DNA of 64,000 bases from Candidatus Latescibacterota bacterium. Its GTDB lineage: Bacteria > Latescibacterota > UBA2968 > UBA8231. How positions within the stretch are numbered: the stretch's first letter is position 1; every line of letters begins with the position of its first letter. The notes under the pieces are model-generated. The model worked only from the letters and a program-made list of their open reading frames with translations, searched no databases and was not told the DNA's origin. Shown in pieces: positions 1 through 64,000 of this stretch. The DNA is taken from NCBI GenBank assembly GCA_963422735.1, contig OY730476.1, forward strand, positions 1,344,001 to 1,408,000, read 5' to 3'. The position numbers were made by a program, and so were the translations under genes.

Positions 1-2066
1 CCCGCCTCCATGGTCGACAACTTGCCGGCGTCGGCATCGACGAGATAGGCGCGAATGCCGCCTCGGCGCTGGCCGAAGCGGGTAGTGAGCGATTCGAGGT
101 CGAGCGAATCCTTTTGCGCTAGGAGAATATCTTCGATTTGGTCGAAGTGCTCTCGGATTTCCTCCAGACTGTAGCTGCGGTCAATGAGCACCGACATATC
201 CACCCGGCGCTCCGGGGTCCAGGGGGTGCCGCGCTGTTCGATTTGGTCGTAGAGGTAATAGCCGGTGCCGGTCAGCACCACCGTGGCCAATAGCGCGACC
301 CAGCGGTGGTCGAGGGTCCAGTTGAGCAGGCGGCCGTACGAGGCGCGCAGGCCGTGGCGAGAACAGTACCAGCCGAGCGCGGCCCCGGCCAGCGCAGTGA
401 GCGCACAGCCGACGATGGTCTGCCACTGCATCCCGCCGACTGAGGTGGCGATCAGCCCCGACCAGCGGACCCACCAAAACTGCAACCCGCTCCAGCCAAC
501 GGCACTGACCTCCCAGTAGGCAATGCCCACCACGACCGCGACTACTAGTAGCTTGAGCCAGCGGTCGTAGCGCTCGATCCCAGTGCGGAGCAGCCGGGAG
601 GAAGCCAGCGGTATCAGCGACAACGCGACGATCATCGACACCACCACGGCGAGGCATATAGCGATCCCGGCGTCCTTCATCCACGCGGCCGAGCGGCCAT
701 CGGAGAGGAAGAAGAAGGGGACGAAGACGCAGATAGTCGTCAGTGCCGAGGCTAGGACCGCCATACCGACTTCGCGGCTGCCGACGCGGGCGGCCTCATC
801 GGCTTCGAGGCCGTCTTCTTGGCGGCGGCGGAAAATGCTCTCCAGCACCACCACCGCCGGATCGACCAACATCCCCACCGCCAGCATCAGTCCCATCATC
901 GAGACCATATTGAGGGTGATGGTCGATTCAAAGACCTCGCGGGCGACATACATGCCAATAAAGACGCACAACGCCGAGGTGGGGATGGCGAGAGCAATGA
1001 CGATAGTCGAGCGGATATTGCGCAGGAAGACGAAGATGATAATCATCGCCAAAAATGCGCCCAGCAGCGCCGAGTTGAGGAGGGTGCCGGCTTCCGCGAG
1101 CACGGACTCGGCGCGGTTGCGGACGATGGCAATCTCAAGTTGGCCCGCGTATTCGGCTTCGAGCGTTGCAAGCTCGGCGACGACGACCTCGCCGACATCG
1201 ACGACATTGGCGGTAGAGGCTTTGAAAATTTCCAGTTGCAGTGCGTCGATGCCGTTGAGCCGCTCATAGCTGCGCTTTTCGGGGAAGCCGTAGTTGATCT
1301 CGCCGATGTCGCCGAGGCGAAACTGACTACCCAAAAGCGGCATGCTGGCAATATCCTCGGCGCGGGAGAACTCGCCGATGGCGCGGACCATATAGCGCTG
1401 GTCGCCATCCATGACCCGGCCCAAAGAAATGTTGGTGTTGTTTTGGTTGAGCTGCCAGCCGAGCGAGGGCAGCGATATATTGTGGGTCTGCAGGCGCTCT
1501 TGGTCGAGCTCGACGATGAGTTGTTTTTCTTCGAGATCGTCGATGACCACGTTGGCGACGCCATTGAGCCGCAACAGTCGCGGCTCAATGACTTTCTGGA
1601 TTACGTCGAGCAGGCGATCGCCGTCGCCGCGCCAAGCCAGATTGGCGTACACAATGGGGCGCTGATCGGACTGCCAGCGGCGCAGACTGACGCGATCGAC
1701 ATCTGCGGGGAGGAGGGCGCGGGCTTGGTCGAGTTTTTCGCGCATCTCCATGTTGGCCAAGTCCATGTCGGTGCCGGCCTTAAAGTCAACGCGCACCTCC
1801 CCTCGATTGCGCCCCGAACTCGAACTAATGCGGTCGATATTGTTGAGCGTGCCCAGCGTCTGCTCCAGCGGCAGGGTCACCAAGCGCTCGATCTCTTCGG
1901 GAGAGGAGCTGTTGTACTGAACTCGAGCCGTGATCCCCGAAGAGGAAATACTCGGCAACTGTTCCATGGGCAAGCGGTCTAAGGCGACGAAGCCCACCAC
2001 CAAGGCACAGAGGGTGATCATCAACGTGGTCACGGGCCGTTTGAGCGAGCACTCCGACAGGGACAT
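1..2066 (-). CDS. RND efflux permease subunit (AcrB/AcrD/AcrF family), 3' end beyond window
   Basis: ATG at 2066 with GGAGG RBS; translates MSLSECSLKRPVTTLMITLC...; contains GMLVDPAVVVLESI (RND TM4 motif); paralogous to the upstream AcrB gene; absent from the ORF track because it runs off the window. Confidence 0.9.
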   Translation of the reverse strand, partial: MSLSECSLKRPVTTLMITLCALVVGFVALDRLPMEQLPSISSSGITARVQYNSSSPEEIERLVTLPLEQTLGTLNNIDRISSSSGRNRGEVRVDFKAGTDMDLANMEMREKLDQARALLPADVDRVSLRRWQSDQRPIVYANLAWRGDGDRLLDVIQKVIEPRLLRLNGVANVVIDDLEEKQLIVELDQERLQTHNISLPSLGWQLNQNNTNISLGRVMDGDQRYMVRAIGEFSRAEDIASMPLLGSQFRLGDIGEINYGFPEKRSYERLNGIDALQLEIFKASTANVVDVGEVVVAELATLEAEYAGQLEIAIVRNRAESVLAEAGTLLNSALLGAFLAMIIIFVFLRNIRSTIVIALAIPTSALCVFIGMYVAREVFESTITLNMVSMMGLMLAVGMLVDPAVVVLESIFRRRQEDGLEADEAARVGSREVGMAVLASALTTICVFVPFFFLSDGRSAAWMKDAGIAICLAVVVSMIVALSLIPLASSRLLRTGIERYDRWLKLLVVAVVVGIAYWEVSAVGWSGLQFWWVRWSGLIATSVGGMQWQTIVGCALTALAGAALGWYCSRHGLRASYGRLLNWTLDHRWVALLATVVLTGTGYYLYDQIEQRGTPWTPERRVDMSVLIDRSYSLEEIREHFDQIEDILLAQKDSLDLESLTTRFGQRRGGIRAYLVDADAGKLSTMEA

Positions 2067-2076
2067 AACTAACCTC

Positions 2077-5000
2077 CTAAGCGCTGCGATCCAGTAGGGT
2101 ATAGACCACGGGGATGAGCACCAGAGTCAACAAGGTGGATACCAAAAGCCCGCCGATGACGGTAATGGCCATGGGCGCGCGGATCTCGGCTCCTTCGCCC
2201 AGCCCTAGGGCCATGGGCAATAGCCCGAGGACGGTGGTTGAGGTCGTCATTAGGATCGGCCGGAAGCGCACCTCGCCGGCGCGCAGCACGGCAGCAAATT
2301 TTTCCATTCCTTCGTCGCGGCGCAGGTGGTTGATATAATCGACGAGGACGATGGCGTTGTTGACGACAATACCGGCGAGCATGATCAGCCCAATAAGCAC
2401 TACCACGCTGATGGTGGTGCCGGTCGCGAGTAGGCCGAGGGCGCTGCCGATCAGCCCCAAGGGAATGGTGAACATGATGACTAGCGGGTGCAAAAGCGAT
2501 TCAAATTGCGAGGCCATCACCAAGTAAACTAGGAATACGGCCAACAGCAGGGCGAATTTCATGCTGTCAAAGGAGCGGACCATTTCCTCGTTCTGGCCGC
2601 CGATCGACACGGTGAAGCCCTCGGGCAGGGGCAAGTCGGCAAGGGCCGCTTCGATCTCTTCTACTACGCCGCCCAGATCTCGTCCTTCGAGGTTGGCCGA
2701 GATGACGGCAACGCGCTCTTGGTCGAGGCGGCGGATCTCGGCCGGGCCGTCCACAGCCCGCACTTCGGCGACTGATTCGAGCGCGACCGGCACGGGGTAG
2801 GAGGTCGGGCTGACGATCATCTGCTCGAGGTCGGCGACCGTCCGGCGCTCCTCGTCGAGCGCGCGAACTCGGATATCGACTTTGCGGTCGCGGCGCGCTA
2901 GCTCGGTGGCGACATCGCCTTGCAGCTTGTTGCGCAACAGCTCGCCGATATTCTGCACGGTGGTGCCCAGCTCGGCGACGCGCCGGCGGTCGAAAAAGAT
3001 CTGGACTTCGGGTTGGCCGCCGGCCGTGCTCGAGCGGATGTCGGTCAGCCCGGCGATGGGGTGCAGACGCTCGATCGCTTGATCGGCCAACAGATCGAGG
3101 GTGTTCAGACTGTAGCCGCTGATTTCCACTTCTATCGGGGTGCGGAAGGAAAAATAAGCTGGCCGCGAGAACTTGAACTTCAGGTCGGGAATGCGGCCGA
3201 GGAGGCTGCGGGCTGCTTCGATGGCTGCGTCTTCGCCGACCTCCGGCGCGAGCCGCACGTGGAGATGGGCGGTGTGCTCCTTTTTATCCGCAGCCGTGCC
3301 ACCGGTCTGGGCGCTGCTGCCGACGAGGGCAAAGACCGAGGCGATTCCATCGAGACCGCGGATCTGCCTGTCGATGGCGGCGACTTGGGCGGCGGTCTGC
3401 TCTAGCGGGGTGCCAGCGCGCCATTCGAGATCGACGAGGAATTCGCCTTGGCTCATCTCCGGGATCAGCTCTAGCCCCAAGCCGCGCGCCCGTTCGAGGA
3501 CTAAGGCCCCTAGCACAATAAAAATTGCGAGGACCAGCAAGCGCCGGCGCAGCGCCCAGCTCAAAAGGAGCGGATACGTTTTGTTAAGCGCGTTGAAGAC
3601 AAGATCGAAGAGCCAGTACAGCGGGAAGAGCAGGGTGGAAAAAAAGCGGCCGCCACCGCCGGCTGTGGCGCGGATCAGGCGGATGAGAAGGGCCGGGCCT
3701 TGGACGCCGCGTTTGGGGCCGCTCTCTTCTGCCTCGGCAATCATCCTCTCGAGGCTCAGCGACGAGAGCATGGGGATCAGCATCAGCGCCACCACGAGGG
3801 AGGCGACCAACGAATAGGTGACGGTCAATGCTTGATCGCGGAAGAGCTGGCCGGCGACGCCCTCGACGAAGACGATGGGCAAAAAGACGCAGATGGTGGT
3901 GGTGGTGGCGGCGATGACGGCGCGGCCGACTTCGCTGGCTCCGCGCACGGCGGCGGCCAAGATATTAAGCCCTTGATCGCGATAGCGCTGTACGCTTTCC
4001 AAGACCACGATGGAGCTATCAACCAGCATCCCGACCCCCAACGCCAGCCCGCCCAGCGACATGATATTGAGGCTTACGTCCGACCCGAACATCAAGAAAA
4101 AGGTCGCTACCACCGAGAGGGGAATCGACAGGCCGATGATGGCGGTGCTTTTGAGGTCGCGGAGGAAGAGGAAGAGCACGACGACGGCGAGGATGCCGCC
4201 GATGATGGCGGTGTTGAGCACCTCGTCAACGGCTTGTTGGATAAAGGTCGCTTGGTTGAAGACAACCTCCATGCCGCTGTCCTGAAGCAGCGAGGCGTTT
4301 TCTGCGAGAAATTCGTCCAAGCGCTCCTGTACCGCCGTGCTGACTTGGACGGTATTGGCGTCGCCTTCCTTGAAGACTGAGACCTCGACGCCCTCGCGGC
4401 CGTTAATGCGGGTCACGAGGTCGCGCTCGCGGTGGCCGCGGAAGACGCGGGCCACATCCTTGAGCTTGATCGGTGCGCGGTCGATCTGACCGATGACGAT
4501 CTCGCCGATCTCGTCTATGCCTTGGAACTCGTTGAGGGTCCTGACGAGAAACTCGGCCGCGCCGTCTTTGAGCACCCCGCCAGTTAGGTTGACGTTTTCC
4601 GCGGCGAGGCGGCTGGTGACCTGATTGATGGAGATGCCGAGGTGAGCTAGGCGCTGGGCTTCGACCTCGACTTGGATCTCCTCCTCTAGGCCGCCGTTGA
4701 TCCTGACAGCTGCTACGCCTTCGAGACTCTCGAGGTCGGGGCGCAGCCGCTCTTCGGCAACGCGCCGCATCTCCATCAGGCTCAACTTGCCGTAAAACGC
4801 CAAGCGCATTACCGGGTCGAGCGAGGGATCGAAGCGCAAGAGGATGGGCTTTTTGGCGTCGCGCGGTAGGTTGGCCAAATCGAGCTTTTCGCGGATGTCG
4901 AGCGAGGCAAAATCCATATTGGTGCCCCAGCCGAACTCGACGACCACATCTGAGATGCCCGGCCGCGAAATTGACGAGACGCGGACCACGTTGCTGACCA

Positions 5001-5217
5001 CGCCGACTAAGCCCTCGACCGGCTCGGAAATCAGGCGCTCCATCTCGAGGGGAGCCACGCCCTCGTATTCGGTGCGGACGGTGATCGTGGGATAGGTGAT
5101 GTCGGGGAGGAGGTTGACCGCTAGGCGCGAAAAGCCCACCCCGCCGAAGGCGATGATCGCCACCATCAGCATCGCCACCGTGACGCGGCGACGAGTGGAA
5201 AACTCGACTAGTTTCAC
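2077..5217 (-). CDS. RND efflux permease subunit (AcrB family)
   Basis: 1046 aa; GMLVDSSIVVLE, GIVVNNAIVLVD and RFRPILMT motifs. Confidence 0.95.
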   Translation of the reverse strand: MKLVEFSTRRRVTVAMLMVAIIAFGGVGFSRLAVNLLPDITYPTITVRTEYEGVAPLEMERLISEPVEGLVGVVSNVVRVSSISRPGISDVVVEFGWGTNMDFASLDIREKLDLANLPRDAKKPILLRFDPSLDPVMRLAFYGKLSLMEMRRVAEERLRPDLESLEGVAAVRINGGLEEEIQVEVEAQRLAHLGISINQVTSRLAAENVNLTGGVLKDGAAEFLVRTLNEFQGIDEIGEIVIGQIDRAPIKLKDVARVFRGHRERDLVTRINGREGVEVSVFKEGDANTVQVSTAVQERLDEFLAENASLLQDSGMEVVFNQATFIQQAVDEVLNTAIIGGILAVVVLFLFLRDLKSTAIIGLSIPLSVVATFFLMFGSDVSLNIMSLGGLALGVGMLVDSSIVVLESVQRYRDQGLNILAAAVRGASEVGRAVIAATTTTICVFLPIVFVEGVAGQLFRDQALTVTYSLVASLVVALMLIPMLSSLSLERMIAEAEESGPKRGVQGPALLIRLIRATAGGGGRFFSTLLFPLYWLFDLVFNALNKTYPLLLSWALRRRLLVLAIFIVLGALVLERARGLGLELIPEMSQGEFLVDLEWRAGTPLEQTAAQVAAIDRQIRGLDGIASVFALVGSSAQTGGTAADKKEHTAHLHVRLAPEVGEDAAIEAARSLLGRIPDLKFKFSRPAYFSFRTPIEVEISGYSLNTLDLLADQAIERLHPIAGLTDIRSSTAGGQPEVQIFFDRRRVAELGTTVQNIGELLRNKLQGDVATELARRDRKVDIRVRALDEERRTVADLEQMIVSPTSYPVPVALESVAEVRAVDGPAEIRRLDQERVAVISANLEGRDLGGVVEEIEAALADLPLPEGFTVSIGGQNEEMVRSFDSMKFALLLAVFLVYLVMASQFESLLHPLVIMFTIPLGLIGSALGLLATGTTISVVVLIGLIMLAGIVVNNAIVLVDYINHLRRDEGMEKFAAVLRAGEVRFRPILMTTSTTVLGLLPMALGLGEGAEIRAPMAITVIGGLLVSTLLTLVLIPVVYTLLDRSA

Positions 5218-6503
5218 TCGCCTCTACCTCGACCTTGCCCGCGCCTCGGTGGGGGCCCGCCGCCCTGCTCGCGCAGTGCGCGCAGACGTTGGCGCAAGCT
5301 GTCGGGCAGGGGTTTGCCCTCGCGGCGGTACTCGGCTATGACTTGGCGCAAGCTGTCGGGCAGGCCACCGCCCCAGCCGCCTCTAGCCCCGGGCGGGCGG
5401 GCGCCTTCGCCAGACCCTAGGCTGGCCAATTCCGCCGGGGCCGGTAGCCCCTCGCCGGCCAGCCGCACGGCCACTCCGTCCTTGAGGCCCTCGTGGCCGA
5501 TGGTCACTACTTGGTCGCCTTCTTTGAGGCCGGAGACGATCTCGACTTGATCGCCCTCGACAAAGCCCAACTCGACGGCGACCCGGCGCACCTTGCCGTC
5601 CTCGATGAGGAAGACATCGTCCTCGTCGGTTTCGAGGATTAGGGCCTTCTTGGGGATGATCAGGGTCTGGGGGCGACGCTCGGTAATAATGCGCACCGTA
5701 GCGAACATCCCCGGTTTGAGTACGCCGCCACTGGCAACTTCGAGGGTGACCTTGACGGTGCCGCTGGCGGGATCGACCTCTGGACTAATCATGCGGATGC
5801 GGGCGCGGAAGCTCGTGTCGGGCAGGGCCTCGACCGCGATGGTTGCCTCTTGGCCGGGGTGCAACTGGTACATGCGCTGCTCGGGCGCGAAAATTTTCAC
5901 CAGCAGCGGGCTGAGGTCGGCGACGACGAAAACTTCTTGATTGCCGCGCACTAGGTCGCCCAATTCGACCAACCGCTGGGTGACAATGCCGGCAATCGGC
6001 GCGGTAACGTCCGCGTACGCGAGATTGAGCTGGGCTTCTTCGAGGGCTATCGTGGCGTTGTTCAATCGGAGGTGAGCCGTATCGTATTCGGATTGGCTGA
6101 CCATGCTGCTCTCGTGCAGCGCCTTGATGCGGTCGTAGTTGGTACTGGCGTCGGCAAAAGTATCTTCGGCTTGACGCGAGTTCAGGATCAGTTCGTCCTT
6201 GTTAAGGCGGACCATCACTTGGCCTTGGCGCACGCGGTCGCCCTCTTCGGCTGCTAGCTCCTCGACTAGACCGGTCGTTCGCGCCAAGACGCTGACTCGG
6301 CGCTCGGCTTCGAGGCGGGAGTACGTCTCAATGTATGCGTTCATGTCGCCGCGAGTGACCTTTTCGCCTTTGACCGGAATGGCTGCTGCTTCGCGCCCGC
6401 CCCAACCGCCGCGCCGGGTGTTCTGTGCTGCTTGCTCCTCGCCGCAGCCTAGCGCGAGGAGCAAGACGCTGCCGATGTACAACGCATATTGGCGAGCTGT
6501 CAT
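5214..6503 (-). CDS. RND periplasmic adaptor (membrane fusion protein), lipoprotein
   Basis: LALGC lipobox; APIAGIV and LKPGMFATV MFP motifs; 4-bp overlap with AcrB. Confidence 0.93.
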   Translation of the reverse strand: MTARQYALYIGSVLLLALGCGEEQAAQNTRRGGWGGREAAAIPVKGEKVTRGDMNAYIETYSRLEAERRVSVLARTTGLVEELAAEEGDRVRQGQVMVRLNKDELILNSRQAEDTFADASTNYDRIKALHESSMVSQSEYDTAHLRLNNATIALEEAQLNLAYADVTAPIAGIVTQRLVELGDLVRGNQEVFVVADLSPLLVKIFAPEQRMYQLHPGQEATIAVEALPDTSFRARIRMISPEVDPASGTVKVTLEVASGGVLKPGMFATVRIITERRPQTLIIPKKALILETDEDDVFLIEDGKVRRVAVELGFVEGDQVEIVSGLKEGDQVVTIGHEGLKDGVAVRLAGEGLPAPAELASLGSGEGARPPGARGGWGGGLPDSLRQVIAEYRREGKPLPDSLRQRLRALREQGGGPPPRRGQGRGRGE

Positions 6504-6569
6504 CTGGAATAGGCCCTAGTTGTGTGTGTTTTGTCCACAGCGTTCCTTTCTTTCGCGGGTGTCGTCAAG

Positions 6570-6620
6570 AAGTTAGATGAGGCTTCGATCTTTGTCAATA
6601 GAACTGACTGGTCAGTTCTA
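6570..6620 (-). promoter_or_regulatory. sigma70-type promoter of the RND operon with adjacent palindromic operator
   Basis: TTGACA (6598-6593), 17 nt, TAACTT (6575-6570); perfect inverted repeat TAGAACTGAC-TG-GTCAGTTCTA at 6599-6620 abuts the -35. Confidence 0.75.
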
Positions 6621-6996
6621 ATCAGTTGGACGATAGGCCGCCAATCGCTCCGCCGCAGACGAATATCATGGCCCGGTCCTTCTTGCCCGTTTTGAGGATG
6701 CCGAGGATTTTAACTCCCGGATGCGTTGCATAGTCAGAATTAGTAGTCGCCCCATTAGACCATCGATTGAATCTATTCATTCCCATGCGGTTTCATTTTT
6801 TGTGCCGCTGCCGTCTAAAGGTGATAATGTCAATGAATTACTAATTAATACTGAATTAGTATATTAAACGCCCGTGCGAGCATCGCTGTCGAGGGACTGG
6901 CATAAGCGTCTCGTTCACTTTTGCAGGCCGCGGCTACAGCCCCTATAATTGGGCCGTATGCAAAAAAATCAAACACCGCAAAACAGGAGCAACGTG

Positions 6997-7464
6997 ATGC
7001 GACAGCTCCTCGTGGCCTTGGCGGCCTTGGCGCTGGCAGCCTGTGGCCGAGAGCCCCCTGCTGACCTCATCCCCGCCCAGATTGTCGATGTGCGCGACTT
7101 CGGTGCCGATGGGGTGGCTGTCGTGCTCAAAGGGGACGATGTGCCGCCGTTGCCCATCATCATCGGCCACTGCGAGGCACGGGCGTTAGTCGGGGCCATG
7201 CGGGACGAAGATTTCCCGCGCCCGCTCGCGTACGATCTATTGGAGGCGATGCTGGAGAAGCTGCAAGGCGAGGTGATGCACCTCGTCGTCCACAGCATCA
7301 AGGACAACACCTTTCGCGCCAACTTGTACATTGAGACCGCAGCTGGCGAGTGGGTACTCGATTGCCGGCCCAGCGACGGCATGGTGCTGGTGACGCGCCT
7401 CGGAGCACCGATTTACTTGCGACCGCGGCTCTTTGAACCCAAAGACCTAAGCCCACAGGTATAA
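6997..7464 (+). CDS. Bifunctional nuclease family protein (DUF151) with lipoprotein signal
   Basis: LPIIIGHCEA, PRPLAYDLL and LDCRPSDG motifs; AGGAG RBS; MRQLLVALAALALAAC signal. Confidence 0.8.
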   Translation: MRQLLVALAALALAACGREPPADLIPAQIVDVRDFGADGVAVVLKGDDVPPLPIIIGHCEARALVGAMRDEDFPRPLAYDLLEAMLEKLQGEVMHLVVHSIKDNTFRANLYIETAAGEWVLDCRPSDGMVLVTRLGAPIYLRPRLFEPKDLSPQV

Positions 7465-7487
7465 CCAACAACCGCGAGGAGGGTGCC

Positions 7488-8489
7488 GTGGCCTATCGAG
7501 TCGGCCTCGTGGGCACGGGTGGCATCGCCCGCGCCCACGGCAAGGCCTGCAAGCAGATCGCCGAAGCTGAACTCGTCGCCATCTGCGACGTGTCCGCCGA
7601 GCAACTAGCGCGCTACGGCGAGGAATTTGGCGTTGCAGCGCGCTATACCGAGCTGGACACCATGCTCCACGAGGCCGAGCTGGACATTGCCATCATCTGC
7701 ACTTGGGGTGCCTTTCACGCGGAGACCGGGATTCGGATCTGCGATTCGGGGCGGGTAAAGGCCGTGCTTTGCGAAAAGCCCTTCACCCAAAATGCTACCC
7801 AAGCAGCGGCCTTTGCCGCAGCCGGCAGGAAAAACCGCGTCCTCGTGGCCGAGGCGTTTAAGTTTCGCCATCACCCCATGCACTTGCGGGCCAAGGCCAT
7901 GATCGACGCCGGCGCGATCGGCGACTTGGTCGGCGTGCGGAGCACCTTTTGCACCAGTTCAGGAGGCGCACTCAAAGAACGCTCGCCCGAGTCGAATTGG
8001 CGCTTCAACAAGGCCAAAGGCGGCGGCAGTATCTATGACTTGGCCTGTTACAACATTCACCACGCGCGGTTCGCGTTTGGCGAGGAGCCGGAGCGGGTGT
8101 TTGCCGCGCAGCAGCCGGGCTTGGAGACCGACGATGCCGCGTCGATTGTGCTCGTCTTTTCCGGGGGCCGCACCGCGCAGATCGCCGTGGGTTTTAATGC
8201 GTTCAACTCGCAGTACGCGGAAATTTCCGGGCACCGCGGGATGCTGCGGCTAGACCAGGTGTGGAACAACGAGAATCGGGCCGTCACCATAGAGCACCGC
8301 ACGCCGAGTGGGGTGGAGGTTGTCGAATTCCCGCCCTGCTTTCAGTTTGCATTGCAGTTACAGCACCTGTGCAAGTGCTTGGCCGAGGGAGGGGAGCATC
8401 GGATCATGCCGGAGCACAGCGTGCGGCAGATGCAGGTATTAGATGCGGTGAAGGAGTCTATGGAGACAAGACGGGCGGTGGAATTGTAA
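7488..8489 (+). CDS. Gfo/Idh/MocA family oxidoreductase
   Basis: GLVGTGGIA Rossmann motif, LCEKP, GGGSIYDLACY. Confidence 0.92.
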   Translation: MAYRVGLVGTGGIARAHGKACKQIAEAELVAICDVSAEQLARYGEEFGVAARYTELDTMLHEAELDIAIICTWGAFHAETGIRICDSGRVKAVLCEKPFTQNATQAAAFAAAGRKNRVLVAEAFKFRHHPMHLRAKAMIDAGAIGDLVGVRSTFCTSSGGALKERSPESNWRFNKAKGGGSIYDLACYNIHHARFAFGEEPERVFAAQQPGLETDDAASIVLVFSGGRTAQIAVGFNAFNSQYAEISGHRGMLRLDQVWNNENRAVTIEHRTPSGVEVVEFPPCFQFALQLQHLCKCLAEGGEHRIMPEHSVRQMQVLDAVKESMETRRAVEL

Positions 8490-8598
8490 TACCATTCTGA
8501 CCTAGACGCACGACCCCCATCTGCACACCCTTCTTGTGGTTGCCCTGGTGCTGTAACGAAATCCGGGGGCTGCCTTTTAACGAAAGAAAGGATGAATC

Positions 8599-9687
8599 AT
8601 GCGCGTTGGCATTATTGGACACACTGGCCGCGGCAACTACGGCCACTACCTCGATATGGCTTTTGTCGGGGTAGAAGGCGCGGAGATTGTGGCGCTGGCC
8701 GATCCCGACGAGGCGGGACGCCAAGCCGCCGTCGCCAAGACCGGAGCGCCCAAGGGATACGCCGATTACGTACAGATGTTAGAGGCGGAGAAGCCGGATG
8801 TTGCGGTGGTAGCCTCGCGGGAGATCGGCGATCATCTGGCGTTGGTGCTCCATTGTGTGGAGCGCGGGGCGCATGTGTACCTCGAAAAGCCGGTGGCGGC
8901 TTCGGTCGCCCAAGTTGACCAGATGATCGCAGCGCGCGATAAGGCAAAAGTGACGGTGGTGGTGGCGCATCCTTGGCGAGGGCATCCGCCGATCCAGAGG
9001 GTGGCGATTCCAGCACTTAAGGCGGGGAAAATCGGCCAGCCGAGGCTGTGCCGGATCTATGGGATGGGCGGCGCGCACGGCGGGGATCAACTGTTTTTGG
9101 ACTTGTATCCACATTTTTTTGACTTTCTCTGGCAGTCGTTTGGGGAGCCGCTGTGGTGTCATGCACATCTGACGCAGGGTGGGCGCAGCGCGACGCCAGC
9201 AGATGTACAGGAAGGCGTTGAAGGGATGGGCTTGGTGGCCGGAGACGGGATCAAGGCGTACTACGAGTTCTCAGGCGGAGTGGCTGCCGATTTTGAGTCC
9301 TACCGGGGGGATGGGAAGGAGAATCCCTATCGCATCGACATTCACGGGACGGAAGGGACTTTGTCACTGCCCGGGCCGATGGTCAATCTGCCGGATATTT
9401 ACTACCACCCGCTGGTCAACCCCGGGCTGATCGGCGATCCGCGCTGGGAGGTTGTGCCCTCGTCGCCGCCGCCGGACGAGCACAAGTGGCTCAACGCGCA
9501 CCGCCGCATGGCGCGGTCCATGATCGACCTGATCGAAGGCCGCAAGCCAGAATGGGAGCTGGTAGAGCTGGAGAATGCGCGGCTCTATCTAGAAATGGCG
9601 ATGATGGCCCACGCCTCGCATAGGGCCGGAGCGCGGGTTGGGCTGCCGCTCGAGAGCACGGCAAACCCGTTTGACGACTGGAATTAG
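8599..9687 (+). CDS. Gfo/Idh/MocA family oxidoreductase
   Basis: MRVGIIGHTGRGNYGH, HVYLEKP. Confidence 0.9.
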   Translation: MRVGIIGHTGRGNYGHYLDMAFVGVEGAEIVALADPDEAGRQAAVAKTGAPKGYADYVQMLEAEKPDVAVVASREIGDHLALVLHCVERGAHVYLEKPVAASVAQVDQMIAARDKAKVTVVVAHPWRGHPPIQRVAIPALKAGKIGQPRLCRIYGMGGAHGGDQLFLDLYPHFFDFLWQSFGEPLWCHAHLTQGGRSATPADVQEGVEGMGLVAGDGIKAYYEFSGGVAADFESYRGDGKENPYRIDIHGTEGTLSLPGPMVNLPDIYYHPLVNPGLIGDPRWEVVPSSPPPDEHKWLNAHRRMARSMIDLIEGRKPEWELVELENARLYLEMAMMAHASHRAGARVGLPLESTANPFDDWN

Positions 9688-9692
9688 CCGCC

Positions 9693-10120
9693 TCAATCCC
9701 CGTCGCGTTCATACCAGTAGTGCTGCATTTTGGGTACGTAAAGGACGCCGACCACGCAATCAGCCCCAGCCCGATCAGCGATTCAATACCCGCCAACAGC
9801 CGCGCCGGCCCCAACGGCGCGATGTCGCCGTACCCCAGCGAGGTGTACGTGACCAGCGAGAAATACAGGATGTCGGTTGGCCCGGACACTACGCCGGAGA
9901 GAGTGGCTATGTCGACGGCGAGTAGGTAGTACCAGCCAACGGCAAAAATCGCGACCTCGACGAAGTGGGCGCAGAGAGTCAAGAACACGACGAACAACAC
10001 TCGGATGCGCGAGGCAATCGGCCGCTTCTCCAGCTAGCGCGAACCAAAGGCGATCGCCTCGTAGTGGACGCCGATGGCGATCAGGATTGGTACAATCAAA
10101 ACAGGTAGTATGATTGCCAT
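9693..10120 (-). pseudogene. Potassium-channel-like (Ion_trans_2) small membrane protein, disrupted
   Basis: YFSLVTYTSLGYGD pore signature; in-frame TAG at 10034-10036 and apparent frameshift near 9732 (MQHYWY continues in another frame). Confidence 0.7.
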
Positions 10121-10125
10121 TACAA

Positions 10126-11571
<1,446 letters not shown>

Positions 11572-11574
11572 AAG

Positions 11575-12087
11575 CTACTCGTCGTTATGTACATCCTCTG
11601 CGCCGCCCAAGCCCACCCACTCCCCGTGGCCAGCCGTGCTGTGGCAGTGAACGCAGTGCCGGGCTTCGGCCTCGACGATTTGGTGGACAAAGGCACTGTG
11701 ACACGCGAGGCAGTTTTGCTGCAAGATGCGGGCGTTTTTCTCTTTGATGAAGATCGGCTCGGAGAAGTTTTGCAGCACAAAGGCTGTAGAGTGATTCCAG
11801 CCGTTTTCGGCCTTAGCCAGATACTTGCTCAAGAAGCTGCGCGGCAGATGGCAATCGACGCAAGTGGCCGCGGCATGGTGACTGGATTTGCGATAGGAAT
11901 CTAGCTGGGGCCGCATGATATGGCAGTTGGCACATGCGGCCGGATCCGTGCTGAAATAGGATAGCCCCTCTCCGTAATGAAAGGTAAAGGCCCCCACCCC
12001 GATTAGGGCGGCCAGCCATAACAAGCCGATCTGCAAATAGGGACTTGTTGAACGCATGGATGCTTTTTCGGCCGCCTTGTAAGTCAT
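11575..12087 (-). CDS. nrfH: Cytochrome c nitrite reductase small subunit (NapC/NirT family)
   Basis: N-terminal TM helix; four CXXCH motifs; directly upstream of nrfA; start may be 12057. Confidence 0.9.
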
Positions 12088-12307
12088 TTGCCGAGTCGGT
12101 ATTTTGGGTGACTAAAAATAATACATGGATAGAGGGATGGGAACAGACCCCAATCCCCTGCGGTTAGTTATCCTTGCTTTCGACAGGCACAGGGGAGAAG
12201 CGAATCGCCGTCGTCCGATGGGCAACGACGGCGATTCAACTCAGGTTATGACCTATGCAGGGTGGGCGTTACGGGAGCTTATACAGAATCACGCCGAGGA
12301 TCGATAG

Positions 12308-12523
12308 TCAACTAGCGAACAACAGGCCGAGAAACCAATTCATGCGGCGGTCTATACTCTCGATCTTGCGTTCAACCGCGTCAAAGCGGGCGGCTGTGTT
12401 CCTCTCCAAGCTGTCGATCTTGCGTTCAACAGTGTCAAAGCGGTGGTCATGCTGCTCAATTAGCGTTTCCAAGCGGGCCAAGGTGATGTCGTATTGGTGA
12501 ACTTTGGTTTCAACTTCGTTCAT
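12308..12523 (-). CDS. Small coiled-coil protein with C-terminal hydrophobic segment (XhlA/DUF1640-like)
   Basis: AAGGAG RBS; internal repeat RFDTVERKIDS/RFDAVERKIES; WFLGLLF tail. Confidence 0.6.
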   Translation of the reverse strand: MNEVETKVHQYDITLARLETLIEQHDHRFDTVERKIDSLERNTAARFDAVERKIESIDRRMNWFLGLLFAS

Positions 12524-12615
12524 CTGACTTCTCCTTTCCCATTCGCGGGCGGGCCGATCCTGTCTGTTGACAAAAGATAGCGGCTGTGCTCCTAATTAAA
12601 AAATTCCAAGCGGCG

Positions 12616-14197
12616 ATGATAGCAATGTGCTGGATTTTCGCGCTGCTCTGTCTGTGGGGCGTAGCTGCGGCCGCCCAACCCCGGTACGTGGATGTGCCGC
12701 GGTGGCTGGCATTGAATTCGAGCACTGCAATGGGGCTAAGGGGCAGAAGCAATTGCCCGAGACTATGGGGTCGGGCGTGGCCTTTTTTGACTATGACGCC
12801 GACGGCTGGCTCGACCTGTATTGGGTCAATCTCGCGGGTCCAGCCGCGCTCTACCACAACGAAGGGAATGGCCGTTTTGCCGAGCAGACGCGAGCGGCCG
12901 GGGTGGGGAATTCCGGGTGCGGCATGGGCGCGGTAACTGCTGACTACGACAACGATGGCGACCCGGACTTGTACATCACCTGCTACGGCGCGAACATTCT
13001 CTACCGCAATCGCGGCGATAGCCGCTTTGTCGACGTCACGGCTGTGGCTGGCGTAGGCGACGAGGGCTTCGGCACGGGCGCGGCCTTCGGCGACTGGGAT
13101 CTCGACGGCGATTTAGACTTGTACGTGGCCAATTATCTGGACTTTCGCGCCGACCCGGACCGCGCCTGTTTTCGCCAGGATAGCGTCCGGGTCTATTGCG
13201 CGCCCTGGACCTATGCGCCCGAAGCGGATGCGTTCTAACGCAACGACGGCGGCCGCTTCGCCGAGGTCGGCGCGGAAGTGGGACTTGCTCCGGGTCGGGC
13301 GCGGGAGTTGGGCGCGGTTTTTGCCGATTGGGATCTCGACGGCGACTTAGACCTGTTCGCCGCGGGCGATGGCACACCCAATTTGCTCTACCAGAACGAG
13401 GGCGGCCATTTTGCGGAAATGGGTTTGATCGCCGGGGTTTCCCACAATAGGCAGGGCCAATCCGAAGCCGGCATGGGCGTGGCCGCGGGCGATTACGACA
13501 ACGACGGGGCCGTTGATTTTTTCGCGACTAATTTTTACTTGGAGACCAATACCCTGTACCACAACGAGGGCGAGGGGGTTTTTCGCGACCGGACGACGGA
13601 CGCCAAATTAGGCAAGCCCTCGCTGGCGTACCTGTCTTGGGGCACGGCTTTCTTCGACTGGGATCTCGACGGCGATGAGGATCTTTTCGTGGCCAATGGC
13701 CCCATCGACGACAACGTAGAGTTTTTCGCCGAGACCACGTACGCGCAGCCCAATCAATTGTTCAGAAACGACGGCGCTGTTGGGTTTGTCGATGTCAGCG
13801 CTGCGGCCGGGCTTGGTGCTGTGCAGTCAAGCCGGGGGGTGGCCTTGGGCGATTGCGACAACGACGGCGACCTCGATATTGCGGTGGCCCACATCAATGC
13901 GCCCCCCTCGCTTCTGCGCAACGACATGGGCGGCAAGCACAACTACTTAGCCGTCCGCACGGTAGGCGTGGAGAGCGCGTCGGCACTCGCATCCGCGTAT
14001 GCACCGGGCCTCGGGTACAAGTGAGGGAGGTGCGACGCGGCGGCAGCTATCTGTCGAGCCACGACCCACGCGTCTTTTTTGGTCTCGGCGCCAGCGCACA
14101 GGCCGACGAAGTGGAGATTCGCTGGCCCAGCGGCAAGGTGCAGCAGTTCGACGGAGTGCCGGCCGGACAAGTGTTGACCGCGGAGGAGCCGCGATGA
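12616..14197 (+). pseudogene. CRTAC1 / FG-GAP repeat + ASPIC/UnbV protein, frameshifted
   Basis: Repeated D[YW]DxDGDxDL motifs, ETMGSG, GGSYLS...FFGLG...RWPSG; split across four frames (shifts near 12697, 13236, 13975). Confidence 0.85.
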
Positions 14198-15368
14198 TTA
14201 GGGCTGCGGGCCTAGTGCTGTTGCTCATCGGCTGCCAAGAGCAGGAGCCGCCCTTAGCTACAGGACGCGCGTATTTCGAGCAGGGGCTTGAACACGCCCA
14301 AGGCGGGCGTTTCCACGCAGCCATTGTCGCGTACAAGCAAGCGGCCGTGCAGATGCCCGGCGCGCCCCAAGTCCATTACAATCTGGCCAATGCCTATTTT
14401 TTGACCGATGCCCTCGACCAAGCCGAAGCCGCGTACCAAAAAGCCATAGCACTCAAGCCCGACTACGCGGATGCGTACTACCAGCTCGGTGCCGTGTACA
14501 TTCGGCAAAAAAAGTACGAGGCGGCCTACGCGCCGCTCCGCCAAGCATTGGAAAGCGACCCGAGGCACATTTCCGCCTACAATGCCTTGGGTCTGTTGCA
14601 CATCCGGCAGGGCGCATACCAAGAAGCCGCCGTCCTGTACGAGCGCGCCTTGCAGGCCGATTCGACGCACTATGAACTCTGGTACCATCTCGGCCAAGTC
14701 GAAGTCAAGCGCGGCGAGCGCGAAGCAGCGAAAACAGCGTTTGTCCATGCGATTTGCACGGACACAACCCAAGCGGGTGCGTACGCGGGCTTGGGTGCCT
14801 TGTATGTGGAAGAGCGGCGCTACGAGGAGGCCGAGAATCTTTTGCTGCGGGCCGTTGCACTGCGCCCGTTTTGGGCGCGCCCCCACTACGACTTAGGCCA
14901 GGTCTATATGCGCTTAGGCGAGCGGGAAAAGGGCCGCGAGGTGTTGGAGCAATTTGCGCGCCTCGAAGAAGAAGAAAAGATGATCAAGAGTTTGGAGTTT
15001 ACGCTCTTGAGCGAGTCCGAGGACGCGCGCCGCCACTACGACTTGGGCGTACTTTACGGCCAGCGTCGCCAATTCGCCAAGGCCGCTGCACGCTACCGCC
15101 GCGCCCTCGCGCTCGACTCGACTTTTGCGGCGGCCTATGGCGCGAGGAGCACTTCGACGCGGCCCAGCGGCTTTTTGACCAAGCACTCGCCGCGGATTCG
15201 ACCCACGCCAACGTGTACAATAGCCTCGGCAACCTGCACCTGATGCGTCGGGACTTTGCGGCCGCCGCCGCATTTGCCAGCGCGGTGCGCTTGGCCCCAG
15301 AGGACCAAGGATTCCGCGAAAATTTAGACATCACTCGGAGATTGGAGGTTGGGGAAAGCAAAAAATAA
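14194..15368 (+). pseudogene. Tetratricopeptide-repeat lipoprotein, frameshifted near the C-terminus
   Basis: LLLIGC lipobox; multiple TPRs; frame change near 15140. Confidence 0.75.
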
Positions 15369-15480
15369 GGGCTGTTACTCTATATATGATATGTTTTTGG
15401 ACCGGGATGCCCGCGCCTCTAGGGGAAGTCGTCAGCACCAATTTACATCTTCGTCAACCGCCTTATCCATGCGACCAAGT

Positions 15481-15999
15481 ATGTTGCCGCCGATTGAGAA
15501 TCTGTTAGCCATGCCGCCGGATGCAGTAACTGAGCTTCTGTTGGCCGAGCCGGAAGGTCAATGGTTTGACCGCAAAAGCGCGCGTATTTCAGCCCACAGC
15601 TTGGCCGAAACGCTGGTGGCCATTGGCTTTCACGCCGGCGCTTGTGAGGGGATTGACGCCCGACCACAGGCGCAGAATGAATGGCGGCAGGCCGGGATCG
15701 ACTTTGCGCTGCCGCCGGTGCGCTTCGAGCCGATCTTTTTGAAGTGTCGCATGGTGGCCGTGATGGAAGCGAGTGGACTACAGCAGGCGTCGTGGAAATG
15801 ACCCTGTCAAGCGCGATGGTCCAGCCGTGTGCATTGCGCGGCATTTGTTCGAGCAGATCGCGCTGGCCGGCCGGTTGCGGACTGGCGAATTGGTGGCCCG
15901 GTGGTGTTGAGAAATCTGTACGCATTCGCGTCCCGGAGCTTGGTGCGGCGCGTGGGCCATAGAGCGAGAGACCCACAGGCATATTGGACGGCGAATAAA
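15481..15999 (+). pseudogene. AlbA_2/Schlafen-type DNA-binding (ATP-binding protein) remnant
   Basis: EPEGQWFDRKS...LAETLVA motif followed by deleted, broken sequence. Confidence 0.6.
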
Positions 16000-16004
16000 G
16001 GGAA

Positions 16005-17288
16005 TTAGGCGGCCAGTTCTTTCATCGCTGCGACGAACAGATCTAGTTCATAGGACGTCGTGTATATGTTCGGACAAATGCGCACCGCCCCGGGATAACC
16101 CGGCGGCACAGTGAATATCTTGTATTTGTCGTACAGGGCGTTGGTAATATCCGCGGGATCTTGCCCCTTGATGCCAACGGCGGAAATGGCGCACGAGCGA
16201 TGGGCCTCGCAAGGCGTGTAGAAGACGATGTTGGGCACATCGATCAGGCGATCGACCCAATAGTTTTTGATGTAGCGCAGGCGCGCTTCTTTGCGCTCCA
16301 AGCCGATGGTTTGGTTAAAGCGAACGGCCTCGGCTAAGGCCAGTTGCAAGTAGGCCGGATAGGTGCCGATGTGGGCGAACTTGTGGATCGAGTCCGAGGC
16401 GTACCCACTGTCGCCGAATAGCGGCCACACGTTCTCGATGTTTTCCTTTTTGATGTACAGTATGCCCGTGCCCAGCGGTGCCAACATCCACTTGTGCAAA
16501 CTCGCTCCGTAGTAATCGCAGTGTAGGTCGGAGATTTTGGCGGCCAAATGGGCAAAGGCATGGGCGCCATCGACGATGACTTCCACCCCTTGCTCGTGGG
16601 CCATGTCGCAGATTTCTCGCACAGGCAGCACTTGGCCAGTTAAATAGACGATGTGGGAGACGAGGATCACTTTGGTGCGCGGCGTAATGGCCTTTTTATA
16701 GGCCGCGACGATCTCGGCATTATCCATGGAGGCGATGGGCAGGTCGAGTACCTTGTTGACTATGCCTTCGCGGGCGGCGCGCTGCTCAAACGCGACTTTC
16801 ATACTGCCGTATTCGCAGGTTCCCCACAAAGCCTCGTCTCCGGGTTGTAGCTTCAGCCCCATGATGACGATGTTGAGCGATTCGGTCGTGTTGCGCGTCA
16901 GGAGGATTTCTTCGTCCGAGCAACCGGCAAAGTGCGCTAGCAATTGGTGCATCTCGCGGGTGTCGTCCTCCAGCTTGCACCGCATGTAAAACGAAGGACT
17001 CTCGTTGATCGCACGGGCGTTTTTGCACACCTCATCGACCCCGGCTTCCGGCTGCGGACTGAAATATCCGTTCTCGAAGTTGATAAACTGGGGCGACAAA
17101 TTGAACGCCCCGCGCACGCTGTACCAAAAAGGTTCGTCCGACGCACTGGCCTCTGGAGAGGCTTGGCCGAGGCGTTCAGAGGCCGCGTGGACCTTTTGCA
17201 GGCTATCGGATACCCATATAGACGCAGTCGCCGCGCCGAGTGTGAGGTTGCCCGCCTTTCTAAAAAAGTCCCTTCTCGAATCCGCCAT
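16005..17288 (-). CDS. Class V PLP-dependent aminotransferase (isopenicillin-N epimerase-like) with Tat signal
   Basis: SRRDFF twin-arginine motif; VDGAH and SLHKW PLP site. Confidence 0.9.
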   Translation of the reverse strand: MADSRRDFFRKAGNLTLGAATASIWVSDSLQKVHAASERLGQASPEASASDEPFWYSVRGAFNLSPQFINFENGYFSPQPEAGVDEVCKNARAINESPSFYMRCKLEDDTREMHQLLAHFAGCSDEEILLTRNTTESLNIVIMGLKLQPGDEALWGTCEYGSMKVAFEQRAAREGIVNKVLDLPIASMDNAEIVAAYKKAITPRTKVILVSHIVYLTGQVLPVREICDMAHEQGVEVIVDGAHAFAHLAAKISDLHCDYYGASLHKWMLAPLGTGILYIKKENIENVWPLFGDSGYASDSIHKFAHIGTYPAYLQLALAEAVRFNQTIGLERKEARLRYIKNYWVDRLIDVPNIVFYTPCEAHRSCAISAVGIKGQDPADITNALYDKYKIFTVPPGYPGAVRICPNIYTTSYELDLFVAAMKELAA

Positions 17289-17331
17289 TTCCGTGCTCCG
17301 CACGTTGTGATTGGTGGTTGGTAGAGGCTTG

Positions 17332-17949
17332 CTAGCCGGCCAAAAGCCGCGTGGCGGCGTCGCTGGGGTTGAGGTGGGGAATGGAGCGGTTGAGGAAGGT
17401 TTCGAGGAGTTGGGTCGGCGTTAGGTCGGTGGTATCAATGGCGAATTTGCGGCGGATCCAAGAGGCCCGCACCTCTTGCTGGAAACGATCTGATATTTCT
17501 GGCACATCTTCGGCGGGGACCAACGAGTGCGGGTGTGGGGCTGCGGCCATGCGGGCGCGGATTGCTTCAGGCGCGGCGTACAGGTGGACGAGCATAGTGT
17601 CGTCGGGCATGTCTGGCTCGTATTCGCGGATGTCGATGTCGATGCCCGGGTAGTAGTATTTGGGGCCGTACACCTTTTCCTCTATGTGGAAGCCTCCCAA
17701 CAGGATGTCTCGATAGCGGTGCAGCAAGCGCACGTGATAGACGATCTGGAACCGCTGGAAGCGCTCCTTGATAGCCGGCAACATGGTTAGCATGGCTAGC
17801 TGCTCCTCGTCGCTGAGATGATAGGCATCGGGAATGGTAAAATGGTCGTCGAGATGGGGGCTAATTCCGCGACTCAGCCCCCATTGATGCACCTGATCGA
17901 TGAGGGTACTGACGCCTGAGTACTCGCAGCCGACGGCAATGACGCGCAT
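17332..17949 (-). CDS. Hypothetical protein with NMP-kinase-like fold and degenerate P-loop
   Basis: MRVIAVGCEYSGVSTL; LVHLYA..EAIRARM; IDTT. Confidence 0.6.
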   Translation of the reverse strand: MRVIAVGCEYSGVSTLIDQVHQWGLSRGISPHLDDHFTIPDAYHLSDEEQLAMLTMLPAIKERFQRFQIVYHVRLLHRYRDILLGGFHIEEKVYGPKYYYPGIDIDIREYEPDMPDDTMLVHLYAAPEAIRARMAAAPHPHSLVPAEDVPEISDRFQQEVRASWIRRKFAIDTTDLTPTQLLETFLNRSIPHLNPSDAATRLLAG

Positions 17950-17993
17950 GAGCTATATCCTTTGGAATGTCGCGAACCGAGCAGAAACTCTGT

Positions 17994-18542
17994 TTAGAGA
18001 AATATATCGCACACCGGCAGGGTCCAGTTCGTCACCACGTCGCCGCCGTCGAGTACGTCGTCGGTAGTCAGGATGCGGATGTCGCCCCGCGAGTGGTACA
18101 GCGCAACCGTTTGGGTGCTTGGATTGACGACCACGACCAAGCGGGTACCAGCGTCGAGCCAATCGGCGATCTTGTCCTCGACTTCGGCGTAGGTATCGCC
18201 CGGTGAGATGACCTCGGCCGCCAAATCGGGGGCACCGGGCCAGAAGCCTGTGGTCAGGCCCACCGCCTCGACCCGCTCGCGCCGGATGAAGGCCGCGTCC
18301 GGCGCTCGCACCACATCAGGGTCTGTGGCCAGTTTGAAGCCGGTTTCGGCCGCATAGACGGCACCTAGGTCATGCGTCTTTACGTGCTGGAAAAGCGGCC
18401 CGGCCAAATTGAGCGCAATCCTGCCGTGTTGGTGGCCGGCTGGACTCATCTTTATCAATTCTCCTCGGACCAGTTCGCAGCGGAAGCCATCGTCCTTCAT
18501 CTGCAATAACTCATCGGCGGTGATCAAAGCGGTAGTCGTCAT
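17994..18542 (-). CDS. Uma2 family endonuclease (DUF820)
   Basis: ELVRGEL, RAPDAAFI, APDLAAEVISP. Confidence 0.92.
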   Translation of the reverse strand: MTTTALITADELLQMKDDGFRCELVRGELIKMSPAGHQHGRIALNLAGPLFQHVKTHDLGAVYAAETGFKLATDPDVVRAPDAAFIRRERVEAVGLTTGFWPGAPDLAAEVISPGDTYAEVEDKIADWLDAGTRLVVVVNPSTQTVALYHSRGDIRILTTDDVLDGGDVVTNWTLPVCDIFL

Positions 18543-18721
18543 GGGAGCCTCCACAAGGGCAGGAGGGAAAGGAACTTTCTTCTCCGAACCTAGCAAAAGC
18601 GTCTTACGTGTCAAGCACTCGTTGCTCGGTCCTGCCAATTTTATTTGGTGCCTCGTAAACACTGCGTATATTGGCAATCATGTTTGACTTTGGTACTCAA
18701 CCCCTTAGAAAGGAAATCATA

Positions 18722-19684
18722 GTGGCAGGTTTGAGAGTAGCGGTTATTGGCTGCGGCGGCCACGCCCAGTCGCACTTCCGCATGATTGCCGACGAGCCGC
18801 GGCTGCGCTTGGTGGGCATGGCCGAGTTGGACGAGGAGCGGCTGCACAAAAACGAAGACGAATGGGGGCCGGAACACGCCTTTGCCGACTATCGGAAAAT
18901 GCTCGATGTCTGTCAGCCAGATGTAGTGCATGTGGTCACCATGCCCGGCCACTTGCTTCCCATCGTGCTCGATTGCTTGGAGCGCGGGCTGCACACCTCG
19001 GTGGAGAAAGCACCGGGCATGACCGCGGCCGAGACCGCGCAAATGGCCCAAGCGGCTCAGCAGAGCCAAGGCAAGGCCATAGTATCCTTTAATCGGCGTT
19101 ACTTTCCCCAAGTGCTAGCCGTGCGGCAGCGCATCCAGGCGGCCGGTGGCACAGTGCATTGCGCTGCCACGTACAATAAGCCGGTGACCTTATTGGGACC
19201 GGTGGCACCCGATCCGGTGATATGCGATGCCATTCACCACGTCGATCTACTGCGCTGGCTGGCTGGCCGCAGCGCCGAGGATGCGGCCATTCCGGTAGAG
19301 GTGCAAGGAATGGTACAAGACGGCGAGCGGCCCGGGTGCCACCGCCACAACGCCGTGGTGCGTTTCGATACGGGAGCCTTCGGCGCTATGATGAGCCACT
19401 ACGGAGTAGGCTATCGCATTCAGCGGGCCGAAGTACACGGCGAGGATTTATCAATCTATCTGGATATGACCCGAGGGCTGCGGGTGGAGAGCTACGACAA
19501 GAGACAGCCCTTTACTATAGAGGACGAGGAGATCGAAGCAATGGGCGGGGCCGGCTTCAACGAGGTCGTCCACTTTGTCGATTGCATTCTAGAGGACCGC
19601 ACACCGTGGTCGAACTTGGACGACGCCGTGCATACCATGCGCTTGTGCGAGGCTATTCGCGGGGGGCATCGGGGGGTATTGTAG
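18722..19684 (+). CDS. Gfo/Idh/MocA family oxidoreductase
   Basis: VAVIGCGG, VEKAP, SFNRRY, DAIHHVD. Confidence 0.9.
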   Translation: MAGLRVAVIGCGGHAQSHFRMIADEPRLRLVGMAELDEERLHKNEDEWGPEHAFADYRKMLDVCQPDVVHVVTMPGHLLPIVLDCLERGLHTSVEKAPGMTAAETAQMAQAAQQSQGKAIVSFNRRYFPQVLAVRQRIQAAGGTVHCAATYNKPVTLLGPVAPDPVICDAIHHVDLLRWLAGRSAEDAAIPVEVQGMVQDGERPGCHRHNAVVRFDTGAFGAMMSHYGVGYRIQRAEVHGEDLSIYLDMTRGLRVESYDKRQPFTIEDEEIEAMGGAGFNEVVHFVDCILEDRTPWSNLDDAVHTMRLCEAIRGGHRGVL

Positions 19685-19858
19685 GGGCCATCAGTTCATG
19701 GCGTCACTTCGCACAGTCCCTTTCATCCCATTCAGCCGCAGTCAGGTGGGCATGGTTGTGGAAGAATGGGGTCGCCTTCCTAAAAGAGAAACGAATTGCA
19801 TCTACTGGCCCCCGACAACACCCAAACCCTCGGCGGCTAAAAAACACAGGATTGAACC

Positions 19859-21118
19859 ATGGCCAAAAAACGCGGCAAACAACGTCCCATCCGCGTCGGC
19901 GTAGTCGGCGTCGGTCGCGGCCGCTCCTTCATGCAGGCAGCCGCGGCAACCGGCATGGAACTGGCCGCCATTTGCGACATTTGGGAAGAGCCCCTCATTG
20001 CAGAAGGCAAGGCACTCAGCGTACCGACATTCGTCGATTACGACGAATTCCTCGGCTGCGACATAGATGCAGTCGTGCTGGCCAACTACTTCCACCAGCA
20101 CGCGCCGTTTGCCATCAAAGCACTCAGTGCCGGCAAACACGTAATGAGCGAAACCGCGGCCTGCCACACCTTGGGCGAAGGCGTAGCGCTGGCGCGTACG
20201 GTTGAGAAGAGCGGTAAGATCTACATGTTCGCCGAGAACTACCCCTACATGGTCTTCAACCAAGAGATGAAGCGGCTCTACCAAAAGGGCCGCGTCGGCG
20301 AGTTCAAATACGGCGAGGGCGAGTACGTCCACCCCGACCCGCCCGAAGTGAAACTGGCGCGCAGTTGTGGACGCGACCACTGGCGCAACTGGATTCCTGC
20401 CACGTACTACTGCACCCATTCCATCGCCCCGGTCATGTACATCACCGACACTCGGCCAGTAAAGGTAAACGGATTTGTCGTCCCCTTTGATTTTGCCGAC
20501 CCCACGCAAACGCTGCACGTGAACCGAGGAGACACCGCCGCGGTGATCATCTGCCGGATGGACAACGACGCGGTGATGAAGTCGCTGCACGGCGCATTGC
20601 GCGGCCACGGCAACTACGTCCGCATCCACGGCAACAAGGGGGTGATGGAAAACTGCCGCCACGGCGACAAACAGCGGCTGCGCGTGTGGTACGAGCCGTG
20701 GGAAAAACGCAAGAGCAATCCAATCGAAACCGTGTACAAGCCCGACTTCCCCATACACCATGCCCAAGCCACTCGCACCGGACACGGCGGCGGGGACTTT
20801 TTCACTAGCTACCACTTTGCTGAGGCGATCCGCACCGGCGAGCCTCCCTATCTCGACGTGTACCGCGGCCTCGACATGAGCATCGCCGGGGTTCAGGCCT
20901 GGCGGTCGGTGCTGAACGACTCGGCACCGATGGAAATCCCCGACTTCCGCCGCGAGTCAGTGCGCAAAAGATACGCCCAAGACGACTGGTCGCCCGACCC
21001 CGAGCGCAAAAAGAAAGGGCAGCCACCGAGCAGTATTTTGGGGTCAATCGAACCAGACGCCGAGGCAAAAAAGCTGGCGCGGAAAGTTTGGGCAGCACAG
21101 GGCTATCTGGGCGATTGA
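19859..21118 (+). CDS. Gfo/Idh/MocA family oxidoreductase
   Basis: VGVVGVGRG, GKHVMSE, AENYPY, YCTHS, GHGGGD. Confidence 0.9.
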   Translation: MAKKRGKQRPIRVGVVGVGRGRSFMQAAAATGMELAAICDIWEEPLIAEGKALSVPTFVDYDEFLGCDIDAVVLANYFHQHAPFAIKALSAGKHVMSETAACHTLGEGVALARTVEKSGKIYMFAENYPYMVFNQEMKRLYQKGRVGEFKYGEGEYVHPDPPEVKLARSCGRDHWRNWIPATYYCTHSIAPVMYITDTRPVKVNGFVVPFDFADPTQTLHVNRGDTAAVIICRMDNDAVMKSLHGALRGHGNYVRIHGNKGVMENCRHGDKQRLRVWYEPWEKRKSNPIETVYKPDFPIHHAQATRTGHGGGDFFTSYHFAEAIRTGEPPYLDVYRGLDMSIAGVQAWRSVLNDSAPMEIPDFRRESVRKRYAQDDWSPDPERKKKGQPPSSILGSIEPDAEAKKLARKVWAAQGYLGD

Positions 21119-21131
21119 GGCGCTGGGCTGC

Positions 21132-22223
21132 TCAAAAATCCATCGCCGGCGGTCCCGCATAGCCGATGCTTTGCCATCCGGCGACATCGCCGCCTTTGAA
21201 GCGATAGGGGTGCGGATACAGCTTGAGCGTGCGGTCTGCAAAAGGCAGAGACACCCGCTCGTGCTCCCGATGGGCCGAGCGCACCAAGGCAATGGCCACT
21301 TCGAGCGAGTGGCGGTAATCGTCGCCGCTGCTATACGGCTCGGTGCCAGCTTGATGGGCGCGTATCAGGCGCTCGACCGTATAGGCAAAAGCATCCGCCG
21401 CCTGCCGCTCCAAAAAATCGGGATACACCACAGAAGCGGCCGCGCCAGTCCCTTCGATCAACGCGGGCCGCGGGCGTGCTAAAAAGACCTGCCCGCGCTC
21501 GCCAGCGACTGAAACAAAGGTCGGCACGCGGCCATCCGGCTCAGGTGCGACGATCTCGCAGACGATGCCGCCGCTCAGGCCCAAGCGACCGTACGCGGGC
21601 ACATCTCCCTCCTCTGTAGGAGTGCCTTCCGCCACGTACCCCGGCTCCGCCGGCAAGGTATAGCCTTCCACCCACTCCACATCCATCCCGGTGAGGATGC
21701 GCAGAGCGGCGATTTGTACGCAACCTCCGCCCGACACCTCGGTCGGCAGCCCGCCCGGGATCGCTGCTGCCGTCAGCCGACCAATATGCCCCTGCCTCAC
21801 CCACTCGACCACCTCGGGCATATGCGGCGTCGCCCATCCGGCTTGAGCGCAGCCGAACAAGGTGTCGTGCTCCCGGCAGATGCGGATCATTTCGTCGGCC
21901 TCGCGTAGCTGGTGAGAAATCGGCTTTTCGCAGGAAACGACCCGCACGCCAGCGCGGGCGCAGGTAGTGACGCAGGGATAGTTTTGGCTCACTGGGACGA
22001 CTGCGGAGACAATGTCGGGCACTTCGGCCGCCAAGAGGCCATCGAGATCGTCGTACACCTTCTCCACGCCGTAGCGCCGGGCAATGGCGTCCCGCCGCTT
22101 TCTGGCGCGATCGACGAGGCCGACAATCGCGCAGTTGGGATGGGCCGCGTAGGCGCGCGTGTAGTAGCGACCCCACGTGCCGGCCGCGCCGACGACGGCC
22201 ACCCGGTATTGCTTATTGGTCAT
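21132..22223 (-). CDS. Gfo/Idh/MocA family oxidoreductase
   Basis: VAVVGAAGTWG, CEKP. Confidence 0.88.
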   Translation of the reverse strand: MTNKQYRVAVVGAAGTWGRYYTRAYAAHPNCAIVGLVDRARKRRDAIARRYGVEKVYDDLDGLLAAEVPDIVSAVVPVSQNYPCVTTCARAGVRVVSCEKPISHQLREADEMIRICREHDTLFGCAQAGWATPHMPEVVEWVRQGHIGRLTAAAIPGGLPTEVSGGGCVQIAALRILTGMDVEWVEGYTLPAEPGYVAEGTPTEEGDVPAYGRLGLSGGIVCEIVAPEPDGRVPTFVSVAGERGQVFLARPRPALIEGTGAAASVVYPDFLERQAADAFAYTVERLIRAHQAGTEPYSSGDDYRHSLEVAIALVRSAHREHERVSLPFADRTLKLYPHPYRFKGGDVAGWQSIGYAGPPAMDF

Positions 22224-22243
22224 GGTATCTGTCAGCCTCCTGA

Positions 22244-22272
22244 TTGACGGGGATAGAGGTCGCGGTTATATT
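22244..22272 (+). promoter_or_regulatory. sigma70-type promoter of the tyrS leader
   Basis: TTGACG (22244-22249), 17 nt, TATATT (22267-22272). Confidence 0.75.
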
Positions 22273-22288
22273 TTTGCGCGGAGAATGA

Positions 22289-22354
22289 ATGATGCAAACC
22301 CTACGCACGGATCGCCGCTACCTCTATTATACCGCGTTTCATAGAGAGGGGTAG
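22289..22354 (+). CDS. Tyr-rich attenuator leader peptide MMQTLRTDRRYLYYTAFHREG
   Basis: GGAGA RBS at 22280; TAC CTC TAT TAT at 22319-22330; lies between the promoter and an intrinsic terminator ahead of tyrS. Confidence 0.8.
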   Translation: MMQTLRTDRRYLYYTAFHREG

Positions 22355-22386
22355 TGCGTCCGCTGAATCGTCTAAACCGCGTGTAC

Positions 22387-22413
22387 AAGCCCCTGTAATC
22401 AGGGGCTTTTTTT
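22387..22413 (+). terminator. Attenuator terminator upstream of tyrS
   Basis: AAGCCCCTG-TAAT-CAGGGGCTT followed by a U run, about 20 nt before the tyrS ATG. Confidence 0.85.
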
Positions 22414-22432
22414 ATGCCCATAAGGACCAGCA

Positions 22433-23680
22433 ATGAACATCATACCCGATCTTCAATTTCGCGGCTTGATCTACCAAGTCACCGATCTCGACGGCCTCGC
22501 CGAGCGCCTCGCCGCCGGTCCGATCGCGCTCTACAATGGCTTCGACCCGACCGCCGACAGCCTGACGGTGGGCAACCTCGTGCCGATCCTGCTCCTGCGC
22601 CGCTTCCAGCTCGCCGGCCACAAGATCATTGCCTTGGCCGGCGGCGGCACTGGTCTGATCGGCGATCCAGGGGGCAAGACCGAGGAGCGTCAGCTCAATG
22701 CCACCGACGTCGTGGCCGAGTGGACTCAGCAGGTCAAAGCCCAGCTAGAGCGCTTCCTCGAATTCGACGGCCCCAACCCCGCGACCATGGTCGATAATTA
22801 CGACTGGCTCGGCCAACTCGCAGCCATCGACTTTATGCGCACGGTCGGCAAGCACTTTCCCGTCCCCTACATGCTGGCCAAGGACTCGGTCGCCTCGCGC
22901 CTAGCAACGGGTATCTCCTATACCGAGTTCAGCTACATGGTGCTACAGGCGTATGACTTCTTGGTCCTCAACGAAAAATACGGCTGCGAGTTGCAGACCG
23001 GCGGCTCTGACCAGTGGGGCAATATCACCGCCGGCACCGATCTGATCCGCCGCTCCGCAGGTAGCCGGGCCTTTGGCCTGACCTGCCCGCTAGTGACCAA
23101 AGCAGACGGCACCAAATTCGGCAAGACCGAGGCGGGCACGGTCTGGCTCGACGCCGCTAAGACCTCGGCCTACCAGTTTTACCAGTTCTGGATCAACGCC
23201 GAGGACCAGAAGGTTGTCGACTACCTGAAAACGTACACCTTCCTAGAGCAGGACGAGATCCTCCAGCTCGCCCAAACCGTCCGCAACCAGCCCGAACGAC
23301 GCGAGGCCCAGCGCACCCTCGCCGCCGAAGTAACGGCCCTAGTACATGGAGCCGATGCGACGCGCCGGGCCGAAAACATCTCGCACGCACTTTTTTACGG
23401 AGTGTTTCAGGACCTATCCGAGGACGAAATCCTCGAAGGCTTTGACGACGTGCCAACGCACGCGATGGGTCAGGAGGAACTGGGGCTGGTCGATTTGCTC
23501 GTCGCGGCCGGCGTCTCTCCCTCCAAGCGCCAAGCCCGCCAAGATGTGCAAAACGGCTCAATATATATCAACGGCGAGCGCTGCACGGACATGGCGCGGA
23601 GAATGCAGCACCGACATGGCCTACACGGCAAATACCTGATCGTGCGCCGGGGCAAGAAGCAGTACACCCTCGTCTGCTAG
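22433..23680 (+). CDS. tyrS: Tyrosine--tRNA ligase
   Basis: GFDPTADSL, QAYDF, GGSDQWGNI, KFGKT, C-terminal S4 domain. Confidence 0.97.
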   Translation: MNIIPDLQFRGLIYQVTDLDGLAERLAAGPIALYNGFDPTADSLTVGNLVPILLLRRFQLAGHKIIALAGGGTGLIGDPGGKTEERQLNATDVVAEWTQQVKAQLERFLEFDGPNPATMVDNYDWLGQLAAIDFMRTVGKHFPVPYMLAKDSVASRLATGISYTEFSYMVLQAYDFLVLNEKYGCELQTGGSDQWGNITAGTDLIRRSAGSRAFGLTCPLVTKADGTKFGKTEAGTVWLDAAKTSAYQFYQFWINAEDQKVVDYLKTYTFLEQDEILQLAQTVRNQPERREAQRTLAAEVTALVHGADATRRAENISHALFYGVFQDLSEDEILEGFDDVPTHAMGQEELGLVDLLVAAGVSPSKRQARQDVQNGSIYINGERCTDMARRMQHRHGLHGKYLIVRRGKKQYTLVC

Positions 23681-24145
23681 CTACTCAGGTCGCAAGAGCA
23701 CTAGAAATTGCGCAAAGTCCCGCGCAAAATCGCGCTGGATTCGCGCTGCTTTAGCCGCCAAGTCCGCCACCTTATCGGGATCCAAATCTGCGGCGTACGC
23801 GTGGCGGAACAGATGGCGGAAGCGCCGCAATTCATCTAGGTCGGAAGCGGTTTCTGCAGACAGGAGCGCCGGGCGGATGCCTTGGATTTCTAGCTGCATT
23901 CGCCTAATCATATCCGCGTGATACCTTGCTTCGTCAATTTGGTTCTCAAAGAACCGCGCTACTTCCTCAAACAACTGCTCAAACGCGCCGTAGAGATTGT
24001 GGAGCTGGTATCCCATGCTGTCCACCCCTTCGGCACTATGGGCAAACGTGCTCAGGCGTTCCTCGATGCGACCGCCGATGCGGCTGATGTCCCGAGAACG
24101 CGTGCGCAACTCCGCTTCGAGGACTGCGAAGGCCCCTTTATTCAT
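23681..24145 (-). CDS. HEPN-family (HepT-like) ribonuclease toxin
   Basis: RHLFRHAY (R-X4-H) motif; overlaps the MNT gene. Confidence 0.8.
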   Translation of the reverse strand: MNKGAFAVLEAELRTRSRDISRIGGRIEERLSTFAHSAEGVDSMGYQLHNLYGAFEQLFEEVARFFENQIDEARYHADMIRRMQLEIQGIRPALLSAETASDLDELRRFRHLFRHAYAADLDPDKVADLAAKAARIQRDFARDFAQFLVLLRPE

Positions 24146-24476
24146 ACAACTTGACTCCAGACTGGACAAAGGCTTCGGGGGAAGGATGTCGGTCGAGGTC
24201 AATTACGTCCACCATTCTGCCGGTAGCGTCCTCCAGCGCTTTCATTATTGTGAGCACAACAGGTGAGCAGCCTCCCACGGCCACGTCAATGTCGGACGAC
24301 TCCCGCCAAGAATCAGGTGATCGCAGTGAGCCGACAATGTACGCGGCCTCGATTCCGAGCGGCTGCCGCAGTTCCAACAGGATGCGACGCACACAGTCGA
24401 GCAACTCGGCTTGCTCTGCCGCCAGCCTCTGGCGTCGCGCTCTTATGGCCTCGTCGAAGATGCTGGTGTCGAACAT
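24138..24476 (-). CDS. Minimal nucleotidyltransferase antitoxin (MNT)
   Basis: IVGS...SDIDVAV...VDVIDLD. Confidence 0.8.
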   Translation of the reverse strand: MFDTSIFDEAIRARRQRLAAEQAELLDCVRRILLELRQPLGIEAAYIVGSLRSPDSWRESSDIDVAVGGCSPVVLTIMKALEDATGRMVDVIDLDRHPSPEAFVQSGVKLYE

Positions 24477-24493
24477 ACTTTCGCCGCTTGGGT

Positions 24494-26287
24494 TTACTCC
24501 CACTCCACCGTGCCCGGCGGCTTGTGGGTAATGTCGTAGAAGACCGCCTCAATCCCCGCTAGTGCCAACAGCCGCTTGCACACGTCGTCCAAAAACCCCT
24601 GTGGCAACGGACAAAAGCGTGCGGTCATAAAGTCGGAAGTTGCTATCGGCCGCAGCACCACGCTCTCTTGGACCCCATCCGACGACAGCGGCAAAAGCAC
24701 CGTCGGCATCTGGGTTACTTCCTCCATCAGCCCAAAGCACTCCAACGCCTCCATGCTGATGGCATCGGCCTGGCGCAGGAGATCGAGCCGGTCGCGGGTC
24801 AAATACCCCGCTTTGAGGTTTTGCTGCGGTCGCGATGGTGGCCCCAGCAGGTAGATCACCCGATTGATCGACGAGAAGTGATTGGTCAGCTCGGTAGAAA
24901 GCGCCTCTAGCGTCTTCCACTCGCTCTGACCGGAGACCACCGCCGGATGCGCGTAGGTCCGCGCATCGCCCTGTACGCCGACGCTGCGCAACGGCAGCAC
25001 ATCGAGTGCCAAACCGAATGTCGCCGCCACCTTCTGCGCCTCGGCGACCGTATCGAGTGCTAAATTCTCCGCCCTCGGCCCCTCGCTGCACAAGACCCGG
25101 ACCGCCAACCCCGGCCCTGGGAACGGGTGCCGCCAGACCAAGTGGTGCGGCAAGCCGAGCGTTTCGCCCAAAGTGCGCGCCTCGTCCTTGTAGAGCTGAT
25201 CTAGCGGCTCGATGACTTTGCCCTCGGCCAAGAGCTGATCGATGACGCCGACGCGATTGTGGTGCGTCTTGATCACCGCTGCGTTTTCCGTGCCGCCGGA
25301 CTCGATGGTATCCGTGTAGAGCGTCCCCTGGCCCAACAGCCACTCGTCCGGATCCAGTGCCAATGCCGCCAGCGCGCGGTCCCGGACGCGGATGAACTCC
25401 TCGCCGATCCGCCGCCGCTTTTCCTCCGGGTCGGCAATCCCCTCGGTGGCGGCGAGGAATTCCGCGCTGGCATCAACGACTTCCAGATTGTGCAGACCCG
25501 CCTCCTTCATCAGCCGCTCGACCAGCGCGGTCTCGCCCTCGCGCATAAAGCCGTTGTCAATGTGCAAACCCAGCACCCGCTCTGCGCCCAAGGCGCGGTT
25601 GAGCAGGAGGAACGCCACCGACGAATCGACCCCACCGCTGACGAACAAAAAGACATTGCGCCCCTTCGCTTGCTCTTGGATCCGCTCTATCGCCTGCTCG
25701 GTGTAGCGCTCCATTGTCCAGTTTTGCTCTGCGCCACAGAGTGCGGCGAAGTTATCGAGGATTTCCATGCCCCGGACGGTGTGCGTTACTTCTGGATGGA
25801 ATTGCAAGCCGTATATCTTGCGCTCGGCATCGCCCATTGCCGCCACCGGGCAGTCCTCGGTCGCGCCTAAGACGGCAAACCCGGGCGGCAGAGCTGCGAC
25901 GTGGTCGCGATGACTCATCCACACCCGCTCGCGTGCATCCAATCCGGCCAGCACACCCGCTGCCTTGTGGACGTGCAGATAGGCCGCGCCAAACTCGTGA
26001 GTCGCTCCCCGCTCAACTTGGCCGCCTAGGCGGTGGCAGAGCAGTTGATGGCCGTAGCACAAGCCCAGCATCGGCTTGCCCATCACCAAAATCTCGGGAT
26101 TGTACACCGGGGCTTCTGGGTCATAGACGCTGGCTGGGCCGCCCGACAGAATCAGCCCGTCGGCGTCCTGCAAATCGGCGACCGCAGTCTCTGGCGAGCG
26201 GATCTCAGCGTGAACGCGGAGGCGGCGAATGCGATTGGCGATCAAGTGGGCGTACTGCCCGCCGAAGTCGAGAACGACGATGCTCAA
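24494..26287 (-). CDS. guaA: GMP synthase (glutamine-hydrolysing)
   Basis: DFGGQY, GLCYGHQ, QFHPEV, SGGVDS, IKTHHN, KPPGTVEWE. Confidence 0.97.
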   Translation of the reverse strand: MSIVVLDFGGQYAHLIANRIRRLRVHAEIRSPETAVADLQDADGLILSGGPASVYDPEAPVYNPEILVMGKPMLGLCYGHQLLCHRLGGQVERGATHEFGAAYLHVHKAAGVLAGLDARERVWMSHRDHVAALPPGFAVLGATEDCPVAAMGDAERKIYGLQFHPEVTHTVRGMEILDNFAALCGAEQNWTMERYTEQAIERIQEQAKGRNVFLFVSGGVDSSVAFLLLNRALGAERVLGLHIDNGFMREGETALVERLMKEAGLHNLEVVDASAEFLAATEGIADPEEKRRRIGEEFIRVRDRALAALALDPDEWLLGQGTLYTDTIESGGTENAAVIKTHHNRVGVIDQLLAEGKVIEPLDQLYKDEARTLGETLGLPHHLVWRHPFPGPGLAVRVLCSEGPRAENLALDTVAEAQKVAATFGLALDVLPLRSVGVQGDARTYAHPAVVSGQSEWKTLEALSTELTNHFSSINRVIYLLGPPSRPQQNLKAGYLTRDRLDLLRQADAISMEALECFGLMEEVTQMPTVLLPLSSDGVQESVVLRPIATSDFMTARFCPLPQGFLDDVCKRLLALAGIEAVFYDITHKPPGTVEWE

Positions 26288-26329
26288 GAGGAATCTCCAG
26301 TGAACGAGGGAGACGGCCGTGAATTACAA

Positions 26330-26768
26330 CGATTGTAAATGTGTAAAATTCAATGCTGCCTATCCTTTTGCAAAAGCTGCCCTAAACAACTCCAAATCCA
26401 CGGTGCCTCAGAGATGACTTCCAAGAGCGCGGCGTCGGTCAATCCAAGTCGCACGAATGCGTTGTTGCAGGAGGCAGTCTTACTCGCAACGACGATCTCC
26501 TCGTTTTTTTGATGATGCGGCGGAGTACCGCGAAAAACTGGGAACGTTCTGGGTTCGGATGTTGAGCGAGTAGATTGGAGGCTTCAGTTAACGTGTTTGG
26601 TGTCAAGAATACCTGACCAGCTTGCTCAATTAGCTCGAGCAAACGCCCGCAATCTTCCACTATGAACCTGCGCAATCGACGATGCTTGGGAATCAACGTC
26701 TGATCGGTCTTACCCACAACGAGCAGCACGAGCAAGTTGGCGTCTATGAATATTCCTTTCAAGGCCAT
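26330..26768 (-). pseudogene. PIN-domain protein, frameshifted
   Basis: IFIDANLL, TPNTLTEASNL; GLTDAALL continues in another frame after an A run near 26505. Confidence 0.7.
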
Positions 26769-26772
26769 GACT

Positions 26773-27063
26773 TCAATTATGGTCGACTAGATCTCGGTTC
26801 ATAACGGATATGACGTGACCGTCACTTACGCGAACGATCTTGTAGGGGCACCGTGTTAAAGGTGGTGGCGGTTTTGATACTTCAAGCATAGAAAAGAGAG
26901 GCTTAGGCAAACCCCAAGACCGATAGAAACCGATAGTTCTGCTCCAAACGCCCGATAAGTCATCGAACTCAACCTCTTCAAGACCGACATATTCCACACC
27001 TTCATCAGCGAAGAGATTGGCAATGTATTCTCGCGCTGTCCGTGCGGCTTCCTTCGCGTCCAT
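26773..27063 (-). CDS. Hypothetical protein, putative partner of the PIN gene
   Basis: AGAGG RBS; MDAKEAARTAREYIANLF...LEEVEFD; same-strand pair with the PIN gene. Confidence 0.6.
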   Translation of the reverse strand: MDAKEAARTAREYIANLFADEGVEYVGLEEVEFDDLSGVWSRTIGFYRSWGLPKPLFSMLEVSKPPPPLTRCPYKIVRVSDGHVISVMNRDLVDHN

Positions 27064-27294
27064 TAATGGGCCTCTTTTTTTCGGTAGTCCTAGGTGTTGG
27101 CTGGTTTTGATTAGAGGAAATACCTTTGGCGACGGCACCGCGACAAGCTCGTAAAGTGTTTACATCCGCCCTTTTAGCCCAGTGGTAAGCGGTACGTAAA
27201 GGGGATTTCAGCGCAGAGTCAAGGCTTGTCACTGTTTTCGCTTCCTAGTCGGGCTGATAGGACGCGAACACGCCGCCGGACTATATTTGGTCGC

Positions 27295-28596
27295 ATGACC
27301 TCGGCGCATCCACCCACCCCATCCGAACGCCTGCGTCCCGAACTGGGGTTAATCGGCACCATCGCCCTCGGCTTGGGTTCGATCGTCGGCACCGGCGTCT
27401 TTGTCAGCATTGGCATTGGCGCTGGCATCGCCGGACCGGCGGTCCTAGTCGCCATTGCCATCGCCGCGCTAGTCGCTCTCTGCAACGGCCTGTCCAGTGC
27501 CCAGCTAGCCGCCAGCCATCCGCTCAGCGGCGGCACGTACCAATATGGCTATGAGTACGCTTCACCAGCCCTCGGCTTTACTGCCGGGTGGATGTTCCTT
27601 TGCGCCAAGAGCGCGACCGCGGCCACCGCGGCGATGGGGCTGGCCGGCTATCTGCTCAACGCACTGGATCAGGCCGCATTAATTACCCCAGTCGCCTTGG
27701 CTGCCGTGCTGGTGCTCACCCTCATCGCCCTCTTGGGCATCAACCGCACCAACAAGGTCAACATCGCCATTGTCGCCGCGACGCTTTGCTCGCTGCTCGT
27801 CTTCATCGTCGCCGGCGCACCCAGCGCTCTGCACAACCTGCACCTGACCCCTTTCTTGGGGGACGACGGCTGGTTGGCTCTGTTGCAAGCCAGCACCCTG
27901 ATGTTCGTCGCCTATACAGGCTACGGTCGCATCGCTACGCTTGGCGAAGAAGTGCGCCAACCTCGCAAGACGATCCCCCGCGCCATCGTCGCCTCGCTGC
28001 TCATCGCCATGATGCTCTACCTCGGCGTCGGTGCCGTCGCCATAGCTGCCGTAGGGTCGGAGGCGTTCTACGCGGCCACCATGGACAAGGCCGCGCCCCT
28101 AAAGGTCATCTCCCGGACCTTTGGCGCACCCGGCATCTCCTCGATTTTGGCCTTGGGGGCGATCACTGCTATGGCCGGGGTACTCCTCAACCTAATCCTC
28201 GGTCTGTCGCGGGTCCTGCTGGCTATGGGCCGCCGAGGGGATATGCCCCGGGCGTTTGCCCGCCTCAATCGGGACCAGACCACACCTTCTATTGCCGTGG
28301 TAGTCGTCGGGCTGGCCATCGCCGGGCTAGTCCTCGTGGGCAACATCAAGACCACTTGGTCCTTTAGCGCCTTCTCCATTCTGGTCTATTACGCCATCAC
28401 CAACTTCTGCTCCCTGCGCTTGCCGGCCGACAAGCGGCTCTATCCCCGGTGGGTGGCCTTAGTCGGCCTAGTCGCCTGCCTAGGGCTGGCATTCTTTGTC
28501 GAGCGCACGATCTGGCTCAGCGGATTGGGACTGCTCTTGCTCGGCTGGTGTTGGCACCGCGTGGCACCGCACCGCATGATGAAAGCCCGAACTTAA
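27295..28596 (+). CDS. APC-family amino acid permease
   Basis: GSIVGTGVF, GGTY, FVAYTGY; about 12 TM segments. Confidence 0.92.
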   Translation: MTSAHPPTPSERLRPELGLIGTIALGLGSIVGTGVFVSIGIGAGIAGPAVLVAIAIAALVALCNGLSSAQLAASHPLSGGTYQYGYEYASPALGFTAGWMFLCAKSATAATAAMGLAGYLLNALDQAALITPVALAAVLVLTLIALLGINRTNKVNIAIVAATLCSLLVFIVAGAPSALHNLHLTPFLGDDGWLALLQASTLMFVAYTGYGRIATLGEEVRQPRKTIPRAIVASLLIAMMLYLGVGAVAIAAVGSEAFYAATMDKAAPLKVISRTFGAPGISSILALGAITAMAGVLLNLILGLSRVLLAMGRRGDMPRAFARLNRDQTTPSIAVVVVGLAIAGLVLVGNIKTTWSFSAFSILVYYAITNFCSLRLPADKRLYPRWVALVGLVACLGLAFFVERTIWLSGLGLLLLGWCWHRVAPHRMMKART

Positions 28597-28814
28597 GAAA
28601 AGGAACTGCACCGATCTCAGATCCCACTACTTAGCCCAATCAATATCGATGTCAGAAGTGTATGAGTATTTATATTCATACACAGCAAAATAAGTAGATT
28701 GCTCTCTGAGGATAAAGTGAGATTGTACTTACATTTTAGAGTACGATTTTCATTTTTCGAGAATAAGGAGAATCCACAAGTGAACCCCACTTCCTGATGG
28801 GAGTGTGATAACTA

Positions 28815-29366
28815 CTATTCTGGCATATTGACACTTATCGTAAAGAGGCTATCGCTAGTAGAATCGCGTTTGTTGGCTTTTATATTTTTATCCTTTGCCT
28901 TAGACAATGCGACACGCATTCCATCAATCAAGCGCGTCGCCTTTTCTAATTCTTTTTCAATGCCTACTAATTCTCTTAGCATTTCCATTCGACCTTTCTT
29001 GGTGTGAAATTTTTCTGTCTCTCGAAAGAAGCGGTGAATCAGGAAATTTCTTTTTTGAAGGGCATTGTCCAAGCACTGCTCAATGGTATTATCATGGATC
29101 GCTACATGTTTTCTTAATTCCTTAAGTAATGCTCCGCTCGTTTTTTGCTCGATCTTTGTCTCAATATTCTCAAAATCCTGTAGAGTTAAAGATTTTTTGA
29201 AAATTTTATGGTAAACTAGCAGAAACTTGCCAAGTGCATCTTCAAAAAAATAACTATGCTGAGCCGCTGACCCAAAACATGCAAAAACAGCATTGAGCTG
29301 ACCTTCCTCGGATTCTAACATTCTAATTGACTCGCTCGTGTACCCTTTTTCCCTAAATGTATTCAT
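28815..29366 (-). CDS. Hypothetical protein in an AT-rich insert
   Basis: 183-aa ORF with GGAG RBS; visibly AT-rich; RNFLIH (HEPN-like R-X4-H). Confidence 0.6.
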   Translation of the reverse strand: MNTFREKGYTSESIRMLESEEGQLNAVFACFGSAAQHSYFFEDALGKFLLVYHKIFKKSLTLQDFENIETKIEQKTSGALLKELRKHVAIHDNTIEQCLDNALQKRNFLIHRFFRETEKFHTKKGRMEMLRELVGIEKELEKATRLIDGMRVALSKAKDKNIKANKRDSTSDSLFTISVNMPE

Positions 29367-29451
29367 TTCTTTAATCCATGAGATGACTCCCCTTATGAGT
29401 AAACGTTAATAATGAACAGCAAGGGGATTCACAAGCCATTTGATCCCTCTG

Positions 29452-30984
29452 CTAACGACTAAGCAGCGTCGGTCGCTGCCAGCGGACATCGTCGCACGCG
29501 GGATGGTCGCGGTTGTAGTGGACGCCGCGGCTTTCCAAACGCTGCCGTGCCGAGCGGGCAATAAGCTGAGCCACGGTCGCCAAGTTGCGTAGCTGTACAA
29601 GCTCGGCATCGAGCCGGTGCTCGCTGTACAAAGCTCCAATTTCTCGCGCCATCCGCTCGGTCTCCTCACAAGCCCGCTGCAAGCCTCGGTCGCTGCGTAC
29701 GATCCCCACTTCGTCCCACATCAAGTGCCGCAGCAACTCCCGCCGCTCCTCCAGCGCATCGTGCGCAACGGCATCGCCCGCATGCGCCATCTCGAACCGG
29801 CCCGCCACCACGGGCGCGACTGTCCTAACGTGCTCGACAGCCCGCCGCGCAAAGACCAACCCTTCCAACAGCGAATTGCTCGCCAGCCGGTTGGCCCCCT
29901 GGAACCCGCTCATCGCCACCTCGCCGGCCGCGTATAGGCCCGCGATATCCGTCTGGCCGTGTGCATCCGTCCACACCCCACCGCAGCTATAGTGAGCCGC
30001 GGGTACCACCGGGATCGGCGTCTCGGTCATGTCCACGCCTATCCCCAGACAATGCTGATAGATGTTGGGGAAGCGGCGGCGGGTCTGGGCGGCGTCTTGG
30101 CCAGTGGCGTCCAAATAGACGCACGCGGCACCGCTTTGCTGCATCTGCGCGACAATGGCCCGCGAGACCACATCGCGCGTCTGCAACGGGTCGGTGAAGG
30201 CCGCGCCGCGCTCGTCGATCAGCACGGCACCAAACCCGCGCAAAGCCTCAGTAATCAGGAACGAGGGCCGCCCCGGATCGTAGAGCATGGTCGGGTGGAA
30301 CTGCATAAACTCCATGTTGCCCACCATAGCTCCGGCTCGCCAAGCCATGGCGATCCCATCGCCGGAAGCCACGCACGGGTTGGTGGTGTGCAAAAAAACC
30401 TGCCCGCAGCCGCCTGTGGCCAGCAGCGTAACCGGCGCGAAGGCGGCGATGGGCGCGGCTTGCTCTGAGTCCAATACCCAAGCTCCATAGCAACGCCGTT
30501 GATCGTCCACGATCAGGTCCACGGCCAAATGGTGATCGTACAGGGACACCTGCGGCAGGGCTTGCACGGCCGCGACCAAGGCGCGCGTCACCTCGCGACC
30601 GGTCATGTCGTCCGCATGCACGACCCGCGCATGCGCGTGGCCCCCTTCGCGCCCCAACGCCAACACCCCGGGCCGCGCTTGGTTGAACTGCGCACCAATC
30701 GCCAACAGCTCGTCCACTACCTCCGGCCCTTCGGCTACCACCCCCTCGACGACCGCGCGGTCGCACAGGCCAGCGCCCGCCGCGAGCGTGTCCTGCGCGT
30801 GGCGGGCGACCGAATCGGCCGCATCCATGGCCGCGGCAATGCCGCCTTGCGCGTACTGGGTATTGGACTCGCCCCGCTCGCGCTTGGTCACCACGGCCAC
30901 GGACCCGTGCTGAGCGGCTTTGAGAGCAAAGAACAAACCAGCAATACCGCTGCCGAGAACGAGATAATCCGCCTCGATTTTCAT
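29452..30984 (-). CDS. nadB: L-aspartate oxidase
   Basis: GSGIAG, AQGGIA, QFHPT, TEALRG, AHYSCGG, GANRLASNSLLE. Confidence 0.95.
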   Translation of the reverse strand: MKIEADYLVLGSGIAGLFFALKAAQHGSVAVVTKRERGESNTQYAQGGIAAAMDAADSVARHAQDTLAAGAGLCDRAVVEGVVAEGPEVVDELLAIGAQFNQARPGVLALGREGGHAHARVVHADDMTGREVTRALVAAVQALPQVSLYDHHLAVDLIVDDQRRCYGAWVLDSEQAAPIAAFAPVTLLATGGCGQVFLHTTNPCVASGDGIAMAWRAGAMVGNMEFMQFHPTMLYDPGRPSFLITEALRGFGAVLIDERGAAFTDPLQTRDVVSRAIVAQMQQSGAACVYLDATGQDAAQTRRRFPNIYQHCLGIGVDMTETPIPVVPAAHYSCGGVWTDAHGQTDIAGLYAAGEVAMSGFQGANRLASNSLLEGLVFARRAVEHVRTVAPVVAGRFEMAHAGDAVAHDALEERRELLRHLMWDEVGIVRSDRGLQRACEETERMAREIGALYSEHRLDAELVQLRNLATVAQLIARSARQRLESRGVHYNRDHPACDDVRWQRPTLLSR

Positions 30985-33647
30985 TTGATAAAGACCATTT
31001 TTTTGGCGTGGGCAATTGGCCCGACGCGCAACACATAGTAATACATGCCACTAGCCACGCGCTCGCCCCGCTCGTCGCGGCCATCCCAAGAGGTGCTGTA
31101 CAATCCCGGAGCCGCCAAGTCCTCGACCAAGTGCCGCACCAAGCCGCCGGTCGAGGTGCGGACTTCCAGTTCGACCATGGTCTGGCCGGCGACAATGGGG
31201 TCGTTGATCCCGATCTGATAGTCGATCTGCGTAGCCTCGTTGAACGGGTTGGGGTAATTCTGTCCCAAGGCAAAGTCCAAGGGTACGCGCGGGTCGAAGT
31301 TGAGGAAGGGCCGCCAGCTAACATCGCCGCTGATCCGGGCCTCGATCCAGCTCTCGTCGGTTTGCCCCCACCAATTGTTGATCGCCTGCAGCGGTTGCTT
31401 GGAGCGGTTGTCGAGCAATTGCTCGCTATCTTGAACGCCGTTCAAGACCAGTCGCGCCGGCACTACGCTCCCCTCCACCTGCAGAGCCAACGTATTGCGG
31501 GTGAATTGATTGCGGACGATACGCGGCCGCGCGCTTCTAGACCAAAGGCCGACCTCGTGATTGTACAGCGCGTTGCCCTCGATTTCGACTTCTCGCGTCT
31601 CCACGCAGTAAATCCCGATGCCTCCGGCAAACGCATTGCCCATCACCTTGCCGCTGGCCCCCCGCCCCAAGACCAAGTTGGCCTCTTCAGGCGCGGCCGA
31701 GCCGTTGGCGTTGAAGCGGCTATCGAGCAACGACAAAAACCCGCCCTCGCGCCAGAGGCCAGCGCGACCATTGGCGCGCAGCTCGGCTTGGTTTATCCGC
31801 GTCAAGCCCCGGCCTGCAATCCAAATGCCTACCTCACCTGCCGCTTCGACCTGTACGCCATTAAAGCGGATCTCTTCGTCAACCGCCCCTAAGCGAATGC
31901 CATCCGCGCTAGCTTGGTGGACTTCCACCTCTTCCAAGGTCAAGGCTTGGTCGAGCTTCTCGGCCAATAGACCATAGCGGGCGTGTTCGATGCGGGCGCG
32001 GCGCAAATAGGCCAAGGCCGTTGGCTGCAGCACGATGCCCTGCCAATCCCCGGGCTGCGGCTCGGCCGCGGCCGAGCGGAAGACGGCCTGCTCCCGCCCC
32101 AAGGTGCCAACGTTGAAACTGCCGTACACTATCAGCTCCACGCGCGCCGTATCCGCACCCGCGCCCAGCGCATCCGGCCCCACTAGCACCTGCGCGTCGG
32201 TGTGGACATCGAGCTGCCCTCCGGGCAGGACGGTCACGTCGCCGACGACCTCAATGCGGTCGCTCCAGACCTCGACTTCGGTAATCGGACCGGCGCGGCG
32301 GCGGTCTTGCAGCTTGAGGTCGGCCACCATCCGGTCGCCCTCACGGCGGATGCGGGTCGCGCTAATTCCAGTCGTGGACGCTGGGTTGGACGCAGCCCAG
32401 AAGTCGGTAAATAGCTCGCCGTCAAACACGTCAGTGGCGTCTCCGAGGTTGCCGCCAAAATCCGTGCGATAGCGCTCGTCGTGTGCCCAAAAGTCGAGGT
32501 TATCGCGGCCGCTAAACGGGGACGGCTTGCGGCCCAAGGGGAAACCCGCATCGCCAAAAAGCCCATCGGCGCATACTAAGTCCACCAGTTTGATGGCTTC
32601 CATATTATTGCTGTAGCGATTGGGGTTTATGCGCCAGATCAGCAAGCCCTCGCCGGGCAGATTGCGCTCGTAGTAACTGTGCTGGCGGCTGCGAAACTCC
32701 ACGAGGAAAAAGTGCTCGGCGGGCATCGGCGCGGGCAGCAAATACACATCGCCGCCGGCGTTGACATCGGCCAAGACCACGTTGTCCTGATCTTCGCTCA
32801 GCACTTTGAGTTGTTGGTTGTTTACCCCCAGCCAGCCGAGCTGTCCCAAGCTCCAAGCGCAAAAAGGGTTGGGGCCATCTATCCCGCTCCAGCCTCGGTT
32901 GCCATGCCCCATCAAGCCCCAATAGCCAATGCCGCCCGAGTCGTCGTCCAGCTCGGACCCAGGATCGCGGTCGTATAGGTCGGGCAGGCCCAGAAAGTGC
33001 CCAAGCTCGTGTGCCATGCTGCCCACGGCCTCGGCAAAAGACCGCCCGCGCTGCACGGTGCCATTGTCCGAGCGGACCCGGATAGAGCCGCCGCGTTGGG
33101 CGCGGTCTTGGCTCACAAAGTCGCTACCCAACCCGAGCTGGGCGACGCCTGTGGCCTCTTCGATTATAAAACCCGTCGGAGCTGAGGCCGAAACGAGAAA
33201 AATGAAATCCACGTATCCATCGTCGTCGCCGGAGTTGGCCACCCCGTCGGGACCGTCGTTGTCAAAGCGGCCTAAATCCACATCGGCATCAACGGCCTCT
33301 ATGACCTCGCGAGCGAAGCGGCCATAACCGCCCTCCACGCCCGCGTACGCATCGGCATTGCCGTGGGATACATACCAGCGGGGCAGCACCTCGCCGGAGA
33401 GTTCGAATTGCCCGCGCGACATCTCTCGGTAGAAGTGGGTCAGGCTGCCCGGCTGCTCGGCGAAAATCCTCGCCGCAAAAGACGGGACCTCGCGGCCCAA
33501 GCCGCGCTCATCGGCAAAGTGCGCGAAGATGGTCAGGGCGTGGATGTGCCCGGTTTGGGGAACGACGTCTTGCAGGGGGGCCGCGCCTACTTCTGCGGCC
33601 GCGACCCAAGCGGCGACGAGCGCGTTTTTGGCAACGGATTTAAGCAT
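30981..33647 (-). CDS. M6 family (immune inhibitor A-like) metalloprotease with beta-helix and FlgD/T9SS-like C-terminus
   Basis: HELGHFLGLPDLYD; WGLMGHG; ALGQNYPNPFN...WDGRD. Confidence 0.85.
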   Translation of the reverse strand: MLKSVAKNALVAAWVAAAEVGAAPLQDVVPQTGHIHALTIFAHFADERGLGREVPSFAARIFAEQPGSLTHFYREMSRGQFELSGEVLPRWYVSHGNADAYAGVEGGYGRFAREVIEAVDADVDLGRFDNDGPDGVANSGDDDGYVDFIFLVSASAPTGFIIEEATGVAQLGLGSDFVSQDRAQRGGSIRVRSDNGTVQRGRSFAEAVGSMAHELGHFLGLPDLYDRDPGSELDDDSGGIGYWGLMGHGNRGWSGIDGPNPFCAWSLGQLGWLGVNNQQLKVLSEDQDNVVLADVNAGGDVYLLPAPMPAEHFFLVEFRSRQHSYYERNLPGEGLLIWRINPNRYSNNMEAIKLVDLVCADGLFGDAGFPLGRKPSPFSGRDNLDFWAHDERYRTDFGGNLGDATDVFDGELFTDFWAASNPASTTGISATRIRREGDRMVADLKLQDRRRAGPITEVEVWSDRIEVVGDVTVLPGGQLDVHTDAQVLVGPDALGAGADTARVELIVYGSFNVGTLGREQAVFRSAAAEPQPGDWQGIVLQPTALAYLRRARIEHARYGLLAEKLDQALTLEEVEVHQASADGIRLGAVDEEIRFNGVQVEAAGEVGIWIAGRGLTRINQAELRANGRAGLWREGGFLSLLDSRFNANGSAAPEEANLVLGRGASGKVMGNAFAGGIGIYCVETREVEIEGNALYNHEVGLWSRSARPRIVRNQFTRNTLALQVEGSVVPARLVLNGVQDSEQLLDNRSKQPLQAINNWWGQTDESWIEARISGDVSWRPFLNFDPRVPLDFALGQNYPNPFNEATQIDYQIGINDPIVAGQTMVELEVRTSTGGLVRHLVEDLAAPGLYSTSWDGRDERGERVASGMYYYVLRVGPIAHAKKMVFIK

Positions 33648-33667
33648 CAAACTCAGGTGGGGGCGGA

Positions 33668-34807
33668 TCAAGCGGCCCGTTTTTCGAGCAAGAACAAGAA
33701 CTCGCGATTGGCCTGTCCTGCATCTCGCGTCCATTCGTGCGTCCACTTCATATCCGCCATGACGTTCTTCTTGTATTCGAGCGAGACCACGTCTAAGAGC
33801 CTGCCGTGCCTTCTCAGCACGTCGTCCAATTCTTGGGCCGTTGCCCGGCCACCCGAGCTGTAGGACAATATCGTCCAGCGCGCTGGCGTGGCCTCGATGA
33901 GCTGTTCAATGGCCTCGACAGCTCTGAAGCGGCCTCGAGTACCGCAGCGAAACTCCTCAAAGGCGGATGCAGCTACTGAGTCCGCTGTATCGCAGCGGCG
34001 ATTGGCCTTGCCGAAAAGGTCGGGTTTGTCAAAGAGCGCGACGCTCGTCCACACGTGGTAATAAGCGGCATAGCGCACGCGCGATGGCGGCATTTTCTCG
34101 TTATTCGACCCATACGGGGGATCGAAATACGCCAAATCAACCGCGACATGGGGGACGAGATCCAAGATGTCGCGTTGGAATACTCGGTGTGGTAAGGACG
34201 ACGGAACGACGTGGGGGATGTCGAGTACGAGGTCTCCATAGGAGCGAGGCGACCAGTCCTTGAGGTACGAGGCAAAGTGCCCCAAGCTGCTATCAACGCG
34301 ATCCAGTGCCAGCATCAGGCTCGTCAGCGCGACGGCCTTGGATACGGGATCGAGCGCGAGCACTTCGATCTCCTGCCGAATCGCATCGAGCTTGTGGGTA
34401 TTGTGTATTTGCCAAGGCTTCTTGCGGCCATCGCGCTGGATGGAACAGCCGTCGTTGGGCCGTCCTCCATAGTGCTGCGTAAACCACCCATCCACCGGCG
34501 GCACGGCGTTGAGGTGATCGATGAGTAGTTGGTACTCCTCGCGCTTCTGCCTGTTGAGCAGATAGCACGTGCCAAACACCTTGGACCACGCGGCAATGTC
34601 GTTGCAGACGACCGTATAGCCGCGCCGAGCGAGGGCCTGCGATACGCGCGTCGTGCCAGAGAACCCATCCAAAACGGTCTTGGCCCCCACTTTTTCGACC
34701 ATCTGCAAAATGTGCGGGAGAAGTTTCAACTTGGATCCGGCGTACTTGATGCCCTGTGTGGGAGGAACATCTACGACTATATCGCCAAAAAGCGGCAGTT
34801 GCGTCAC
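33668..34807 (-). CDS. DNA adenine methyltransferase (D12 class)
   Basis: KYAGSK, LDGFSGT, YFDPPY. Confidence 0.9.
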   Translation of the reverse strand: MTQLPLFGDIVVDVPPTQGIKYAGSKLKLLPHILQMVEKVGAKTVLDGFSGTTRVSQALARRGYTVVCNDIAAWSKVFGTCYLLNRQKREEYQLLIDHLNAVPPVDGWFTQHYGGRPNDGCSIQRDGRKKPWQIHNTHKLDAIRQEIEVLALDPVSKAVALTSLMLALDRVDSSLGHFASYLKDWSPRSYGDLVLDIPHVVPSSLPHRVFQRDILDLVPHVAVDLAYFDPPYGSNNEKMPPSRVRYAAYYHVWTSVALFDKPDLFGKANRRCDTADSVAASAFEEFRCGTRGRFRAVEAIEQLIEATPARWTILSYSSGGRATAQELDDVLRRHGRLLDVVSLEYKKNVMADMKWTHEWTRDAGQANREFLFLLEKRAA

Positions 34808-35653
34808 GGTGCTATCCCCGATCTGCGCCGCAATCGCGCAATATCTTTTTTGATCTCAGCCAAGGCCGCTTTGTGTCCAGCCGATGATGACACCAGCGCA
34901 TGAGAAAACAGCTTGACGAGTAACGGGTTGTGCGAATAGCCGATCCACCCTCCAGTGATGCTCTCGAAATAGCTCAGCCCGTTTTTGGTGTGAGTCCACA
35001 GGCCGCGTTGCAGCGCATTTGCCGCGGCATCGCCATAGCGCACCCCGCAGATATAGTCCCCAGCTATATTGTAAAAGCGATATACAGGGTGCTTTCTGCC
35101 TTTTCCCCCTTCCTCTTTCGCAATGCGAGACGCCTCGCTCATTGCACGGTTGTAGTCAAACACGAGAATGTTGCAGCGTTGATTCTTCTCGTCGTAGATA
35201 AGCGGCAGCACGTTGATATTGCGAAACTCAACAAATGCAGGATCTTGCAAAACTTTTTGCACCGCCATTCGCCCCCTTACTTCAGATCCCTCTTTTTCTA
35301 ACCGCGGAAACATGCGGAAGTTCTTGTCGTTGGAAAGCTGAAGAGGACCATCCCCGTACGCTTTGAGGCTGACCGGAAACTCAGCTTTGGTAATTTCGTT
35401 GACGACCTTAAATATCTTCCTCTTTCGATTTTGCCCGATAAAGATCTTTGCCGACGTGAATGGAGCGAAAGTCGTACATGTATTGATTGATGAATTCGGC
35501 AATTGCTGTCTCGGCCAAGTCGCCGTGCGTTTTGTTCCCAACAAGACGCATGGTAAAGACATTGCCGAGCGTGGTCGTGATCAAATCTGGGTGTTTGCCG
35601 CTTAACAGCTTCAAGCGAGCGATGAAGTCTTTGTACGAGTTTGGGCCGTTCAT
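34804..35653 (-). pseudogene. Putative type II restriction endonuclease, frameshifted
   Basis: Two overlapping ORFs join near 35410 (EEDI/KVVN); VSLKAYG; coupled to the MTase; lower GC. Confidence 0.6.
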
Positions 35654-35738
35654 ACGGATGCTCTAACTCCTGAAAATGTCGATGGTTAAAAAGATAAAAG
35701 ATGTTCTATAGGAGGCATATTTCAAATTATCTGCGCCT

Positions 35739-37289
35739 CTAGTACTTGTCAATATGGCCTCGGCTCCAGTCGATCTGCACGCCGCCGTAGTGCCTCAACC
35801 GCTGGTCTCGCTGGATGCGGTAGCGGCTACTCAGCCGCCAACCTCCATAGGCGACCGCCACGAGCGCGTACCCGCGCCAACCCGTGCCGTAGAGTGGGCG
35901 AATGCTCACGGCCCCGGGCAGGTCCATCTCGTATTCGTAGATCCGCGTCCAATACGAGTCCGTGTGGAAGCGACTTATATGCAAGGTAAGCCAGCGCGTC
36001 TTAAACCGCACGCTGCCCAAAAGACCCCATTCGGCGCGGGCAGCGCGATGCCAGCGCACCCACTCGCCGCGCCAGCGCCAAGCTCCTCGGTCCAAGTCCA
36101 AACGCCATTTGTGGCTGCGCTCTTGGACCAACCGTTCGTCCGCCCAGTGCGGCCGCAGACGTCTCTGCCACTGCCCGTGCATCGCCCAGCGGCGACCCAA
36201 CCGCCGCCGCAGCTCGCCCCCCCAAGTAGCATACGCGGCCGGCACCGGTATGAAGTATGAGCGCGCCGGCCGGCGGTACCCATCCATGTACGCACGCCAG
36301 CCCCGACCGCTGATTTCGGCGACGACGCCCCGTTCGTTTTGCATAGATGAGGTACCTGGTGCCGCGCCAAAGAAGCTGTGCAACCCCGGCGCGTAGTAGC
36401 GGCCCAGCGTCCGCAGCCGCAGACCCCCGGATCGCACTCGCAGCTCCCCGACCATCCCCCAGTGCCCCACCCCATCGCTAGCCACCTCCAACGCCGCCCG
36501 TCCTCGGTCCCAATCCACTCGCACATCCACGGCCCCCATGCACTGCTTGTCGCCGACAAAACCCCAAGGCGTCCGCCCATTCCGGCGCAAGTCGAGACGG
36601 TGGGAAAAGCCCAAGGCCAGCAGGGTCGTGCCCCATTGCCAATACTCGCCCCGCCAGTGCAGCCGACCGCCACCAGCGCGGATGCCCAACAGGTCTCGAC
36701 CGGCCACCTCAGTCGCCGTCACGTGATAGCCGCTCTCTGGCAGAGACCGCACCTGACCCCGCTCGTCCAAACGCCCGTCCCGGCGCGTCCACCCCCCGAG
36801 CGCAATCCCGGTCCACGCACGGCCCTCGTAGCGCCACGCCGCGCCGCGCAGGGCGTTATTTTCTCCACTAGAGCGATACCCCAAGCGCCGACTGTCTCCC
36901 GCCGGCATCCTCGGCGCGATACGCCCGCGTCGGCTACGCCCAAACACCAATCCTGCACCCGTGCCGGGCCGCAGATCGCCGACGACCCATTCGGATCGCT
37001 GGCCCTGCATCGCGTAGTAAAACGTTCTAAAATCGCTCCACCCGGACTCGCCTGGATCGCGCTCGGCCAAGCCAAAAAACGCCTGGTCGCCGGCCGGCGC
37101 GACCTCCACCCGCTGATAGAACTGCCACCTTTCCCAATCTGCTTCAGCCCCACGCACCCGCCACCGCACGGCCGTGTCCAGCTCCCCCAAGTCGTCCAAC
37201 CGCTGCTCCAAATATCCCGCGTCTTCCTCCCCCAAATCCCCCTCTGCCCACACCGGGCCGACCAATGCGAATACCAACAGTCGCCACAT
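35739..37289 (-). CDS. Putative outer-membrane beta-barrel protein resembling the C-terminal part of Bacteroidota helix-hairpin-helix/ComEA-like proteins
   Basis: Signal peptide; ERDPGE, GAGLV and FHTDSYWTRIYEYE motifs; Trp/Arg-rich amphipathic strands. Confidence 0.55.
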   Translation of the reverse strand: MWRLLVFALVGPVWAEGDLGEEDAGYLEQRLDDLGELDTAVRWRVRGAEADWERWQFYQRVEVAPAGDQAFFGLAERDPGESGWSDFRTFYYAMQGQRSEWVVGDLRPGTGAGLVFGRSRRGRIAPRMPAGDSRRLGYRSSGENNALRGAAWRYEGRAWTGIALGGWTRRDGRLDERGQVRSLPESGYHVTATEVAGRDLLGIRAGGGRLHWRGEYWQWGTTLLALGFSHRLDLRRNGRTPWGFVGDKQCMGAVDVRVDWDRGRAALEVASDGVGHWGMVGELRVRSGGLRLRTLGRYYAPGLHSFFGAAPGTSSMQNERGVVAEISGRGWRAYMDGYRRPARSYFIPVPAAYATWGGELRRRLGRRWAMHGQWQRRLRPHWADERLVQERSHKWRLDLDRGAWRWRGEWVRWHRAARAEWGLLGSVRFKTRWLTLHISRFHTDSYWTRIYEYEMDLPGAVSIRPLYGTGWRGYALVAVAYGGWRLSSRYRIQRDQRLRHYGGVQIDWSRGHIDKY

Positions 37290-37473
37290 AGGCTGTCCTC
37301 CTTTTTGCCGACTTATGCAAAGATCGTGCCATACCACCTCCCGTCCTATTTGCGACGCCCAGCCCTGTACCCTTCTCAACCCACCTCTGGCTCCTTTGAT
37401 CTATAGGCGACCCGCCCGTATTTTTGCAAGCCATCTCATACAATAGCCATAAAAGGGATCTCCATAATGCCGG

Positions 37474-38064
37474 GTGAATACAAATACAATATCCCTCCTG
37501 TTCCAACGGTTTATTAAAGATCGTCAGTACCGATCTCGGCTAGGGGCCAAGTGGGCCGCTTTTTTCGATCTGGTGGGCTGGCAATACGAATACGAGCCGT
37601 GCGATCTCAATGGCTGGTTTCCCGATTTCGCGCTCTACGGCAAGAGACTCGACGGTAAGGAGACGACCATCCTCTGTGAGGTAAAGCCAATTGTCGCGTT
37701 TGATGAGCGCACCGCCGAGCGCAGGCGGAATGCTCTTGCTGGGACCTATTACCAAAATAGCGAATTGCTGTTGCTGGGTAGCGGGCCTGTTAGGGATGGG
37801 AATGCGAACAGGCTTCACTTGGGATGGTTGTATGAACAGCCGCATGGTCCATGGGGTGCGGCTGTGTTCCGTGCGTACGGGGTTCGCAGCAGAACAACGC
37901 TAACCTATACGTACGGTTTTTCCCATGAGTCTGGCTCTTCTGCCGATCGCATCACAGGGTACCACCAAGAGGGACGACAAATAGCTCCAGAAGACTGTAG
38001 GCTCGAGTCGCTCAGCACTTTATGGCAAGAGGCCGGCAACAGAAGCTCAATACAACCCCCCTGA
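37474..38064 (+). CDS. PD-(D/E)XK nuclease-like hypothetical protein
   Basis: YRSRLGAKWAAFFD...YEYEP...PDF...EVK. Confidence 0.65.
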   Translation: MNTNTISLLFQRFIKDRQYRSRLGAKWAAFFDLVGWQYEYEPCDLNGWFPDFALYGKRLDGKETTILCEVKPIVAFDERTAERRRNALAGTYYQNSELLLLGSGPVRDGNANRLHLGWLYEQPHGPWGAAVFRAYGVRSRTTLTYTYGFSHESGSSADRITGYHQEGRQIAPEDCRLESLSTLWQEAGNRSSIQPP

Positions 38065-38178
38065 AACACCTCAGCCTACTGCCGGTCCGGTAGTGCCGTC
38101 TCCGGTAACGGCGTCTGTAAGGAGCCACCTATCAACCCAGAGAAACTTAAAAAAAAGAAGAACGCTGGGATTTGGATT

Positions 38179-38949
38179 GTGAGTGGCGCGTTTATTGCCG
38201 TCATCTTCAGCGTTCTTCTTTTACAGCACCATCAAACTGCGGATCGAACCGTTCAACTGGAGAAGAAAAAGTGGCGCGGGCTGACGGTCGCGCCCGAACA
38301 ACGCTGCTCTCCCTACAGCCGGCGCGACTATCCCTACTCGCAATCGGTTGAGCCGCGCATTGTAGAAACGCTTGGCAACCGCATCTACGGCCCCTATACC
38401 AAGCAAGTCTTCACGGACTTAAAGCAGACACACATAGACCACATCGTCGCTATGTCCGAGGCTCACGACAGCGGCCTGTGCGCGGCCACCGCCGCGACCC
38501 GCCGCGACTTCGCGTCCGACCTGCTGAACCTGACCTTGGCCAGCCCGGAAGTGAACGGATGCAGAACGGGAGGCAAATGCGCCCAAGACGCGGCCGAGTG
38601 GCTGCCGCAGCAAAACCAGTGCTGGTTTGCCGGCCGCGTCGTCGAGGTGCGCCGCAAGTACCACCTCACCATCGACCACCGCGAGGCCGACGCCTTAGAC
38701 CGCGTGTTGGCGGCTTGCCCTTCCACAGCCCTGATCGGGCCGGAGGACGATTTCTTAGTAGAGACCCCGCCCGACGAAACGCCGCCCGAGCCGGAGGAAG
38801 GCGACCCGCTTACGCTGTGGGACGACAACGGCAACGGGCGCATCACTTGCGCGGAGGCACGCCGCCACGGCATCGCTCCGGTGCCGCGCAACCATCCGGC
38901 TTATCCATTTATGCGCGACGGCGATGGAGATGGCGTAGTTTGCGAATAA
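38179..38949 (+). CDS. Secreted HNH/DUF1524 nuclease with excalibur Ca-binding domain
   Basis: IDHIVA..EAHDSG, NLTLA...N, C-terminal CAEAR...RDGDGDGVVCE. Confidence 0.85.
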   Translation: MSGAFIAVIFSVLLLQHHQTADRTVQLEKKKWRGLTVAPEQRCSPYSRRDYPYSQSVEPRIVETLGNRIYGPYTKQVFTDLKQTHIDHIVAMSEAHDSGLCAATAATRRDFASDLLNLTLASPEVNGCRTGGKCAQDAAEWLPQQNQCWFAGRVVEVRRKYHLTIDHREADALDRVLAACPSTALIGPEDDFLVETPPDETPPEPEEGDPLTLWDDNGNGRITCAEARRHGIAPVPRNHPAYPFMRDGDGDGVVCE

Positions 38950-39022
38950 ACCCATCAGCTGGCTCGAATCGTCGCTGGCCGTATTCTATCGAAGCCTGTA
39001 TCGTTACCTATTGAGGATCGCG

Positions 39023-39617
39023 ATGAAGGAAATAGGTATTTCCGAATTCAAGGCGAAGTGCATCGACGAATTGAAAAAGGTGCAACGGACGGGGGAACCA
39101 CTCCTGGTGACTTTGGATAAACGGCCCATAGCCACGGTCAACCCATACCGCGAAGAAAGCCACTCAAACAGAGAACTAGGCAAACTGCGCGGCCGGATGA
39201 CCATCCACGGCGACATCGTTCATACTGATTTCGGGGATGAGTGGGAGATCCTACTCGACACGCATGTGTGGATATGGTCGCAGGAATCGCCGGAACAACT
39301 CGGTCCAGATGCACGGGACACCGTCGCCGACGAAGCCAACGCGCTTCTCGTCTCAACTACATCACCGCTGGAAATCGCACGCTTAGTGTGGGGAGGTCGG
39401 CTGGCTATCCGAATCGCTCAATGCACTGCTTGCCGAAACCGTTCCCCTCACCCACGAGATCGCCATTGCGGCCTATAATCTGCCCGGGGAATTTTACCGC
39501 GACTCTGCCGACCGAATGCTGATCGCTACCGCCGTCGTGCACGACCTGACCTTTATGACCGCTGATGAGCGCCTCCTAGCTCATCCCCATCTACTCTCGC
39601 TCAACGCACGCAGTTGA
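39023..39617 (+). pseudogene. Phd/YefM antitoxin fused in frame to a degraded VapC (PIN) toxin
   Basis: ISEFKAKC...LLDTHVWIW in one ORF; HRDSADRMLIATA...TADERL in a shifted frame. Confidence 0.75.
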
Positions 39618-39731
39618 AAAATCCGAACACAGAGATAGCAATCCATGCGGCCCTGCAAGCCTTCGCTGCCTCAGTGACCGCGAAAATGGCGCAAGTTACC
39701 TCTAAGCCTAATCCCCACAAGGAGCTACCCT

Positions 39732-40550
39732 ATGAAATTCGCCACCTGTAACGAGTATTTCACCGACTGGCCCATCGAAGAGGTCTTCGACTATGCGGCC
39801 GGCCTCGGGTACGATGCCGTCGAAATCGCCCCCTTTACCCTCGCGGACCGCGTCGCAGACATTCCGGCGGCGCGCCGCGTCCAAATCCGCGCTGCTGCCG
39901 AACGAGCCGGCGTGGAAATCGCGGGCCTACATTGGCTCTTGGCCAGTCCCGACGGGCTATACATCACCCATCCCGACCCAGCCATCTACCAGCGCACCTG
40001 CGCCTATTTCAAGGAGCTAGTCCAATTCTGCGGCGACCTCGGCGGCCAAGTGATGATCATGGGCTCGCCCATGCAGCGCAACGTGCAGGAAGGTTGGGAG
40101 TACCAAGAGTGCTGGAACCGCATGCGCGGAGCATTTGAAAGCAGTTTGGAGTTGGCCCAGCAGCACGGCGTCTATCTCTGCATAGAGTCGCTGAGCAAGG
40201 AGCAGACGAACATCGTCTCCACCTGTGCGGAAGCGCGCAAAATGGTCGCCGAGATTGACCACCCGCATTTCCAGACCATGGTCGATGTATGCTCCGGCTC
40301 GACCGAAGAAATGCCCGTCGTTCAGCTTTTGCGCGACTGTGGCGAGCACCTCTACCACGTCCACGTCAACGACGCCAACAAGCGCGGCCCGGGCTTTGGC
40401 AACACGGACTTCGCCAACGTCATGCGGACGCTGAAGGAGCTGGACTATCAGCGCTACGTCTCAGTGGAAGTGTTCGATTTTAGCCCGGATCCGCGCACCA
40501 TTGCCGCCGGCAGCCTGTACTACCTAAAGGGCCTCGCCGCCGCGTTGTGA
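39732..40550 (+). CDS. Sugar phosphate isomerase/epimerase (TIM barrel)
   Basis: GYDAVEI, CIESL, HVHVND, SVEVF. Confidence 0.9.
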   Translation: MKFATCNEYFTDWPIEEVFDYAAGLGYDAVEIAPFTLADRVADIPAARRVQIRAAAERAGVEIAGLHWLLASPDGLYITHPDPAIYQRTCAYFKELVQFCGDLGGQVMIMGSPMQRNVQEGWEYQECWNRMRGAFESSLELAQQHGVYLCIESLSKEQTNIVSTCAEARKMVAEIDHPHFQTMVDVCSGSTEEMPVVQLLRDCGEHLYHVHVNDANKRGPGFGNTDFANVMRTLKELDYQRYVSVEVFDFSPDPRTIAAGSLYYLKGLAAAL

Positions 40551-40609
40551 CGCTTGACACTAGCACCCTTTTTGCGAACTTTCGGGCACTCATAAAGAAA
40601 GGATTTCAC

Positions 40610-40984
40610 ATGCCTAACTACACCTTCAACCACATCCACCACGAGGCCGTCGACGTCCATGCCGCGGTCGCCTGGTACAAAAATCTCTTCGGCGCCACCA
40701 GCGATCCGCCCTTTGAGCGCGGCGGTGCGACTTGGGTTCCGGTCCACATCGGCGCAGTGCAAATCACCGTCACGGACCGCGAGTTTGCCCCTATGGAATT
40801 GGAGCGCTACCAAGGCTACGACCACCTCGCCCTCGTCTCCGACGACTTCGATCAAACCCTCGCCGATATAGCCGAGCACGGCGTCGAGATATGGATGGGG
40901 CCGGTGACGCTCGATGACGGCAACCGCATCGTCTTCATCAACGGCCCGGACAACATCAAGATCGAGCTGATGGAGCAAAGCTGA
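40610..40984 (+). CDS. VOC/glyoxalase family protein
   Basis: FNHIH, DHLAL, GPDNIKIEL. Confidence 0.88.
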   Translation: MPNYTFNHIHHEAVDVHAAVAWYKNLFGATSDPPFERGGATWVPVHIGAVQITVTDREFAPMELERYQGYDHLALVSDDFDQTLADIAEHGVEIWMGPVTLDDGNRIVFINGPDNIKIELMEQS

Positions 40985-42862
40985 GTGGAAATCCACCCCT
41001 TCGGCCTGTGGCCCAGCCCCCTCTCGCCCGACGAGTTGGCCAGCTCCACGCGCCTCCGCGATGTGGCTTGGGATACCGATGGCCGCACCCTCGTCTGGCT
41101 GGAGAGCCGGGGGCCACAGGGCGTACTCGTCTGCCAAGAGCCGGGCACTGCCCCGCGCGACCTCAACGCCACACTCTCGGTCCGCGCCCAAGTCGGCTAC
41201 GGCGGCGGCGACTTTGCCGTCGCCCGCGGCCACGCGTACTTCGCCGAGCACTGCGGTCGTCTCTACCGCCAGCCGCTAGCCTGTGGCCCAGCCCAGCCGA
41301 TGACGCCCCAGTTCGGCCATGCCGCGTCTCCTGCCCCTGCACCAACGGGGCGTCATATCGTGTACGTCCACAGTTACGAGGGGCGCGACGCGTTGGCCAT
41401 CGTAGATGCCGCCGGGGGCTTTTGGCCGCAAATCCTCGCGGAGGGGGCCGACTTCTACATGCAGCCAGCTTGGCACCCCAAGGGCGACCGTTTGGCTTGG
41501 ATCGAGTGGGATCATCCGCAAATGCCTTGGGACGGCACCCGCCTAGTGCTGGGCCAGCTTGTGCATAGCCGCCGCGGACTGCCCAGCCTGCGCACAACCG
41601 AAGTACTCGCCGGCGATGCGGACACCGCCATTGCCCAGCCTTGTTTTTCGCCCGACGGCTGCTATCTGGTCTATGCCTCGGACGAGCGCGGCTACAGCAA
41701 CCTCTGGTGCCGCGACCTGGCTAGTGGTGCCACGCGCTGCCTGTGCGAGGACGCCAACGACATCGCCACTCCCGCTTGGGTGCAGGGCCTGCGGACATTC
41801 GCGTGGGCCGCTGATAGCCGCACTTTGTATTTCGTGTGCAGCGAAAGTGCCCAGCGTCTAGCCTACGCGCTCGACTTTGCCAGTGGGGTAGTCTCCAAGG
41901 TCGAGGCGCTGGCCGCGTACACCCACATCGAACAACTCGCTGCAGCCCCGCGCGGCAAGGGCTTGGCCTGCATTGCCGCGGCTAGCGCGATCCCCGCTCG
42001 CATCGTCGCCGGTACTGCCAGCCAAATAGCAGTCCGCGCTCGCTCGGCCAGCGAGTTGCTTGCCCCCGCCGATCTCTCTACACCCGAGCCGGTTTCCTGG
42101 GTCAGCGAGGACGCCACGCAAGTCCACGGGCTATACTATCCTCCGGCCAGTCGCTGCTTTACTGGCCGTGGCCGCCCGCCGCTGATTGTCATGATCCACG
42201 GCGGCCCCACCGGCCAAGTCGAGACCGGTTTCGAGGCCACCAATCAGTTTTTTGCCACTCGCGGCTTTGCCGTCCTCGACATTGACTACCGAGGTAGCAC
42301 CGGCCGCGGCCGGGCGTACATGAGTGCCCTGCACACCCGCTGGGGCGTCCTCGATGTCGAAGACGCCATCGGCGGTGCCCAGCACCTCGTCGCCAGCGGC
42401 CTCGCCGACCCGAAGCGCCTCGTCATCATGGGCGGCAGCGCCGGTGGCTACACGGTCTTGCGGACGCTCACCACACGGCCCGGTTTCTTCCGCGCTGGCA
42501 TCTGCCTCTACGGCGTGGCCAACCTCTTCACTCTCGCCGCAGACACCCACAAATTTGAGTCCCGCTACCTCGACTCCATGATCGGCCCTCTGCCCGAAGC
42601 TGCTGAGGTCTATCGCGATCGCTCGCCGATCTACGCCGCTGACCAGCTACGCGACCCGATCGCCCTCTTTCAGGGGGCTGATGATCAAGTCGTGCCTCCG
42701 GCTCAAGCCGAGGAGATCGTGGCTTCGCTGCGCCGCCGCAACATACCGCACGTCTATCATCTGTACGAAGGTGAGGGCCACGGCTGGCGCAAGCCCGAGA
42801 CAGTGCGGGCTTTCTACCAAGCCTGCGAGGCCTTTCTCCGCCAGCACGTCCTCTTTGCTTAA
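40985..42862 (+). CDS. S9 family serine peptidase
   Basis: HGGPT, GGSAGG, GADDQVVP, EGHG. Confidence 0.93.
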   Translation: MEIHPFGLWPSPLSPDELASSTRLRDVAWDTDGRTLVWLESRGPQGVLVCQEPGTAPRDLNATLSVRAQVGYGGGDFAVARGHAYFAEHCGRLYRQPLACGPAQPMTPQFGHAASPAPAPTGRHIVYVHSYEGRDALAIVDAAGGFWPQILAEGADFYMQPAWHPKGDRLAWIEWDHPQMPWDGTRLVLGQLVHSRRGLPSLRTTEVLAGDADTAIAQPCFSPDGCYLVYASDERGYSNLWCRDLASGATRCLCEDANDIATPAWVQGLRTFAWAADSRTLYFVCSESAQRLAYALDFASGVVSKVEALAAYTHIEQLAAAPRGKGLACIAAASAIPARIVAGTASQIAVRARSASELLAPADLSTPEPVSWVSEDATQVHGLYYPPASRCFTGRGRPPLIVMIHGGPTGQVETGFEATNQFFATRGFAVLDIDYRGSTGRGRAYMSALHTRWGVLDVEDAIGGAQHLVASGLADPKRLVIMGGSAGGYTVLRTLTTRPGFFRAGICLYGVANLFTLAADTHKFESRYLDSMIGPLPEAAEVYRDRSPIYAADQLRDPIALFQGADDQVVPPAQAEEIVASLRRRNIPHVYHLYEGEGHGWRKPETVRAFYQACEAFLRQHVLFA

Positions 42863-42891
42863 CGGACTTTCCTAGAATAAGGACTGTTTAA

Positions 42892-42945
42892 TCAGTGGTT
42901 AGTGGTCAGTGGTTAGTGGTCAGTGGTTAGTGGTCAGTGGTTAGT
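42892..42945. repeat. Heptamer tandem repeat T(C/T)AGTGG, 7 copies plus a partial
   Basis: Strictly alternating TCAGTGG/TTAGTGG units. Confidence 0.95.
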
Positions 42946-43116
42946 CCCATCCGCCCCCTTGGCGGCGGGTACCGCCCCGGAACATCGACGCAGGGGACCG
43001 CGCTAGCCCGGACGAGGGCTACGGGCCAGCCGAGTGATACCGCCTAAATGAAACCTGAATCCCCAACCGTACACTAGGAAATTCCATTGTTTAAAGCTCG
43101 CCCAAAGGAGCGTCCC

Positions 43117-44547
43117 TTGCGCTACGAAACCGTAATCGGCATGGAAGTCCACGTCGAGTTGCAAACCGCCTCCAAGATGTTTTGTGCCTGTGCGGCCGAT
43201 CACTTTCAGGTGGCGGCCAACGCCCATATCTGCCCAGTGTGTACCGGCCAGCCCGGCGCCTTGCCCGCAATCAACGGCCGCGCGGTCGAGCTGACGGTCA
43301 TGGCCGGCGTGGCCCTTCATTGCCAAATCAAGCCCCGCAGCGTCTTTGCACGCAAAAACTACGTTTATCCCGACTTGCCCAAGGGCTACCAGATTTCGCA
43401 ATACGAGCAGCCCCTGTGCGAGAGCGGCTGGATAGAGATCGACGGCGCGGGCGGCCCCAAGAAAATCGGCGTCGTCCGCGTCCACCTCGAAGAGGACACC
43501 GGCAAGCTCCAGCACACCGGCCGCGCCAGCCTGATCGACTACAACCGCGCCGGCGTGCCGCTGATGGAAATCGTCACCGACTCCTCGCTCCGCTCGGCCG
43601 ACGAGAGCTATGCTTACTTGACCCAGATCCGCCAGATCGTTCGCTACCTAGGCGCGTCCTCTGGCGACATGGAAAAAGGGGCCATGCGCTGCGAGGCCAA
43701 CATCTCGATCCGGCCTGCGGGCAGCCAAGAATTGGGCACCAAGGTCGAGGTCAAAAACCTCAATTCCTTCCGAGCCGTGCGCAGCGCCATTGCCTGCGAA
43801 GCCGAGCGCCAGCAACGCATCGTCGAAGCCGGCGGCCACGTTCGCCAAGAGACTATGGGCTGGGACGAACGCGCCAATATCACCCGTCCGCAGCGCAGCA
43901 AGGAAACCTCGGACGACTATCGCTACTTCCCAGAGCCAGACCTGCTCGTCGCGGACTTAGACGACGAGTGGATCGCCAGAGTCCGCGCCAGCTTGCCCGA
44001 GCTGCCCGACGCCAAAGCCGCGCGCTTTGCCACCACTTACGGACTCAACCCACAGGAGATAGTCGCCTTGATCGAGGACCAAGCCGTGGCCGCGTATTTT
44101 GAAGAGGCTGCACAGATACAAGGCGCAGACCCCAAGCAGGTGGGCAACTGGATCACCGGGGAAATTTTTCGCCGCCTCAACGCCGAGGGCGGGTCAATTG
44201 AGGACGTCGAGGTTCAGCCAGCCGCGCTCGTCGAGTTGCTCTCCTTAGTCAAAAAGGGCACGATCAACCAAAACGCGGCCCGTGAAGTCTTTGACCAACT
44301 GTGGGAACAGGGCGGCTCGCCCGCCGAGATTGTCGCCGCGCGCGGGCTCGGGCAAATCTCCGACAGCGGGGAACTCGACCAAGCGGTAGCCGAGGTGATC
44401 GCCGCACATCCCGACGTCGTCGCAAAAATCAAGGGCGGCAACCACAAAACCGTGCAATTTCTGATGGGTCAAGTGATGCGGGCGACGAGGGGGAAGGCCA
44501 ACCCGCAGCTCGTGCAAGAATTGTTGCGCAAGCAGCTAGATATCTAA
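43117..44547 (+). CDS. gatB: Asp-tRNA(Asn)/Glu-tRNA(Gln) amidotransferase subunit B
   Basis: [38 protein letters not shown]; TTG start with AAGGAG RBS. Confidence 0.97.
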
Positions 44548-45797
44548 AACGGTGCGACGAAGAGAAGCTCGCGTTTCTGCACGACCCCCTGCTTCGACGG
44601 CACTGCGCTCAGCGGAGTCGAAGCATCTATATGGTACACAGCGAGTCTCAAAATCTCGGCGTCTGCAACGCGAGGTCGCCAATTTTCTTTAACGGCAGGG
44701 CCGTTATATCCTGCGCGAGCGGGTACTCCAAGTCGCCGGGATAGATCACTCACAGGTGCTCAAGCCCTAAATCCTCAATGACGATGCGCATGGATTTGGT
44801 CGTGCGCGGGGCGTCAGTGCATTTGAACTCAAAACCCCAGCGTTTTCCCCGTCGCAGCAGCAGCAGATCCAACTCGGCACCGCGTTGGGTGGCGTAGAAA
44901 TAGGCTTGGTCCTGACCGTGTGCGAGCAACGTTTGTTCGAGCGCGAACCCCTCCCAGCTAGTGCCGTAGCGCGGGTGCATGGCCAGTTCCGCCATGTCTT
45001 CAATCCCCAGCAGGAAGTGCAGAATACCGCTGTCGCGCAGGTACACCTTCGGGGACTTCACCATCCGCTTGCCCAAGTTCTCAAACCACGGCAGCAGCAC
45101 CCGAATCATAAAGGTACCGGCTAGCAGATCGCGGTAGTGGTTCACCGCCGTGGCGCTCACATCCATGGAACGCCCTAGTTCCGCAGCATTCCAAGTTTGC
45201 CCGTGGTAGGCCCAATGCTTCCGGCGACACCTTGGAACCCAAGCTGGGGATGTCCCGTTCCAGAAACGTGCGCGTAAACGACTGCATCCACCGCTTCCAA
45301 GCCGCCGCCGACCGCGCCAACCACGCACGTGGAAAGCCACCGCTCATCCAGAGCCGATTCTGATGCTCCGGCCCCACCTCTGCCAACGAGAAGCCGCCCA
45401 CATCCACGAACAGAAGCCGCCCCGCCAGCGTCTCGGAGATGCCTTGGATCATGTCCCAAGAGGCACTGCCGAGCAGCAGAAAGACGGCCTTCCGATTCGG
45501 ATCGTCGCACGCCGGGCGCAGTACCTCGAACAGGAACGGGAGGCGTTGCACCTCATCGATGACGATCAAACCCTCGCTGTTGCGCAATAGGGTTTCCGGC
45601 GTTTGCGACAACGCTTCGCGGACGGTCGCGATCTCCAAGTCGAACACTGTTGACCGGCCCGGCCATGCCGCTGCGACTTGTTGCACCAACGTCGTCTTGC
45701 CGACCTGCCGGGTACCGAGTAAGGCCACAGTCGGTGCCTCTTCAAGACTGATAGCTGCCCCGGAGAGCAGGGCCGAGCGGGGAATAGATTATTGCAT
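44544..45797 (-). pseudogene. AAA_14 + DUF4143 ATP-binding protein, disrupted
   Basis: GTRQVGKT, IDEVQ, KSPKVYLRDSG, ELDLL...EFK distributed over several frames with stops. Confidence 0.8.
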
Positions 45798-45853
45798 ATC
45801 GTTTATATACTATTTGATTTTCGACAAGAATACCCTATTCCACAGATAGCGCA

Positions 45854-46387
45854 ATGGCCCGGGAGTCCTCAGACAAGATCCATTGACACGGCTTATCTAT
45901 CCGCGCCCGCCTCGACCTCACCCAAGAGCAACTCGCCGAGCGGCTCGGCATCTCCTTCGCTAGCATCAACCACCGGGAGGGTGGCGCGAGCAGGCAGCAA
46001 AAGGCAGCACAAGAGGCCATCGCCGCACTCGCTGTCGAAGCGGGCGTTGACGCAGCCGAGCCAACCGAAGCGGCCGGGCGCGTGACGCAGCGGCGGAAAG
46101 GCAAAGGCCGGGCGGCCGGGCCTTCGACCAAGCCCATGGAACAAATGCTGTGGGATGCGGCCTGCTCCATCCGCGGCGAGAAAGACGCCGCCAAGTTTAA
46201 GGACTACCTGCTGCCGCTCCTATTCCTCAAGCGGCTATCCGATGTGTTCAACGACGAGATCCAGCGGCTAGTCGAGGAATACGGCGACCGAGACATCGCG
46301 CTGGAAATCGCCGAGGGTGAGATTCGGGTTATTTATCTTGACCTGCCTACCATTACCATTGAAGGAGCCGAGTGCTCCAATAAATAG
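45854..46387 (+). pseudogene. XRE-HTH fused to type I R-M methyltransferase (HsdM) N-terminus, remnant
   Basis: [18 protein letters not shown] in frame with [10 protein letters not shown]...[13 protein letters not shown]; early TGA; truncated. Confidence 0.75.
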
Positions 46388-46483
46388 AGGCTGAGCAATG
46401 CGAGATGAGTTCGATAATGGCAAACTTGCGATCTCATCATGGACACTGTCCAGCATGGTGCAGCCGTCTGATATGGAGACAAC

Positions 46484-46745
46484 TTGAAACTAACGAAAGT
46501 CCGTATCACCGATTTCCAGAGCATTCAGGATTCAACCGAATTTGGTATCGATGATGCCATCTGTTTGGTTGGGAAGAACGAAGCGGGAAAGACCGCCCTT
46601 CTCAAGGCTCTGTACCGTTTGAATCCCATCGTCGAGGGAGAAGGGCACTTCGATACCACCGATGACTACCTCCGCTGCTCGGTGAGTGATTACGAAGACG
46701 ATATTGCGGCTGGAAATCGCGAGCCGGCCACAGTCGTCATTGGTG
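46484..46745 (+). pseudogene. OLD/AAA_15 ATP-dependent nuclease N-terminal fragment
   Basis: VRITDFQSI...LVGKNEAGKTALL, then an abrupt switch to HsdR sequence. Confidence 0.7.
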
Positions 46746-47430
46746 AAGCTGCGACCCAAATTCAAGAAAGCGGATGCGAATCCGCAGATCCTCATCGTCA
46801 CCGACAAGCTGCTCACAGGCTACGACGCGCCGCTCTTCTACTGCCTGTATCTCGACGAATCCATGTGCGACCACGTGCTCCTGCAAGCCATCGCACGCGT
46901 GAACCGCCCTTACGGTACGCAAAAACGGATCGGCCTCGTAGTCGATCTTGTCGGCGTACTGCGCGAACTGAAAAAGGCATTGCTGTTCGACTCGTCTGAC
47001 GTCAACGGCGCAATAGAGGACCTCAATCTCCTGCTAAGCGAGGTACAGGAGAATCCTGCCCAAGAGGGGCCCTGACGTGGTGCTGCGAAGCGCACCAAGC
47101 TCGGACGCGGCCTCCGGCGGGCAGTCGAAACCGAGCCGGACCTGGTGCCAGTGCTGCTGCTCTTAAAGGAACGCGCCGAAAGCATCCTGAAAGAACTGGA
47201 AGCACGAGACAACGGGCTATCGCCATGCGCGTTCGCCGTCCATTGGGCACTGAAGATCGCTGGCATCGCCATCATGGCGTTTCTCGACCGCTTTCCCAAC
47301 GCGGCCGTCAACGCCGATGAGCAACGACGGCGGCGCACGGCCCTCTATGTCCCGTTGCTGCAACTGCACCGGGACAAACGGAGCCGCGTCGTAGAGCACA
47401 CCCTCGGCATTTTGAAAGCAAGCCGCCTGA
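46745..47430 (+). pseudogene. Type I restriction subunit HsdR C-terminal fragments
   Basis: [15 protein letters not shown]...[12 protein letters not shown] motif. Confidence 0.75.
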
Positions 47431-47439
47431 CGAACGGCG

Positions 47440-47660
47440 CGAGGTCATGCGCGAGCGCGGCGCCTCTTGGACGCGGCGGCTGAAGGTCCAGCGCGTACAG
47501 CGCATGACGCGCAAGAAAGGCCCGTGTTCAGCCGCGGACTCGCCGATCAGGACTTAGGCTTCCAAGAACTCGTCATTGTCCACGAGCTGCTGCACCTGCG
47601 CGTGCCCGCTGTTCAAGGCCTTGCTGACGGCCCACGTGCCCGCTTGGCAAACGCATGCTG
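47440..47660 (+). pseudogene. M48/YgjP-like metallopeptidase fragment
   Basis: VIVHELLHLRVP, in the position where this gene typically follows hsdR. Confidence 0.6.
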
Positions 47661-47661
47661 C

Positions 47662-50600
47662 TCAGCGCACCAAGGCCAAGCGGCCCACTGCGACAAACGA
47701 ATCCGCCACCAAGCGATAGAAGTAAACCCCCGAGGCCACCACCCGCCCGCCTTGGTCGCATCCATCCCAGACGAATCGATAGCGGCCAGCCGCTAACGCC
47801 CCATCCACGAGGTGGCGTACGGGCCGGCCCAGCGCGTCGTAGAGCACCAGCGCGACCGAAGCTGCCTTTGGCAGGTCAAACGACAGCGCAACCTCGGCGT
47901 TGAAGGGGTTAGGATAGGCCGGATGCAGTGCAAAGTCGGCGGGCAAGACCACCGCCTTGGACGCTCCTTCCTCCGTGCGAAACGGCACCCACGCCACCGC
48001 GCCCTCGATCTGCGCGGCAATGGCCGCGCTGTCGGCCCCGCTCCAGTAGTTGTCTTGGGCATCCAGCTCCTCGGTGCTCAAGTTCTCAATGGCCGTGGCG
48101 TTGTTGGCAAAGGTGTTGCCACGAATCGCCGGCGGCACCTGCGGCCCTTCGGCCCGGATGGCTACCGTATTGTCCGCAAAGCGGTTGCCGACGATATGCG
48201 GCGCAGAATCCACAGATTGGAGCGCTGGGGTCCCGCGGACAAACTCGCTGGCGCGAATTTCCAACGACTCCACGCCGGCTAGCTCCAAACCCCGACCCCC
48301 GACAAACGAACTCATCTCAATCACCCCTCTCGTCCCCAGCCCCAAGCGCAGGCCCGCAGTAACATGGGCCCTAAACGTCGAGTTCCATATCTCCACCAGC
48401 GATCCGGCGATTTCGGCACCGGCGCGCAGGTTGCGCTCGACCAGCACCTGTGCAAGGACCAAACGCGCCGCACCCTCGGCGCGCAGGCCATCGCCTTGGT
48501 TGCCGACGATGCGGCTGTCGTGCAATTCCACTTCACCTAGCCACTCCTCCAAATCCATGCCGTGCGCAGTGTTTTGCTCAATCTGCGACTTCCACATCTC
48601 GATGCGTTGGCCGCGGCCGCCTATGGCCCGTACCCCAGTCCGCGGGTCGTCCGGGTCGAGGCGACCGTTGTCGATTATGGCGACGCGGATGGCCTCTAAG
48701 GATGCGTTGTTGAGCAGGATCCCCTCTTGGCCGTTGCCCTCAATGGTGACGTTCCGCAGCGCAAGCTGTCCACTGCCAGCGATGAGTACGGCCGGGCCGG
48801 CGATGGTGGTAAATTCGGTCCGATCTACCTGTGCTTGGCCGTTGAGCGTCAGCCGCAGGCCATTGCCGCCGCTTTCGCGCACCGCGGAGTCGGCTATGCG
48901 CAGGTTCGTCTCCTCGTCAATCTCGCCGCTAAAGGCAAAACCCGTACGCGTTAGCTCGGCGTGCTGCACCTCAACTTGAGCACTTGGCAGCACGCGAATG
49001 CCATACCACAGGCCATCGTTGTCCGGACCGGGATCAGTGCTTAGCTGCGCCCGCTGTCCGGCCACCCCTTCAATCGTCAACGCGCCTTCCACGATCAGTT
49101 CGGCGAAGTCCGGGGACACGCCGCGGCGGCTGAGATCAAAGCGAGCAAAAGACACGCTGCTCGGGCCAATGTGCAGTTCGGACCCGGCCGGCACCAGCAA
49201 ATCCGCGTACACGGCCCGCTCGTCCAGCCACTGCGTTCGCCCCGGAGGTAAGCGGAAGCCGACGACCCCGCGATGGGCGTGTTCAATCGCGATGGCCCCT
49301 AAATCGACCGCTTGGCCGTCGAGCAGGTAAATGCCCGACCAATCCGAGGGGCCGGTGCGCATCGCCCTCGACGCAAAAGAGGCGCCCGCTCCGATTTTGA
49401 GATCGCCATAGACGATCAGCTCGCTGCGGTCTGGATCAAACCCCGTGCCCTGTGCATCGCCGCGGGCGAAGCGGATCTCCGCATCGGCATCAATGGTCAG
49501 CGTTGCGCCCGGCACCACGACCACGTCCCCGTCCAACTCCACTCGGCCCGTCCACGTCGCGTTGCCGCCAATATGGCCGGTGCGTTGTTCCCGGACCACA
49601 TCGACGACCATAACTGCGCCGTGCGGGCGGATGTTGTCTATGGCCACGCCCAACGGCAAGTTCCGCGCAAAGCCCGTGTGCCCGCTGAAGGCCGGATTCG
49701 TGTCCCAAGCGAAGCGGCGAAAGCGAATGCCGTCAAAGGGGTCGGTCGCATCGCCCTCGTTGCCATTGTGCGCCGAAGAGTACGCCGAGTCCCGCGCCCA
49801 AAAATCGAGATTGTCCAGTCCCTCCACGGTATCGGGGTCGCCGCCGGGAAAACCTCGGTCGGCAAAAAGCCCATCGGCGCAGACTAAATCGACCTGTTTG
49901 TGGCGTTCCTCGTCGTTGTCTGCCTGTTCGTCTATGTGCCAGATGAGCAGGCCGTCTTGCGGGATATGGCGGTTGTAGTACGAGCCGTCCGCGCGCCGGT
50001 GTTCCAGCAGGAAGTACTCATCTTGGCTCAGGGGAATTTTAAACACCTTCCGGTCGCTGAAGATCTCCCCGATTTCCAGCCCCTCGACGCTCCCTTGCAC
50101 TTCCACCACCTCCACCCAACCGAGGGTGGCCAGCGACCAAGCTGAAAATGCGTTGGGGCCATCTCCCCCGCCCCAACCCAACGTCCCTCGGCCCATGATT
50201 CCCCACTTGCCAATGCCCGCTGAATCGTCCTCCGGGTCCAACTCGGCCGCGATCAACGCCGTCTGATCGAATAGATCGGGCAACCCCAACACATGCGCGA
50301 ACTCGTGGCACATCGTCGAGGCCGTGACGCTGAAGGTGTGGCCCCGCTGGGTGGTACCGCTAAAACCTGTGAAGCGACTCCGCACCTGCACAAAGCCGCC
50401 GCTGGCCGCTGGATCGCCGCTGATGTAATCGGTGTCCAGCCCCAAGCTGGCGATACCAGTGGCCACGCCAACAAAAAAGTCGCGGGGCGAGGTATGCAGG
50501 TTGATAAAGACGATATCGACGTACCCGTCGTCGTCGCCAGAGTTGGGCACTCCGTCGGGGCCGTCGTTGTCAAAGAGACCTAAGTCCATGTCTGCATCCG

Positions 50601-50985
50601 CTGCAGTGAGGATCTCCAAATTGAAGCGCCCGAATTGGCCCAAGCTTCCTGGGATATCGGCTAGATAGGCCTCGGCACGCTCACGGGAGCGATAGCGCCG
50701 AGGTAACACTTGGCCATCAATGTGGAGCCGTCCGTCCGACATCCCGCGGTAGAAGTGGGCAAAACTGCCGGGCAACTCGGCGTCGAAAAGGTCATTCGCC
50801 CACAAGGGGGCCGAGTCTCCGGCCCCCTCGTCTGCAAACTGCGCGAAGATAACCAGCGCATTCAGATGCTCCGGCGTCTGCACAACCTGCTGCGCTGCCG
50901 ACTCCAACGCCGCGCAGGCAAATTCAGCCGCTAGGGCTTGGGAAGGGAGGAAGAGGAGGAGGAAAAGGAACAATCGCTGCGTCAT
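47662..50985 (-). CDS. M6 family metalloprotease with beta-helix and FlgD/T9SS-like C-terminus (paralog of 30981-33647)
   Basis: Signal peptide; HEFAHVLGLPDLFD; ALHPAYPNPFN. Confidence 0.88.
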   Translation of the reverse strand: MTQRLFLFLLLFLPSQALAAEFACAALESAAQQVVQTPEHLNALVIFAQFADEGAGDSAPLWANDLFDAELPGSFAHFYRGMSDGRLHIDGQVLPRRYRSRERAEAYLADIPGSLGQFGRFNLEILTAADADMDLGLFDNDGPDGVPNSGDDDGYVDIVFINLHTSPRDFFVGVATGIASLGLDTDYISGDPAASGGFVQVRSRFTGFSGTTQRGHTFSVTASTMCHEFAHVLGLPDLFDQTALIAAELDPEDDSAGIGKWGIMGRGTLGWGGGDGPNAFSAWSLATLGWVEVVEVQGSVEGLEIGEIFSDRKVFKIPLSQDEYFLLEHRRADGSYYNRHIPQDGLLIWHIDEQADNDEERHKQVDLVCADGLFADRGFPGGDPDTVEGLDNLDFWARDSAYSSAHNGNEGDATDPFDGIRFRRFAWDTNPAFSGHTGFARNLPLGVAIDNIRPHGAVMVVDVVREQRTGHIGGNATWTGRVELDGDVVVVPGATLTIDADAEIRFARGDAQGTGFDPDRSELIVYGDLKIGAGASFASRAMRTGPSDWSGIYLLDGQAVDLGAIAIEHAHRGVVGFRLPPGRTQWLDERAVYADLLVPAGSELHIGPSSVSFARFDLSRRGVSPDFAELIVEGALTIEGVAGQRAQLSTDPGPDNDGLWYGIRVLPSAQVEVQHAELTRTGFAFSGEIDEETNLRIADSAVRESGGNGLRLTLNGQAQVDRTEFTTIAGPAVLIAGSGQLALRNVTIEGNGQEGILLNNASLEAIRVAIIDNGRLDPDDPRTGVRAIGGRGQRIEMWKSQIEQNTAHGMDLEEWLGEVELHDSRIVGNQGDGLRAEGAARLVLAQVLVERNLRAGAEIAGSLVEIWNSTFRAHVTAGLRLGLGTRGVIEMSSFVGGRGLELAGVESLEIRASEFVRGTPALQSVDSAPHIVGNRFADNTVAIRAEGPQVPPAIRGNTFANNATAIENLSTEELDAQDNYWSGADSAAIAAQIEGAVAWVPFRTEEGASKAVVLPADFALHPAYPNPFNAEVALSFDLPKAASVALVLYDALGRPVRHLVDGALAAGRYRFVWDGCDQGGRVVASGVYFYRLVADSFVAVGRLALVR

Positions 50986-50994
50986 GAAGGATGC

Positions 50995-51660
50995 TCAAAT
51001 CGCCCAATCAAACGGCAGATCACTGATGTCGCGCAACGTAAAATGGTAAATGCAGTCTATGTCGCCAGTGCCATAGGCCAGCGACGCGATTCGCCCCGGT
51101 AATGGTTCGCCAACAACGACGACGATGTGCGGCGTCCTCTCCTTGCGGTTGTGCATCAAGTTCAAACCTTCCGTCCGTGCGTTTTGCGAGCGGTCGCTGC
51201 GAATCGTCCATTTGCACGAAACGCTGGCGTACAAAATATCCGCTTGCGAATTCGCACTACGCAAAGGCGTATGCGTGGCTATTTCGCCTTTTCCCAACAA
51301 CACGTCGTTTTCATCGATCCTCCGCAACACATAGGACAAATGCTGGTATTGCCCGTAATCGCCTATATTACCGCCTAGCGAGAATTCCCACTCGCCCGGA
51401 CGCAGATGGGCTAGCAGTCCAAATGCGTCGCGCAGAAAATCCTTGGTCACCTCCTCGAATCGGTGGCCCGCCGTTTGTCCGGCTAGTCTTTCCGTCTTCA
51501 CTGGGAACCCGATAAGGTCAATAATTCCCCTGCCTATTCTGACGCTTGCCGCGCTCCCGCTATCGGCATTGTTGGGCACACCAGATTCGTTTTGGCGCAG
51601 TACCTTGTCGCAAATCTGGCGATAATATGCGTTTCTCAGTCCTTTGATCCGGCCCGACAT
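50995..51660 (-). pseudogene. NgoMIV-family type II restriction endonuclease with internal deletions
   Basis: SCKWTIRSDRSQNARTEGLN and GTGDIDCIYHF retained; the PD-containing segment and a C-terminal helix appear missing. Confidence 0.75.
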
Positions 51661-52221
51661 TGCGGTTTCACCAAGCCAATCACGTATTCTTCGTGCATCC
51701 TCTGTTCAATCTGCGTGTGTCGTTTGGTCCCCCAGCACACTGACATCATGCGTTTGTCGCAATCCAAGCGGCGGACGCCGATTCCGGCCAAGCCAGACGC
51801 TTTCGCCAATGGCAGCGAGCCCCTTTCGCGTCTCGACATCCATGTTGCGCAGATGCGAGGTCCCGACGACAATCACGGTCGCCTTTCCTTTTTTTAAAAC
51901 CCGCTGCATCTCCGCAATCACAGCGTACATCTCGCCGAAATACTGGCGCAAAAATACCGCCTTTTTCGATTTGCATAGCTGATCAATTATCGAGTCCACG
52001 CCAAAGACTGCGAGGTCTTGACGGGTAACAGTGAAGCCTTTGTCCAGCAGCGAATAATCGCGAGTCATCACGCCGCAACAGGCGGTCACTTTGCCATTTG
52101 GGTGGATGGTAATAGCTGAGAATATATCTCCGCATATGCTCTGGACGCAGCTTTCGTCCACGAGAATCATATCTTCTTCTTTGATGTGGTTGGGGCTGTA
52201 CGCAAAAACAATCCGGGCCAT
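51636..52221 (-). pseudogene. DNA methyltransferase C-terminal remnant fused to a radical-SAM SPASM-like fragment
   Basis: YFGEMYAVIAEMQRVLKKG..IVVG and RMHEEYVI, preceded by CGDIFSAITIHPNGKVTACCG. Confidence 0.55.
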
Positions 52222-52604
52222 GACTAGCCATCTGCAAGGGACCTGTTCTCATGGAGATACCGAAAATAGGCACACTAGTAGGTTCCCGCCCTGTCAATGG
52301 ATTCGATCGTCGAATAGTCTATCTAGGCCAATATGTATCGGGATCCGAGGTTTCATATCAGAATCTCCTGTAGGTCTCTAAATACTTGAAATCGGCAGAT
52401 TCCAAGCATGGAGCCGTACAGACTACTGGCAACCCGGCATCGTATGAATCGCCAAGTGTCAGCGAAGCGATCCTTGAGCGGGTCTAAAAAATTGTATTCT
52501 AACGGCGGAAAAAGTGAAAATGGGGATAAGTATTTATTTTTTAATGCCTTACGTTTATTTTTTCAGCGAGGAATTGGGGATAGAAGCAGGATGTAGTCTC
52601 TGAG

Positions 52605-52747
52605 AAGCGGTCTGAAAACCCCCGTTGGGCCGCGTTGAGCAGCGGGCGAGAGGCCCTAGAATGGAGCGTTTTTCGAGGACGAGAGGCCCTCGCTCCCAAG
52701 TTATTTTCTGCACGAAAGGGACAGCAGCCGGAGTTTTCAGACCGCTT
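52605..52747. mobile_element. MITE-like element with 15-bp perfect terminal inverted repeats
   Basis: AAGCGGTCTGAAAAC (52605-52619) / GTTTTCAGACCGCTT (52733-52747); no transposase. Confidence 0.65.
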
Positions 52748-53055
52748 TTGAGACAGGTACTGCCGGCGGCAACTTCATCTCAAATGTTGGATTGTTTATC
52801 ATCTTCCGGTTCGTCCTCCGACGAGCGGAATAGCAGGCTTCGCTTCAGGGGGTCGAATATATTGAGACGGTAAGAGCGTTTTCAAAAAAAATTTCGCGGC
52901 ACCGCAAAAAGTTTAGTTGTTGACCTTCACGTAAGTTGATTTACAGCCTTGACTCCAATGCCAATACGGGAGAGGTGTGAACCAAGTTTGGTGAATCTCA
53001 ATAAGGTTGTCGATCCTGCCGATCTCCTCGTCTTTGGCCTCGAGGAAGGTCACGC

Positions 53056-54336
53056 TCAGCGTTCCTCATCCTCCGATTTCTCCTCGTCCTTCTCCTCAAG
53101 CTGGCTGCGAATGACGCTTGGGTCTTCGGCGACGCGGTCGCCGCCGGCAAGGCCAGAGAGGATTTCAAAGCGAGTCGAGGTCTCAATACCGATGGCCAAT
53201 TCTACTTCGGCGAAAGCACTCAGCGGCAGGTGCAGTGCGCTGTCCGGACGCGTGCTGTCCGCAGCGGCGGCCAACGAATCCGGCGACTGGGCGATGTAGG
53301 CGACAAAGCGCTCGCGCACATCCGCGCCTCGCTCGTCTTCTCCGTCCTCATCGTCAAAAACCTCCAGCACCCGCTCAACCGGCAAGTACAACGCGCTGTC
53401 GCGTCGCGCAAAGAGAATGTCGATGTCGCAGGACATGCCCTGGCGCAGGCGCGGCGCGTGCTCGGTTATCTCGATCTCGGTATCAAAGGTGACGATGGTG
53501 CTGCCCTGCTTCTGCTGACCCACCGGCGCAATCCAGCGCACCCGGCCGCCATAGGTGGTGTCGGGATACGCATCCACGACAATGCTCACGGCTTGGCCGA
53601 CCTGCACCCGGCCAATGTCGATTTCCGCGATGTCGCCGCGCACGATCAGCTGGCTAGGGTCGCCGATCTGGAAAAGCACCGTCCCACCCGAATACGATGA
53701 CAGCCCAGAGGCCACCACCTCGCCGATTTCTACGTTGCGACGGATGACAATGCCGTCGATCGGGGCGAGGATATGCACCTCGTCAAGCGCGACTTGATCT
53801 TCCGAAAGCGGGGCGCGGTGTAGGTTGGCCTTGGCTTCAAGCATGTCGAGTTCGAGCTGAGCCAAGCGCAGGCTGGTGCGCGCTCGCGTCAGGCGCACCT
53901 CGGCTTCCTCAAACTGCTTGGCCGGCACCATCTTGCGGTCGAAGAGAGCCTTCTGGCGGGCGAAGTTGCGCTCCTCTTCCGCCAAGTTGATCTTGCCCTG
54001 TTCCACGCTCGAGCGCTTCTGATATAATTGCAGCGATTGATTGGGGTCTGGCTCGATGACGGCCATCAGCTCGCCCGTCTCAACCCACGCACCGGCCTCT
54101 ACGGGCAACTCGCGGATTTCGCCGGCAATGGTAGATTTGACCTCCACGGTGCGCACCAGTTCGATGCGGCCGGTTTCGGCCAGCTTATCGACGACCGAGC
54201 CCCGCTCGACGACCGCGGTGGGATAGGTCTCTTCGGTCTTTTCCTGCCGCAAGTTGAAATAGACCGCGGCTCCGACCGAGCCGGCCAAAAGCAAGAAGAC
54301 GAGGAGCTTCAAGAGGCTGCGTTTCTTGGTCGCCAC
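53056..54336 (-). CDS. MacA/HlyD-type periplasmic adaptor subunit
   Basis: N-terminal TM; APIDGIV; EIDIGRVQVGQ; LRQGMS. Confidence 0.9.
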   Translation of the reverse strand: MATKKRSLLKLLVFLLLAGSVGAAVYFNLRQEKTEETYPTAVVERGSVVDKLAETGRIELVRTVEVKSTIAGEIRELPVEAGAWVETGELMAVIEPDPNQSLQLYQKRSSVEQGKINLAEEERNFARQKALFDRKMVPAKQFEEAEVRLTRARTSLRLAQLELDMLEAKANLHRAPLSEDQVALDEVHILAPIDGIVIRRNVEIGEVVASGLSSYSGGTVLFQIGDPSQLIVRGDIAEIDIGRVQVGQAVSIVVDAYPDTTYGGRVRWIAPVGQQKQGSTIVTFDTEIEITEHAPRLRQGMSCDIDILFARRDSALYLPVERVLEVFDDEDGEDERGADVRERFVAYIAQSPDSLAAAADSTRPDSALHLPLSAFAEVELAIGIETSTRFEILSGLAGGDRVAEDPSVIRSQLEEKDEEKSEDEER

Positions 54337-54337
54337 G

Positions 54338-55030
54338 TCAACCTCCGGGGCCGAGGGTGCTGAAGAATGCGCCGATGGCGAGAAAAATTAGAGTGATGGC
54401 CGCAACACTCACATAGGCGCGGCTGCGCTCTATCTGCCCGACGATAGACAAACCGAGGCCGGCGACGACGACCATCCAGACGGCAAAGGGATCGATAAAA
54501 CTCAATAAAGCTCCCGCGAAATTTTTTTGGGCCTCCTCGGGGAGGAACATTCCCAGCCCTATTTGCACCTTCATCGTCTCATTGGCCAAGACCAGCGGGG
54601 CCTTGACAATGTGCTGGAGAATGGAAATCAGCGACGTATAGGCTACTACGGCCAAGCAGTGACCATAGCCCAGTAGGCCGCCGAGTAATTTGCCTACCAA
54701 GAGGTAGATCGCAGCACCAATAAAGAGCATGACAAACGTCATAACCGGTGCGGCAATTAGCGTACTGAGCAGGATGGCGTCTGCAGTGCCTTCCATTTCA
54801 CCGCTTTGTTCTGCGGGCATCTGCTGCTTCACCTGCTCCATCGCCTCAGCCACGTAGATAGGCGAGGTTAAATACGTGGAGGCGAAGGTCACCGCCGCGA
54901 CTACAATGATCGGCACCAACCAGTCGGCAGCACTGCGCTGCTCTCTTACGGCCTCAAAGGTCTCGGATGGAGCGTAGAAGACGCGGAATATGCGGCCGAC
55001 GATGCTGATTTCTGCTTGGGGAGCTTCCAT
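54338..55030 (-). CDS. Yip1 family membrane protein
   Basis: RIFRVFYAPSETFE; about 5 TM segments; IDPFAVW. Confidence 0.85.
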   Translation of the reverse strand: MEAPQAEISIVGRIFRVFYAPSETFEAVREQRSAADWLVPIIVVAAVTFASTYLTSPIYVAEAMEQVKQQMPAEQSGEMEGTADAILLSTLIAAPVMTFVMLFIGAAIYLLVGKLLGGLLGYGHCLAVVAYTSLISILQHIVKAPLVLANETMKVQIGLGMFLPEEAQKNFAGALLSFIDPFAVWMVVVAGLGLSIVGQIERSRAYVSVAAITLIFLAIGAFFSTLGPGG

Positions 55031-55174
55031 GGCGGTTCCCTCCTGTTGGGTGAAAGCGAGTTCGGCAAGCAGAAGCTACTTGCCCGATACTCCGTCCATG
55101 AAAGCAAACTAACGATTGTCTAGCACAGTTCCAAACAAAGCTCCAACAGGGCAACCACAAAGATGGCCCACCTG

Positions 55175-56164
55175 CTACAACCACTGTAATAAGAAACGAG
55201 CCTGTGCCTCCTCTAGGCTTAGCAAGCCTTGTACGTACTCGCGGATGCGCTTCAGCATGGCCGCCGGGTCGTTGTACGCTCCCTTGAAGAACAAGTCGCT
55301 CGTCGTCTCCCAACGCCGGCCTATGTCCCCAAAGGCATCGGCCGCAGCCGACAGAGCACCCAAGCCGGTTGCCGCCGCTAGCCGCCGCAGGTTGTCGTCC
55401 AGCCGCCGCCGCTGCGGGCCGAGTAGGGCCATCTGGCTAAACACCTCCTGCATCCAAACGCGCAGGCTCTCTTCGTCCCGCCCAATCTGACGCTCCATCT
55501 CTTCGACAAAGCGCTGCGCGGCTGGCAGGCCCGTCTCTACCCGGCCGACCTTGTTGCCCGCGAGCATCTCCCGCACATCTTCCAAGAGTACCTGCCCCAT
55601 TTTTTCAACTGGATAGGGGTCGAGGCCCTCGGGTACCGCGTAGTCGTACACCACCAGCTCGGGCAACATCTCGGGCAAGCAAGACAGCGGAACCTTCCCC
55701 ACAAAGCCCTGCGGATTGACCAAGATCATCAGCACATCTGCTGCTTGATCGTACCCGGAGATGAGCATGGCTTCGCTCGCGCCGGGTGTGCGATTGTAGT
55801 AAAAGGCCGCATCGCTCACATCGCGTGCATCCACCCAAGCGAGCAACACCCGGTCGGCGGCAATCAACTCCTCAATCGCCTGCCACAGGTCGGCAAAATT
55901 ATCGCGGCGCACCTCGCGGCGCTCAATTCCGTAGAGATAGTACAGGTTGCGGTGGAGCAGCTCGTCGGCGGGCAGGCCGACTGGCATTCTCTCCTCGGCG
56001 TCAAAAAAGAACGACCAGCTCATCAAGGCCCCGTAGTACGCTCGCTCGTCGGCGAGCTGGGGGCTGTAGTATTGGAGCGCGGCCATAATAGTTTCCCCAG
56101 AGACGAACAACATGGGGCGCCCCTCGACTCGGTATAGATTAACAGGGCACAGTACCTTTTTCAC
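55175..56164 (-). CDS. BtrH-like protein (papain/NlpC-like N-domain plus helical C-domain)
   Basis: LLAWVD, MLISGYD, TGLPAAQRF pattern. Confidence 0.55.
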   Translation of the reverse strand: MKKVLCPVNLYRVEGRPMLFVSGETIMAALQYYSPQLADERAYYGALMSWSFFFDAEERMPVGLPADELLHRNLYYLYGIERREVRRDNFADLWQAIEELIAADRVLLAWVDARDVSDAAFYYNRTPGASEAMLISGYDQAADVLMILVNPQGFVGKVPLSCLPEMLPELVVYDYAVPEGLDPYPVEKMGQVLLEDVREMLAGNKVGRVETGLPAAQRFVEEMERQIGRDEESLRVWMQEVFSQMALLGPQRRRLDDNLRRLAAATGLGALSAAADAFGDIGRRWETTSDLFFKGAYNDPAAMLKRIREYVQGLLSLEEAQARFLLQWL

Positions 56165-56227
56165 GGTGTCCTCGGTCGGTTAGAGAGTCGTGACTCATTT
56201 TGCAATCATGGCAGCGAGGCGGGATCT

Positions 56228-56466
56228 TTCCGCGCCTGTCCTGCCCGAAGGCAAGGTGAAGCAGGCGCGAACAGGACGCATCTCCCTCGAAGAAGGAGAA
56301 CAGGAGGCCCCCGAAGGGGCCGGGCCGTGTCCAACATTCCTGCAGAATGCAGCGATGTCTCTACCTATTCGCCAAGGCGGAGGGAGCGACCCTTCGCCGG
56401 GTCTCGGCTATTGTATTAAGCAGATAACCCGACTAAGGCGGGATCTGCAAGGAATGCTGGACAGCC
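56228..56466 (-). ncRNA. Unassigned structured RNA / 5' leader
   Basis: 14-bp outer stem (56463-56450 with 56341-56328) with a G-U pair only on the minus strand; inner hairpins; three downstream cUUCG-capped hairpins; candidate promoter TTGTCG-18-TATCTT just upstream. Confidence 0.65.
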
Positions 56467-56648
56467 TGAAGATAGGGGGAGATGACCGCTGGCGACAAGG
56501 CAAACGGAAAAAATCCTTAACGGGTAACGGTGGCGTTACGTAGATTCCAAAATCGGCTACACTGGCAGACACCCGCACACACATCGGCCAAGGAGCAACC
56601 TCCGCCAGTTTTGTATCTTTTTTACGACATCTTTGTTTGGTAATGGTC

Positions 56649-56678
56649 AAAAAAAACCAGCCCCTTTGCGGGGCTGGT
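56649..56678 (-). terminator. Intrinsic terminator of the ABC-ABC-DUF1854 operon
   Basis: CCAGCCCC-GCAAA-GGGGCTGG followed by U8. Confidence 0.9.
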
Positions 56679-56704
56679 CGTCATGCTGTAACTGCGAGCG
56701 CTAG

Positions 56705-57235
56705 TCAGACGACCTGTTCAACCGCTGCCAAACTCTTCTTATCCAGTTCGCCGAGATGAGGAATTTCAAAGCGGTTGCCGTCCACGTCGGTGATCAGCAG
56801 CCGGTGGTCGCCGAGCCACTGGGCGTTTTCCGAGACGTTTTGGACGACGAACTCGCGCGGGCCGCGGTCGGTCTGCACGTCCCAATAAGAAGTGCCGTAT
56901 TCGTTGCGCACCGCGTTGACCCGCTGAATCACCGCCGTCAAATAGCGGCGGTCCAGCTCCTCCTCAATCAAGGCGCACGCCTCTCGATCGAGCTGTTTGA
57001 GGTCGTCGATCATACAGATCTCCTCGTCTTTGGCGTCGAGGAGACAAACATAGCGAGTCGGGTGGGAAAGCGGCGCGGCGCGGACCACCTTCACCTTCAG
57101 GTACGAGCGGTCGCCGTCGAGGGTCAAGCGCAAAATCCAAGCCGGCTCGCGGAAGAGGCGCAGCTTGCCAATTTCTACGTGCTCGGGGTGAGTCACGGAA
57201 ATCGGGGTGATCGATAGTTTTGCGTTATCTGTCAT
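56705..57235 (-). CDS. DUF1854 domain protein
   Basis: VRAAPLSHP..YV, EELDRRY, WDVQTDRG, DVDGNRFEI. Confidence 0.85.
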   Translation of the reverse strand: MTDNAKLSITPISVTHPEHVEIGKLRLFREPAWILRLTLDGDRSYLKVKVVRAAPLSHPTRYVCLLDAKDEEICMIDDLKQLDREACALIEEELDRRYLTAVIQRVNAVRNEYGTSYWDVQTDRGPREFVVQNVSENAQWLGDHRLLITDVDGNRFEIPHLGELDKKSLAAVEQVV

Positions 57236-57249
57236 TGCGTCGTTCCTTG

Positions 57250-59460
57250 CTAGCCGCTGGTGGCCATGACCGCCGATGTCTCGTGTTGGGTCTTTACGAG
57301 ATTGTAAAAAATGCCCTCGCGCGCCATGAGTTCCTCGTGCGTGCCAATTTCGGCTATTTTGCCCTCGTCGAGGACCACGAGGCGATCCGCGCTGCGCAAG
57401 GTCGAGAGCCGGTGGGCAATGGCGAAGGTCGTGCGGCCTTTGACGAGCCGCTGAATCGCCTCTTGGATCTTTTTCTCGGTCGGCGTGTCGAGCGACGAAG
57501 TCGCCTCGTCTAAGATCAGGATCCTCGGATCGTGGAGAATGGCCCGCGCAATCGCGATGCGCTGCTTCTCGCCGCCGGCGAGTTTGTTGCCCTGCTCCCC
57601 GACGACCATGTCGTACCCGTCGGGCTGTTTGACGATGAACTCGTGGGCGTTGGCCGCACGGGCCGCACGCAAAATCTCGTCGAACGTGGCACCGGACTTG
57701 CCGTAAGCAATGTTTTCGGCAATCGTGCCATTGAACAAAAACGACTGCTGGGCAACCAAGCCGATCTGCGAGCGCAGGTCGCGCAGGCAAATTTTGCGGA
57801 TATCGACCCCATCAATGGCGAGGCGGCCGAGCGAGACATCGTAAAAGCGCGTGATTAGGTTGATCAGCGTACTCTTGCCCGCCCCAGACTTGCCCACCAA
57901 GCCGATCATCTCGCCCGGTTGCACCACTAAGTCGATGTCGCGCAGGACGACCTTGCCCGGGTCGTAGCCAAAAGCCGCGCCTTCAAAGGCTACTTGGCCC
58001 TTAAGCGCGGGAGCGCGCTGGGCACTGGGATTGTCGAAAGGCTCGGAGGGCGCATCGACGATTTCAAAGATGCGCTCGGCACCGGCAAAGGCCCGCACCA
58101 TGAAGCTATAGAAGTCGCCAAACCACTTGAGCGGGTGGTAGAGCATCCACAGATAGGCGATAAAGGCCATCAGCTCACCCAGCGACAGGTCGCCACCAAC
58201 GATCTGCTGACCGCCGAAATACCACACGAAGAACCCGCCAAAGCTCATAAAAAAGTTGGTCACCATGAAGAAGACTAACCAAGAGCGCTCTGCGCTGACG
58301 CTGATTTGGCGCAAGGCGTGGTTGCGCTGATCAAAGCGCTCGGACTCGCGGTGCTCTTGCGCAAAAGCCTTGACAACGCGGATGCCGGCGATCGACTCGT
58401 TGAGATGAGTAGTAAGCCGCGACCAGCGCGCCGACCAACGGCCCCAGAAGCGCTGGAGGCGATTCCAGATGAGGCTTGAGCCAATGACAATCGGCGGCAC
58501 CGGGGCCAGCACGTAGAGGGTCAGCTCCCAGTTCATGTAGAACAGCAGCCCCAGGATGCCGACGATCATCGCGGCATTAGAGACGATGTAGGGCATGTCA
58601 AAGAGCAGATAGTCTTCGACCATCTCCGAGTCGTTGTTCATGCGGGAGATCAAGGCACCAACCTTGCGCTTGTCGTAAAAGCGCAGGGGCAGGTACTGGA
58701 GTGCCTTGAACAAGTCCGTGCGCAAGTGCTCGATGGCGCGGAAGCCGACCCGAGTGTTGAGCCAGCGGCGGACCACACCGACGCCCCACTCGACGACCCC
58801 AATCAAGAAAAGGCCGCCGACTAGCCAGTAGAGCAGGTTGGTAGCCGCGCCGGGGACGAGTACGTCGTCGATGAGATGCTTAATGATATAGGGCGGTGCC
58901 AACTCCAGAAGCGAGGAGAACACGGTCAAGCCTAGCAACGAGACTAGCTGGAGGCGATAGGGCAGCATGTAGCGGATCAGGCGCTTAAAGGTATCGAATT
59001 TGGCGATGCAGACCGGGCATATCCCGCCCACCTCGGGCAGCCGACGCTGGCATTGCTCGCAGTGCGTGTAGTCGAGCTCGTGAGGCAGGTTGAGATCTTG
59101 GCCCTCTTTAAGCTGTGCGATGCCCCCGGCGACCTCGGCGAATTTGGGCGCTAGTGAATTGGAGTAGTACAGATGCGTTGGTGCGCCCTCTTCGCGCTCC
59201 AGCTCCAAGCGCCCACCGCCGACTAGCGCCTCAATGCGGGCGGACTTGACCGACGACAGCGAAAATTCCACATCGCCGCCCGAGCCGTTCGGCTCCAAGA
59301 CCATCAGGCGCTTCGACGTGACGACCAACCAGAGCTGCTCAAAGCGGTCCTCGCCGACCATATCCGTGGCGACTTGGATCAGGACTTGCTCCTCGCGGCC
59401 CTTGCGCGATTCGACTTTGGCTTCGACGGTGCGCGGTAGATTTTCCAAAAAGGTGGACAT
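57250..59460 (-). CDS. ABC exporter (TMD+NBD) with N-terminal extension
   Basis: GKSGAGKS, LAGGEKQR (degenerate signature), ILDEATS. Confidence 0.93.
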   Translation of the reverse strand: MSTFLENLPRTVEAKVESRKGREEQVLIQVATDMVGEDRFEQLWLVVTSKRLMVLEPNGSGGDVEFSLSSVKSARIEALVGGGRLELEREEGAPTHLYYSNSLAPKFAEVAGGIAQLKEGQDLNLPHELDYTHCEQCQRRLPEVGGICPVCIAKFDTFKRLIRYMLPYRLQLVSLLGLTVFSSLLELAPPYIIKHLIDDVLVPGAATNLLYWLVGGLFLIGVVEWGVGVVRRWLNTRVGFRAIEHLRTDLFKALQYLPLRFYDKRKVGALISRMNNDSEMVEDYLLFDMPYIVSNAAMIVGILGLLFYMNWELTLYVLAPVPPIVIGSSLIWNRLQRFWGRWSARWSRLTTHLNESIAGIRVVKAFAQEHRESERFDQRNHALRQISVSAERSWLVFFMVTNFFMSFGGFFVWYFGGQQIVGGDLSLGELMAFIAYLWMLYHPLKWFGDFYSFMVRAFAGAERIFEIVDAPSEPFDNPSAQRAPALKGQVAFEGAAFGYDPGKVVLRDIDLVVQPGEMIGLVGKSGAGKSTLINLITRFYDVSLGRLAIDGVDIRKICLRDLRSQIGLVAQQSFLFNGTIAENIAYGKSGATFDEILRAARAANAHEFIVKQPDGYDMVVGEQGNKLAGGEKQRIAIARAILHDPRILILDEATSSLDTPTEKKIQEAIQRLVKGRTTFAIAHRLSTLRSADRLVVLDEGKIAEIGTHEELMAREGIFYNLVKTQHETSAVMATSG

Positions 59461-59467
59461 GGATGGT

Positions 59468-61702
59468 CTATTCCTTGATGGCGATGATCTCGGCCACCTG
59501 TTTTTGCAAATTGACCAACTCGTAAAAGGTCCCCTGTTTCTCCAGAAGCTCTGCGTGCGTCCCCGCCTCGACGATGCGACCGTCGTCGAGGACCATCAGC
59601 CGGTCGGCATTGCGCAGAGTCGAAAGCCGGTGGGCAATTGCCACGGTGGTGCGACCCTCGATGAGCCGCTGAATCGCCTCCTGGATATGCAGCTCCGTCT
59701 CCACATCGACCGAGGCGGTGGCTTCGTCGAGGATTAACACGCGCGGGTTGTGGAGGATGGCGCGGGCAATGGAGACGCGCTGGCGCTCCCCCCCCGATAG
59801 CCCGGCCCCCTTTTCTCCGACTTGGGTCTCATAGCCATCGGGCTTGGCCATGATGAAGTTGTGGGCGTTGGCCGCACGAGCGGCCGCCATGATGTCCGCA
59901 AAGGAGGAGCCGGGCCGCCCGTAGCCGATGTTTTCGGCAATGGTACCGGAAAAAAGCACGGGCTCCTGCAGCACGATGCCGATTTGCGAGCGCAAGTCGC
60001 GTAAGGCGATGCGGCGAATGTCGATTCCGTCGATCTCAATGGACCCGTAGTCAACGTCGTAGAAGCGGGCGATTAGGTTGACGGTTGTCGTCTTGCCGAC
60101 CCCAGACTTACCCACGAGGCCAATCATCTCGCCCGGCTGGACGTCCAAGTCAAAATCCTTCAGCACCGGCTTGCTCTTGTCGTAGCCAAAGGTGACGCCC
60201 CGGAAGCGAATGCCTCCCTTCATCCGCAGCATTCGCTCCGCGGTCGGATCCTCGTATGCCTCGGGCCGGGTGTCGATGACCTCGAAGATGCGCTCGGCCC
60301 CGGCAAAAGCCCGCGACATCCAGGCATTGACTTGGCCGAACCACTCCAAGGGGCCGTAGAACAGCCACATATACGAGTAAAAGGCCAACAACGTGCCCAA
60401 GGTCATCTTGCCGCCGAGGACTTGCAGCCCGCCGAGGAGCCAGACGATCAAGACTCCCAAACCCGTCAAGAACGTGATGGTAGCGAAGAACACGCCGCGA
60501 TTTATCGCGGTCTTTTCGGCGACTTCGCGCAGCCTGCCATTGGGCTTGGCAAAGGCCGCTATTTCCCGGCCCTCTTGGGCAAATGCCTTGACGACGCGGA
60601 TGCCGGTAAGCGTCTCCACTGTGCGCTCGGTCAGGCCAGACCAGACCTCGCCCCACTTAACGAAAAACCCGCGCAGCCGCTTCCAAAAAATCACCCCCCA
60701 CAGCATGATCAGCGGAACGGGCACCAACACGTACAGGCTCAACGACCAACTCATCCAGAACAAAAAGCCAAGTATGCCAAAGACCATCAGGCCGTTGATG
60801 ACGATATAGGGCAAGCCATCGACGAGGAAGTCCTGTAACATGCCGGCGTCGCGGGTGGCCCGTGAGATGAGGGAGCCGACCTTGCGCTTGTCGTAAAACT
60901 GCAAGGACAGCATTTCCAACCGGCGGTAGAGAAGCGAGCGAATATCCGCGGTGAGCTGCGCCCCGAGCCAAGTCGCAATCCAGCCGTGGGCCCATTCGGC
61001 GACCCAAGACAAGAAGCGGACGCCGACCAATCCGAGGACTAACAGGCCCAAGAGGTGGATGCGCTCGTCAAACCCCGTGGCGTGGCCCTCCACCGGGATC
61101 AACACTTCATCGACAATGCGCTTAGTAATTAGCGGTGGGACCAACTCCGCGGCCGTGGTGGCAATGGAGGCGAAGGCCAAGATGCCCGCTTTGAGCTTGT
61201 ACGGGCCGAGATAGCTAGCGATGCGCTTGAGGGTCGCCAGTTTTTTGATACACGCCGGACAGATGCCGTTTTTCTCTGGCAAGAGCTGATGACAGCGCCC
61301 GCAGCGGGTCCGGTCCAAGTGCCCATTGACGACCAACGGCTGGCCTTGGCGCAGCTGCTCCAAGCCCCGCGCCACCTCGGACATCTTGTCGGCCTCCGAG
61401 TTAGTGTAGCCCAGCGACAAAGCCGGCCCATCCACGCGCTCGATCGCCAATTTACCGCCGCCGACGAGTGCGTCGGTGCGCACCTCGGCCAGCGAGGCGA
61501 GTGGGATATCGACGATCTCACCCTGAGCGGGCACGACGAGGACCCGACGCGGAGTGGCCACCAGCCACTGGTGGCCAAAGCGGCCGTCGGCGGCCAAATC
61601 CGTAGAGGCGCGGATTAGCACCTCCTCCTCAGCGGGTAAGGCGGCGGCAATCCGCGCATCGGCGGTCGCGTCGGCTGGCTCTAGCAGTTTTTGCATGCTC
61701 AT
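59468..61702 (-). CDS. ABC exporter (TMD+NBD) with N-terminal extension, paralog
   Basis: GKSGVGKT, LSGGERQR, ILDEATA. Confidence 0.93.
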   Translation of the reverse strand: MSMQKLLEPADATADARIAAALPAEEEVLIRASTDLAADGRFGHQWLVATPRRVLVVPAQGEIVDIPLASLAEVRTDALVGGGKLAIERVDGPALSLGYTNSEADKMSEVARGLEQLRQGQPLVVNGHLDRTRCGRCHQLLPEKNGICPACIKKLATLKRIASYLGPYKLKAGILAFASIATTAAELVPPLITKRIVDEVLIPVEGHATGFDERIHLLGLLVLGLVGVRFLSWVAEWAHGWIATWLGAQLTADIRSLLYRRLEMLSLQFYDKRKVGSLISRATRDAGMLQDFLVDGLPYIVINGLMVFGILGFLFWMSWSLSLYVLVPVPLIMLWGVIFWKRLRGFFVKWGEVWSGLTERTVETLTGIRVVKAFAQEGREIAAFAKPNGRLREVAEKTAINRGVFFATITFLTGLGVLIVWLLGGLQVLGGKMTLGTLLAFYSYMWLFYGPLEWFGQVNAWMSRAFAGAERIFEVIDTRPEAYEDPTAERMLRMKGGIRFRGVTFGYDKSKPVLKDFDLDVQPGEMIGLVGKSGVGKTTTVNLIARFYDVDYGSIEIDGIDIRRIALRDLRSQIGIVLQEPVLFSGTIAENIGYGRPGSSFADIMAAARAANAHNFIMAKPDGYETQVGEKGAGLSGGERQRVSIARAILHNPRVLILDEATASVDVETELHIQEAIQRLIEGRTTVAIAHRLSTLRNADRLMVLDDGRIVEAGTHAELLEKQGTFYELVNLQKQVAEIIAIKE

Positions 61703-61862
61703 GCCTCGGCAAAACCCCGGGAGTGGCCCCGGAAAACAGGTTGACTCAACCCTGAAGAAGCTACTCTTGGCGTTTGGACAATGGCAAGGGAAAATTGGGA
61801 AAGGGCACTCGGTTGTGGACAATCGCTTTGCCAACCCGCTCTTATGCTTACATTATATATTT

Positions 61863-62651
61863 ATGACCGCAGACCAAAAGAAGCTGGTGCCCTCGCCTCG
61901 CGAAAAGCGCAACCAGCAACTCGCGCACTCCTTCTGCGATCTCGCTCTAGAGCAAATGCCCGCTGAGGACCTTTTGCGCTGGGCCAGCGAGACCTTTCCC
62001 GGCCGGGCCGTACTCAACACCAGCTTCCAGTACACCGGGGTTGCAATGATCCACATGGCATCGTCCATGGGGTTGAACTTGCGCTTTGCCACCATCGACA
62101 CCCTCCGGCTCCACCCCGAGACGTACGCCTTTATGGAGGAAGTCAAAGCGCGCTATGGCTGCCACTTTGAGGTCGTCCAGCCCAAACGCGGCGATGTCGA
62201 ACGGATGGTCGCACGTCACGGCGAGTACTTGTTTTTTGATTCCAAGGAAAAACAGGAACACTGTTGCCAAGTGCGGAAGGAATGGCCTAACAACGCGCTG
62301 CTGCGGACCGCCGACTGCTGGGTTTCGGGGCAGCGCCGGGACCAGTCCGAGCATCGCCAGCAAACGGCGAAGAAGGCGGTCTTAATTGACGAGTACAGCA
62401 CCCGGCGCAAAATACTCAAGCTCAATCCGTTGGTGGACTGGAGCGAAGACGCGCTGATCGAGTTTACGCGGGCAAACGACTTGCCGGTGCATCCGCTCTA
62501 CAGTCAAGGCTACCCGAGCTTTGGCTGCATCATCTGCTCCACCCCGACTCGGCCCGACGAACCCAAGCGCAGCGGTCGCTGGCGTTGGTTCAACGAACGC
62601 GGCGCTGCCACAGACGACCACAAAGAGTGCGGCCTGCACTACAACATCTGA
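61863..62651 (+). CDS. cysH: Phosphoadenylyl-/adenylyl-sulfate reductase (Fe-S, APS-reductase type)
   Basis: IDTLRLHPET, CCQVRK, SFGCIIC, RSGRW, KECGLH. Confidence 0.9.
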   Translation: MTADQKKLVPSPREKRNQQLAHSFCDLALEQMPAEDLLRWASETFPGRAVLNTSFQYTGVAMIHMASSMGLNLRFATIDTLRLHPETYAFMEEVKARYGCHFEVVQPKRGDVERMVARHGEYLFFDSKEKQEHCCQVRKEWPNNALLRTADCWVSGQRRDQSEHRQQTAKKAVLIDEYSTRRKILKLNPLVDWSEDALIEFTRANDLPVHPLYSQGYPSFGCIICSTPTRPDEPKRSGRWRWFNERGAATDDHKECGLHYNI

Positions 62652-62664
62652 GAGAAACCGCGCA

Positions 62665-63015
62665 ATGGTCCACGCCTTGGAATGGCGCTACCACCGCCCT
62701 AACTGAACAAGCTGCAAGCGCGCACAAGAGTTTCTTGTGCAGAACGGCATTGCCGACGGCATCGTGCAGAGTGCGACCAAAGAACCTATCGCGGGCACGG
62801 CAGCCCTCGCCCTGCTAGAGAACGCGACCGAGCTGTTCATCGCCCAAGGGCAGCGTGTCCTCCGCTTCGACCTGACGTGGCAACGACCCGCGGACGAGGA
62901 ATTGCTCCCGCTTCTGTTGGGGCGTTCTGGCAAGCTCCGGGCACCCGCGTTTCGCTGCGGGACACGCCTGATAGTCGGCTACAACCAAGTGCTGCTGCCG
63001 CTGGCGTTGGGCTGA
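62665..63015 (+). CDS. ArsC-like selenoprotein (UGA = Sec at 62704-62706)
   Basis: YHRPN-UGA-TSCKRA (UxxC) continues in frame to LLGRSGKLRAP...LIVGYN; SECIS-like hairpin downstream. Confidence 0.85.
62711..62748 (+). promoter_or_regulatory. Bacterial SECIS-like element
   Basis: GCACAAGA-GTT-TCTTGTGC (62722-62740); G first in the apical loop, 23 nt after the UGA; lower GCTG/CGGC stem. Confidence 0.7.
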
Positions 63016-63249
63016 TAACGAGAGGCTCTGAAATGCCGCCTTATCCAACGGCCACTACAAAGCAAGGGATTGAGACGAAGGGTCCATCCATGCGGCATTG
63101 CTTCAGCACTGGGCGAAGGTCAATGAAGTCCCCTTTTCGAGATTGGAGCAGGCGAATTCGGTCGGTCGTTTTTTGGCCACGTCTCGTACAAGCGAGGTCG
63201 AAAGCATTCGCCAGATACTAAGAGCCTATGGCGACCTAGGCTTTCCTTA

Positions 63250-64000
63250 ACATTTGACCCTCAATGCGGCGCGGAGCCTCTATTTTGATCTGTACGGCGA
63301 GTCGGCGGCGGCGAGCAGATCAACCAAGCCATCGCGCATCCCCCGGCCACCACCCGCGCTTGCGCCCGCTCCCGAGTGATGAGGGTGCTGACCGATCAAA
63401 AGGTGCGCTACCAATAGGTTCCTCAGCCTCGACGATCCCTTTCTCACCTATGGCCGCGAAGCCGAAGTCTTCATCCGCGAGTGCCGGCAGATGCCGGTCG
63501 ATACATTTTAATGTATGCCGTTGGCTGGCCCGGCGCGTTTTCCCATATAAAAGCTGTACGTGGCAAATGTGGCCGGGAGGATGCGGTCGTGGCGGGCCAT
63601 ATCGTTAATGGCAGTGAGAAAGCCGCCGCGGACTAGGTAAACGAGAAATTCCTCGAGCAGGACTTGCTCCGTCTCTTCGGGTAGCGACGATGTAGCAGCT
63701 CTTGGCTGTTCAGCAAGCGCTTTAGACCCACAGCCGCGGCAAAGCTCAGGGGATGGAGGTGAAAATCGACCGCCGCGGCTGGCCCTCTGCGGCCGGGAAA
63801 ACGCGTCCGCCATGTCCGAGCCGATGGCAATGAGCACGACGCCTTCGAGTAAGCCGGCGTCGGCGAGGTACTTGATCCCCTTGTCCCAACCGGCGATATA
63901 GGTCACTTCGTCGAGCGAGATGTAGCGCCGGCACTTCTCGCTGTAGGGTCAATACTAAGCGCACTAGCGCGTGGGGACCGTCGATGAGTTCGCCGGTAAA
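63250..64000 (-). pseudogene. AAA_14-type ATP-binding protein, frameshifted, 5' end beyond window
   Basis: LDEVTYIAGWDKGIKYLAD, RFPGRRG...PLSF and YLVRGGFL lie in different frames. Confidence 0.65.

Follow-up and report, generated by a model that had tools for sequence, protein, structure and literature searches.

The tyrS gene is a textbook T-box gene. A survey of attenuation in synthetase operons was reportedly made by Lopatovskaya et al. in 2010. In Bacillus subtilis the terminator before tyrS is read through when the charging of tRNA-Tyr is low (cited in the available part of PMC1262725), and the T-box senses uncharged tRNA by RNA-RNA contact without translation. Leader peptides have been described before other synthetase genes. 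In Escherichia coli the pheM leader belongs to the attenuator of pheST (Springer et al. 1985, as cited in the available part of PMC11802643). Leaders of trpS and leuS have been described in Streptomyces, and the authors state that their search of Actinobacteria yielded no RNA element for the genes of tyrosine (PMC1262725). In S. lividans, leaders are found before alaS, thrS, trpS and leuS (PMC8079986, available part). In Corynebacterium glutamicum the aroR leader, with Phe-Tyr-Phe, precedes aroF, and the supply of Tyr was without effect on its attenuation (Neshat et al. 2014, as cited in the available part of PMC11802643). In the literature searched, leader-peptide attenuators are described for other amino acids but not for tyrosine, and no Tyr leader before tyrS was found there, although an earlier in-silico mention of tyrS is possible.

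The window considered here is the whole stretch of 64,000 nucleotides analysed, from a genome of Candidatus Latescibacterota. Its tyrS gene (22433-23680, plus strand) codes for a tyrosine--tRNA ligase of 415 amino acids (TIGR00234, 404.5 bits with a cut-off of 113.8, E 5.2e-121). On the basis of sequence comparison, this gene is probably controlled by a classical ribosome-mediated (leader-peptide) transcription attenuator, which would sense the charging of Tyr-tRNA. An earlier note, made from the letters of this DNA, knew of no characterised Tyr leader-peptide attenuator for tyrS. None was found in the literature searched either, but leader peptides have been published for other synthetase genes. 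As far as the literature was searched, the Tyr specificity and the tyrS target are new, while the mechanism itself is classical.

The pheM/pheST system and the tyrS leader have in common a leader peptide rich in the cognate residue, alternative hairpins and an intrinsic terminator directly before the synthetase gene. However, they differ in the amino acid (Phe and Tyr, respectively), in the phylum and in the controlled gene, tyrS being single-subunit, and the tyrS leader has no membership in an Rfam family by sequence. When positions 21800-22900 were scanned against Rfam with permissive filters, eight weak matches were obtained at E up to 10; no family reached its gathering score, and no T-box was among the matches. 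The best match was Phe_leader (RF01859; 26.4 bits, E 0.063), which is below the gathering score of 55 and derives from the ATG region and the terminator.

A T-box or other tRNA-binding leader might be expected at this locus, tyrS being the founding T-box gene in Firmicutes. However, the Rfam T-box model (which we take to be RF00230) has no match here, in line with the absence of a T-box consensus stated in the earlier note, and just 125 nt lie between the leader start codon and the T run. The Rfam scan contradicts this explanation, which is highly improbable and was rejected. Paenibacillus tyrS loci have, before their terminators, a sequence that we take to be the T-box consensus. The B. subtilis T-box and the predicted attenuator have the gene in common and the read-through of a terminator at low charging of tRNA-Tyr (the former as cited in the available part of PMC1262725), but the sensing of tRNA by direct contact is absent here.

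The neighbouring gene is divergently transcribed (21132-22223, minus strand) and has weak matches, below the cut-off, to dehydrogenases of the Gfo/Idh/MocA type. The spacer between it and tyrS is 210 bp long and holds in order a promoter, a GGAG sequence, a leader ORF and a terminator, all on the plus strand. The promoter is of the sigma-70 type (22244-22272), with TTGACG at 22244-22249, a spacing of 17 nt and TATATT at 22267-22272, giving 10 of 12 matches; both hexamers are kept in 23 of 23 same-genus loci. The promoter scan found no further promoter-like site on the tyrS strand. The Shine-Dalgarno sequence GGAG (22280-22283), located 5 nt before the first ATG, is kept in close relatives. The leader ORF (22289-22354) consists of 21 codons and the stop codon TAG (22352-22354), has a second in-frame ATG at 22292, and is kept in relatives. 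The leader peptide of 21 residues is MMQTLRTDRRYLYYTAFHREG. Three Tyr codons are found among the four regulatory codons TAC CTC TAT TAT (22319-22330): TAC at 22319-22321, TAT at 22325-22327 and TAT at 22328-22330, with CTC between the first two. Of the aromatic codons, the window leader carries Tyr only, unlike aroR, whose attenuation is unaffected by Tyr according to the available part of PMC11802643.

Four pairing segments can be recognized, all on the plus strand. Segment 1 (22309-22330), defined by folds and pair counts, is the 5' arm of the 1:2 hairpin and spans the Tyr codons. Segment 2 (22341-22363) contains the G run 22348-22351 and, directly 3' of it, the leader TAG, and its partner is either segment 1 or segment 3. 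Segment 3 (22379-22395) comprises the 5' arm of the terminator and the 8 nt before it, and pairs either with segment 2 as antiterminator or with segment 4. The intrinsic terminator (22387-22413) has a 9-bp stem, a 4-nt loop and seven T, and its stem core is invariant in the alignment of 31 leaders (A1). Its hairpin (22387-22408) is formed by AAGCCCCTG, the loop TAAT and CAGGGGCTT, with 9 pairs, 6 of them G-C, and the T run occupies 22407-22413. The Shine-Dalgarno sequence of tyrS, AAGGA (22422-22426), was read directly. The T run ends 19 nt before the tyrS start in the window, the same-genus range being 19-43 nt. The promoter, the ribosome binding site, the ORF of 21 residues with its three Tyr in four codons, and the hairpin with U run before tyrS are all in place as the earlier note had described them.

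The following sequence of events may be proposed for these parts. We infer that transcription would start a few bases 3' of the -10 box, and that a ribosome would translate the 21-codon leader while RNA polymerase proceeds. With ample Tyr-tRNA(Tyr), the ribosome would reach the TAG inside segment 2 and cover this segment; the 3:4 terminator would then form, and most transcripts would stop at the T run before tyrS. When charged tRNA(Tyr) is scarce, the ribosome would stall at the Tyr codons in segment 1 and so open the 1:2 hairpin. The freed segment 2, located 17-29 nt 3' of the Tyr codons, would bind segment 3 while segment 4 is still to be synthesized; no terminator would form, and tyrS would be transcribed. 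Without translation, both 1:2 and 3:4 would be expected to form, and transcription would end.

Judged from the window by itself, the signals barely exceed chance. Promoter-like sites number 2 vs 0.7 +/- 1.0 in shuffles, terminator-like sites 4 vs 2.0 +/- 1.5, and the leader fold has a z of -2.2, with 6 of 200 shuffles equally good. It is the comparative conservation that lifts the attenuator above chance. In public genomes, the tyrS loci nearest to that of the window belong to MAGs labelled Candidatus Latescibacterota, with a few labelled Gemmatimonadetes, and tyrS is present in 40 of 41 relatives. In 23 of 23 same-genus tyrS loci the promoter, the ORF, the Tyr run, the stop within the G-rich segment and the terminator are all kept. 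The leader is kept even where the upstream neighbour differs (L004, L012, L017 and L018), and it therefore travels with tyrS. Tyr leaders are also found at more distant loci, with tyrS 62-72% identical. At seven loci of another family (g2), tyrS lies directly behind another gene and has no leader.

A covariance model, R1, was built from alignment A1. It matches 29 of 151 genomes of the phylum and 7 of 46 genera, all in family f1 (28 of 63), which is the family of the window and consists of MAGs whose relatives carry the label Candidatus Latescibacterota. Such a model misses diverged forms, and the sequence 5' of tyrS was therefore collected for all matches to the gene in the family. The family sample contained 76 genomes, 69 of them with a tyrS match; G005, which lacks the 5' end, was omitted, and 68 regions were left. 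A region was counted when an ORF that starts with ATG or GTG and has 10-40 codons was followed, 15-110 nt after its end, by a hairpin of -9 kcal/mol or lower with at least 4 T. By this rule, two or more Tyr codons (2-6) are found in 54 of the 68 regions, one Tyr in 7 and none in 7, whereas of 51 control tyrS 5' regions from other taxa (L024-L030, L062 and L065-L110, excluding L075, L081 and L086, which are labelled as the window's phylum) 4 have at least two Tyr, 10 have one and 37 have none; kin genomes are not independent, so these tallies overstate the number of independent cases. The terminator and a Tyr-bearing ORF occur together in 61 of the 68 family regions. At least one case with two or more Tyr is present in 14 of the 18 genera of the family, at tyrS identities down to about 62-65%. 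The conservation of the Tyr cluster and of the ORF in relatives, which the earlier note had named as a check of its reading, is borne out. A chance arrangement of promoter-like, ORF and hairpin signals, which the weak single-window statistics would allow, is contradicted by the conservation both within the genus and over the family, and with only 4 of 51 controls alike it is extremely improbable. It was rejected.

Seven family regions have no Tyr ORF (G155, G105, G076, G102, G120, G156 and G159). In G155 the contig is cut at 101 nt, and in G076 the hairpin has no T run. In G105 (L188, the same as L086) the layout is kept, with two Tyr codons, G run, stop and terminator, and the frame has no ATG, GTG or TTG after the promoter; this leader is either decayed or has an unusual start codon. 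Six of the nine g10 genomes and one of g7 have a single Tyr codon in the leader, which by the logic of attenuation is a weak sensor. At six loci of genera g10 and g6 (L189, L190, L193, L199, L183 and L185) the leader ATG is found a few bases after the -10 box, and the leader ORFs of these genera are therefore probably on leaderless transcripts. In this they resemble the leaders of S. lividans, which are likewise short ORFs with cognate codons before synthetase genes, some of them leaderless. However, in the available part of PMC8079986 the S. lividans set has no tyrS case, and several of its members have no clear terminator.

The codon content of the leaders was assessed in 39 leaders with 36 distinct peptides and 769 residues. 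Tyrosine accounts for 124 of the 769 residues (16.1%), from 1 to 6 per leader, compared with 3.2% in ORFs of at least 400 amino acids. Among relatives the Tyr codons vary synonymously between TAT and TAC, and in alignment A1 the length of the Tyr run varies by whole codons, in frame. In the leaders TAT is used 86 times and TAC 38 times, and the genome prefers TAC (16395 vs 8571 TAT). The genome has one tRNA-Tyr gene, with anticodon GTA; all leader Tyr codons therefore depend on a single tRNA charged by TyrRS. The stop codons are TAG in 33 leaders, TAA in 5 and TGA in 1. Another reading frame through the leader also has a start codon in the window, but this is absent, for example, in L003.

As an upstream ORF, the leader frame might also raise the translation of tyrS by re-initiation, or it might be a small gene, the hairpin then being a leaky constitutive terminator without amino-acid sensing. 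A role of this kind has been proposed for bacterial leader genes, many of which have no regulatory codons (PMC4833913, available part). However, the leader stop and the tyrS start are separated by 78 nt and by the terminator, which is too far for coupling, and the peptide is free to vary outside the Tyr cluster and the G-rich end, as the number of distinct peptides indicates. This alternative to the attenuator is very unlikely.

Arginine is also frequent in the leaders, with 16.4% of residues vs 7.2% in the background. It adjoins Tyr (as RY or YR) in the leaders of 14 of 15 genera, and in six of nine g10 genomes the lone Tyr codon has an Arg codon on each side. In the manner of arrest peptides, a nascent Arg-Tyr context might conceivably slow or arrest the ribosome at the Tyr codon, and perhaps sense tyrosine itself, in addition to the control by tRNA charging; we regard this addition as unlikely. 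An alternative source of the pattern could be CGN codons serving RNA pairing.

The alternative pairings were followed by folding. The pairing of segment 1 with segment 2 over the Tyr codons (CGCTACCTCT with AGGGGTAGTG), foreseen in the earlier note, is present in the minimum-energy fold. The 34 leaders that were folded show, when free, the 1:2 hairpin between the Tyr-codon region and the G-rich stop region together with the terminator 3:4. With a mask that imitates a ribosome at the stop codon, the terminator alone remains in these leaders. The antiterminator pairing AGGGG with CCCCT, between the G run of segment 2 and the 5' arm of the terminator, had likewise been anticipated; it forms once the 3' arm is omitted and all RNA up to 15 nt beyond the last Tyr codon is masked. 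The masked 2:3 pairing has -13 to -20 kcal/mol in the genus, compared with about -16 for the terminator. In the full RNA with a stalled ribosome the terminator still wins thermodynamically, and the switch must therefore be kinetic.

Covariation in the stems, which the earlier note had named as a check of its scheme, is modest for 1:2 but absent for 2:3. On alignment A1, 83.0% of the 1:2 cells are paired vs 34-52% when the arms are slid, and the covariation score is 0.202 vs 0.140 in shuffles, with 0 of 500 as high. For 2:3, 83.3% of cells are paired vs 36-50% when slid, and the shuffles reach 82.4%, with 37 of 500 as high; the covariation score on A1 is 0.139 vs 0.141 in shuffles, with 285 of 500 as high. 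The duplex between the segment 2 region and segment 3, compared with dinucleotide shuffles, has a median z of -2.0, which is moderate. In 21 of 39 leaders at most 10 of 200 shuffles are as good, and L059 is worse than its own shuffles. When the partners of segments 2 and 3 were swapped across genera, the pairing was no worse (856 of 5000 permutations as good), in a test with 3 of 16 parses wrong. Of 39 leaders, 35 combine a run of four G at most 16 nt ahead of the stop with CCCC in the arm of the terminator. In view of the covariation, duplex and swap results, the antiterminator 2:3 rests on conservation and register rather than on covariation.

This bears on another explanation, in which a trans-acting factor works at the same terminator, for example TyrRS binding its own leader or some other RNA-binding protein, with the ORF being incidental or an aid to ribosome loading. 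Such a factor could equally well act through the terminator and the alternative hairpins, 2:3 has no covariation, leaders with one Tyr exist, and the Arg-Tyr neighbours could reflect a conserved RNA or peptide site. However, a factor of this kind leaves unexplained the fivefold in-frame enrichment of Tyr, the TAT/TAC swaps and the changes of the run by whole codons, as well as the Thr and the Tyr, Phe and Trp codons in the related leaders discussed below. It is considered quite unlikely.

Leaders of the same kind are found before two other genes. In the window's genome, outside the window, thrS (TIGR00418, E 1.6e-203) is preceded by a leader (L142:192-381, corresponding to G000:C1:2167491-2167680) with a 35-codon ORF containing 6 Thr in 7 codons and a 12-bp terminator. 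The Thr-rich leader is kept in most of the 30 relatives' loci, with up to 11 consecutive Thr in the genus, in comparison with 2 Thr in thrL of S. lividans (PMC8079986, available part). We read it as a predicted Thr leader-peptide attenuator. The model R1 also has second matches in G023 and G151 and one match in G152 away from tyrS, all located before the gene of DAHP synthase (TIGR00034): L140:1501-1635, L141:2130-2274 (minus strand) and L138:1501-1639 (minus strand), respectively. These three leaders have 7-10 Tyr, Phe or Trp codons and a terminator of the type found in the tyrS leaders. Like aroR of C. glutamicum, they are leaders with aromatic codons before DAHP synthase. In G152 the DAHP synthase gene looks broken, with stops or frameshifts inside, and the window genome's own DAHP synthase gene has no leader. 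The tyrS and DAHP synthase leaders are alike in layout and terminator type but only 45-53% identical (MAFFT); their common descent is likely. The codon content of the leader follows the controlled gene, with Tyr for tyrS, Thr for thrS and Tyr, Phe and Trp for DAHP synthase.

In the window's genome no leader ORF was found before pheS, trpS, hisS and leuS, nor before the weaker matches, putative valS, ileS, metG and proS. Strict intrinsic terminators are scarce, with 328 in 4.95 Mb. A strict genome-wide scan of these 328 terminators, giving 91 ORF rows, left only tyrS and thrS as convincing; a relaxed scan for leader peptides was too noisy for use. The thrS and DAHP synthase leaders gave nothing at gathering score in Rfam.

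If the reading as a leader-peptide attenuator is true, the ribosome is the sensor for the control of tyrS in an entire family of uncultured bacteria; the same would hold for thrS and, in part of the family, for DAHP synthase. This suggests that leader-peptide control of synthetase genes may occur outside Proteobacteria and Actinobacteria much more often than published work indicates. The tyrS leader is short and self-contained and can therefore be tested in a reporter. The model R1 is usable for the annotation of tyrS leaders.

Of the 24 runs listed, those of RNA contain 9-13% of the words, as contigs of relatives. The RNA contigs of X15 (85% likeness) cover 22150-22359 and 22432-23100 and not the terminator, in data where ends and strand are not visible and DNA in the libraries is possible. 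The contigs of X16 and X17, with ends and strand hidden in the same way, stop elsewhere.

Several minor observations concern the surroundings of these genes. Only two other hairpins of the form CCCCTG...CAGGGG with a T run are found in the genome, at G000:C1:3394674 and 2274887 (minus strand), and they have identical 12 bases upstream, as if closing two copies of one gene. In L173 (G160) and L200 (G083) about 150 nt separate the attenuator terminator from tyrS, with an extra short ORF in G083. The tyrS match of G149 (C1:1164558-1165922) is in two pieces, and that of G102 (C18:16967-18211) has two TGA and one TAG inside; these are either broken genes or assembly errors. In L024 (G025, another family of the class), a short hairpin-like stretch immediately ahead of tyrS lies between two arrays of the 7-base repeat TCTCCCG.

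Follow-up and report, generated by a model that had tools for sequence, protein, structure and literature searches.

A structured RNA ahead of a Latescibacterota operon appears to belong to a widespread family of possible c4-like leaders related to sRNA-Xcc1

The window, a 64,000-nt stretch of the genome of a Candidatus Latescibacterota bacterium, contained a structured RNA on its minus strand (56306-56466), located behind a sigma-70-like promoter and ahead of a gene for a protein of 329 aa (Table 1). A preliminary description of this DNA had reported a structured RNA here. That observation was confirmed, and every sequence feature named in it was found on the minus strand where it had been placed, including the 11-nt direct repeat AGATCCCGCCT at 56446-56436 and 56227-56217. 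The minus strand gave a fold with z = -4.77, and 0/200 shuffles folded as well, compared with z = -3.05 for the plus strand in the shuffle test. Together with the G-U pairs, these fold scores favoured the minus strand, as had been proposed. A whole-genome search revealed one copy of the RNA unit in the source genome. An alignment with 15 orthologs showed that the unit was 91-96% identical, while the flanking intergenic DNA in the same comparison was 3-59% identical upstream and 45-50% identical downstream. The letters of the promoter TTGTCG-18-TATCTT were present on the minus strand. The promoter scan listed no site here because the match was 8/12 and the cut-off of the scan was 9. In the paralogs, TTGACA-like and TAnnnT hexamers were found 17 nt apart at the equivalent place, and the assignment of the candidate promoter rests on these hexamers.

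Table 1. Positions in the window of the promoter hexamers, the elements of the RNA and the first gene behind it
Feature	Position	Strand	Basis or remark
-35-like hexamer TTGTCG	56493..56498	-	Read directly; TTGACA, TTGACC, TTGACT or TTGATT at equal distance in paralogs
-10-like hexamer TATCTT, 18-nt spacer after the -35 hexamer	56469..56474	-	Read directly; kept in 15 orthologs
P1a, 5' strand of the end-to-end helix, read as mask (target mimic)	56444..56463	-	19 bp with 56346-56328
CCCG, may form hairpin P0 locally with CGGG in the following element	56439..56442	-	Sequence and alignments
LRa GUCGGGUUA, 5' strand of the long-range helix, near-invariant first G	56425..56433	-	RNAalifold pairs it with 56327-56319
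Conserved core: P2 UCUGCU/GGUAGA; loop UAAUACAAUA opposite GAAUA; P3 GCCG/UGGC; apical insert 56375-56404	56360..56424	-	Covariation
Linker (56347-56359) and P1b (56328-56346), read as antisense element	56328..56359	-	P1 duplex energies; complementarity in relatives
LRb CGGCCCGGC (56319-56327), then CCC as N-C-C tail past the helix	56316..56327	-	LR helix -12.2 kcal/mol
P5 hairpin GGCCCC-UUCG-GGGGCC, GGC in common with LRb	56306..56321	-	92% paired in the family
Hairpin CUCCUUC-UUCG-AGGGAG with SD-like GAGGGAG	56277..56303	-	Read directly; kept in orthologs
First gene after the RNA, 329 aa, GTG start	55175..56164	-	No Pfam family; followed by a Yip1-domain gene and an HlyD-type gene

The ends of the RNA paired with each other as had been described: UGUCCAGCAUUCCUUGCAGA (56463-56444) and UCUGCAGGAAUGUUGGACA (56346-56328) formed the 19-bp helix P1 with an energy of -31.2 kcal/mol. 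The inner helix UCUGCU/GGUAGA (P2) was located at 56424-56419 and 56365-56360 and covaried in relatives, and the letters of the A-rich loop UAAUACAAUA at 56418-56409 were invariant or nearly so. The apical GACCC/GGGUC stem of the preliminary description was not conserved in relatives; the apical pairing that was kept consisted of GGC...GCC around GGG-UMGCU-CCC, and the whole apex was swapped for a tetraloop hairpin in some family members. Covariation analysis and RNAalifold also replaced the rod with a central bubble by a branched, crossing fold. In this fold, a second long-range helix (LR), absent from the preliminary description, was formed by GUCGGGUU (56433-56426) and GGCCCGGC (56326-56319) and crossed P1. 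In the possible hairpin P0, the CGGG partner was invariant. The P1b strand could also fold locally as CUGCA-UUC-UGCAG, and the P5 hairpin absorbed 5-6 letters of LRb in other lineages. As an intrinsic terminator, P5 lacked a U-run and was followed by UCCUGUUC; the terminator scan did not list it, and an RNA-library contig ran past P5. All three UUCG-capped hairpins that had been noted were present, but the third (about 56230-56279) lay outside the RNA unit. This third hairpin is a separate dispersed repeat: it matched 13 other places in the genome at E < 1e-3, and the orthologs carried differing inserts at its position.

A covariance model (R1), built from the window RNA and without any sRNA-Xcc1 sequence, matched 73 of the 132 genomes of the class with 1-14 copies per genome. 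In MAGs whose titles name at least 10 other lineages, it gave 80 full-length matches in 79/80 loci. No Rfam family was found at gathering scores in the whole window or at threshold in 20 cross-phylum family members, and the RNA had no blastn match in plasmids and phages. The helices of the family were paired in 92.7% of cells compared with 83.3% in shuffles. Two-sided changes were found at 25/33 pairs, which was equalled in 0/500 shuffles, in alignments that were fitted to the model structure and favour the model. Three helices covaried in the family, namely P1, the long-range helix GUCGGGU/GCCCGGC crossing it, and the inner stem P2/P3 with the loop GAAUACAAYAG/GAAUAG. Duplexes of P1 strands with their own partners had a mean energy of -29.1 kcal/mol versus -14.8 +/- 4.1 kcal/mol with mismatched partners (n = 73), and the own partner was the best in 44/73 and ranked fourth or better in 70/73. 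P1 had a median length of 19 bp and a hypervariable sequence, with a between-copy identity of 37% for P1a versus 69% for the core. The two inner pairs of the LR helix occurred as six pair types (CG 30, AU 20, GU 11, UG 9, GC 4, UA 3). P2 and P3 both covaried, one P2 pair being CG in 44 and UA in 29 sequences. LRa began with G in 141 of 142 sequences, and U preceded this G in 79/142; after the helix, C was found at +2 in 119/142 and at +3 in 118/142. These two C residues also lay within the P5 stem, which could account for their conservation. Judged from the sequence matches, this is a large undescribed RNA family, apparently distributed over many bacterial phyla.

The label "unassigned" given to the RNA held in that no Rfam family reached its threshold, but not for the core, which appears to be a distant, enlarged relative of sRNA-Xcc1 lying below that threshold. 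RF02221 (sRNA-Xcc1) aligned to 56311-56433 with 17.7 bits and E = 3 versus a gathering threshold of 53. The same model gave no match over the whole source genome and none at E <= 0.1 in 20 cross-phylum family members. In the cmscan alignment, the elements of sRNA-Xcc1 corresponded one to one with those of the window (the closing helix, the AAUACAA.A/GAAUA stem and the hairpin after it). R1, the sole model behind this kinship, found 18 of 40 phage Xcc1 loci at the right place and on the right strand, with weak scores (E 8e-4 to 0.04, 10.9-17.3 bits). The Rfam threshold for sRNA-Xcc1 was passed by 16 of the 20 phage loci tested. Many phage and prophage contigs carry sRNA-Xcc1: at least 107 matches of the Xcc1 motif were found in viral contigs, and the window-type pattern had 0 matches in 2.9 million viral contigs. 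In the phage copies, a gap-free search showed the first G in 57/72, NCC in 44/72 and RCCA in 16/72. These copies were located upstream of antirepressor-like genes, and the available part of one paper notes the Xanthomonas sRNA-Xcc1 upstream of symE. Pairing of the phage copies with their own ribosome-binding site gave -20.7 versus -13.4 (n = 65), with positions -15 to -11 covered in 82-92%. This suggests that sRNA-Xcc1 pairs with the ribosome-binding site of the gene immediately following it, like c4 of phage P1.

The position of the RNA relative to the next gene was constant in the family. An SD-preceded start was found within 80 nt of the RNA 3' end in 96 of 145 distinct loci of relatives, where the next gene started about 20-30 nt past P1b and both the orientation and the distance to the start codon were constant. 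Relatives carried up to 14 copies per genome, with a different gene behind each. The downstream genes often encoded lipoproteins or secreted LRR, ankyrin, WD40, FN3, subtilase and CsgG-like proteins, as well as MunI and GT2. No Pfam family was assigned to 44 of 66 downstream proteins, and no common pathway was found among them. CsgG-like genes, with a mutual identity of 49%, followed the RNA in three differently titled lineages. The P1b strand was complementary to its own downstream region, with -18.2 versus -14.5 for mismatched regions (n = 135; 0/5000 permutations as low). For positions -40 to +6, the values were -17.4 and -14.1, respectively (n = 65). The pairing spanned positions -25 to -6 before the start codon in about 50-58% of sequences. 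Since P1b was complementary to the SD region of the next gene as well as to P1a, P1a resembled that target. P1 was on average about 12 kcal/mol more stable than the pairing of P1b with the target, so a switch between them would need an active step.

The reading that we hold with moderate confidence is that of a c4-like leader, which carries mask, antisense and target in one RNA and belongs to a family of sRNA-Xcc1 relatives. In the primary transcript, P1a would mask P1b and the ribosome-binding site would be free. The LR helix, with its first G, usually after U, and N-C-C beyond its end, would imitate a tRNA acceptor end, so that a cut by RNase P would be expected before this G. Such a cut would release the mask P1a. 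The freed P1b would refold into a small hairpin and a single strand and, by pairing with the ribosome-binding site in its own transcript or in sister transcripts, would turn translation off. Since mask, antisense and target vary in concert, each copy would have a specificity private to its gene. ARAGORN found no tRNA-like gene in 56100-56700, and the Rfam C4 model gave no hit at E <= 10 in 56100-56720 or at E <= 0.1 in 20 family members. Processing of the leader by RNase P is probable from the form of its acceptor-like end. Maturation of c4 RNA by RNase P was reportedly described by Hartmann and colleagues in 1995. C4 RNA also appears among the RNase P substrates listed in the available portion of another paper (PMC11143913).

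In the window's own copy, the pairing with the target has decayed. The 329-aa gene began 106-174 nt past the end of the RNA model in the window copy and four orthologs. The pairing of the window P1b with the downstream hairpin was -13.4 kcal/mol, equal to the background of mismatched partners. In the orthologs, this hairpin (56277..56303) showed two-sided changes, such as UCUCC/GGAGA, CAUCC/GGAUA and CUUCU/GGAAG, and it probably represents the target and ribosome-binding site, now decayed, of an ancestral arrangement. No start codon or reading frame after the window RNA was conserved between orthologs, and a conserved small ORF behind the RNA in the ortholog group was rejected, as frames and start codons varied. 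The mask, antisense, core and LR helix of the window copy are intact, but the target pairing is not, and the gene starts about 140 nt on. This copy may work through the stability, processing or polarity of the operon mRNA instead of occlusion of the start site. Contigs from three RNA libraries covered the RNA; they gave no RNA ends, strand or levels, and RNA libraries can hold DNA. A 518-nt RNA-library contig of a close relative joined the RNA to 55939-56188, the start of the 329-aa gene. The contigs left 56484-56700 uncovered, a gap that carries no weight, and an RNA-library contig of a relative extended to 56483, upstream of the -10 hexamer. The best reading of the region is the 5' leader of the mRNA for the operon of the 329-aa, Yip1-domain and HlyD-type genes. 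Among the options named in the preliminary description, a new cis-regulatory leader fitted best, given the nearby starts in the relatives, the complementarity of P1b to the ribosome-binding site and the contig that joins RNA and gene.

A ligand riboswitch is unlikely. In such an RNA, the core (LR, P2 and the GAAUACAAYAG/GAAUAG loop) would be the aptamer, and shared strands (CCCG, GUCGGG, GCCCGGC and the 3' strand of P5, as well as P1b) would free or hide the ribosome-binding site depending on the bound ligand. A strongly conserved core beside variable helices, the mutually exclusive short GC-rich pairings P0, LR and P5, and a position directly upstream of start codons would suit this explanation, and the conserved core is closed by P1, an arrangement seen in many riboswitches. 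However, the downstream genes (LRR, ankyrin, WD40, subtilase, CsgG, MunI and GT2) shared no common pathway, and the relatives preceded antirepressor-like genes in phages and symE in Xanthomonas. The 19-bp P1 is too stable for ligand dependence, the apex was a tetraloop in some members, and a private specificity that covaries three ways is not expected of a metabolite sensor. The idea that the LR helix frees the SD by breaking P5 was rejected, which also counts against a riboswitch. When LRb was held unpaired, the mean SD accessibility was 0.358 versus 0.422; it rose in 17 and fell in 29 of the 70 sequences, with no consistent effect (n = 70, p = 0.11).

It is quite unlikely that the RNA is an independent trans-acting sRNA that ends at P5 and regulates unlinked mRNAs. 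The published reading of sRNA-Xcc1, in the portions of the literature available, is a trans-acting sRNA. The first sRNA-Xcc1 came from an integron cassette of Xanthomonas campestris. According to the accessible part of one paper, sRNA-Xcc1 gave a discrete Northern band of about 100 nt and its mapped ends corresponded to 88 nt (PMC2996969). The window RNA is equipped with a promoter and a stable hairpin at its 3' end, its gene lies about 140 nt away, and its local target pairing has decayed, all of which would be consistent with action in trans. However, P5 lacked a U-run, the RNA-library contig linked the RNA to the gene, and start codons were close downstream in most of the distinct loci (96/145). 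Moreover, the variable strand fitted the adjacent ribosome-binding site instead of a shared target, and a search of the genome that allowed 3 mismatches in 20 nt found neither a P1a-like second site nor any other P1b-complementary site.

We regard as improbable a passive 5' element without any switching, which would only shield the mRNA from 5'-end-dependent decay or provide a site for RNase III. P1 began a few bases from the predicted 5' end and formed a regular duplex of about 19 bp with a sequence free to vary, and the window copy had no matching target, as would be expected of such an element. This explanation does not account for the invariant core, the LR helix and the N-C-C tail, nor for the complementarity between P1b and the ribosome-binding site in relatives or the kinship with phage RNAs that have no P1. 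A repeat acting at the DNA level, either a REP/MITE with terminal inverted repeats or an attC-like site, in which the RNA fold would be incidental, is highly improbable. The ends of the RNA are indeed inverted repeats, relatives carry multiple copies, and sRNA-Xcc1 was found in integron cassettes according to the available part of the literature. In one MAG, four identical copies were located in repeats of at least 1.4 kb next to a transposase fragment. However, the terminal strands were 37% identical between copies and the interior was conserved, which is the opposite of the pattern of a transposon. The strand preference in G-U pairs and fold score, the fixed promoter spacing and the constant orientation and distance to the next start codon also argue against a DNA repeat. 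The REP/MITE behaviour considered in the preliminary description was confined to the third hairpin with its 13 other places, whereas the RNA unit was single-copy in the source genome. The short, divergent 6S RNA suggested earlier is barely credible. In its favour, this is a structured RNA with a promoter of its own, and the 6S role is unfilled because the Rfam 6S model found no 6S RNA in the genome at E <= 0.01. However, RF00013 had no match in the region at E <= 10, the copies in relatives (up to 14) preceded different genes, and the fold was branched and crossing, not a rod with a central bubble.

For the family as a whole, the c4-like reading can be extended, tentatively and as a possibility, to a cross-phylum class of self-targeting leaders, in which mask, antisense and the RNA's own ribosome-binding site would be arranged around a core with an acceptor-like end, and removal of the mask by RNase P would lead to self-silencing. 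If this is true, each gene would be under private, orthogonal control of a pulse-then-off type. The genes so controlled would encode exported eukaryote-like proteins (LRR, ankyrin, WD40, FN3), proteases, CsgG-like lipoproteins and restriction/modification enzymes, in uncultured Latescibacterota, Binatia, Gemmatimonadota, Nitrospirales, Acidobacteriota and Proteobacteria. The sRNA-Xcc1 would then be the minimal phage or integron form, a cis- or auto-regulatory relative of c4 of phage P1. This would change the reading of an RNA that annotations and recent papers, in the parts available, treat as a virulence sRNA acting freely in trans. An RNA family that is widespread but unannotated would be added, absent from Rfam 15 although the searched genomes hold hundreds of copies, and a testable mechanism would be offered for the control of surface and secreted proteins in uncultured bacteria. 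The hypervariable, matched triplets of mask, antisense and target on a constant scaffold would also provide a natural set of orthogonal translational controllers.

The window RNA and sRNA-Xcc1 both contain a closing long-range helix (G.C.GG / CC.G.C) and a stem broken by AAUACAA.A opposite GAAUA. The window family and sRNA-Xcc1 also have in common the hairpin after the stem, N-C-C past the closing helix and the position upstream of a gene. The variable hairpin loop of sRNA-Xcc1 pairs with the next ribosome-binding site, like P1b in the family. In contrast to sRNA-Xcc1, the window RNA has an extra P1a strand, which forms a 19-bp helix with the counterpart of the Xcc1 hairpin. The window RNA also has about 30 nt inserted at the apex and a GC-rich P5 hairpin without a U-run. 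Translational riboswitches and SD-sequestering leaders, such as those of type I toxin mRNAs, are likewise located in the 5' UTR and use alternative pairings to expose or hide the SD, but the family differs from them in having no common pathway, no candidate ligand and a specificity private to each copy. For c4, the specificity letters of the RNA and its target covary between phages P1 and P7, and c4 is preceded by a copy of the target. In the immI operon c4-icd-ant of these phages (RF01695), this upstream copy would correspond to P1a of the family. The available part of one paper describes c4 as an antisense RNA that is transcribed in one operon with the genes it represses and lies ahead of them (PMC8198154). 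An antisense complementary to the downstream ribosome-binding region, which is the feature typical of c4, was present in the family and in phage Xcc1 but not in the window copy. Unlike c4, the family is chromosomal and multi-copy, precedes genes for exported proteins instead of antirepressors, and combines mask and antisense strand in one long helix.

Among the three identities offered in the preliminary description for the structured RNA on the minus strand (56306-56466), a cis-regulatory leader was the best, the RNA being a member of a large, unannotated, cross-phylum family of leader RNAs. A 254-nt stretch folded on this strand with z = -4.77, which none of 200 shuffles equalled; its plus strand gave z = -3.05. 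All of the pairings and repeats named earlier were found in the minus-strand sequence. The option of a 6S-like RNA was not supported, with no 6S match at the RNA region or in the genome of the window; a search of this single contig, a genome 95% complete, with the Rfam 6S model gave none at E <= 0.01, and the model did find 6S in 5 of 14 control genomes. No tRNA or tmRNA was found at the RNA region, and no Rfam 15 family matched anywhere in the 64-kb window at gathering scores. The sole relevant match of a permissive Rfam search was sRNA-Xcc1 (RF02221) at 56311-56433, with 17.7 bits (threshold 53) and E = 3, and 20 cross-lineage members of the family had no Rfam family at the RNA with E <= 0.1. 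The promoter scan listed no site at the hexamers given in the table because the match was only 8/12 at a cut-off of 9; paralogs had a TTGACA-like and a TAnnnT hexamer, spaced by 17 nt, immediately 5' of P1, the end-to-end helix of the unit. Two fused ABC exporter genes (ABC_membrane and ABC_tran) and the DUF1854 gene were located upstream (56705-61834, minus strand). Taken with the Yip1 and HlyD-type genes on the downstream side, this gene content resembles that of an export locus.

Features of the RNA locus, in minus-strand order
Feature	Position	Strand	Basis or remark
End of DUF1854-domain gene	first in minus-strand order within 56000-56800	minus	Pfam domain
Textbook terminator at end of DUF1854 gene	56679-56655	minus	terminator scan
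Spacer of about 150 nt, poorly conserved	between terminator and promoter	minus	sequence reading and ortholog comparison
-35-like TTGTCG	56498-93	minus	sequence reading
-10-like TATCTT, 18 nt past TTGTCG	56474-69	minus	sequence reading; structured unit next
Hairpin CUCCUUC-UUCG-AGGGAG	56303-56277	minus	after P5; kept in orthologs with two-sided changes (read by eye)
GC-rich hairpin GCGCCUGC...GCAGGACAGGCGCG	56230-56279	minus	13 other places in the window's genome, E < 1e-3

Blastn matches were obtained in 40 of 61 related genomes, 15 of them ortholog-grade (89-96% over at least 210 nt), together with many weaker paralogs. The 15 orthologs were 91-96% identical to the window copy over 56467-56318, and their flanking genes showed an identity as high as that of the RNA (85-95%); identity fell to 3-59% across the upstream spacer and to 45-50% over 56267-56168. 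The high identity of the RNA amid diverged spacers thus marks it as a discrete element under selection. A covariance model of the family (R1; 22 sequences, 171 positions, 33 pairs) detected copies of the RNA in 73 of the 132 genomes belonging to the class (f1, 35/75; f2, 19/31; f3, 1/3; f4, 17/22), with 1-14 copies per positive genome and a single copy in the window's own genome (one contig, 4.95 Mb). A degenerate 28-letter core pattern matched at least 120 stretches among one-genome-per-species contigs. R1 aligned in full length to 79 of the 80 loci listed from these (E <= 1.7e-10; 80 matches, one locus holding two copies). The MAG titles of the listed loci named Latescibacterota, Gemmatimonadota/Longimicrobiales, Binatia, Nitrospirales, Rhodothermales, Bryobacterales/Terriglobia/Acidobacteria, Limisphaerales, Thermodesulfobacteriota and several alpha- and gammaproteobacterial groups, and, among the matches listed, the named records most similar to the window copy (174.7 and 175.2 bits) bore Latescibacteria and Gemmatimonadetes titles. 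The core pattern had no match in the viral contig collection, nor did blastn of the RNA match plasmids or phages. Incomplete copies were also seen. In loci L034 and L035 a complete copy that lacked a normal P1 was preceded, about 100 nt upstream, by a partial second copy with only the 3' core part and linker, and L034 had an additional weak R1 match (23.4 bits). Two "5'-half" relatives (L030 in genome G012, and G022:C1:5077199-5077296) kept the promoter, the 5' strand of P1, the linker and the early core at about 80-83% over 97 nt and then diverged; judged by sequence, each may be either a decayed copy or a mask standing on its own.

The helices were analyzed by RNAalifold and pair counts in 77 distinct sequences. 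The long-range helix LR, formed by GUCGGGUNN with NNGCCCGGC, showed six pair types at its two inner pairs. The core helices P2 and P3, which surround an invariant internal loop, and two apical helices were also supported, P2 by pair counts that included one pair with CG in 44 and UA in 29. Paired cells amounted to 92.7%, compared with 83.3% in shuffles and at most 54.6% with partners slid, and two-sided changes occurred at 25 of 33 pairs, a level matched by none of 500 shuffles; both values come from an alignment fitted to this structure. The apical GACCC/GGGUC stem described earlier was absent from the alignments of relatives, and the whole apex was swapped for a tetraloop hairpin in some family members. 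P1 was not alignable by column because its sequence was hypervariable (between-copy identity of 37% in the 5' strand P1a vs 69% in the core). Each 5' segment was tested against its own and every other 3' segment; own partners gave a mean duplex energy of -29.1 kcal/mol, whereas mismatched ones gave -14.8 +/- 4.1 kcal/mol, and the own partner was the best in 44 of 73 and ranked fourth or better in 70. The median length of P1 was 19 bp (range 11-24), with 72 of 73 helices reaching 15 bp or more. Since the strands followed the order P1a, LRa, core, P1b, LRb, the two helices crossed, and would form either a pseudoknot or two mutually exclusive states. CCCG on the 5' side of LRa was able to pair with CGGG inside it. 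P5, the UUCG hairpin 3' of LRb, had 3-6 letters in common with LRb, and no U-run was read after it.

The 3' strand of P1, P1b, was also complementary to the sequence in front of the next gene. Against the region after P5 its own energy was -18.2 kcal/mol vs -14.5 kcal/mol for mismatched pairs (n = 135; lower than in any of 5000 permutations), and in a test confined to -40 to +6 relative to the start codon it was -17.4 vs -14.1 kcal/mol (n = 65), the paired stretch spanning -25 to -6 in about 50-58% of the sequences (n = 65). By reading, P1b consisted of two parts, a CU-rich 5' part opposite the SD and a 3' part opposite a degenerate copy of P1a located 15-25 nt 5' of the SD. P1a, P1b and the target accordingly vary in concert. 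Without P1a, the CU-rich part formed the loop of a small hairpin, such as CGCA-UCUCUC-UGCG; the window equivalent is CUGCA-UUC-UGCAG, and it accounts for the two exclusive partners noted previously for GCAGA. From the computed complementarity we propose that P1a acts as a mask, P1b as an antisense and the ribosome-binding region of the next gene as the target.

An SD-preceded start codon was found within 80 nt of the R1 model end in 96 of 145 distinct loci, commonly at 20-30 nt. By a rough ad hoc rule, a lipobox was assigned to 26 of the 96 products, and the N-terminus of another 43 resembled a signal peptide or a membrane segment. Of the 76 downstream products that were 100 aa or longer, 65 were searched with Pfam, the other 11 having been removed by eye as near-duplicates. 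The hits comprised LRR with dockerin, FN3, WD40, ankyrin, collagen-like, Ig, SH3 and PEGA domains, three subtilases, three CsgG-like proteins (49% identical, from differently titled lineages), an outer-membrane barrel, a MunI-type restriction enzyme and a GT2 glycosyltransferase; no family was found for 44 of 66 proteins, including the 329-aa protein of the window. In a set of loci (L082, L107, L117; L148, L164, L179), the gene immediately behind the RNA encoded a MunI-type restriction endonuclease by Pfam in some members and resembled a DNA methyltransferase in others; the latter calls, among them L148 and L179 with a minimal apex, came from reading N-termini. Four RNA copies of one Nitrospirales MAG (L153, L158, L171 and L200) were embedded in repeats that differed at a single position over 1,428 nt. 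Each repeat contained the end of a transposase-like gene, an opposite-strand small membrane-protein gene, the RNA and a putative family-25-type glycosyltransferase gene (read by eye). Evidently, the RNA and its downstream gene move together in these repeats.

The window copy itself was intact in P1 (-31.2 kcal/mol), LR (8 pairs, -12.2 kcal/mol), core and P5. Its P1b gave just -13.4 kcal/mol against the post-P5 region, the background value; no start codon after the RNA was conserved across the orthologs, the 329-aa gene starting at 56164, and no P1a-like site was found elsewhere in the genome within 3 mismatches. Judged by sequence, the target of this copy has decayed. The three UUCG hairpins described previously were all present, the third being a dispersed repeat at about 56230-56279. 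It resembles a REP-type element, distinct from the RNA, that was inserted on the way to the gene. Differing inserts occupied its position in orthologs, where a shorter, related hairpin (CGCGCC-UGAA-GGCGCG, then GUGAAAGCCCGCC) was observed. Likewise, the 11-mer repeat AGATCCCGCCT was present, with the copy at 56217-56227 being the tail of the dispersed element. Contigs of three RNA libraries from different studies covered the RNA at 90-99% identity. A 518-nt contig of a relative covered 55939-56188 and 56291-56483 and joined the RNA to the gene start, the 102-nt repeat region being replaced by 56 different letters; adapter-like letters stood at its upstream end. These contigs, which show neither ends nor strand and could derive from library DNA, give modest support to a leader read through into the gene.

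A motif from the Rfam consensus of sRNA-Xcc1 was found in at least 107 viral contigs, and 16 of 20 tested viral loci passed the Rfam threshold. R1, which contains no Xcc1 sequence, found 18 of 40 viral loci in the right place and strand with weak scores (E 8e-4 to 0.04), aligning LRa, P2, the loop, LRb and a P5-like hairpin. The two families are probably homologous, and only probably because the R1 scores are weak. In the phage copies, the next gene often had a Rha- or KilA-N-type antirepressor-like start (N-termini read by eye). The variable hairpin after the core gave -20.7 kcal/mol with its own stretch before the SD vs -13.4 kcal/mol with mismatched ones (n = 65); the own partner ranked first in 19 and among the first three in 30, and positions -15 to -11 were covered in 82-92%. 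In viral contigs L249-L328, the linker before the closing helix was likewise complementary to the sequence immediately 5' of the next SD. These complementarities suggest that sRNA-Xcc1 is a c4-like self-targeting RNA. In the consulted papers that discuss it, sRNA-Xcc1 is handled as a trans-acting sRNA, a preprint places it upstream of symE in Xanthomonas integron cassettes, and the literature searches made here turned up no account of it as a self-targeting leader.

An RNase P substrate is marked by a helix with a first G, preferably after U, followed by N-C-C past the helix. LR began with G in 141 of 142 sequences, preceded by U in 79 and A in 34, and LRb was followed by A in 73, C in 43, G in 14 and U in 12, then by C in 119 and C in 118. 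The phage Xcc1 closing helix had G in 57, NCC in 44 and full RCCA in 16 of 72. With this acceptor-like end of LR, the leader might be processed by RNase P. In phage P1 a further copy of the c4 target precedes c4, and matched changes in c4 and its target set the P1/P7 specificity. As stated in two reports, c4, icd and ant of phage P1 form one operon in which C4 antisense RNA is required to block ant expression (PMC8198154), and C4 RNA is an RNase P substrate (PMC11143913). The Rfam C4 model matched neither the window RNA region nor 20 members of its family; the likeness to c4 of phage P1 is one of mechanism, not of membership.
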